From a virus (lineage: Duplodnaviria; Heunggongvirae; Uroviricota; Caudoviricetes): a stretch of DNA of 10,932 nt. The notes under the pieces are model-generated. The model was not told the DNA's origin. It did not search any database and saw nothing but the letters and a program-made list of their open reading frames with translations. Position numbers and translations under genes: made by a program. Shown piece after piece: positions 1 to 10,932 of the stretch. Numbering within the stretch: position 1 is the first letter of the stretch; the number at the start of each line of letters is the position of its first letter. The stretch lies in the IMG/VR virus record IMGVR_UViG_2671180814_000008; one strand, written 5' to 3'.

Positions 1-366
1 CAATGCGGCCTTTTGTGATTCGGCCTGTTGTTGCTGTTCGTCAGCCGTATAAATCCGTTTAACCACAGCTCCGTCCTTAAACATCCACTTACCGGAATCA
101 TCAGCACGACGATTAGCTGTAATATCAGGAACCTCAACGACGCTATAACCTTCAGGGTTAAGCGTGGAGGCATCTTTGGTGATGGCGACAATAATATTAT
201 TTGCATCGTAAACAATCTTTATTGTGTCTGGCTGAAAGTTCTTCACTTCCTCATACCAGTTTTTTCCGTCCTCAGAGTAAAGCCAGATGACTCCGTGCTT
301 CTTTGTTAACTCATACTGCTCCACTGTTTTAGCATTACCTGCTTTTATGTTCTTTAAGTGCATCAT
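1..366 (-). CDS. tfa: Tail fibre assembly protein (Tfa chaperone family), N-terminal part; 3' end runs off the window start
   Basis: Minus-strand translation from ATG at 366-364 reads [57 protein letters not shown] with no stop before position 1. Clearly paralogous to the complete tfa at 1630-2163 ([42 protein letters not shown]). Start lies 1 nt after the TAA of the upstream tail-fibre cassette (TAA-T-ATG). Missing from the ORF track because it has no in-window stop. Confidence 0.8.
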
Positions 367-367
367 A

Positions 368-1396
368 TTAAATACTCGCCACATTATACCAAGTGCCATT
401 TATATACTTTTGCACTGGCCTGTAATGAACGCCTGCAATATTATCGGCAGAGTTTTTTCCGGTATCCTGTACGTTAATCCCCGTCAGTACATAGCCTGAC
501 GGGCACTGAAAATTCCATGTTTGCCAGTTGTTCACTCCATAATATTGCTGTGAACCAAGTCGAACATCTTTCACATATCTGGAATCAAAATTGCCATAGT
601 TGCCGGGAATAACTTGCGAGCCGCAAAGCCAGTTCCCGTTATTATCCATGTACGCCTGACCATCGGTGCCATTGGCTGTCCTTGAGTTATTAATCATGTA
701 GATGCCAAATTGCTTATTTCCCAGACCGCCAATCATAAATTTGCGGTCGGCATGGTCCTGACGGAGCAAAGCCTGAGCACCATCAGTGGATACCGCATTA
801 CGTCCCAAAATAACATTCTGGTCACGCATATGAATCCACATGCCGGTACTACTGTTAATTGCAAAACGGTTTGCAAATATATCCCCTGTAACATCAAGAC
901 CATGCCCCATGCTTATCCGGCCAGTTCTGAGATTAAGCGTAAAGGGGCGTAGTGGCCCTATATTACCATTTTCCCCTTCATTCTCTCGTGTAGGGATGAT
1001 ATGCAGGCATTCTTCAGAACGACGAAAAATGGCACCAAAAGATGAATTAAATATCCTCAGTGCATTGACTGTCGATATTTTCACTTCACTGCTGAAAAGG
1101 GCTTCAACAAGAACAGACAAAGCATTCCATTTAAGATTCATCAGGTCTTTAGGCCGGGTGCCAATGATGCGGTGTCTCCATTTGAAATATTCATTGCCGT
1201 TGTTGCCTGTTTCAAACCACATGTAGGAATCGGTGTCTGCATCCGAATTATTTTTAAACCCAATCTTTGCCCAGTCAGTATTTCGAATCCAGGCAAGGAT
1301 TGAGTCGTTTTCAAAAGTAAGTCCACCGGACAACGTATCGCCATTTTTTTGCACGGCGTTACCAGCCTTGTTTACCGTTTCCTGTAAACCGAGGTT
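368..1396 (-). CDS. Phage tail fibre C-terminal variable (receptor-binding) cassette 1, silent: no own N-terminal constant part or RBS
   Basis: ORF track gives 368-1354 from a GTG. The same frame stays open upstream to 1396 and is closed only by a TAA inside the crossover site (1397-1399). Reads [12 protein letters not shown]..., the junction peptide expected of a Mu S-type fibre crossing a gix site. Glycine/asparagine-rich fibre-like composition; C-terminal motifs [15 protein letters not shown] and INGTWYNV are shared with cassette 2. Followed immediately by a tfa gene. Confidence 0.7.
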
Positions 1397-1404
1397 TTAG
1401 ATAA
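1379..1404. other. gix/hix-like 26-bp invertase crossover site, copy 1 (TTCCTGTAAACCGAGGTTTTAGATAA)
   Basis: Two 12-bp imperfect inverted half-sites around a central GA. One mismatch from the phage Mu gixL sequence as I recall it (TTCCTGTAAACCGAGGTTTTGGATAA). Sits exactly at the 5' end of tail-fibre cassette 1. Confidence 0.7.
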
Positions 1405-1576
1405 TGGCCGTTTCCGGCCTGCATGGCATGATTTGCGCTTTTGGACGGGAGATTCAGCGTGCTGATTGGCTATGTAAGGGTATCAACAAATGACCAGAAT
1501 ACAGACCTGCAACGAAACGCTCTTGTTTGTGCAGGATGTGAACAAATATTTGAAGATAAATTAAGCGGAACAAGGA
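1385..1576 (+). repeat. About 190-bp direct repeat, copy 1 (crossover site right part + invertase leader + first ~39 invertase codons)
   Basis: 1385-1568 matches 3081-3264 with 2 mismatches (1409 C vs G, 1415 C vs T) by manual alignment. Copy 1 continues the invertase reading frame (LSGTR) to about 1576 before diverging. Confidence 0.85.
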
Positions 1577-1608
1577 NGAATGGCCACAAAAGCCTGAATA
1601 AAAATTAA
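1459..1608 (+). pseudogene. Truncated serine DNA invertase N-terminal fragment (about 39 invertase codons then unrelated tail, stop at 1606-1608)
   Basis: GTG at 1459 preceded by GGGAG. Encodes [39 protein letters not shown], identical to the start of the invertase at 3155, then X-NGHKSLNKN-stop. Contains the ambiguous base at 1577. Confidence 0.55.
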
Positions 1609-1626
1609 GGCCCGATAGCGGGCCTT
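1597..1626 (-). terminator. Putative rho-independent terminator downstream of tfa (1630-2163)
   Basis: Perfect 8-bp stem AAGGCCCG (1607-1614) / CGGGCCTT (1619-1626) with 4-nt loop. On the minus strand it is followed by AATTTTTATT, starting 3 nt after the tfa stop codon. Confidence 0.5.
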
Positions 1627-1629
1627 CTC

Positions 1630-2163
1630 TCATTCTGGTTGTTCGGGAAACGTTACTGGCAGGCTGGAGGTGTCTGTGGATTCAACCTTCTGCGCATAGA
1701 GCATCCACTCGGTTAATTTTTGTTTATTCTCATCGGAAATGATGCCCAGCTGTAGCTGAGAGTCCCACAGCTGGGTTTTATCCCTGACGAGCTGCAGCAG
1801 GCTCTGCTTTTCATTTTCCGCTTGTTGCCTTTGCTCTTCCTCGGTATAAGTTCGCTTTATCACCGCACCATCTTTGAACATCCAGTTGCCCGAAATATCA
1901 GCCCGGCGATTTGCTGTAATATCAGGCAACTCAACGACACTTAAACCTTCTGGATTAATTGCTGATACATCCTTGTCTATAGCAATAATTATTCCCTCAA
2001 CTGTGTAAGCCAGTTTTATTGTATCCTCCTGAAAGTTTTTTAATTCCTCATGCCAATTTTTTCCATCTTCGGACCATAACCAGATAACATCAAAATTCTT
2101 TGTTAGCTGGTATTGTTCAACGGTTTTTGGATTACCTGCGACAATGTTTTTTAAATGCTGCAT
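1630..2163 (-). CDS. tfa: Tail fibre assembly protein (Tfa chaperone family), complete, 177 aa
   Basis: ORF-track protein [37 protein letters not shown]...[28 protein letters not shown]. The C-terminal W..Y..V.....S.P...P pattern is typical of Caudovirales tail-fibre chaperones. ATG at 2163 lies 2 nt after the TAA ending the cassette 2 reading frame. Confidence 0.85.
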
Positions 2164-2165
2164 GA

Positions 2166-2315
2166 TTATACCTGCGATACGTTATACCATGTTCCGTTAA
2201 TTAACTTTTGTATTGGTCTGAATACTGCCGGATCATCACCATCGACTTCACCGATAATACCAAGCCCCGTGATTACATGGCCTGATTTTTCATACATCAC
2301 GCCTTTCTTCATGGT
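2166..2315 (-). pseudogene. Detached C-terminal 49 codons of tail fibre cassette 2, downstream of an in-frame amber stop
   Basis: Same frame as 2316-3092. After TAG (2318-2316) the frame reads [52 protein letters not shown], which aligns with the C-terminus of cassette 1 (..[21 protein letters not shown]). Confidence 0.45.
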
Positions 2316-3092
2316 CTAAACAACTCGTGTGCCAAGTCTGACATCTCTCACATAGCGGGAATCAAAGTTACCGTAATCCGAGGGATTAACACGTCCCGTA
2401 ATATTTATGGTTTTATTACTTTGAATGCTTCCGGAGACAAAGCGCATAACATGGACGTTATTAGCATAAACATCCAGATTACCATCGCCTTTTTGTTTAA
2501 AGCCCGTGTCATTATCACCCAATACAATCGAATTACCGCCAAGAGCACTGGATGTTCCGATACCCAGTGCACCATTCAGTTGACCACCAGATAACGGCAG
2601 TGCACCAACATCTCCTGCTGAAGGTTTTCTGGTGGTGTAAAATTCGGACCAGTCGGCTTCAAAACCATAACCATCACGGGCTGAACGATAAAAAATACCG
2701 CCATTTTTATAATTAATCCGAAACTGAGCTGCAGGACAACTTCCTTCTCCCATATAAAAATGAATAATTAACGTTGATGCACCACTAATAGTTGCGTTAT
2801 AGGCTCCGCTACTCCAGTTCCATCCAACTGCTTTATCATTCGCAACGGTGCTTCCTGTTTTCCCTAAGGCAAACGCACCAACATGACTTGCTTTTAATGT
2901 GATATCGGAGGAACCATCAAAAGCCACATTGCTTATTTTCCTGGCAGTTTTTAATTTTGCAGCTGTAGAAGCATTGCCGGATAGTTCACCAGAAAGGCCA
3001 CCGCTGAATGTTTGTCGATTAGTCCAGGTATTCGCTGTACTGAGTAACGGTATTTTCTCCCCGCTTGTGCCGAGTTCTCGTAAACCGAGGTT
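2316..3092 (-). CDS. Phage tail fibre C-terminal variable cassette 2, silent; truncated by an in-frame TAG
   Basis: ORF track 2316-2927 (GTG start). The frame is open upstream to 3092 and is closed by a TAA inside the crossover site (3093-3095). Reads NLGLRELGTSGEKIPLLSTANTWTNRQTFSGG...NVAFDGSSDITL..., ending ..[23 protein letters not shown]. Confidence 0.7.
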   Translation of the reverse strand, partial: NLGLRELGTSGEKIPLLSTANTWTNRQTFSGGLSGELSGNASTAAKLKTARKISNVAFDGSSDITLKASHVGAFALGKTGSTVANDKAVGWNWSSGAYNATISGASTLIIHFYMGEGSCPAAQFRINYKNGGIFYRSARDGYGFEADWSEFYTTRKPSAGDVGALPLSGGQLNGALGIGTSSALGGNSIVLGDNDTGFKQKGDGNLDVYANNVHVMRFVSGSIQSNKTINITGRVNPSDYGNFDSRYVRDVRLGTRVV

Positions 3093-3100
3093 TTAGATAA
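3075..3100. other. gix/hix-like 26-bp invertase crossover site, copy 2 (TTCTCGTAAACCGAGGTTTTAGATAA), adjacent to the invertase gene
   Basis: Same architecture as copy 1. The cassette-proximal half differs (TTCTCG vs TTCCTG); the invertase-proximal half is identical. Lies 55 bp upstream of the invertase start. Confidence 0.75.
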
Positions 3101-3264
3101 TGGCGGTTTCTGGCCTGCATGGCATGATTTGCGCTTTTGGACGGGAGATTCAGCGTGCTGATTGGCTATGTAAGGGTATCAACAAATGACCAGAATACAG
3201 ACCTGCAACGAAACGCTCTTGTTTGTGCAGGATGTGAACAAATATTTGAAGATAAATTAAGCGG
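3081..3264 (+). repeat. About 190-bp direct repeat, copy 2 (ends at the assembly gap)
   Basis: Near-identical to 1385-1568. The run of N begins at 3265, exactly where the sequenced part of this copy stops. Confidence 0.85.
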
Positions 3265-3873
3265 NNNNNNNNNNNNNNNNNNNNNNNNNNNNNNNNNNNN
3301 NNNNNNNNNNNNNNNNNNNNNNNNNNNNNNNNNNNNNNNNNNNNNNNNNNNNNNNNNNNNNNNNNNNNNNNNNNNNNNNNNNNNNNNNNNNNNNNNNNNN
3401 NNNNNNNNNNNNNNNNNNNNNNNNNNNNNNNNNNNNNNNNNNNAAAAGGTGACACGCTGGTTGTCTGGAAACTGGATCGCCTCGGGCGAAGCATGAAACA
3501 TCTGATTTCTCTCGTCGGGGAACTACGGGAGCGAGGAATTAATTTTCGCAGTCTGACCGACAGCATAGATACATCTTCTCCAATGGGGCGTTTTTTCTTC
3601 CACGTGATGGGTGCCCTGGCTGAAATGGAACGTGAATTAATTGTTGAACGTACACTGGCCGGACTGGCGGCAGCACGCGCACGGGGGCGCACAGGCGGAC
3701 GTCGACCGAAGCTGACAAAAGAACAGCATGAGCAAATAGCAAGGCTGATCAAAAACGGGCACGACAGAAAACAACTGGCAATAATTTACGGCATTGGTAT
3801 ATCGACGATTTATCGTTACCACCCCGCAGGAGAATCAATCGGAACAATAGAGAAGAGTCAGGAAACAAAATAA
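3155..3873 (+). CDS. Site-specific serine DNA invertase (Gin/Pin/Hin/Cin family), interrupted by an assembly gap
   Basis: GTG at 3155 with GGGAG 7 nt upstream. N-terminus [37 protein letters not shown] contains the family's catalytic-serine motif (YVRVS). After the gap: [70 protein letters not shown]...[19 protein letters not shown], including a Hin-like C-terminal helix-turn-helix; stop TAA 3871-3873. The gap falls where about 10-15 codons are expected to be missing. Confidence 0.9.
3265..3443. other. Assembly gap (179 N)
   Basis: Run of N in the sequence, inside the invertase coding region. Confidence 1.
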
Positions 3874-3900
3874 CCGCTAATCTGACCATTAGCGGTTTTT
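3874..3900. terminator. Bidirectional rho-independent terminator between convergent invertase and gpU-like genes
   Basis: Perfect 8-bp stem CCGCTAAT (3874-3881) / ATTAGCGG (3888-3895) with loop CTGACC, followed by TTTTT on the plus strand and by a T-rich run (TTATTTTGTTT) on the minus strand. Lies between the invertase stop (3873) and the gpU stop (3909). Confidence 0.55.
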
Positions 3901-3908
3901 GTGTTAAA

Positions 3909-4403
3909 TCAGAACAACCCTTTAACTGAACTGGCCGCGCTGTTAAGGGATGATGTTACCTTATCTTTGAAGCCGGACAGCATATCGCTGAACGATGAGG
4001 ATTGCAGGCGCTCCCGCAAATCCTCATCACAGCGTTCAAGAGTCAGTGAAAATTCTATCTTTTTCGCCTTACCGTAGCGATCAAACTCGGAGCGGGTCGT
4101 ATTCGTTTCGGTCAGGACATACATGCCGTAAATCTGCCCGACGCCATCAATCAGAGGCCAGGGTCGTCCTGTATACGCCTGCGTGGTCAGCAGCGACAGC
4201 GACACTTCGCCACCTGTAATTTCAGGATAAAGCACACCAGAAAGAACGATGCGCTCATCACCTGCACCGATATACTGCCAGCTTGCCGAACGGTTAACGC
4301 GTTCATTTTTCACATGCCGCCAGCTTTTGTTTTGCTGTAACTGCTGATGCGGCAATGTACGCAGCTCAAAAACAAACATGCCGTAGATCATCATCATGGC
4401 CAT
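3909..4403 (-). CDS. U: P2 gpU-like tail protein, 164 aa
   Basis: ORF-track protein MAMMMIYGMFVFELRTLPHQQLQQNKSWRH...VLYPEITGG. Immediately downstream of the tape-measure gene, as in P2-type tail operons. ATG at 4403 follows the T stop (4410-4412) with GAGGAG overlapping that stop. Confidence 0.75.
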   Translation of the reverse strand: MAMMMIYGMFVFELRTLPHQQLQQNKSWRHVKNERVNRSASWQYIGAGDERIVLSGVLYPEITGGEVSLSLLTTQAYTGRPWPLIDGVGQIYGMYVLTETNTTRSEFDRYGKAKKIEFSLTLERCDEDLRERLQSSSFSDMLSGFKDKVTSSLNSAASSVKGLF

Positions 4404-4409
4404 GACTCC

Positions 4410-7253
4410 TCAATCTTTATCGTAAAAACTGCCACGCCCGGCACGGGCGCGCCGTTCCATTTCTGCCCTGACCATTTCACCGACCAGTTTCGCCAGTTCG
4501 CGGGGATTCTGCGTAACAACGTTATGCAGATGAACATGAATTTCACCACCAAATCCGGAGGCAACAGGCTCCCGGTTACGGGAAGTTACAGGAACTGATG
4601 CCACTGGAGAGCGTATGGCCTCCGCCACCGGGCGGGAGCTGGCCGCAACAACAGGGACCAGCGCCGGAGGCAGCGGAGCCGGGACCACGGGTGTGATATT
4701 AATTGCGGGGGCAGGCTTACTGACCTGCGCAATCTTCCGCTCCTGCCACTCCCCACGAACAGCAAGTGCGCGGGGCAGGTTCTTAAAGACAATATCGCCG
4801 GGGCCAATGCGTTTTTTCGTCTCATCAACCAGCTTACCTGTGTTATCAGCAATTTTGCTGAGTCTGCGTAGCGTCCCGGTATTGCTGTCTGTGAGCGGTT
4901 TGTTGTCTTTGGGTTTATCACCTCCGGTGCCATTGCCATTTTCCACAGGCTTCGGCGGATTGATTTTCGCCAGGTCCCCCTGAAGCAAGGCAACCTTGTC
5001 CTGAAGAATGGCCGCACGCTGTGCGTCTTCGATTTTCTTGCGCGCCCTTTCCGCTTCATCCGGAAGGACGCCAAGTTTTTCAAGTATCCACGCCAGCGTA
5101 TCCAGTAGCATTTTTGCAGGTGTCAGAACAAGTTGTAACGCACCGCCAAGAACGTTACCGAATATCTCGCCAGCACTGGCACATTTATCCAGCGTTTCCT
5201 TGCTGGACTCCATCGGTGACAGCAGCGATTTAAACCAGTTAAAGACCTGAATAATCCCATCGCGCACGACATCAAAAACAGGGCCAAACCGTTCAAAGGT
5301 TTCGCGCAACGGGGTCAGCCTTTCCATAATCCCGCTGAACACCCCGGCAAAAAATGCCCTGATGGGATCCCAGTATTTCCAGATAAGAACGGCAGCTCCG
5401 GCAAGCGCAGCCACGATAAGACTAACCGGACTGAACAGCGCCCCGATAGCGCCACCAAGTAAAGAAACGGAACCCGTCACCATTCCCCATAATGCAGGCA
5501 GAACCCTGACAACATTCATTGATTCGGTCAGGAGAGAAAAACCGAGACGCAACGTAGCCAGCTTCCCGTGAAGCACCCCAATAACCAGAGACAACGAACC
5601 AACCGTTGCTGTTGTCGCCAGCAGTGCGCCTCCCGCTATCAGTAACTGGCGCGTCAGTGCCGGGTGGGCCTGCGCCAGCGCCGTCACCTTTGAGACAACC
5701 CGCGTGAGCCACTGCGTGACAGAACGCAGCGGACCGTCAACCAGATCACTGATGCGAATACGCAGACCTTCCCATGCACTGCCGAGTGATTTCAGGTTGC
5801 CATCAAGGTTATTGGCCATAACCTTTGCCGTGCGTTCTGCCTCACCGCGCGCGCCTTCAAGTTCTTTTCTCAGTTTGGCTAAGAAGCCGTCACCTGCCGC
5901 ATCAACGAGGCCCATAAATGATGTGAAAGCCTCTTCTCCGGCAATGTCCTTAAAGAACGATACCCGGTCAACCTCCCCGTATTTGCGGGTGGCTTTATAG
6001 AGATCGGCCAGCACATTCTCCATCGGGCGCATTTTGCCTTTGGCGTCAGCAACTGACACCCCCAGCTCTTTCAGTGCTTCTGCCGCTGCCTTTGGCGGTG
6101 ATGACAGATTGGCCAGGCTTTTACGCAACGCTGTACCTGCATCACTCCCCCTGATACCCATCTTCGCCAGCACGCCCGCCATCGCTGCGGCCTGCTCCAG
6201 CGATATTCCCAGCTTACCCGCCACCGGACCTGCATATTTCATGGTTTCGCCCAGTGCGCGAAGGTCAGTGTTGGTACGGGTAAACGCTGCGGTAAGTGTG
6301 TCACCGACCCGGTCCATCTGGTCAGCAGAGAGGCCGAACTGCGTCAGGATATTGGAACCAATATCCGCCGTCTCGCCGAGGTCCATACCGCCAGCCGTTG
6401 CCATGCTCAGCACGCCGGGAAGCGCAGCCTGAATGGCCTGCGGTGTGAAACCAGCCATTGCAAGAAATGCCTGTCCACTGGCGGCATCGCCTGCGGTGAA
6501 CTGCGTTTCAGAGCCAAGTTTTAACGCCTGCTCACGCAGCGCCTTAAACTGCGGGCTGTTTTTATCGATTCGCGTCAGTGCCTGAACACGGGACATCTCT
6601 TTCCCGAACCCGATAGCGGGCTGCAAAAAACGCCCGGCAGCATAGCCGCCCGCTGCCGCCGCACCTGTTGCCAGCGCACCACCTGTTTTCAGTTTTCCCG
6701 CTGTTTCCTGCGCGCGTGAATACCGCTCACGCGCCTGCGTTACACGCGCAAGCGCCCGCCGTTCGCGTTCAAGCTGGTTGTTGTATTGTCCGGTGCGTCT
6801 GATGGCCTGCTGGATGGTGTTATCGCTGCCTGTCAGGGAAATGCCGTGGCGTTTCAGCTCTCCGCCAAGTTCCCGCATTTTCTGAATTTCCCGTGTGCGC
6901 GATTCATTCAGGCGTTCAAGCCGGGTGCTTAACTGCTGCATCAGCTTTTGTTGTTTTTCGCTGAGCACTGTACCCGTGCGTTGTAACTGATTAAGGGCGT
7001 TAAGCTGGCGTCGTGCTTTCACGATGCCCGCATCCGCTTTACTGACAGCGTCACGGGCGCGCTCAAATGAACGCGCCTGACGCTCGAGATTTTTGATCGC
7101 CCCCTGCGTTCGCTGGATGGAGTCACCAAACTGCCCCATCAGGCGGCGGGCGTTTTCGGCAGGCCGGGTCAGCCTGTCAACGGCGCTGAAAGCGACCCGG
7201 ATATCAAGAGTCTTCATTGTCTGCATTCCCGCTGCGAAGTGCCGCCCGCTCAC
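4410..7253 (-). CDS. T: Phage tail tape measure protein (P2 gpT-like)
   Basis: 947-aa ORF. N-terminal half is rich in coiled-coil-like Q/R/E/L repeats, followed by long hydrophobic/glycine-rich segments (..LLIAGGALLATTATVGSLSLVIGVL..) and a proline-rich C-terminal region. Sits between E/E' and U. True start may be an internal ATG (7226 or 7217, MQTMKTL / MKTLDIRVAF) rather than 7253. Confidence 0.85.
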   Translation of the reverse strand: MSGRHFAAGMQTMKTLDIRVAFSAVDRLTRPAENARRLMGQFGDSIQRTQGAIKNLERQARSFERARDAVSKADAGIVKARRQLNALNQLQRTGTVLSEKQQKLMQQLSTRLERLNESRTREIQKMRELGGELKRHGISLTGSDNTIQQAIRRTGQYNNQLERERRALARVTQARERYSRAQETAGKLKTGGALATGAAAAGGYAAGRFLQPAIGFGKEMSRVQALTRIDKNSPQFKALREQALKLGSETQFTAGDAASGQAFLAMAGFTPQAIQAALPGVLSMATAGGMDLGETADIGSNILTQFGLSADQMDRVGDTLTAAFTRTNTDLRALGETMKYAGPVAGKLGISLEQAAAMAGVLAKMGIRGSDAGTALRKSLANLSSPPKAAAEALKELGVSVADAKGKMRPMENVLADLYKATRKYGEVDRVSFFKDIAGEEAFTSFMGLVDAAGDGFLAKLRKELEGARGEAERTAKVMANNLDGNLKSLGSAWEGLRIRISDLVDGPLRSVTQWLTRVVSKVTALAQAHPALTRQLLIAGGALLATTATVGSLSLVIGVLHGKLATLRLGFSLLTESMNVVRVLPALWGMVTGSVSLLGGAIGALFSPVSLIVAALAGAAVLIWKYWDPIRAFFAGVFSGIMERLTPLRETFERFGPVFDVVRDGIIQVFNWFKSLLSPMESSKETLDKCASAGEIFGNVLGGALQLVLTPAKMLLDTLAWILEKLGVLPDEAERARKKIEDAQRAAILQDKVALLQGDLAKINPPKPVENGNGTGGDKPKDNKPLTDSNTGTLRRLSKIADNTGKLVDETKKRIGPGDIVFKNLPRALAVRGEWQERKIAQVSKPAPAINITPVVPAPLPPALVPVVAASSRPVAEAIRSPVASVPVTSRNREPVASGFGGEIHVHLHNVVTQNPRELAKLVGEMVRAEMERRARAGRGSFYDKD

Positions 7254-7733
7254 GCCAGCTAACCACTTCGCCGGGCGTCATCATGAAGATTTCGGCGGGC
7301 GACCAGTTAAAAATGGCGGCAATATCCGCCACAAAGTCTTCTATGTGCTCAAAGCACACAACCGTGATCAGGCTTCCGTCGCCTGTTCGTTCTTCTCGCC
7401 AGAGTCCGCACCGCTCAAAAAATTTACGGCAACCACACATAACTGAATAAAGTCACGGGATGCCATTTTTTTGATCGTCACTTCATCCAGTCGCGGTGAT
7501 GTCACGCGTGACAGCAGCGTAAACATGGATTCCGCTTTCAAATTCAGCACATCAGACAGCGACAAATCTCGCAGAGATCCAGCCTGCTCAATAGCCCCGG
7601 TGATCTCCACATACGTGATTTTTTCGCCGCCTCGCTCAATTGGTTGGGTAAGTTTTACGCCACGCTCACTGGTTTCTTTCACAGTGTCAGCAACGACCGT
7701 GTTTTCGGTATCGATGTTTTTCGTCTCTTTCAT
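7204..7733 (-). CDS. E': Tail assembly chaperone E+E' fusion (P2 gpE' analogue), made by a -1 ribosomal frameshift at 7416-7422
   Basis: The E frame reads ..VVAVNFL..; the -1 frame after TTTTTTG continues FERCGLWREERTGDGSLITVVCFEHIEDF...MMTPGEVVSWRERAALRSGNADNEDS and stops at 7204-7206, overlapping the start of T. This matches the conserved E/E' (lambda G/GT-like) arrangement upstream of tape-measure genes. Confidence 0.6.
7368..7733 (-). CDS. E: Tail assembly chaperone (P2 gpE-like), 121 aa
   Basis: ORF-track protein MKETKNIDTENTVVADTVKE...; ATG at 7733 preceded by AAGGAG with a 7-nt spacer. Lies between the tube and tape-measure genes. Confidence 0.8.
   Translation of the reverse strand: MKETKNIDTENTVVADTVKETSERGVKLTQPIERGGEKITYVEITGAIEQAGSLRDLSLSDVLNLKAESMFTLLSRVTSPRLDEVTIKKMASRDFIQLCVVAVNFLSGADSGEKNEQATEA
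7416..7422 (-). other. Slippery heptamer T-TTT-TTG for the -1 programmed frameshift (E to E')
   Basis: Plus strand CAAAAAA at 7416-7422 is minus-strand TTTTTTG, in the E frame as AAT-TTT-TTG, 15 codons before the E stop. The -1 frame downstream is open for 72 codons. Confidence 0.6.
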
Positions 7734-7787
7734 CAGGAAACTCCTTTCAGTCAGAGGCGACGCACTGCGCCGCCTGCATATTACTTA

Positions 7788-8300
7788 TCAGCCAAGCCCG
7801 AGCGCGGAACGGATGCGATCGGGCACAATGTCCCTGCCGTCCTTCCGGTAAATGAAGTTCAGCAGGTCAATCTCCCACAACGGGCGATCGTTAACACTCA
7901 GCTTGTAGTAGGTGTTTTTAATGGCGTAAGTGTGTGATGTGGCTTCGCCCTGTTTGGCTTCCCCCATATCAATTTCCGTCACACGTCCGCGCATTTCGAC
8001 TTCATACAGGTCGCTTTCAGCGTCGGTGTAGTATTCACCCGCAAAACGCAGCAGCGTACCGTCAATCGTGCCGCCATACTTAAGGAACAGCTCACGAACT
8101 GCGCCCCCCATGACAAAGCTCGCATCAAGCGCGGAGTCATCCAGGCCGAGATCAATACTTACCGCTCCCATCATGCCACCACCCCGGTAGCTGTCGGTTT
8201 TGCGCGTCAGCTTAGGCAGAGTGACGGACGTCACCTTACCCACTTCGTTTTCACCATCCACAAACAGCGTAAAAAAGCGAAGATGTTTTGGTACAGCCAT
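7788..8300 (-). CDS. FII: Phage tail tube protein (P2 FII-like), 170 aa
   Basis: ORF-track protein MAVPKHLRFFTLFVDGENEVGKVTSVTLPKLTRKTDSYRGGGM..., recognised as P2 FII-type. Its ATG overlaps the sheath stop by 1 nt (ATGA); GGGAGG lies 7 nt upstream. Confidence 0.9.
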   Translation of the reverse strand: MAVPKHLRFFTLFVDGENEVGKVTSVTLPKLTRKTDSYRGGGMMGAVSIDLGLDDSALDASFVMGGAVRELFLKYGGTIDGTLLRFAGEYYTDAESDLYEVEMRGRVTEIDMGEAKQGEATSHTYAIKNTYYKLSVNDRPLWEIDLLNFIYRKDGRDIVPDRIRSALGLG

Positions 8301-9484
8301 CAGGCACCTCCCAGCACCGCAAATGCGGGACCAAAGAATTCATCAGTAAACGACTGGTAAAGCTCCATGTCTTCCAGCGGGGGAACAGGCGTATATTTGT
8401 AGCGAATACGCACGCGCCCCTGACGTAAATTCGTGGTGCCGTTATCCACCACGTCATACCAGCACGACGCCCCAATCAGTTTCCCGGCAGTAACCAGTGA
8501 ATCCAGTTTTGCCCTGATGGCACCGATAACATCCTTCACGTTCGCAGGCGTCAGTGGACTGTCGATGGTTTCAAACTGCGCTTCCGCAATTGAATCAGCC
8601 AGCACCTGTGCGGTTCGGGTATACACCTCAAAGATGTAGGCGTTCGTTTCCGGTGTGCGGTTGCCCCAGAAGCGGAACCCGTTGCGACGAATAATGGTCG
8701 TGATTTCTTTGTTGTTGAGGCTGTTGGCATCACTGTCTTCGGCCTGCAACGACCAGAACACATGCCTGGACATCCCCAGCACATTTTTAACCGGAACGTT
8801 GGACAGCGATTTGTGCCAGCCCTGCTCATGGTCAATGTACGCACGAAGGCCGCACGCATAGGCAGGCGCGGGGAACGTTTCGTTTTTGCCACTTTTCGGG
8901 TTGTAGGCGATGAAGTCCGGCCATAAGAGCATCACCTCACGTTCGTTGAATTTCTGGCGGTAGGTAATTGCCTCAGCCATCGTGTTACAGTCATGACATG
9001 AGGCATACACAAACGCGCGCAGTTTACCCGCAATCACGCACAGGGATTTTGTCACCGCCTCCGTGTCCAGCTCCGGCGCGGCCAGAATACGCGGACGGTA
9101 TCCGATGCTTTCATCCTGCTCTGCAACAAGCAGCGCATACATCCCCGTATAGCTGCCGTCAGATTCAGAACCACCGATAACCAGTTGATCCTGCGTTTTT
9201 CCGTCTTCTTCTTTGTGTTCAGCCACGCGAACGACGATCACCTTTGTGCTCACCTGGTCTGCGATGGCCTTAAGCGCACGATAAAGCGTCCCCGTTGTTC
9301 CGCATTTTCCCAGCACGTCATTGACGCGGGGCAGCAGTGTGGGCTTGTTCAGCGGGAACAGCTCCGCGTCCGCATCATCCGCCGTTGCCACGATACCGAT
9401 AACGCTGGAATCAACATCGTTAATCGCTGTTACCAGGTCGGTATTTTCCGTAACACGGGCACCATGAAAACGAGTTTCACTCAT
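8300..9484 (-). CDS. FI: Phage contractile tail sheath protein (P2 FI-like), 394 aa
   Basis: ORF-track protein MSETRFHGARVTEN...FPLNKP...WPDF...EQGWHKSLSNV...GFRFWGNRT...YTPVPPLE, recognised as P2 FI-type sheath. AAGGGG lies 8 nt upstream of ATG 9484. Confidence 0.9.
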   Translation of the reverse strand: MSETRFHGARVTENTDLVTAINDVDSSVIGIVATADDADAELFPLNKPTLLPRVNDVLGKCGTTGTLYRALKAIADQVSTKVIVVRVAEHKEEDGKTQDQLVIGGSESDGSYTGMYALLVAEQDESIGYRPRILAAPELDTEAVTKSLCVIAGKLRAFVYASCHDCNTMAEAITYRQKFNEREVMLLWPDFIAYNPKSGKNETFPAPAYACGLRAYIDHEQGWHKSLSNVPVKNVLGMSRHVFWSLQAEDSDANSLNNKEITTIIRRNGFRFWGNRTPETNAYIFEVYTRTAQVLADSIAEAQFETIDSPLTPANVKDVIGAIRAKLDSLVTAGKLIGASCWYDVVDNGTTNLRQGRVRIRYKYTPVPPLEDMELYQSFTDEFFGPAFAVLGGA

Positions 9485-9641
9485 AGCTTCAACCCCTTGT
9501 ATCCGTTAAATGATTCGGCAACAATCATCACCCACCACGCGCGTAATCTCACCCCTGCGCCATTCTCCCGCCACGGCGACAACAAAAAGCAGTAACCCCC
9601 TCCGCACGCACATGCGACCATGCCACACAGGGAGGGAGCAG
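9485..9641. promoter_or_regulatory. Divergent intergenic region, presumed to hold promoters for the sheath operon (leftward) and the gpD-like gene (rightward)
   Basis: 157 bp non-coding between divergent starts at 9484 and 9642. No clear promoter motif identified. Confidence 0.3.
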
Positions 9642-10751
9642 ATGACCGACACCACCATGCAATTGCTCAGTCAGGGCACAGACCCCGTGAAAATGCCGGA
9701 TTTTGATATTCTCGCGGAGGGTAAAACGCTGTCAGGCGTGGCAGAGCGCCTGATGAGCCTGTCACTGACCGACAACCGGGGATTTGAGGCGGACCAGCTC
9801 ACCATCACGCTGGATGATGCGGATGGTCAGTTGCAGCTACCGCCACGGGGCGCGCGCCTGACGGTTCTCATTGGCTGGAAGGGAGAACCGCTGACAGAAA
9901 AAGGCACTTACATTGTTGATGAAATCGCTCACGAAGGACCGCCGGACAGGCTGACTGTTTCAGCCAGAAGCGCAGATTTTCGGGCTGAATTTAACGTTAA
10001 ACGTGAGGTGTCCTGGCATGATGTGACCGTTGAGCGTGTGGTATCCGCCATCGCTCATCGGTATGGTCTGAAACCGCAAATCAGCGAAATGCTGATGGAT
10101 ATCGAAATCGACCACGCCGACCAGACCGAAGAAAGCGACATGTCCTTCCTTACGCGCATGGCGGAAATGCTGGGCGCAATCACCACGGTAAAAAGCGGTA
10201 ATCTGTTATTCATCATGCCCGGTGGTGGCGTGAACGCACAGGGCCAGCCGTTGCCCTCGTTCGCCATCACACGCAGCAGCGGCGATCGCCATCAGTTCCG
10301 CATTGCTGACCGCGAAGCGTATACGGGGGTACGCGCTTACTGGCTTGATCTTAATTACGGGAAAAAGAAAAAAGTCAGCGTGAAACGCCGCAAACCGTCA
10401 AAACCAAAAAAGGAGAAAAGCAGCAGCCGGGAAGGCGACTATATGGAAGGTGCGGAAGGCAACGTGTTTGTGTTACGCAAAACTTATCAGAACGAGCAGG
10501 CAGCAAGACGTGCAGCGGCGGCAAAGTGGCAGCAGCTACAACGCGGAGCCGCATCATTCTCCATCACACTGGCGCATGGACGTGCAGAACTCTACCCCGA
10601 AATGCATGGCACGGTAACAGGATTTAAAAGCGAGATTGATAATCAGGACTGGATTATTGCAAAAGCCGAGCACACCATTGATAACAGCGGCTTTACCACG
10701 CAGCTTGAGCTTGAGGCAAAAATCCCGGAATGGATAGCAGAAACAGAGTGA
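9642..10751 (+). CDS. D: P2 gpD-like tail protein (phage late control D / Phage_GPD family), about 370 aa
   Basis: The ORF-track frame is open from 9510, but ATG 9642 is preferred because GGAGGGAG sits 3 nt upstream. Protein MTDTTMQLLSQGT...LSLTDNRGFEADQLTITLDDADGQLQLPPRGARLTVLIGWKG... with a central lysine-rich linker (KKKKVSVKRRKPSKPKKEK), as in gpD-type proteins. Confidence 0.75.
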   Translation: MTDTTMQLLSQGTDPVKMPDFDILAEGKTLSGVAERLMSLSLTDNRGFEADQLTITLDDADGQLQLPPRGARLTVLIGWKGEPLTEKGTYIVDEIAHEGPPDRLTVSARSADFRAEFNVKREVSWHDVTVERVVSAIAHRYGLKPQISEMLMDIEIDHADQTEESDMSFLTRMAEMLGAITTVKSGNLLFIMPGGGVNAQGQPLPSFAITRSSGDRHQFRIADREAYTGVRAYWLDLNYGKKKKVSVKRRKPSKPKKEKSSSREGDYMEGAEGNVFVLRKTYQNEQAARRAAAAKWQQLQRGAASFSITLAHGRAELYPEMHGTVTGFKSEIDNQDWIIAKAEHTIDNSGFTTQLELEAKIPEWIAETE

Positions 10752-10932
10752 GCAACTTAAATGTATTAACTCAGAACGGATCAACACACTCACAACATAG
10801 AGTCAATATAGCTGCTCGCTTTGTTCCAGCAAGGATGCCTATTTCTAAGGAAAAACAGAGCAGAAACATATGGTGTTTTCCTACCTGACATCAGGGGTGG
10901 TAGACTGGCCCCCTGAATCTCCAGACAACCAG

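Follow-up and report, generated by a model that had tools for sequence, protein, structure and literature searches.

The window analysed here is a 10,932-nt stretch of Caudoviricetes DNA (IMG/VR record IMGVR_UViG_2671180814_000008). It carries two 26-bp crossover sites of the Gin type, each with a silent tail fibre cassette on one side and the 5' end of a serine invertase gene on the other, followed by an inverted tail operon of the P2 type. The features are listed below.

1–363, minus strand: tail fibre assembly gene tfa1, starting at ATG 363–361 and running off the start of the window (Pfam Caudo_TAP, E=3e-14; 95% identical to SfMu gp51)
368–1396, minus strand: fibre C-terminal cassette 1, from translation; 342 codons after the TAA, stop codon at 368–370
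1379–1404, minus strand: crossover site copy 1, Gin-type, 26 bp, TTATCTAAAACC TC GGTTTACAGGAA; inner half 1379–1390, core 1391–1392, outer (invertase-side) half 1393–1404, TAA 1397–1399
1405–1458, plus strand: spacer of 54 nt that leads from the site to the start codon of the invertase
1459–1576, plus strand: 5' fragment of the invertase gene, 39 codons (..SGTR), truncated at a scaffold join
1577: single N, an artificial contig join at which invertase codon 39 abuts the 3' end of a tfa gene
1578–1601, plus strand: 3' end of a tfa gene, last 8 codons (EWPQKPE and stop), converging on tfa2 at what is the centre of an invertible segment
1607–1626: terminator-like hairpin after tfa2, from a terminator scan
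1630–2163, minus strand: tail fibre assembly gene tfa2 (Pfam Caudo_TAP, E=5e-34)
2166–3092, minus strand: fibre C-terminal cassette 2, from translation, with a P1/P7-like start (Pfam gp37_C)
3075–3100, minus strand: crossover site copy 2, 26 bp, TTATCTAAAACC TC GGTTTACGAGAA; inner half 3075–3086, core 3087–3088, outer half 3089–3100, TAA 3093–3095
3155–3264, plus strand: second copy of the invertase 5' end, entering the gap
3265–3443: 179-N scaffold gap, read directly from the sequence
3444–3873, plus strand: 3' part of the invertase gene, stop at 3871–3873 (Pfam Resolvase, E=5e-30, and HTH_7, E=8e-14, over 3445–3873)
3864–3905: inverted repeat forming a hairpin between the converging invertase and gpU genes
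3909–9484, minus strand: P2-type tail operon in inverted orientation, from Pfam: gpU 3909–4403, tape measure 4410–7253, gpE 7368–7733, tube FII 7788–8300, sheath FI 8300–9484
9510–10751, plus strand: gpD

We searched the window with the Mu gix 26-mer, permitting C or T at base 6, and found exactly two matches, both on the minus strand and with 0–2 mismatches; none is expected in shuffled sequence. Both begin TTATCTAAAACC-TC-GGTTTAC and have a 2-bp core flanked by 12-bp halves of imperfect symmetry, which is the architecture of a Gin-type site. Positions 1393–1404, where the original prediction was placed, are the outer, invertase-proximal 12-bp half of copy 1. Its claim that a TAA stands in the cassette frame at both sites (1397–1399 and 3093–3095) is confirmed by minus-strand translation. 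Site copy 2, for example, reads TAII-stop-NLGLRELGTSGEKIP, and at both sites the stop lies one codon ahead of the codon that spans the core. The two stops are not independent events, because both are contained in one 190-nt direct repeat (1379–1568 and 3075–3264, 98% identical). The partner (expression) site and the constant part of the fibre gene lie outside the window, and the two sites within it are direct repeats of each other.

Each cassette is silent in its own context, owing to the absence of a constant N-terminal gene part, promoter or start. Cassette 1 has no start codon of its own at its 5' end, and its N-terminal motif (NLGLQETVN..) is an internal part of the fibre genes S of Mu and gp39 of P88. 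Cassette 2 has an internal in-frame TAG at 2316–2318, a codon that is CAG in L150, L088 and L149 and TAG in L174, L160, L097 and L138. The tfa remnant at 1578–1601 (GAATGGCCACAAAAGCCTGAATAA) corresponds to the point at which U and U' converge in the Mu G segment (L003, 3480–3562) and to the equivalent point in many other loci.

The invertase gene is interrupted by the scaffold gap in the window and is intact in a near-identical contig, L194 (IMGVR_UViG_2693429557_000008), to which its 3' part is 100% identical. Its N-terminus matches Mu Gin across the 39 residues that the window fragment encodes and carries Ser9, whose role in Gin is stated in PMC3575834; together with the Resolvase and HTH_7 domains, this identifies the protein as a small serine recombinase. 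In alignment, the gene is nucleotide-identical to Mu gin for ~110 nt from its start codon, as far as about codon 37, and the flanks diverge. We take this invariant 5' coding region to be the location of the Mu recombinational enhancer with its Fis sites (Kahmann et al. 1985), and predict the same for the window gene. The invertase promoter and 5' UTR presumably lie within the 1405–1458 spacer.

The right-hand part of the window (3444–10932) has 96.5% DNA identity over 98% with Escherichia phage P88 (Xuanwuvirus, Peduoviridae), an identity also seen with many E. coli prophages. The gene order is that of P88, L001 and L002, which assigns it to a P88-like prophage of the P2 family. In complete genomes and in P88, the order runs from the baseplate genes through the fibre gene (constant part, site and cassette) to tfa, on the plus strand; then come tfa' and cassette' on the minus strand, the second site, the invertase on the plus strand, U-T-E-FII-FI on the minus strand, and D and ogr on the plus strand. 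The locus is the Mu G-segment design placed within a P2-type phage. The hairpin at 3864–3905, where invertase and gpU converge, is likely a bidirectional terminator.

Scaffold joins and the tandem sites

The original prediction spoke of both crossover sites, and the two are not the paired sites of one switch: they are direct repeats, the joints between the copies consist of Ns, and L194 lacks the insertion. L194 matches window positions 1–1576 at 99.9% and 3444–10932 at 100%, and bridges the two parts with 43 nt of intact invertase. The length of the 179-N gap is out of phase with the invertase gene, from which ~43–48 nt are truly missing. The intervening contig (1578–3264) is 99.88% identical to another prophage type, represented by L174, L160, L097 and L138; in L174 the invertase is a pseudogene, with TGG changed to TGA near codon 61 and degenerate sequence beyond. 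A further draft assembly, L163, is 100% identical to window positions 3444–8411 and chains the same pieces in another order, again with single-N joins at the repeats. Each site copy adjoins the same spacer and invertase 5' end in the same orientation; the two spacers are told apart by positions 1409/3105 and 1415/3111, where either allele is also found naturally in genomes elsewhere. The contig breaks coincide with the onset of allele differences in the invertase gene, upstream of which the sequence is nucleotide-invariant even between Mu and the P88-like phages.

On these sequence comparisons, the window is a scaffold of three contigs (1–1576, 1578–3264 and 3444–10932) and its tandem sites are an artefact. 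The three contigs most likely derive from two related prophages. Their ends lie where the 5' stretch of the invertase gene, common to both, is invariant in nucleotide sequence, and a scaffolder very probably chained them. Each window site is itself a genuine invertase-side site.

Two other accounts of the tandem copies were considered. They might represent the two orientation states of a single prophage's segment, and spacer alleles do vary between strains (L163 versus L174). This fits poorly and is the less probable account, since the middle contig and its spacer allele match a distinct prophage type at 99.88%, with an invertase pseudogene there, and L194 has the first and third contigs contiguous without the middle one. 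The tandem arrangement could also be real, a duplicated site and truncated invertase forming a three-cassette switch akin to Min or a shufflon. Multi-cassette segments do occur in this phage group, and L001 has extra tfa genes and cassette remnants. Such a switch, however, calls for at least three sites in mixed orientation on contiguous DNA, and the window has two sites in the same orientation with scaffold joins between them. Both joints coincide with Ns (1577 and 3265–3443), the first fusing invertase codon 39 to the last eight codons of a tfa gene and the second having a length out of phase with the invertase gene. The L194 contig, with an identical right side, does without the insertion, L163 presents the pieces in a different order with single Ns, and direct repeats would yield deletion rather than inversion. 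We regard a real tandem switch as very unlikely.

Half-site codons among relatives

We surveyed 194 loci, gathered with one invertase protein and, from IMG/VR, with one DNA site pattern; the loci are related and not phylogenetically independent. The codon at bases 6–8 of the outer half-site differed sharply between the two ends of the segment. Among 60 unique invertase-side contexts it was TAA in 51, CAA in 5 and AAA in 4, and among 43 unique fibre-side contexts it was GAA in 30, CAA in 9, GCA in 3 and AAA in 1, with no TAA (Fisher's test on unique contexts of these related, non-independent loci, p = 2e-20). Every fibre-side context reads through, with at least 90 open codons upstream. Complete inverted pairs gave the same picture: the 46 distinct pairs, spaced 2.7–4.1 kb apart and including P88, L002, L150 and L163, comprise TAA/GAA (33), TAA/CAA (7), CAA/CAA (3) and AAA/GAA (3), with the invertase side named first. 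TAA is thus present on the invertase side of 40 of the 46, and the fibre side reads through in all of them, P88 and SfMu included.

The expectation that the expression site should read through is therefore upheld in the relatives (all 43 fibre-side contexts, all 46 pairs, P88 and L194), and a fibre-side partner that also carries the in-frame TAA, which would have spoken against it, occurs in none of those 43 contexts. The form proposed for the read-through site, TTATCCAAAACC, is right for Mu-like phages and wrong for P88-like phages, which have TTATCGAATACC (I-E-Y). We infer the partner site of the window's own prophage from L194, L163 and P88.

Within 75 unique fragments of the invertase-side outer half, variation was confined to bases 5 and 6, and base 6 on the cassette strand was T in 66, C in 5 and A in 4. 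The T allele accounts for 85% of the unique invertase-side contexts and is the majority in both the P88-like and the SfMu-like invertase lineages. This majority could reflect selection, rather than drift combined with shared ancestry or recombination. About 15% of relatives lack the invertase-side TAA. Mu, L025 and L080 have CAA there and L031, L032 and L100 have AAA, and in all of these the cassettes are silent all the same. The original prediction that the TAA marks the cassettes as silent consequently fails: the TAA is a reliable indicator of the invertase end in this lineage, and is neither the cause of silence nor needed for it.

Inversion between such sites can be followed in the relatives of window contig 1578–3264, for which both orientations are seen. 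L163 and L174 are 99.4–99.8% identical, with a 2.95-kb segment flipped exactly between the two 26-mers, and the invertase side is TTATCTAAAACC in both. In contigs L139 and L019 each end of the segment bears the invertase-side flank, as an assembler would produce from a mixed-orientation culture. Among relatives of the cin/pin type that have a TT core, drift of the outer half next to the invertase has gone much further (for example AAAACGAAAACG, GAGAGATAAACG and TTTTCTTAAACG), and one TT-core lineage again has an in-frame TAA (AAGACTAAAACG). As judged from these sequences, the drift fits relaxed constraint rather than design.

Origin of the stop and comparison with known switches

Gin/Hin-type invertases exchange strands at the central 2 bp of the site, and the P7 record annotates its crossover points as 2 bp. 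Exchange at this position means that the outer half-sites never move and that the inner halves travel with the cassettes. The established mode of exchange and the P7 annotation together bear out the earlier argument that recombination never brings the invertase-side half into the fibre gene. In the mechanism that we propose, the prophage is P88-like (Xuanwuvirus, P2 family) and its site precedes a Gin-like serine invertase gene by 54 nt. When the system is intact, the constant fibre gene would read through an inverted partner site ~3 kb away into one cassette and its tfa gene. The second cassette and tfa would lie head-on beside the invertase, silent for want of a promoter, a start and an N-terminal part, until the invertase, cutting each site at its central 2 bp, turns the segment round. 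In the fibre frame, the invariant A7 and A8 of the outer half (TTATC-N-AAAACC) occupy codon positions 2 and 3, and base 6, the one freely variable base of that half, alone sets the codon as CAA (Gln), GAA (Glu), AAA (Lys) or TAA (stop). On the fibre side, selection for an open reading frame excludes T at base 6. The invertase-side half is never translated; T is tolerated there, apparently as a neutral change, and is the common allele of the lineage. All four bases are found at base 6 of working sites, implying that the recombinase does not read this base, and with base 6 unconstrained a stop is a one-in-four outcome for each lineage. A tolerated base change in the untranslated outer half of a Gin-type site, combined with the scaffold artefact, is very probably the explanation of the whole observation.

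Selection could instead have favoured the TAA as a translational barrier that prevents an N-terminally truncated fibre fragment from being made from the silent cassette. Ribosomes would arrive from a conserved in-frame ATG 10 codons upstream (ATG CCA TGC AGG CCG GAA ACG GCC ATT ATC TAA) or on read-through transcripts of the convergent tail operon, and a headless fragment might tie up the assembly chaperone or poison the trimers of the fibre. This ATG is conserved in all gix-type relatives, and in Mu, which has CAA, the RefSeq record carries a GeneMark ORF (Mup52) that begins at an ATG 16 nt outside gixR and reads through the site. In P88-like phages the FI-to-U late operon shares its strand with the silent cassette and runs towards it, and TAA is the majority allele. 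However, Mu, L025, L080, L031, L032 and L100 are otherwise normal systems without the stop, no Shine-Dalgarno sequence is seen before the upstream ATG, TAA is equally common in SfMu-like phages, which lack the convergent operon, and a hairpin terminator stands between gpU and the invertase. We consider such a barrier improbable. Equally doubtful is a constraint on the opposite strand, by which the A in GGTTTTAGATAAT would belong to the invertase promoter or to an autoregulatory contact and the stop would be a by-product. In nearly all relatives the same 54 nt separate the site from the invertase start, the spacer shows good conservation, and the outer half contains the -10-like hexamers GATAAT and TAGATA. 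Against this, a sigma-70 consensus promoter scan of 1300–1700 gave no match, no suitable -35 partner was seen by eye, and loci that are otherwise alike have G, A or T at this position of the plus strand.

The cassettes might also be independent genes translated from internal GTG codons such as 1354–1352, as automated annotation has them. The ORF 368–1354 is present, and PGAP calls the equivalent ORF of L002 as a stand-alone 'phage tail protein' from that GTG. Yet the 14 codons between the site and the GTG are conserved as coding and are internal fibre sequence in Mu S and P88 gp39, and no good ribosome-binding site precedes the GTG. The same cassette types are fused to long constant parts (388–680 codons) in other genomes, and one cassette is found in both positions in L163 versus L174. 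Independent translation is the least credible of the readings weighed here.

Under our preferred explanation, a tolerated change in an untranslated half-site, there is little new biology in the locus, which is a textbook host-range inversion of the Mu/P1 type. Invertible fibre segments of the Gin type are known from P88-like prophages of the P2 family. The P88 and SfMu records contain the same half-site pair, and the detail follows from the known mechanism; in our literature search, no paper was found to comment on the outer-half stop or on overlap between gix and the gin promoter. Within the lineage, base 6 of the outer half can serve as a quick sequence-only marker of which segment end a contig shows: T (TAA) denotes the invertase side, and G or C (a read-through codon) the fibre side. 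It also flags whether a 'phage tail protein' ORF called by a pipeline is a silent cassette. Fibre switches are places where contigs of lysogen drafts are routinely joined wrongly, because prophages share an invertase 5' end without nucleotide differences and a culture holds both orientations; tandem 'sites' flanked by Ns should not be taken as biology.

The G segment of Mu (L003, NC_000929), with gin, gixL and gixR, S/U and S'/U', has the same 26-bp site but for one base. Its gixL (1955–1980, inside S) and gixR (5013–5038, beside gin) are both TTATCCAAAACCTCGGTTTACAGGAA. Mu and the window share the TC core (cassette strand), the frame in which the fibre gene crosses the site, the convergent cassette and tfa, and the 54-nt distance from the site to the invertase; the invertase proteins are ~85% identical. 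The earlier statement that Mu gix supplies CAA and leaves the fibre frame open proved correct when checked against the reference S CDS (1459–2973), which reads TT-ATC-CAA-AAC-CTC-GGT-TTA-CAG-GAA across gixL. Unlike the window, Mu has CAA and no stop in its gin-side half, which leaves the frame open for 103 codons ahead of gixR. Its host phage is a transposable myovirus, not a phage of the P2 type.

Shigella phage SfMu shares with the window the gin-side half TTATCTAAAACC and the same in-frame TAA, and its cassette and tfa beside the gin site are 95% identical to window 1–1576. It differs from the window in being a Mu-like phage and in its fibre-side site, TTATCCAAAACG. The description of SfMu gives one base difference between the repeats, adjoining the core (PMC4406740); the sequences contain a second, at base 6.

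The C segment of P1 and P7 (cin, cixL and cixR) belongs to the same invertase family and the same 26-bp site family. The P7 S frame crosses the site as in the window family (..VIQYLGLRE), and the start of window cassette 2 resembles that of P7 Sv/Sv' (LGLRELGTSGEKIP). Unlike the window, P1 and P7 have cin directed towards the segment and a core of TT, not TC. A TAA is present in the outer half of cixL (CAATCCTAAACC), where it is the stop codon of cin itself and out of frame with Sv', and we rejected it as a precedent for the outer-half stop.

P88 has the same invertase-side half as the window, TTATCTAAAACC (..SETAII-stop-NLGLQE), and likewise has its FI-to-U operon inverted and converging on the invertase. 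Its fibre side is TTATCGAATACC TC GGTTTACAGGAA, which reads ..VIEYLGLQE inside gp39. The P88 cassettes differ in sequence from those of the window, as is usual for a mosaic region. Unlike the window, in which a contig of a second prophage is interleaved, P88 has a clean contiguous genome with a single segment.

A nonsense codon in cassette 2

The second of the two silent fibre cassettes carries an early stop codon in its own reading frame.

2316-2318, minus strand: in-frame TAG in cassette 2, 50 codons ahead of the natural stop at 2166-2168

Past this codon, the cassette 2 frame goes on and is homologous to the end of cassette 1. The matching codon is CAG in three surveyed loci (L150, L088 and L149), and TAG is also present in four others (L174, L160, L097 and L138). 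Because the surveyed loci divide in this way, sequence comparison identifies the TAG as a real nonsense mutation common to one sublineage. Cassette 2 would yield a truncated fibre even when switched on.

Scaffold joins and the 5′ end of the invertase gene

The 1.7-kb contig that contains cassette 2 is bounded by N joins on both sides and is foreign to its place between the halves of the invertase gene. The joins and the adjoining invertase sequences are as follows.

1577: single N, left edge of the 1.7-kb contig
3265-3443: 179-N run, right edge of the 1.7-kb contig
1459-1568 and 3155-3264 (Mu, L003, 5093-5202): invariant invertase 5′ stretch

The length of the 179-N run is out of phase with the invertase gene, and the true missing stretch is ~43-48 nt. 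The related IMG drafts L163 and L194 likewise have single-N joins round these switches, with contigs chained into chimeras. Assemblies break at the 5′ end of the invertase gene because its first ~110 nt are identical between phages, with every position conserved across Mu, SfMu and P88-like prophages. Beyond this stretch the flanks diverge, and the whole invertase proteins are only ~85% identical. The recombinational enhancer of gin is located within its 5′ coding sequence, and the invariance of these ~110 nt is consistent with an enhancer there.

Two further contigs, L019 and L139, carry a copy of the invertase 5′ end, together with a flank of the invertase type, at both ends of the segment.

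L019 544-569: doubly flanked contig
L139 7598-7619 and 10286-10307: doubly flanked contig

The extra site in L019 is a hybrid of fibre-side and invertase-side halves (GCCG TTATCTAATACC). Both contigs resemble chimeras that arose in the consensus or assembly of mixed-orientation cultures.

Invertase pseudogene, a likely terminator and annotation

Window 1578-3264 matches a prophage type whose invertase is a pseudogene: TGG has become TGA near codon 61, with unrelated sequence after it.

L174 1380-1560 (minus strand) and L163 5234-6400: invertase pseudogene comparison
3864-3905: hairpin with 18-bp arms, between the invertase stop (3871-3873) and the gpU stop (3909)

The fibre segment of this prophage type is nevertheless present in both orientations (L163 versus L174), which suggests either that another resident Din-family invertase flips the segment in trans or that the gene decayed after the last flip. 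The hairpin at the 3′ end of the window's invertase gene is likely a bidirectional terminator common to this gene and the convergent late tail operon.

Silent cassettes have been annotated as genes in their own right. The Mu RefSeq record gives S′ as a stand-alone CDS (Mup52, L003 4068-5054) whose start codon, an ATG, lies outside gixR and whose frame runs on through that site, and PGAP begins the equivalent E. coli cassettes at an internal GTG (L002 9369-10331). Both sets of calls are probably annotation artefacts.

Crossover sites of P7 and SfMu

In phage P7 (L195 6205-6227), cin is oriented towards the C segment and terminates at a TAA of its own inside the outer half-site of cixL (CAATCCTAAACC TT GGTTTAAGAGAA); relative to the Sv′ reading frame, that TAA is shifted by one base. 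The SfMu repeats (L004, 3303-3328 versus 6378-6403) have two differences inside the 26-mer: base 6 is C or T, and base 12 is G or C. The published SfMu account gives one 1-bp difference between the repeats, adjoining the core (PMC4406740).

Follow-up and report, generated by a model that had tools for sequence, protein, structure and literature searches.

The minus strand of a 10,932-nt sequence from a Caudoviricetes virus (IMG/VR record IMGVR_UViG_2671180814_000008; this whole stretch is referred to as the window) carries a tail-fibre cassette whose reading frame meets an amber codon and then stays open up to a tail-fibre assembly (tfa) gene, which raises the question of how the stop arose and what it does to the fibre. 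A sequence-only reading of the window took the TAG for an interruption of an ancestral longer ORF, and offered three origins for it: a nonsense mutation in a silent cassette, a sequencing error, or a natural split into two genes. The same reading compared the interrupted cassette (cassette 2) with a second one in the window (cassette 1).

Reading frame and gene context of cassette 2

The minus-strand TAG is written as 'cta' on the plus strand of the window. Translation of the minus strand from 3134 to 2166 keeps the frame open for 49 codons past this TAG, up to a TAA at 2166-2168, and bears out the position of the amber codon, its 49-codon in-frame continuation and the placing of the TAA 2 nt ahead of tfa2 (ATG at 2163-2161); a terminator-like hairpin is located downstream of tfa2 (1626-1607). 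The 2-nt spacer between TAA and tfa had been ascribed to both cassettes; it applies to cassette 2, whereas in cassette 1 (TAA at 368-370, tfa1 ATG at 366-364) the spacer is 1 nt. The likeness seen between the detached segment and the C-terminus of cassette 1 is confirmed: with the stop read as Q, the C-termini of the two cassettes are 45% identical over 82 aa (E=1e-18), in an alignment running across the stop position.

The part of cassette 2 that precedes the stop was called mechanically as an ORF of 203 aa with a GTG start at 2927, and this exact ORF is Q3Z104_SHISS of Shigella sonnei Ss046; the 48-aa ORF of the detached segment is named 'putative tail fiber protein (GpH)' in S. sonnei annotation. 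The variable part of the cassette matches Pfam gp37_C (E=6e-8, above the cut-off) and PDB 8ju3, a Mu S/S' chimera (E=5e-56), while PDB 5yvq (Mu S) was aligned across the stop (E=2e-15) to a shared ...INGTWYNV end. Cassette 2 is therefore homologous to characterised fibre C-termini (gp37_C, 8ju3, 5yvq) and is directly followed by a Caudo_TAP gene, as expected for this fibre family; its relatives are continuous through the conserved 14-residue end, whereas in cassette 2 the TAG cuts this motif off.

Table 1. Features of the window. Coordinates are those of the 10,932-nt window; L026 is AAUYFO010000041.1.
Feature	Coordinates	Strand	Evidence
True silent cassette of the P2/P88-like prophage	1-1576	minus	99.8% identical, contiguous in L026 7497-9072
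tfa1 (partial)	1-366		
Sv1, 328 aa	368-1354		
Crossover site	1378-1403		
Invertase 5' end	1441-1576	plus	
Single 'n', read as scaffold join between P2/P88-like contig (1-1576) and lambdoid-remnant contig (1578-3264)	1577		L026 comparison
tfa2, tail-fibre assembly (chaperone) gene, 177 aa	1630-2163	minus	Pfam Caudo_TAP, E=5e-34
C-terminal segment cut off by the stop: 49 codons and TAA (one Thr codon followed by the 48-aa ATG ORF at 2169-2312)	2166-2315	minus	Translation; carries the conserved 14-residue family end
Premature amber codon TAG, from CAG (Gln) via one C-to-T transition	2316-2318	minus	CAG in E. coli NCTC86 and phage L-413C; TAG in 16/16 S. sonnei-type loci fetched
Variable tail-fibre region (cassette) preceding the stop	2319-3092	minus	Translation; frame open from just within the crossover site
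3-nt in-frame deletion in ACC repeat (YTTTRK to YTTRK) relative to NCTC86 and Mu S/S'	2623-2645	minus	In 16/16 TAG-bearing loci; absent in NCTC86
26-bp Gin/Cin/Pin-type crossover site heading cassette 2 (ttctcgtaaaccgaggttttagataa)	3074-3099		Sequence; S. sonnei inversion break-points map to 25-bp overlap
5' part of serine invertase gene, lambdoid-remnant copy	3137-3264	plus	60-aa Resolvase fragment; gene cut to about 60 aa there
179-N scaffold gap; stands for about 40-48 nt up to 3444 in the intact prophage	3265-3443		L026 comparison
Rest of the P2/P88-like prophage: invertase 3' part (plus); gpU, tape measure, gpE, tube, sheath (minus); gpD (plus)	3444-10932	plus and minus	L026

The ancestral codon in intact relatives

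A megablast search with the cassette retrieved six complete Escherichia coli genomes that cover 98% of the query and are 98.7-98.9% identical to it and, at 85%, P2-like phages including Yersinia phage L-413C. Strain NCTC86 (NZ_CP019778.1) carries the same lambdoid prophage as the one that holds cassette 2 in S. sonnei (see below), inserted at ompW at the same ompW/trpA site, with the same invertible segment and a likewise truncated recombinase (annotated as 'missing C-terminus'). It is 98.8% identical to the window over 1.5 kb (cassette plus tfa), but has CAG at the position of the stop, lacks the 3-nt deletion and possesses an intact cassette: its annotated tail-fibre CDS (WP_425350119.1) ends 2 nt before tfa, with the translation ...RLGTRVVQTMKKGVMYEK...NVSQV preceding the stop codon. 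The P2-like phage L-413C (NC_004745.1) is more distant, with 85% DNA identity over 1.17 kb of gpH/gpG (cassette plus tfa) and the same C-terminal sequence. Unlike cassette 2, its H gene is a single ORF of 913 aa, followed by gpG, which encodes the continuous, functional fibre of a plaque-forming phage having no inversion system.

In the DNA alignments the TAG of the window corresponds to CAG both in NCTC86 and in L-413C gpH, so that the nearest intact homologues carry a sense codon that differs from the stop by a single base. The comparison with homologous fibres that the sequence-only reading had proposed thus returns full-length relatives with a sense codon at this position, and its view of the TAG as an interruption stands: the closest intact relatives, and the ancestral gene with them, have one ORF that runs to a TAA 2 nt before tfa. 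With a 121-nt query centred on the stop, the stretch was found in 217 complete E. coli genomes, the best five having one mismatch, and none of these 217 genomes matched the query at 100%. Since NCTC86 and L-413C have CAG and none of the 217 E. coli genomes with the stretch fully matches the TAG version, the stop is derived, by a single C-to-T transition in a Gln codon.

A change from CAG to TAG is exactly what a Gln-inserting amber suppressor reverses. A leaky or suppressed stop, through such a tRNA or through read-through, would restore the ancestral residue and still allow the full-length fibre to be made, and nothing in the sequence forbids it. To our knowledge no amber suppressor tRNA has been described in S. 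sonnei, and the prophage is defective and carries other lesions, with nothing to suggest that selection maintains a working fibre, which makes production of a full-length fibre in this manner very improbable.

Conservation across the stop and the 48-aa ORF

When a 123-aa query that includes the stop position was used to search for homologues, 78 clusters were obtained. Of these, 62 extend well past the stop position and none ends there; most of the matches are short or incomplete proteins (at most 216 aa), so the count of proteins ending at this point comes from a biased sample. This search did not list the truncated S. sonnei proteins, and the count was cross-checked by exact look-up and DNA comparison. 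At the stop position the aligned residue is Q in most cases, with K, Y, N and others in the rest. When 29 homologues were aligned, the best-conserved block of the C-terminal region was a 14-residue motif located in the detached piece; the invariant Q124 and W131, plus most of the nearly invariant columns, are all found downstream of the stop.

These data bear on a natural two-gene organisation, in which the fibre would normally end ...TRVV and the 48-aa ORF would be a separate small gene, encoding for instance a tip or adaptor peptide. Gene callers do annotate the 48-aa ORF in many genomes, and its ATG, 3 nt after the stop, could permit termination-reinitiation. However, only the S. sonnei allele is split, while the 98.8%-identical E. 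coli allele, L-413C H and Mu S are continuous, and the prophage that hosts it is visibly decayed (truncated invertase, IS elements). No convincing Shine-Dalgarno-like sequence was found at a proper distance before the ATG, a Pfam search with the 48-aa peptide matched no family, and a scan for promoters and terminators gave nothing pointing to independent expression of this ORF. With no homologue cluster ending at the stop, the option of a natural split, with a separate small gene downstream, loses its ground and is most improbable; lacking a good ribosome-binding site, the 48-aa ORF is most likely not a functional gene. Re-initiation at the same ATG, with the 48-aa peptide complementing the truncated fibre in trans to form a two-piece tip, is equally hard to credit.

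The TAG allele of Shigella sonnei

The interrupted form of the gene is widespread. In a public collection, 2201 blocks list the exact 48-aa ORF as a gene call, and ten places on complete or near-complete chromosomes all have the same context. The exact 48-aa and 203-aa products were each found on at least 1000 contigs named Shigella sonnei (including Ss046, 53G and 866), among them under the name 'putative bacteriophage tail protein [Shigella sonnei Ss046]' (Q3Z104_SHISS). The TAG-bearing chromosomes include those of S. sonnei 53G (HE616528.1; PMC8067512) and S. sonnei 866 (CP022672; PMC6128377). Each of the 16 TAG loci that were fetched also has the 3-nt in-frame deletion, which NCTC86 lacks; the TAG and the linked deletion together are the common, standard allele of S. 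sonnei, present in many independent assemblies including complete genomes. A scan of IMG/VR for the TAG-containing pattern returned six contigs, all of the S. sonnei type, the window itself not being among them.

Positions 1578-3104 of the window are base-for-base identical to S. sonnei 53G, and up to 3264 there are only two mismatches to this strain, both within the invertase/crossover repeat; over the whole of 1578-3264 the identity to the S. sonnei loci is 99.88%. The base call at 2316-2318 in the source assembly rests on this identity with other S. sonnei genomes. A sequencing or assembly error at the codon, with a true base giving CAG and an intact ORF in the source organism, could be suspected in a draft scaffold with an 'n', an N-run and mixed bases (at 3132, at 3234 and at the 3' end of the contig that forms 1-1576, all repeat ends of contigs), but can be practically dismissed, as the identical TAG allele occurs in complete genomes of several projects and on the contigs counted above, the cassette matches 53G at every base, and the mixed bases are confined to the shared repeat with none in the cassette. 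Of the three origins proposed earlier, it is the nonsense mutation that agrees both with the CAG of the relatives and with the inheritance of the allele across S. sonnei assemblies.

Predicted effect on the fibre tip

Lost through the stop are the last 50 residues, among them the most conserved motif of the fibre family. In the alignment with Mu S, query residues 365-440 correspond to Mu S residues 424-502, the stop falls at about residue 452 of 504, and the detached piece aligns to about 452-502, the tip of the fibre-chaperone complex 5yvq. An AlphaFold monomer model of an intact E. coli homologue (mean pLDDT 80, pTM 0.47) places strands 101-106, 116-127 and 130-133, as well as most of 86-90, past residue 88, which is equivalent to the stop. 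This model has a single significant fold match, to 5yvq ('Complex of Mu phage tail fiber and its chaperone'; probability 1.00), with a TM-score that is low (0.42), as expected for a lone chain set against one chain of that complex; the monomer model serves solely to tell which strands are lost.

Since the stop lies upstream of the conserved block, of the tip aligned with Mu S and of these model strands, the truncated product should be without most of the tip domain. When the cassette is placed behind the fibre N-terminus, the resulting fibre would thus lack four to five beta-strands of the model, the equivalent of about residues 452-504 of Mu S. According to the summaries in PMC9608196 and PMC11915804 of the Mu fibre-Tfa structure (North et al. 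2019), the fibre of Mu requires Tfa in order to trimerise and keeps it bound at its distal part (PMC9608196). The region of the Mu complex equivalent to the lost piece would form the tip where Tfa acts, and a truncated fibre would be expected not to trimerise, fold properly or bind its receptor. We infer a loss of function from the loss of the conserved motif, from homology and from the loss of most of the predicted tip strands.

Phage Mu has a closely comparable system. Its fibre S (gp49) and chaperone U (gp50) (PDB 5YVQ; S/S' 8JU3) share with cassette 2 a homologous fibre C-terminus with a Caudo_TAP gene directly after it, and both systems are borne on Gin-type invertible segments in which two cassettes converge. 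Unlike Mu, the ORF described here is cut about 50 residues early, belongs to a lambdoid remnant with an stf-type N-terminus (Pfam phage_tail_N), and has a truncated invertase of its own.

Home locus: a decayed lambdoid prophage with an invertible segment

In complete S. sonnei genomes, the locus of cassette 2 is a decayed lambdoid prophage beside trpA, in which gpJ, Lom and the N-terminus of an stf-type fibre are present. Two convergent cassette + tfa units lie in an invertible segment of 2,950 bp; after it come a 60-aa serine invertase stump and then a methyltransferase gene, and IS elements are inserted nearby. In these genomes the convergent cassettes are flanked by two inverted crossover sites, and both orientations of the segment occur, differing by its clean inversion between the 25-bp overlaps that bound it. 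Within the window itself, only the crossover site at 3074-3099 belongs to the lambdoid element; the site at 1378-1403 is in direct orientation to it and is part of another prophage.

The orientation of the segment decides whether the TAG cassette lies in the silent position or behind the fibre N-terminus. In 53G and several other genomes this cassette adjoins the invertase stump, and the partner cassette gives an intact fibre of 918 aa; in CP044151 and CP026802 it is joined to the fibre N-terminus, resulting in a truncated ORF of 875 aa. The description of cassette 2 as silent, made from the window, is accordingly right for the first group of strains and wrong for the second. Among the S. sonnei loci that were compared (segment at 5209-8158), one orientation was seen in L006 and L008 and the other in L009, L010 and L013. 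The assembly UGZB01000001.1 has both orientations near its two ends, with flanks that are 99.95-100% identical, which we infer to be an untrimmed circular overlap that caught a mixed culture.

The organisation is that of the Gin/Cin/Pin/Min systems (Mu, P1, e14, p15B), with which it shares the 26-bp crossover sites, an invertase gene beside one of the sites, alternative fibre C-termini that each have their own tfa, and a segment found in both orientations. Unlike in those systems, the local invertase is a stump: the lambdoid remnant retains a 60-aa fragment only, in place of an intact serine invertase next to the segment. If the segment still switches, the enzyme would thus have to be supplied in trans, and the stump hints at the invertase of another prophage. 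Related invertases of the Gin/Cin/Pin-type family can act on each other's sites, and the intact invertase of a P2/P88-like prophage, described below, would be the obvious candidate, although we consider it very doubtful that this enzyme switches the lambdoid segment.

The window as a probable scaffold of two prophages

The remainder of the window derives from this P2/P88-like (Xuanwuvirus-like) prophage, whose gene order is U, invertase, 328-aa fibre cassette and tfa (175). Positions 3444-10899 are 100% identical to positions 1-7456 of AAUYFO010000041.1 (L026), in which the blocks equivalent to the ends at 1576 and 3444 are 40 nt apart, the gap being invertase coding sequence; the 179-N gap as written breaks the invertase reading frame. 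It is this prophage that owns the full-length invertase of the window (3155-3873; 195 aa in L026), and its own expressed fibre is a different, intact protein of 656 aa. Because blocks 1-1576 and 3444-10932 are contiguous in L026 and block 1578-3264 lies exactly between the 'n' and the N-run, the most plausible reading of the window is a mis-scaffold in which two loci from a single S. sonnei genome were joined through a shared repeat. The two prophages have about 190-225 bp in common (crossover site and invertase 5' end; ~98% identical), present in the window in direct orientation at 1384-1576 and 3080-3264, and the last bases of the contig forming 1-1576 carry the variant of the other copy (SGTR versus SGTK); this repeat is the probable cause of the assembly tangle. 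A real recombinant of the two prophages in the source strain is a possible alternative to a mis-scaffold.

A pairing of cassettes 1 and 2 in one prophage has consequently to be abandoned, as block 1578-3264 comes from the degraded lambdoid prophage next to trpA. A single multi-cassette invertible locus comprising both was considered and rejected: the crossover sites of the window are in direct orientation, and in real genomes 1-1576 and 3444-10932 form one contiguous stretch.

A chimera of the same kind was observed in another IMG/VR contig (IMGVR_UViG_2695420708_000013, L018), with single-N joins at 5233 and 10309; there, the TAG cassette and a P2-type gpH N-terminus are fused to the methyltransferase and invertase stump of the lambdoid remnant and to a P2/P88-like tail module. 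Prophages that are related to the P2/P88-like one and share its gpU (L021, L024, L025 and L027, at about 11190-14200) possess four to six short Collar-domain (PF07484) cassettes beside the invertase, in varying orders and orientations, which looks like a multi-cassette (shufflon- or Min-like) fibre switch rather than a simple two-state one. In two other loci, IS3-family elements were found in the P2/P88-like invertible segment (L020, 11248-12404 and 14208-15364; L022, 11248-11651), where they interrupt a tfa gene and the stretch from the invertase to the 328-aa cassette; these insertions indicate that the P2/P88-like prophage is decaying too in some genomes.

Significance of the interrupted cassette

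Taken together, the amber codon very probably goes back to an inherited change of CAG (Gln) to TAG, a nonsense mutation that hit one of two alternative C-terminal cassettes of the tail-fibre gene in a degraded S. sonnei lambdoid prophage located by trpA/ompW, and would be one of several marks of decay in this cryptic prophage. Judged by its sequence, cassette 2 of the window is a pseudogene of the Mu S / P2 H-type fibre family, ordinary and lineage-wide, and no intact member of it. Both of its fragments are already annotated as 'genes' in public S. sonnei genomes. To the sequence-only reading the present analysis adds the ancestral codon CAG, the exclusion of an error and of a natural split, and the two-cassette layout as a scaffolding artefact.

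For the annotation of S. sonnei genomes, this means that two 'tail protein' genes listed separately are the halves of one gene, and for draft assemblies and viral catalogues that shared invertase/crossover repeats make them fuse two prophages, as is also illustrated by L018. Where such cassettes are mined for host-range engineering, the CAG allele (NCTC86, L-413C) is to be advised, not the TAG allele. The S. sonnei lineage is rich in IS elements and pseudogenes, and in itself the finding is of small significance, representing one more pseudogene in a cryptic prophage of this organism; if switching in trans by the P2/P88-like invertase were true, one prophage would control the fibre choice of another.

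Follow-up and report, generated by a model that had tools for sequence, protein, structure and literature searches.

A Gin-type tail-fibre switch of a known kind in a P2-like prophage, shown with a two-cassette layout that is most likely an assembly artefact

The window, which is the whole stretch of 10,932 nucleotides analysed here, is interrupted by N characters at two places, a single n at position 1577 and a run of 179 N at 3265–3443. These divide it into contig A (1–1576), contig B (1578–3264) and contig C (3444–10,932). Contig A begins with the 5' 122 codons of tfa1, a Mu U-like tail-fibre assembly gene (1–366, minus strand; Pfam Caudo_TAP, E 3.3e-14), the 3' third of which lies beyond the left window end. 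It is followed by cassette 1 (Hc1; 368–1396, minus strand), a silent C-terminal tail-fibre part homologous to the variable part of Mu S, by a gix site on the plus strand (1379–1404; TTCCTGTAAACCGAGGTTTTAGATAA), and by the true 5' end of the invertase gene gin (1459–1576, plus strand), which comprises codons 1–39 with the catalytic Ser9 and a predicted enhancer region at approximately 1477–1544. Contig B opens with the last 24 nt of a tfa gene, namely seven codons and the stop (1578–1601, plus strand), and continues with a terminator hairpin (1607–1626), tfa2 (1630–2163, minus strand), cassette 2 (Hc2; 2166–3092, minus strand) with an in-frame amber codon TAG at 2316–2318, a second gix-like site on the plus strand (3075–3100; TTCTCGTAAACCGAGGTTTTAGATAA), and a second copy of the first 36 invertase codons (3155–3264, plus strand). 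Contig C starts within gin, with the last base of codon 53, codons 54–195 and the stop (3444–3873, plus strand). A bidirectional terminator hairpin (3872–3897) stands between gin and gpU, followed by the P2-type tail genes gpU, T, E/E', FII and FI (3909–9484, minus strand), gpD (9642–10,751, plus strand) and the end of a multicopy element (10,903–10,932). The opposite orientation of gpU to FI relative to D was considered as a possible rearrangement and rejected, since Xuanwuvirus phages and many E. coli prophages normally have their genes arranged this way. A tRNA scan for an attachment site at the right window end found none.

Both fibre cassettes are present in the window together with their own tfa genes, and the constant N-terminal fibre part was seen in siblings of the locus only. 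Cassette 1 was 66.8% identical over 343 amino acids to residues 169–503 of Mu S. Its assembly gene tfa1, which is common to 21 IMG/VR contigs, was 88.5% identical to Mu U and 100% identical to tfa1 of the sibling L041, and tfa2 matched Mu U'. A first interpretation made from the letters alone (the sequence-only reading) had proposed that a cassette frame begins inside the gix site. The predicted peptides are indeed there, as cassette 1 opens with NLGLQE (1396–1379, minus strand) and cassette 2 with NLGLRE (3092–3075, minus strand), and in each case an in-frame TAA within the gix site stands immediately before the frame. The cassettes were also held to be promoterless at their 5' ends, in agreement with which no promoter-like site positioned to drive cassette 1 or cassette 2 was found. 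As the junction of an expressed fibre, NLGLxE stands in part. Since the crossover involves the central two bases of the site, the N would come from the invertase-side half-site, outside the cassette, and only (L)GLQE would be carried by the cassette itself; the siblings read VIEYLGLQE. A constant fibre part that reads through an inverted site, which had been named as a feature to look for, could be identified in L041, where the constant fibre gene H (656 aa) contains ...VIEYLGLQE... at the gix site. The expressed cassette set of that sibling is related to Mu S' and U'.

Two 26-bp gix-like sites were detected in the window, compared with a chance expectation of 0 in 200 shuffles. The site at 1379–1404 differs from the Mu gix 26-mer at one position and is identical to the sites of the siblings L024, L041 and L001. 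The site at 3075–3100 lies upstream of the second invertase copy, 55 bp before the GTG at 3155. The sequence-only reading had placed it correctly and had counted one difference from Mu gix, while three mismatches were observed. The same site adjoins a dead invertase gene in L004, L006, L017 and L019. An inverted partner was sought throughout the window and none was found; both sites lie on the plus strand, in direct orientation and on different contigs. The partner that the earlier interpretation expected in the surrounding genome was found in the siblings instead. In L041, 7669–7694 (minus) pairs with 10,744–10,769 (plus), the latter inside H, and in L001, 7277–7302 (minus), inside H, pairs with 10,371–10,396 (plus); in both, the partner gix lies approximately 3.07 kb from the invertase-proximal site. 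By comparison with these siblings, the partner site and the constant fibre part of the switch in the window should sit beyond the left window end.

The domain analysis bore out the assignment of the invertase to the Gin family, with an N-terminal catalytic motif and a C-terminal helix-turn-helix. Residues 1–36 (3155–3262) matched Pfam Resolvase (PF00239), with the catalytic Ser9 in the motif YVRVSTNDQ. Residues 54–195 (3445–3870), which represent the remainder of the catalytic domain and the HTH_7 DNA-binding domain, matched Resolvase (E 4.7e-30) and HTH_7 (PF02796; E 7.5e-14). The C-terminal part further matched the Gin structures 3UJ3/4M6F (E ~1e-64) and the Hin DNA-binding domain 1HCR (E 1.1e-12). 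An intact 195-aa invertase ORF that agrees with the visible bases was found in the siblings L024, L041 and L035. The visible bases of gin in the window are identical to the 195-aa gene of L024 (426/426 nt in the 3' part), apart from the last bases of contig A considered below. The sibling protein was 86% identical to Mu Gin over 181 aa. In the full-length alignment, which had been suggested as a check and which upheld family membership, the identity was 81% to Gin, 77% to e14 PinE and 73% to P7 Cin, and S9 and the core of the catalytic domain were invariant among the four proteins. A substitution of the catalytic serine hidden in the gap had been raised as a possibility; the Ser9 codon is, however, visible in both invertase copies, at 3179–3181 and 1483–1485. 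The first 118 nt of gin (1459–1576) were identical to Mu gin at 118/118 positions and the contig B copy at 110/110, and the last third of gin showed only ~50–58% nucleotide identity to Mu gin. By this identity, the 5' end of gin would contain the recombinational enhancer with its Fis sites; in the P7 record, the enhancer is annotated at nt 19–86 of cin. Such conservation makes the 5' end of gin a stretch that would act as an assembly-breaking repeat.

The single invertase gene that had been described at 3155–3873 is not continuous. Its codons 37–53 fall in the run of 179 N, which is 131 nt too long and breaks the frame between the two halves. In L024, the sequences that flank the run are joined by 48 nt (positions 5134–5181) as opposed to 179 N in the window. 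A length-preserving mask was rejected as an explanation of the run, given that 48 nt are replaced by 179 N and that the reading frame is lost across them; the run is a scaffold gap, in which 48 nt of gin are missing. A gin stretch that joins 1576 directly to approximately 3444 would be 40–48 nt long (GACAAAGACAGACCGACCGGGATTAAAACGCGCTTTAAAGCGCCTTCA). The n at 1577 is likewise a contig join and not sequence. The junction at this position was absent from 5,426 complete E. coli genomes, in which the matches stop exactly at 1576, and it was also absent from IMG/VR.

Siblings of the locus without contig B support the direct connection of contigs A and C. In L041 (GCA_013941735.1), window positions 1–1576 (99.8% identity) and 3444–10,899 (100%) form one continuous stretch. 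In L024, positions 1–1573 and 3444–10,932 are contiguous, with the same junction to the multicopy element at 10,902/10,903 as in the window. Contiguity in the source strain is inferred from these siblings. The scaffold of L024 itself has the same sort of single-n join between unrelated fragments. An alignment of the gix site and the invertase 5' end from many loci separated a "gin" type from a "pseudogene" type. The final base of contig B directly precedes the point of divergence between the two types (offset 190 of the alignment), and contig A runs 8 nt further. The end of gin in contig A is the same as in L024 up to offset 189, and its last 8 nt carry pseudogene-type bases (offsets 190 and 195). 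Contig B is of the pseudogene type at offsets 3, 4, 30 and 36 and of the gin type at offsets 57 and 159.

The origin of contig B was traced to another locus. Over its full length (1578–3264), contig B was identical at 1685 of 1687 positions (99.88%) to a lambdoid locus represented by L027–L034, and both mismatches are gin-type bases in the repeat that is shared with gin. In these matches, the locus is accompanied by trp genes, lambdoid tail genes and a 60-aa Resolvase fragment. A search for the exact tfa2 protein in complete genomes led to the same locus, adjoining trpA. Stop codons at positions 61 and 65 reduce its invertase to a pseudogene of 60 codons. Across genomes, cassette 2 is either fused to a constant Stf part (H93–H98) or silent beside an invertase (H99–H107), at the lambdoid locus. 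Inversion of the lambdoid segment, if it takes place at all, would require Gin in trans, as the invertase of the locus is dead. The site at 3075–3100, cassette 2 and the first 36 invertase codons are all on contig B and most likely do not belong to the P2-like prophage, from whose gin the last 142 codons would come. The two cassettes of the same orientation had been read as parts of one switch. In the complete genome CP032523.1, they are found in two prophages, as the lambdoid locus lies at 4.27 Mb, ~550 kb from a P2-like prophage (3.72 Mb) whose gpU is exactly that of the window.

These comparisons argue, with a probability of roughly 85%, that the window is a draft scaffold of three contigs covering the tail end of an E. 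coli-group, P2-like prophage (Peduoviridae, Xuanwuvirus type) with a switch of the Mu G-segment type, into which contig B was placed as a foreign piece from a second, lambdoid and trpA-adjacent prophage remnant. The apparent invertase unit at 3075–3873 is most likely a chimera in which the gix site and the 5' end come from the pseudogene locus and the 3' end, beyond a gap, from the real gin. The lambdoid-locus tfa is ~70% identical to tfa1 in nt 1–330 and 97–100% identical from nt 331, and the left ends of the window and of contig B both lie at the edges of this 97–100% stretch. The placement of contig B in the gin gap would be due to a near-exact repeat common to both loci at either side, i.e., the gix site with the invertase 5' end, and the tfa 3' end. 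Mate-pair support for contig B next to contig C may have been available to the scaffolder.

If the adjacency of contigs B and C were real, it could have arisen by homologous recombination within the ~150 nt common to gin and the lambdoid invertase pseudogene, with a rearranged chromosome and hybrid invertase genes as the result. Cassette 2 would then lie beside a hybrid functional invertase and a truncated hybrid copy beside cassette 1, and prophage invertase genes would serve as substrates for large genome rearrangement and for cassette exchange between unrelated phages. The allele types follow the pattern that is expected of hybrids, as contig A switches from the gin type to the pseudogene type at offsets 190 and 195, and contig B from the pseudogene type to the gin type. 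The switch points are different, however (36–57 versus 159–190), and are not what a single reciprocal crossover would leave; the ends of both contigs lie no more than 8 nt from the allele divergence, in the manner of assembly-graph breaks, and after the n, contig A continues with the left end of contig B and not with the remainder of the pseudogene. Moreover, siblings that are 100% identical over contig C keep an unrearranged gin, and two of them share the multicopy-element junction (L024 to 10,932 and L041 to 10,899). Such a rearrangement is considered very unlikely. Recombination at gix sites between the two prophages was also evaluated as the origin of the junction of contigs B and C and rejected, as the bases of contig B between the crossover dinucleotide and the invertase are still of the pseudogene type at offsets 30 and 36.

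The layout could also be taken as written, with one locus that holds two silent cassettes of the same orientation, each with its own gix site, a truncated invertase copy between them, and the invertase at 3155–3873 serving a multi-cassette switch. Apart from the order in the window itself, arrays of this general kind occur in close relatives, in which four to six Collar-domain cassettes lie beside a 199-aa invertase (L036, L039, L040 and L042), and a P2-like prophage of enteropathogenic E. coli (EPEC) has three inverted repeats and four variants (PMC4272514). The true arrays, however, have no invertase fragments between their cassettes. Both joins of the window are N characters, and at 1577 invertase codon 39 runs into the final seven codons of a tfa, a fusion found in 0 of 5,426 complete E. 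coli genomes. Furthermore, near-identical siblings lack the insert, and contig B matches another locus at 99.88%. A real two-cassette layout thus appears highly improbable. That contigs A and B are two orientation states of one segment in a mixed culture, which would be direct evidence of active inversion, is hardly credible: contig B starts with a tfa1-like 3' end convergent with tfa2, as a flipped segment would read, but the flank next to the invertase, which would stay in place during inversion, is not the same in the two copies (offsets 30 and 36), the partner tfa of the P2-like prophage is only 84–86% identical to tfa2, the tfa 3' end in contig B differs from that of tfa1, and contig B is 99.88% identical to a different locus.

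Under the favoured reading of a three-contig scaffold with a foreign contig B, the real gin would be composed of 1459–1576 and 3444–3873, and the order of the real switch would be the constant H part, the inverted gix, the expressed variable part with its tfa, the convergent tfa1 and cassette 1, the gix at 1379–1404, and gin. As in the Gin/Hin family, Gin dimers would bind the two inverted gix sites, and an enhancer bound by Fis in the first ~90 nt of gin would organise the synapse on supercoiled DNA. Ser9 would then make staggered cuts at the central dinucleotide, and rotation of the subunits would invert the segment of ~3.07 kb. Cassette 1 and tfa1 would thereby be joined in frame to the constant fibre part (...IEYLGLQE...) under the late promoter, and the exchange of the fibre may change the receptor specificity of the particle. 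Gin activity, Fis dependence and a change in host range are expected from homology to these systems. For P2-like prophages of EPEC, experiments have demonstrated inversion (PMC4272514).

The switch is of an already known kind, and its odd two-cassette layout is most likely an artefact of assembly. The invertible host-range switch proposed in the sequence-only reading therefore holds as a general kind, with an architecture as in Mu, P7 and many P2-like (Xuanwuvirus) prophages; the object at 3075–3873 to which it was attached is a probable scaffolding chimera. Tail-fibre switches of the Gin/Pin type have been in the textbooks since the 1980s, with Mu, P1, e14 and P2-like prophages as examples. 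Without contig B, the window would correspond to the right half of a standard tail region of a Xuanwuvirus-type prophage. In each of 353 complete E. coli genomes, at least 80% of the window is covered, and Xuanwuvirus phages and E. coli prophages are annotated with the same architecture (e.g., phage 503458 and E. coli TW10828). Hundreds of E. coli genomes already have near-identical copies in their annotation, and the biological import is small. The locus is informative in another respect: the gix site, the invertase 5' end with its enhancer and the tfa 3' ends recur as exact repeats among prophage invertase loci and break short-read assemblies, so that scaffolds can show fictitious multi-cassette layouts. 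The N characters at such junctions are best taken as joins.

Among the known systems, the Mu G segment (gin, gixL/gixR, S/U and S'/U') has the same 55 bp between the site and the GTG start, and the same cassette-borne junction peptide LGLQE. It differs from the present switch in that the host element here is P2-like and not Mu-like, with a P2 H-type fibre as the constant part, and in the junction itself, which reads VIEYLGLQE here compared to IQNLGLQE in Mu. In addition, the two half-sites of the partner site differ by 2 nt here, and a G-to-A change in the invertase-side half-site produces the TAA in the silent frame. The same invertible segments are present in Xuanwuvirus phages and prophages (Escherichia phage 503458, P884B11, 500465-2, and the P2-like prophages of EPEC E2348/69), in the same order of H, tfa, the convergent tfa' and H', the invertase, gpU-T-E-FII-FI on the opposite strand, and D. 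Identity of the invertase to its counterpart in phage 500465-2 reaches 99.5%, and with contig B removed no substantive difference could be seen, except that a multicopy element follows D here instead of the moron and ogr region. Contig B is of the same kind as the e14 P segment with pinE and the lambdoid pin loci (Rac-type remnant near trp), with an Stf-type cassette, a tfa gene, a gix-like site and a pin-type gene; the lambdoid locus that it matches differs from them in that its invertase is a pseudogene of 60 codons with in-frame stops. The C segment of P1/P7 (cin, cix) is a system of the same type, with 73% full-length identity of Cin (74.6% in the part aligned by tblastn); in P7, cin lies on the other side, cixL overlaps the 3' end of cin, and the sites differ.

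The same invertase pseudogene of a lambdoid prophage could be recognised in many genomes, including the comparison loci L004 (E. coli NCTC86; 3731-3910), L006, L017, L019, L021, and L028. The frame of this pseudogene is open through codon 60, after which come stops and unrelated sequence, the latter running out into a 3' fragment of a tail-fibre assembly gene (tfa). The gix-like site and the cassettes of the lambdoid locus are conserved despite the dead invertase. Cassette 2 carries an in-frame amber TAG at 2316-2318 (minus strand), 49 codons ahead of the cassette end, where E. coli NCTC86 has CAG. In the complete genomes L029 and L031 the cassette is called as a 203-aa plus 48-aa split, and L028 has the same base sequence as the window at this position. 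The amber codon is, on these grounds, a mutation of the lineage, and a read error is ruled out.

The assembly itself could be compared with that of L024, a near-identical IMG/VR sibling scaffold, which has its own single-n join at 3141, where an Stf-type constant-fibre fragment runs directly into the interior of a tfa gene; single-n joins therefore look like a habit of these draft assemblies. At the right end of the window, the final 30 nt (10903-10932) match a multicopy element that 4006 of the 5426 E. coli genomes carry, which we take to be the end of IS2. The element stands in the place of the PIN-domain moron and ogr region which follow gpD in the relatives, and probably explains why the scaffold stops at 10932. 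On the minus strand, upstream of the tape-measure gene, 7204-7733 holds two ORFs that overlap, one of 121 aa and one of 78 aa. The second of these belongs to the PF06528 gpE family in relatives, and the arrangement fits the E/E' frameshift tail-chaperone pair of P2.

An IS3-family element sits within the invertase-proximal gix site of two complete genomes, CP032523.1 (L035, 12440-12465) and CP029794.1 (L037, 11687-11712). The outer half-site is gone in both (TTCCTGTAAACCGAGGTTT|GAGGTGT), and the switch should therefore be frozen in these strains. Four prophages whose gpU is identical to that of the window (L036, L039, L040, and L042) each contain, at about 11190-14200, a set of 4-6 short cassettes with a Collar domain (PF07484), some facing one way and some the other, adjoining an invertase of 199 aa. 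Such sets are multiple-inversion arrays using different crossover sites; the gix pattern had no match in them at ≤4 mismatches.

Nucleotide comparison with Mu gin revealed the invertase gene as a sharp mosaic (1459-1576 and 3155-3264 versus 3445-3870), with 100% identity in its initial 118 nt, 87-98% from there to nt 360, and about 50-58% in the third that encodes the DNA-binding domain. Compared with Mu, the invertase-side half-site (1397-1402 and 3093-3098) has A in place of G, which gives TAA in the cassette frame. This frame reads I * N L G L around gix, and the silent frame is thus shut right at the site, whereas the frame through gix is open in Mu (IQNLGLQE).

What the first reader, a model, noticed from the sequence alone, without database searches (positions are those of the whole stretch)
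3909..10751. Sheath-to-gpU block is inverted relative to its flanks compared with canonical P2 gene order
In P2-type phages as I know them, the order is fibre H, tfa G, then FI, FII, E/E', T, U, D, all on one strand. Here the FI-FII-E-T-U block is on the minus strand, while the fibre cassettes sit beyond the gpU end and the gpD-like gene sits on the opposite strand, divergent from FI. The invertase converges on gpU. Flipping 3909-9484 alone would restore the canonical order. This is either a genuine rearrangement that separates D from its usual operon (D would then need its own promoter in 9485-9641), a different lineage-specific layout, or a scaffolding error.
Basis: partly seen in the sequence, partly recalled or inferred. 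Interest (0 to 1): 0.55.

Follow-up and report, generated by a model that had tools for sequence, protein, structure and literature searches.

The report
Normal gene order of P88-like phages
The "inverted" sheath-to-gpU tail block is real, but it is the standard, conserved gene order of a large branch of P2-like phages (P88, phiSM, SEN5 and over a thousand E. coli prophages), not a rearrangement or an assembly error.

Summary
U, T, E/E', FII and FI lie on the minus strand (3909-9484). gpD (9642-10751) diverges from FI, and a Gin/Pin-type invertase (3155-3873) converges on U. P2 itself has H-G-FI-FII-E-T-U-D-ogr on one strand.

The layout is not an anomaly:
- It is the normal map of the plaque-forming phages P88, P884B11 and phiSM (Xuanwuvirus) and SEN5 (Senquatrovirus).
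- The FI|D junction is intact in at least 1109 of 5426 complete E. coli genomes.
- All 162 classifiable related loci, from about 15 enterobacterial genera, show it (gpD identity 59-99%).
- Phages with gpD at 53% identity or less (P2, Cartapus) keep the canonical order.

No inverted repeats or invertase crossover sites flank the block, and both junctions lie in gap-free sequence.

The FI-D spacer carries a conserved P2-type activator dyad, T(C/G)T-N12-ACA, at 9564-9581. A -10-like hexamer sits 46 nt from its centre on each side. This matches the geometry of P2's shared pP/pO site, so D probably has its own Ogr-dependent promoter. That part is inferred, not shown.

Verdict: already known and ordinary. 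Separately, the invertase contains a 179-N assembly gap next to an odd tandem fibre-cassette duplication.

The parts
3155..3873 (+). Gin/Pin/Hin-type serine DNA invertase that converges on gpU. It is interrupted by a 179-N assembly gap at 3265-3443.
   Evidence: Pfam Resolvase and HTH_7 match both halves, and PHROG 125 is a DNA invertase. In an alignment with the P88 and FDAARGOS_943 invertases, the N-run replaces 48 nt.
3872..3897 (.). Hairpin terminator readable on both strands, between the convergent invertase and gpU.
   Evidence: The terminator scan finds a 10-pair stem followed by a T-run on both strands. It also appears as inverted repeat I8.
3909..4403 (-). gpU tail protein, the last gene of the leftward FI-U operon.
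   Evidence: Pfam Phage_P2_GpU, 132 bits. 99% identical to P88 gp44 by tblastn.
4410..7217 (-). gpT tape measure protein. The ATG is at 7217; the open frame extends upstream to a GTG at 7253.
   Evidence: Pfam PhageMin_Tail, 195 bits. Relatives are annotated at 2808 nt. The ATG at 7217-7215 is visible in the sequence.
7204..7733 (-). gpE (7368-7733) and the E+E' -1 frameshift product. The slippery T TTT TTG lies at 7422-7416, and the E' frame ends at 7204, overlapping the T start by 14 nt.
   Evidence: PHROG 103 and PHROG 1756, Pfam Phage_P2_GpE, and the slippery heptamer read directly from the sequence. The P2 record annotates the same device.
7788..8300 (-). gpFII tail tube.
   Evidence: Pfam Phage_tube, 158 bits.
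8300..9484 (-). gpFI tail sheath, the first gene of the leftward operon.
   Evidence: Pfam Phage_sheath_1, Gp18_domIII_N and Phage_sheath_1C. PHROG 23.
9485..9641 (.). Divergent FI<>D control region, 157 bp.
   Evidence: Sequence. Alignment across 21 lineages shows conserved blocks within otherwise diverged sequence.
9564..9581 (.). Candidate Ogr/Delta-type activator dyad TCT-N12-ACA (TCTCCCGCCACGGCGACA), followed by ACAAAAA. Its centre is at 9572.5.
   Evidence: It is the only one-mismatch match to TGT-N12-ACA in the spacer. A T(C/G)T-N12-ACAA(C/T) site sits at the same place in 90 of 95 distinct spacers, with a variable N12 and a canonical TGT in the more distant members. The same motif lies in P88's P<>O spacer.
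9524..9529 (-). Inferred -10-like hexamer GATGAT for the FI promoter. Its centre is 46 nt from the dyad centre, and the predicted transcription start is near 9517.
   Evidence: The A2, A5 and T6 positions are almost invariant in the dyad-anchored profile of 86 distinct sequences. The geometry is compared with P2.
9613..9621 (+). Inferred extended -10-like element TGcGACCAT for the D promoter. The hexamer centre is 46 nt from the dyad centre, and the predicted transcription start is near 9628.
   Evidence: The conserved pattern is TG-n-(G/A)A(T/C)C(A/C)T, and A2 is the best-conserved position on this side.
9642..10751 (+). gpD (baseplate hub / late control D), divergent from FI.
   Evidence: Pfam Phage_GPD and PHROG 52. 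99% identical to P88 gpD and 50% to P2 gpD.

Best explanation
The window is the tail end of a P88-like (Xuanwuvirus-type) P2-family prophage, and its gene order is the normal one for that lineage. An ancestor of a large enterobacterial branch of Peduoviridae fixed an inversion of the FI-FII-E/E'-T-U segment, and all its descendants inherit it. Their order is ...V W J I H G [optional invertible fibre cassettes and invertase, or other cargo] on one strand, then U-T-E'-E-FII-FI on the other strand, then D-ogr on the first strand again. The block is not mobile today, is not a substrate of the neighbouring invertase, and is not an assembly artefact. Inferred mechanism: the 157-bp FI<>D spacer works as a bidirectional late control region. 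A single Ogr/Delta-type activator dyad (9564-9581) lies about 55.5 nt upstream of both predicted starts, near 9517 leftward for FI-U and near 9628 rightward for D and, in relatives, ogr. This is how P2's pP and pO share one site. If so, the inversion carried the pF activator site next to D, so D could stay under late control after losing its place at the end of the F operon.
For: Shown:
- The whole window is collinear at 93-96% identity in 353 complete E. coli genomes and in phages 520873, phiSM, 503458, P884B11 and P88.
- The annotated maps of P88, an E. coli TW10828 prophage, an O104:H4 prophage that lacks the invertase, phiSM and SEN5 all show U-T-E-FII-FI opposite to D.
- A probe spanning the FI|D junction is covered at 80% or more in 1109 genomes. 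The O157:H7 genomes listed in the sampled rows also span it, at 78% coverage.
- A probe spanning the invertase|U junction is intact in 622 genomes.
- 19 of 19 loci with enough flank, from other genera, are inverted: Salmonella, Citrobacter, Klebsiella, Enterobacter, Erwinia, Pantoea, Edwardsiella, Brenneria, Rouxiella and others. So are 102 of 102 and 162 of 162 classifiable loci, with gpD identity 59-99%.
- P2 (gpD 50%) and Cartapus (gpD 52.8%, invertase directly before FI) are canonical. Among the sampled rows of the phage collection, gpD identity drops from 62.5% to about 53% with nothing between.
- P88 and phiSM are viable, plaque-forming temperate phages (PMC5285337, PMC6456863).
- No inverted repeats flank the block. 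The only two gix-like sites are at 1379 and 3075. The only non-ACGT positions are 1577 and 3265-3443.

Support for the inferred promoter model:
- The dyad is conserved in 90 of 95 distinct spacers while its N12 varies.
- The -10-like hexamers lie 46 nt either side of the dyad centre. In P2, the pP/pO site is centred 55.5 nt from both mapped starts, and the pF hexamer lies 47 nt from its dyad.
- An ogr-like gene follows D on the same strand in 161 of 161 related loci that have a hit.
Against: - Within the papers I could search, none explicitly describes the inversion. 'Known' therefore rests on deposited and classified genomes, not on a published statement.
- The promoter model has no transcript data behind it.
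- The window's dyad has TCT rather than TGT.
- The exact TGT-N12-ACA pattern is absent from the spacer.
- The sigma-70 consensus scan finds no promoter in the spacer. That is expected for activator-dependent promoters, but it gives no support.
- The motif is not over-represented genome-wide in P88: 5 found against 3.5 expected.
- No ogr lies in the 181 nt after D in this window, which diverges from relatives at about 10763.
Confidence: 0.9

Rival explanations
1. Scaffolding or assembly error: the FI-U block was joined in the wrong orientation in this assembly.
For: The window does come from a gapped assembly. A 179-N run at 3265-3443 replaces 48 nt of the invertase, and there is an ambiguous base at 1577. 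The gap starts exactly where a 190-nt repeat ends.
Against: Both proposed junctions (3874-3908 and 9485-9641) lie inside one uninterrupted stretch, 3444-10932. They have the same structure in 622 and at least 1109 complete genomes respectively and in sequenced phage genomes. The gap lies 466 nt outside the block, and the join across it also matches the relatives.
Confidence: 0.01
2. A recent, strain-specific rearrangement in a decaying prophage that uncoupled D from its operon.
For: Some relatives are visibly degraded, with IS100 insertions, a frameshifted J and a truncated D in O157:H7. The fibre region of this window is unusual.
Against: The same order occurs at gpD identities down to 59% in many genera and in infectious phages (PMC5285337, PMC6456863). 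All seven tail reading frames in the window are intact and match full-length Pfam models. The E/E' frameshift signal is preserved.
Confidence: 0.02
3. Programmed inversion: the adjacent serine invertase flips the 5.6-kb FI-U block as a large invertible segment.
For: An invertase gene abuts the block and converges on U.
Against: No gix/hix-like crossover site and no inverted repeat lies at either end of the block. The only two sites are at 1379 and 3075, left of the invertase. Lineage members without any invertase have the same order (O104:H4 prophage, SEN5). Cartapus has an invertase and the canonical order. None of 162 loci shows the alternative orientation.
Confidence: 0.01
4. The layout is lineage-normal, but D is not driven by a shared Ogr dyad. 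Instead it has an independent, possibly constitutive or differently regulated, promoter, or two separate activator sites serve FI and D.
For: The D-side hexamer GACCAT is a weak -10 in the window. The predicted start leaves only about 14 nt of leader. The TG-n extended -10 element could allow activator-independent initiation. Five of 95 spacers lack the strict motif.
Against: The spacer contains only one conserved dyad. Both hexamers are placed symmetrically 46 nt from it across lineages whose spacer sequence has otherwise diverged. The geometry matches P2's experimentally annotated shared pP/pO site.
Confidence: 0.25

Closest known systems
Escherichia phage P88 and Xuanwuvirus P884B11 (Peduoviridae, genus Xuanwuvirus); Citrobacter phage phiSM
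   Same: Same gene order over the whole window: fibre cassettes, invertase(+), U-T-E'-E-FII-FI(-), D(+). Nucleotide identity is 92-96% over 76-84% of the window, and the tail proteins are 96-99% identical.
   Different: The window has an extra tandem fibre cassette with a truncated invertase copy (1379-3264) and an assembly gap. The sequence after D diverges, so ogr is not seen within the window.
Salmonella phage SEN5 / SEN4 (genus Senquatrovirus)
   Same: Same inverted FI-U block with a divergent D. gpD is 62.5% identical, and the spacer dyad is TGT-N12-ACA.
   Different: It has no invertase or invertible cassettes, so G converges directly on U. It is much more diverged.
Bacteriophage P2 F operon (pF: FI FII E E' T U D, then ogr)
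   Same: Same seven tail genes in the same internal order, the same E/E' T6G frameshift device, and an Ogr-type activator dyad upstream of FI at the same distance from the -10.
   Different: In P2, D is the last gene of the operon, its start overlaps the U stop, and everything is on the H-G strand. Here FI-U is inverted and D stands alone. Protein identity is only 32-50%.
Escherichia phage Cartapus (genus Elveevirus)
   Same: A P2-like phage with a Gin-like invertase and alternative fibre cassettes immediately after G.
   Different: The invertase is followed by FI-FII-E-T-U-D-ogr in the canonical orientation. This is exactly the order obtained by flipping 3909-9484. gpD is 52.8% identical.
P2 divergent pP/pO late promoters sharing one activator-binding site
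   Same: One dyad lies between two divergent late operons, equidistant from both. In P2 it is 55.5 nt from each mapped start. Here the -10-like hexamers lie 46 nt either side, which predicts starts 55.5 nt away.
   Different: The P2 site is experimentally annotated. The FI<>D site here is inferred only from conservation and geometry.

Membership tests
P2-type contractile tail module (Peduoviridae) | Presence of sheath FI, tube FII, chaperones E and E+E', tape measure T, gpU and gpD | tested here: met
   Pfam matches above the gathering score for six of them, and PHROG 103 for E.
P2-type contractile tail module (Peduoviridae) | Programmed -1 frameshift between E and E' at a T TTT TTG slippery site, with E' overlapping the start of T | tested here: met
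   The heptamer at 7422-7416(-) lies in the E zero frame, and a -1 shift enters the 7440-7204 frame. There is a 14-nt overlap with the T ATG at 7217. The P2 annotation is given for comparison.
Canonical P2 F operon | FI-FII-E-T-U-D co-oriented with H-G and transcribed as one unit from pF | tested here: not met
   FI-U lie on the minus strand and D on the plus strand, divergent from FI.
P88-like lineage (Xuanwuvirus and allied genera) | Gene order G / (cargo or invertase) / U-T-E'-E-FII-FI on the opposite strand / D-ogr | tested here: met
   Identical order in P88, phiSM, SEN5 and the E. coli prophages, and in 162 of 162 loci. ogr itself lies outside the window or is absent.
Genus Xuanwuvirus (ICTV genus demarcation, recalled as about 70% nucleotide identity over the whole genome) | Genome-wide nucleotide similarity to Xuanwuvirus P88 | tested here: inconclusive
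   Only 10.9 kb is available. It matches P88 at 95.7% over 76% of the window and P884B11 at 93.3% over 80%. The rest of the genome cannot be seen.
Ogr/Delta-dependent P2 late promoter | Partial dyad TGT-N12-ACA centred about 55 nt upstream of the transcription start | tested here: met
   TCT-N12-ACA at 9564-9581, one mismatch. It is conserved in 90 of 95 spacers, with TGT in the distant members. The distance to the -10-like hexamers equals that in P2. Transcription starts are predicted, not mapped.
Ogr/Delta-dependent P2 late promoter | Transcription depends on the phage zinc-finger activator | not testable with these tools
   An ogr-like gene follows D in 161 of 161 related loci with a hit, but none is in the window, and dependence requires an experiment.
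Gin/Cin/Pin/Hin invertible tail-fibre segment | Serine recombinase with a Resolvase catalytic domain and a C-terminal HTH | tested here: met
   Pfam Resolvase and HTH_7. The middle 48 nt is hidden by the N-run.
Gin/Cin/Pin/Hin invertible tail-fibre segment | Two crossover sites in inverted orientation bracketing the alternative cassettes | tested here: inconclusive
   Two 26-bp gix-like sites are found (1379-1404 and 3075-3100), but they are in direct orientation. The inverted partner, expected inside gene H, would lie left of the window.

The most novel reading that the evidence does not exclude
The FI<>D spacer of the P88/SEN5 branch is a second bidirectional Ogr-dependent control region, besides pP/pO, created when the ancestral inversion carried the pF activator dyad next to D. 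One activator dimer site would then switch on the FI-U operon leftward and D-ogr rightward, which puts ogr under positive feedback. This would be a worked example of how an operon-splitting inversion is rescued by re-using an existing activator site.
Probability: 0.55. Interest if true: 0.25.

Novelty: already known. Interest (0 to 1): 0.1.

Why it matters
It matters mainly as a calibration point. A departure from the textbook P2 map is not evidence of rearrangement or misassembly. The inverted sheath-to-U order is a clade marker that separates the P88/SEN5 branch (gpD at least about 59% identical to this one) from P2, 186-type and Elveevirus phages, and it is present in roughly a fifth of complete E. 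coli genomes. For annotation pipelines it explains why D and ogr appear 'orphaned'. It also flags two public annotation slips: phiSM's shifted product names and P88's unannotated ogr. The conserved bidirectional spacer gives a concrete, cheap target for anyone studying P2-type late gene control.

Tried and rejected
- An exact TGT-N12-ACA search found nothing in the spacer. Only after aligning diverged relatives did the T(C/G)T-N12-ACA dyad become clear.
- The sigma-70 consensus scan found no promoter in 9485-9641. This is uninformative for activator-dependent promoters.
- Counting the extended motif across the P88 genome showed no enrichment: 5 against 3.5 expected. The argument therefore rests on position and conservation, not frequency.
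- Searches for inverted repeats or gix-like sites at the block ends were negative, which rules out invertase-driven flipping.
- The low G+C at 3000-3750 looked like foreign DNA but is an artefact of the N-run.
- Literature searches (Xuanwuvirus; P2-like plus P88; P2-like plus inversion plus gene order; Peduoviridae plus synteny; P2-like prophages) found no paper that discusses the inversion. The hits in the Burkholderia P2-like paper concern IS elements and references.
- Two Pfam calls failed because of wrong frames around the N-run and were repeated.
- I did not locate the exact phylogenetic boundary between inverted and canonical layouts. I established only that it falls between about 59% and 53% gpD identity.

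Full report
**What is in the window**

- On the minus strand: gpU (3909-4403), tape measure T (4410-7217), the chaperone pair E (7368-7733) and the E' frame (7204-7440), tube FII (7788-8300) and sheath FI (8300-9484).
- On the plus strand: gpD (9642-10751) and a serine invertase (3155-3873).

The E/E' pair keeps the P2-type slippery T TTT TTG at 7422-7416, and E' overlaps the T start by 14 nt. A hairpin terminator that reads on both strands (3872-3897) separates the convergent invertase and U. Left of the invertase lie tail-fibre C-terminal cassettes and fibre-assembly genes, all on the minus strand.

The P2 reference record shows H, G, fun(Z), FI, FII, E, E', T, U, D, ogr with all late genes co-oriented. 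The statement that flipping 3909-9484 would restore the P2 order is therefore correct.

**Is it an anomaly?**

No. The whole window aligns collinearly at 93-96% identity in 353 complete E. coli genomes. It also aligns to sequenced phages: 520873, Citrobacter phiSM, 503458, Xuanwuvirus P884B11, P88 and others.

The annotated maps all read the same way: ...H G (+), optional cargo or invertase, U T E' E FII FI (-), D ogr (+). These maps are:
- P88
- an E. coli TW10828 prophage
- an O104:H4 prophage that has an acetyltransferase instead of the invertase
- phiSM
- Salmonella phage SEN5

Junction probes agree. A 1.3-kb probe across FI|D is covered at 80% or more in 1109 of 5426 genomes. The O157:H7 genomes listed in the sampled rows also span the junction, with a truncated D. 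A probe across invertase|U is intact in 622 genomes.

P88 and phiSM are infectious, lysogenising phages (PMC5285337, PMC6456863), so the order is compatible with a working tail.

**How far does the layout extend?**

I searched one genome per species with gpD. This returned 22 loci, from Salmonella, Trabulsiella, Edwardsiella, Kluyvera, Erwinia, Enterobacter, Mixta, Pantoea, Kosakonia, Citrobacter, Izhakiella, Brenneria, Klebsiella and Rouxiella. All 19 loci with enough flank have FI-U opposite to D.

Two scans of viral contigs raised the count to 102 of 102 and then 162 of 162 classifiable loci, with gpD identity to the window of 59-99%. Some contigs were fetched twice in the second scan.

Among the sampled rows of the phage collection, gpD identities drop from 62.5% (SEN5, inverted) to about 53% with nothing between. 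On the far side of that gap, Cartapus (52.8%) and P2 (50%) are canonical.

The inverted order is therefore an old trait that marks a clade spanning at least the genera Xuanwuvirus and Senquatrovirus.

**Rivals**

*Assembly error.* The window does contain a gap, a 179-N run at 3265-3443, but it lies inside the invertase gene. The join across the gap also agrees with the relatives.

*Invertase-driven flipping.* The only two gix-like crossover sites are at 1379-1404 and 3075-3100, and no inverted repeat brackets the block. Lineage members without an invertase have the same order.

*Recent decay.* All the tail frames are intact and full length.

**How D is probably expressed (inferred)**

Aligning the FI-D spacer from 21 lineages shows islands of conservation in otherwise diverged sequence.

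The strongest island is T(C/G)T-N12-ACAAC. It is present at a constant position in 90 of 95 distinct spacers. The N12 varies freely, and the more distant members carry the canonical TGT. In the window it is TCTCCCGCCACGGCGACA at 9564-9581. This is the P2 late-promoter activator dyad. P2's annotated sites for pF and pP/pO read TGT-N12-CCA.

I anchored 86 distinct spacers on the dyad. This reveals two -10-like hexamers whose best-conserved positions are A2 and T6:
- GAT(G/T)AT on the minus strand (window 9529-9524)
- TG-n-(G/A)A(T/C)C(A/C)T on the plus strand (window 9613-9621)

Each hexamer centre lies 46 nt from the dyad centre. In P2 the pF hexamer lies 47 nt from its dyad. The single pP/pO site is centred 55.5 nt from both mapped starts. 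The same spacing here predicts starts near 9517 for FI and near 9628 for D.

P88's own P<>O spacer carries TCT-N12-ACAACAAAA, nearly the same extended motif. An ogr-like gene follows D on the same strand in 161 of 161 related loci with a hit.

Together these suggest one activator site serving both directions, so the inversion left D under late control. The caveats are:
- there are no transcript data
- the window's dyad has one mismatch
- the generic promoter scan is silent
- the motif is not enriched genome-wide

**Comparison and novelty**

The element is a member of the P2-type tail module. It fails the 'canonical F operon' order test and matches the P88/SEN5-type order in every respect that could be tested.

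This order is visible in deposited, ICTV-classified phage genomes and in over a thousand finished bacterial genomes, so I rate it as already known. I found no paper in the searchable library that comments on it. The bidirectional-promoter reading is a modest new inference about a known kind of control region.

**Verdict**

- The 'lineage-specific layout' reading is correct.
- Interest is low.

Noticed in passing
window 3265-3443: A run of 179 N inside the invertase gene. Alignment with the P88 and FDAARGOS_943 invertases shows it stands for only 48 nt, so it is an assembly or scaffold gap of arbitrary length rather than in-place masking. It also puts the two halves of the gene out of frame. 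It caused the apparent 30% G+C dip in the composition profile.
   Followed up: yes
window 1379-1568 and 3075-3264: A 190-nt direct repeat, 98% identical, comprising a 26-bp gix-like crossover site plus the first 38 or so codons of the invertase. The first copy is truncated and runs into unrelated sequence with a terminator-like hairpin. The result is two tandem units of 'fibre-assembly gene, fibre C-terminal cassette, gix site, invertase 5' end'. The N-gap begins exactly where the repeat ends. No complete E. coli genome holds 1150-3264 collinearly: 0 of 5426 reach 80% coverage. This is either a real recombination product or a mis-assembly of an invertible segment.
   Followed up: partly
window 1578-3106: The second fibre cassette and its assembly gene are 98.8-98.9% identical to the invertible tail-fibre region of a lambdoid prophage (gpJ, lom, stf, tfa) in E. 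coli NCTC86. Other fibre parts match Mu, D108, P1/P7 and SfMu. This illustrates cassette exchange between unrelated phage types.
   Followed up: partly
window 1577: A single ambiguous base (N) in the sequence just after the truncated invertase copy, consistent with a draft-quality assembly.
   Followed up: no
window 10763-10932: The sequence after the D stop diverges from nearly all relatives, whose alignments end near 10762. It does not encode the Ogr-like zinc-finger protein that follows D within about 45 nt in 161 of 161 related loci with a hit. The D-ogr gap is a cargo site in at least one relative: the O104:H4 prophage carries a DUF3800 gene there.
   Followed up: partly
L006 (Citrobacter phage phiSM, OR565851.1) 26394-28845: The GenBank product names are shifted by one gene. 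The sheath gene is labelled 'late control gene D protein', and gpD is labelled 'ogr/Delta-like zinc finger family protein'. tblastn places FI at 26397-27578 and D at 27736-28842, and the real ogr at 28888-29145 is not annotated.
   Followed up: yes
L001 (phage P88, NC_026014.1) 34476-34733 and 33155-33286: P88's RefSeq annotation lacks the ogr-like gene, which tblastn finds at 34476-34733 (98.8% identical to the E. coli prophage Ogr). It also calls a 43-aa 'hypothetical protein' inside the FI<>D control region.
   Followed up: partly
L008 (Vagococcus sp. WN89Y contig) and L025 (Planococcaceae MAG UBA3378 contig): Assemblies labelled as Firmicutes carry this enterobacterial prophage at 97-98% protein identity. 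In L008 the complete FI-U/D module sits on a 226-kb contig. This most likely reflects contamination or mislabelling of those assemblies.
   Followed up: no
L002 (E. coli TW10828) 7141-8942; phage records 520873 and 503458: IS100 (istA/istB) is inserted in the tail-gene region of several otherwise close relatives.
   Followed up: no
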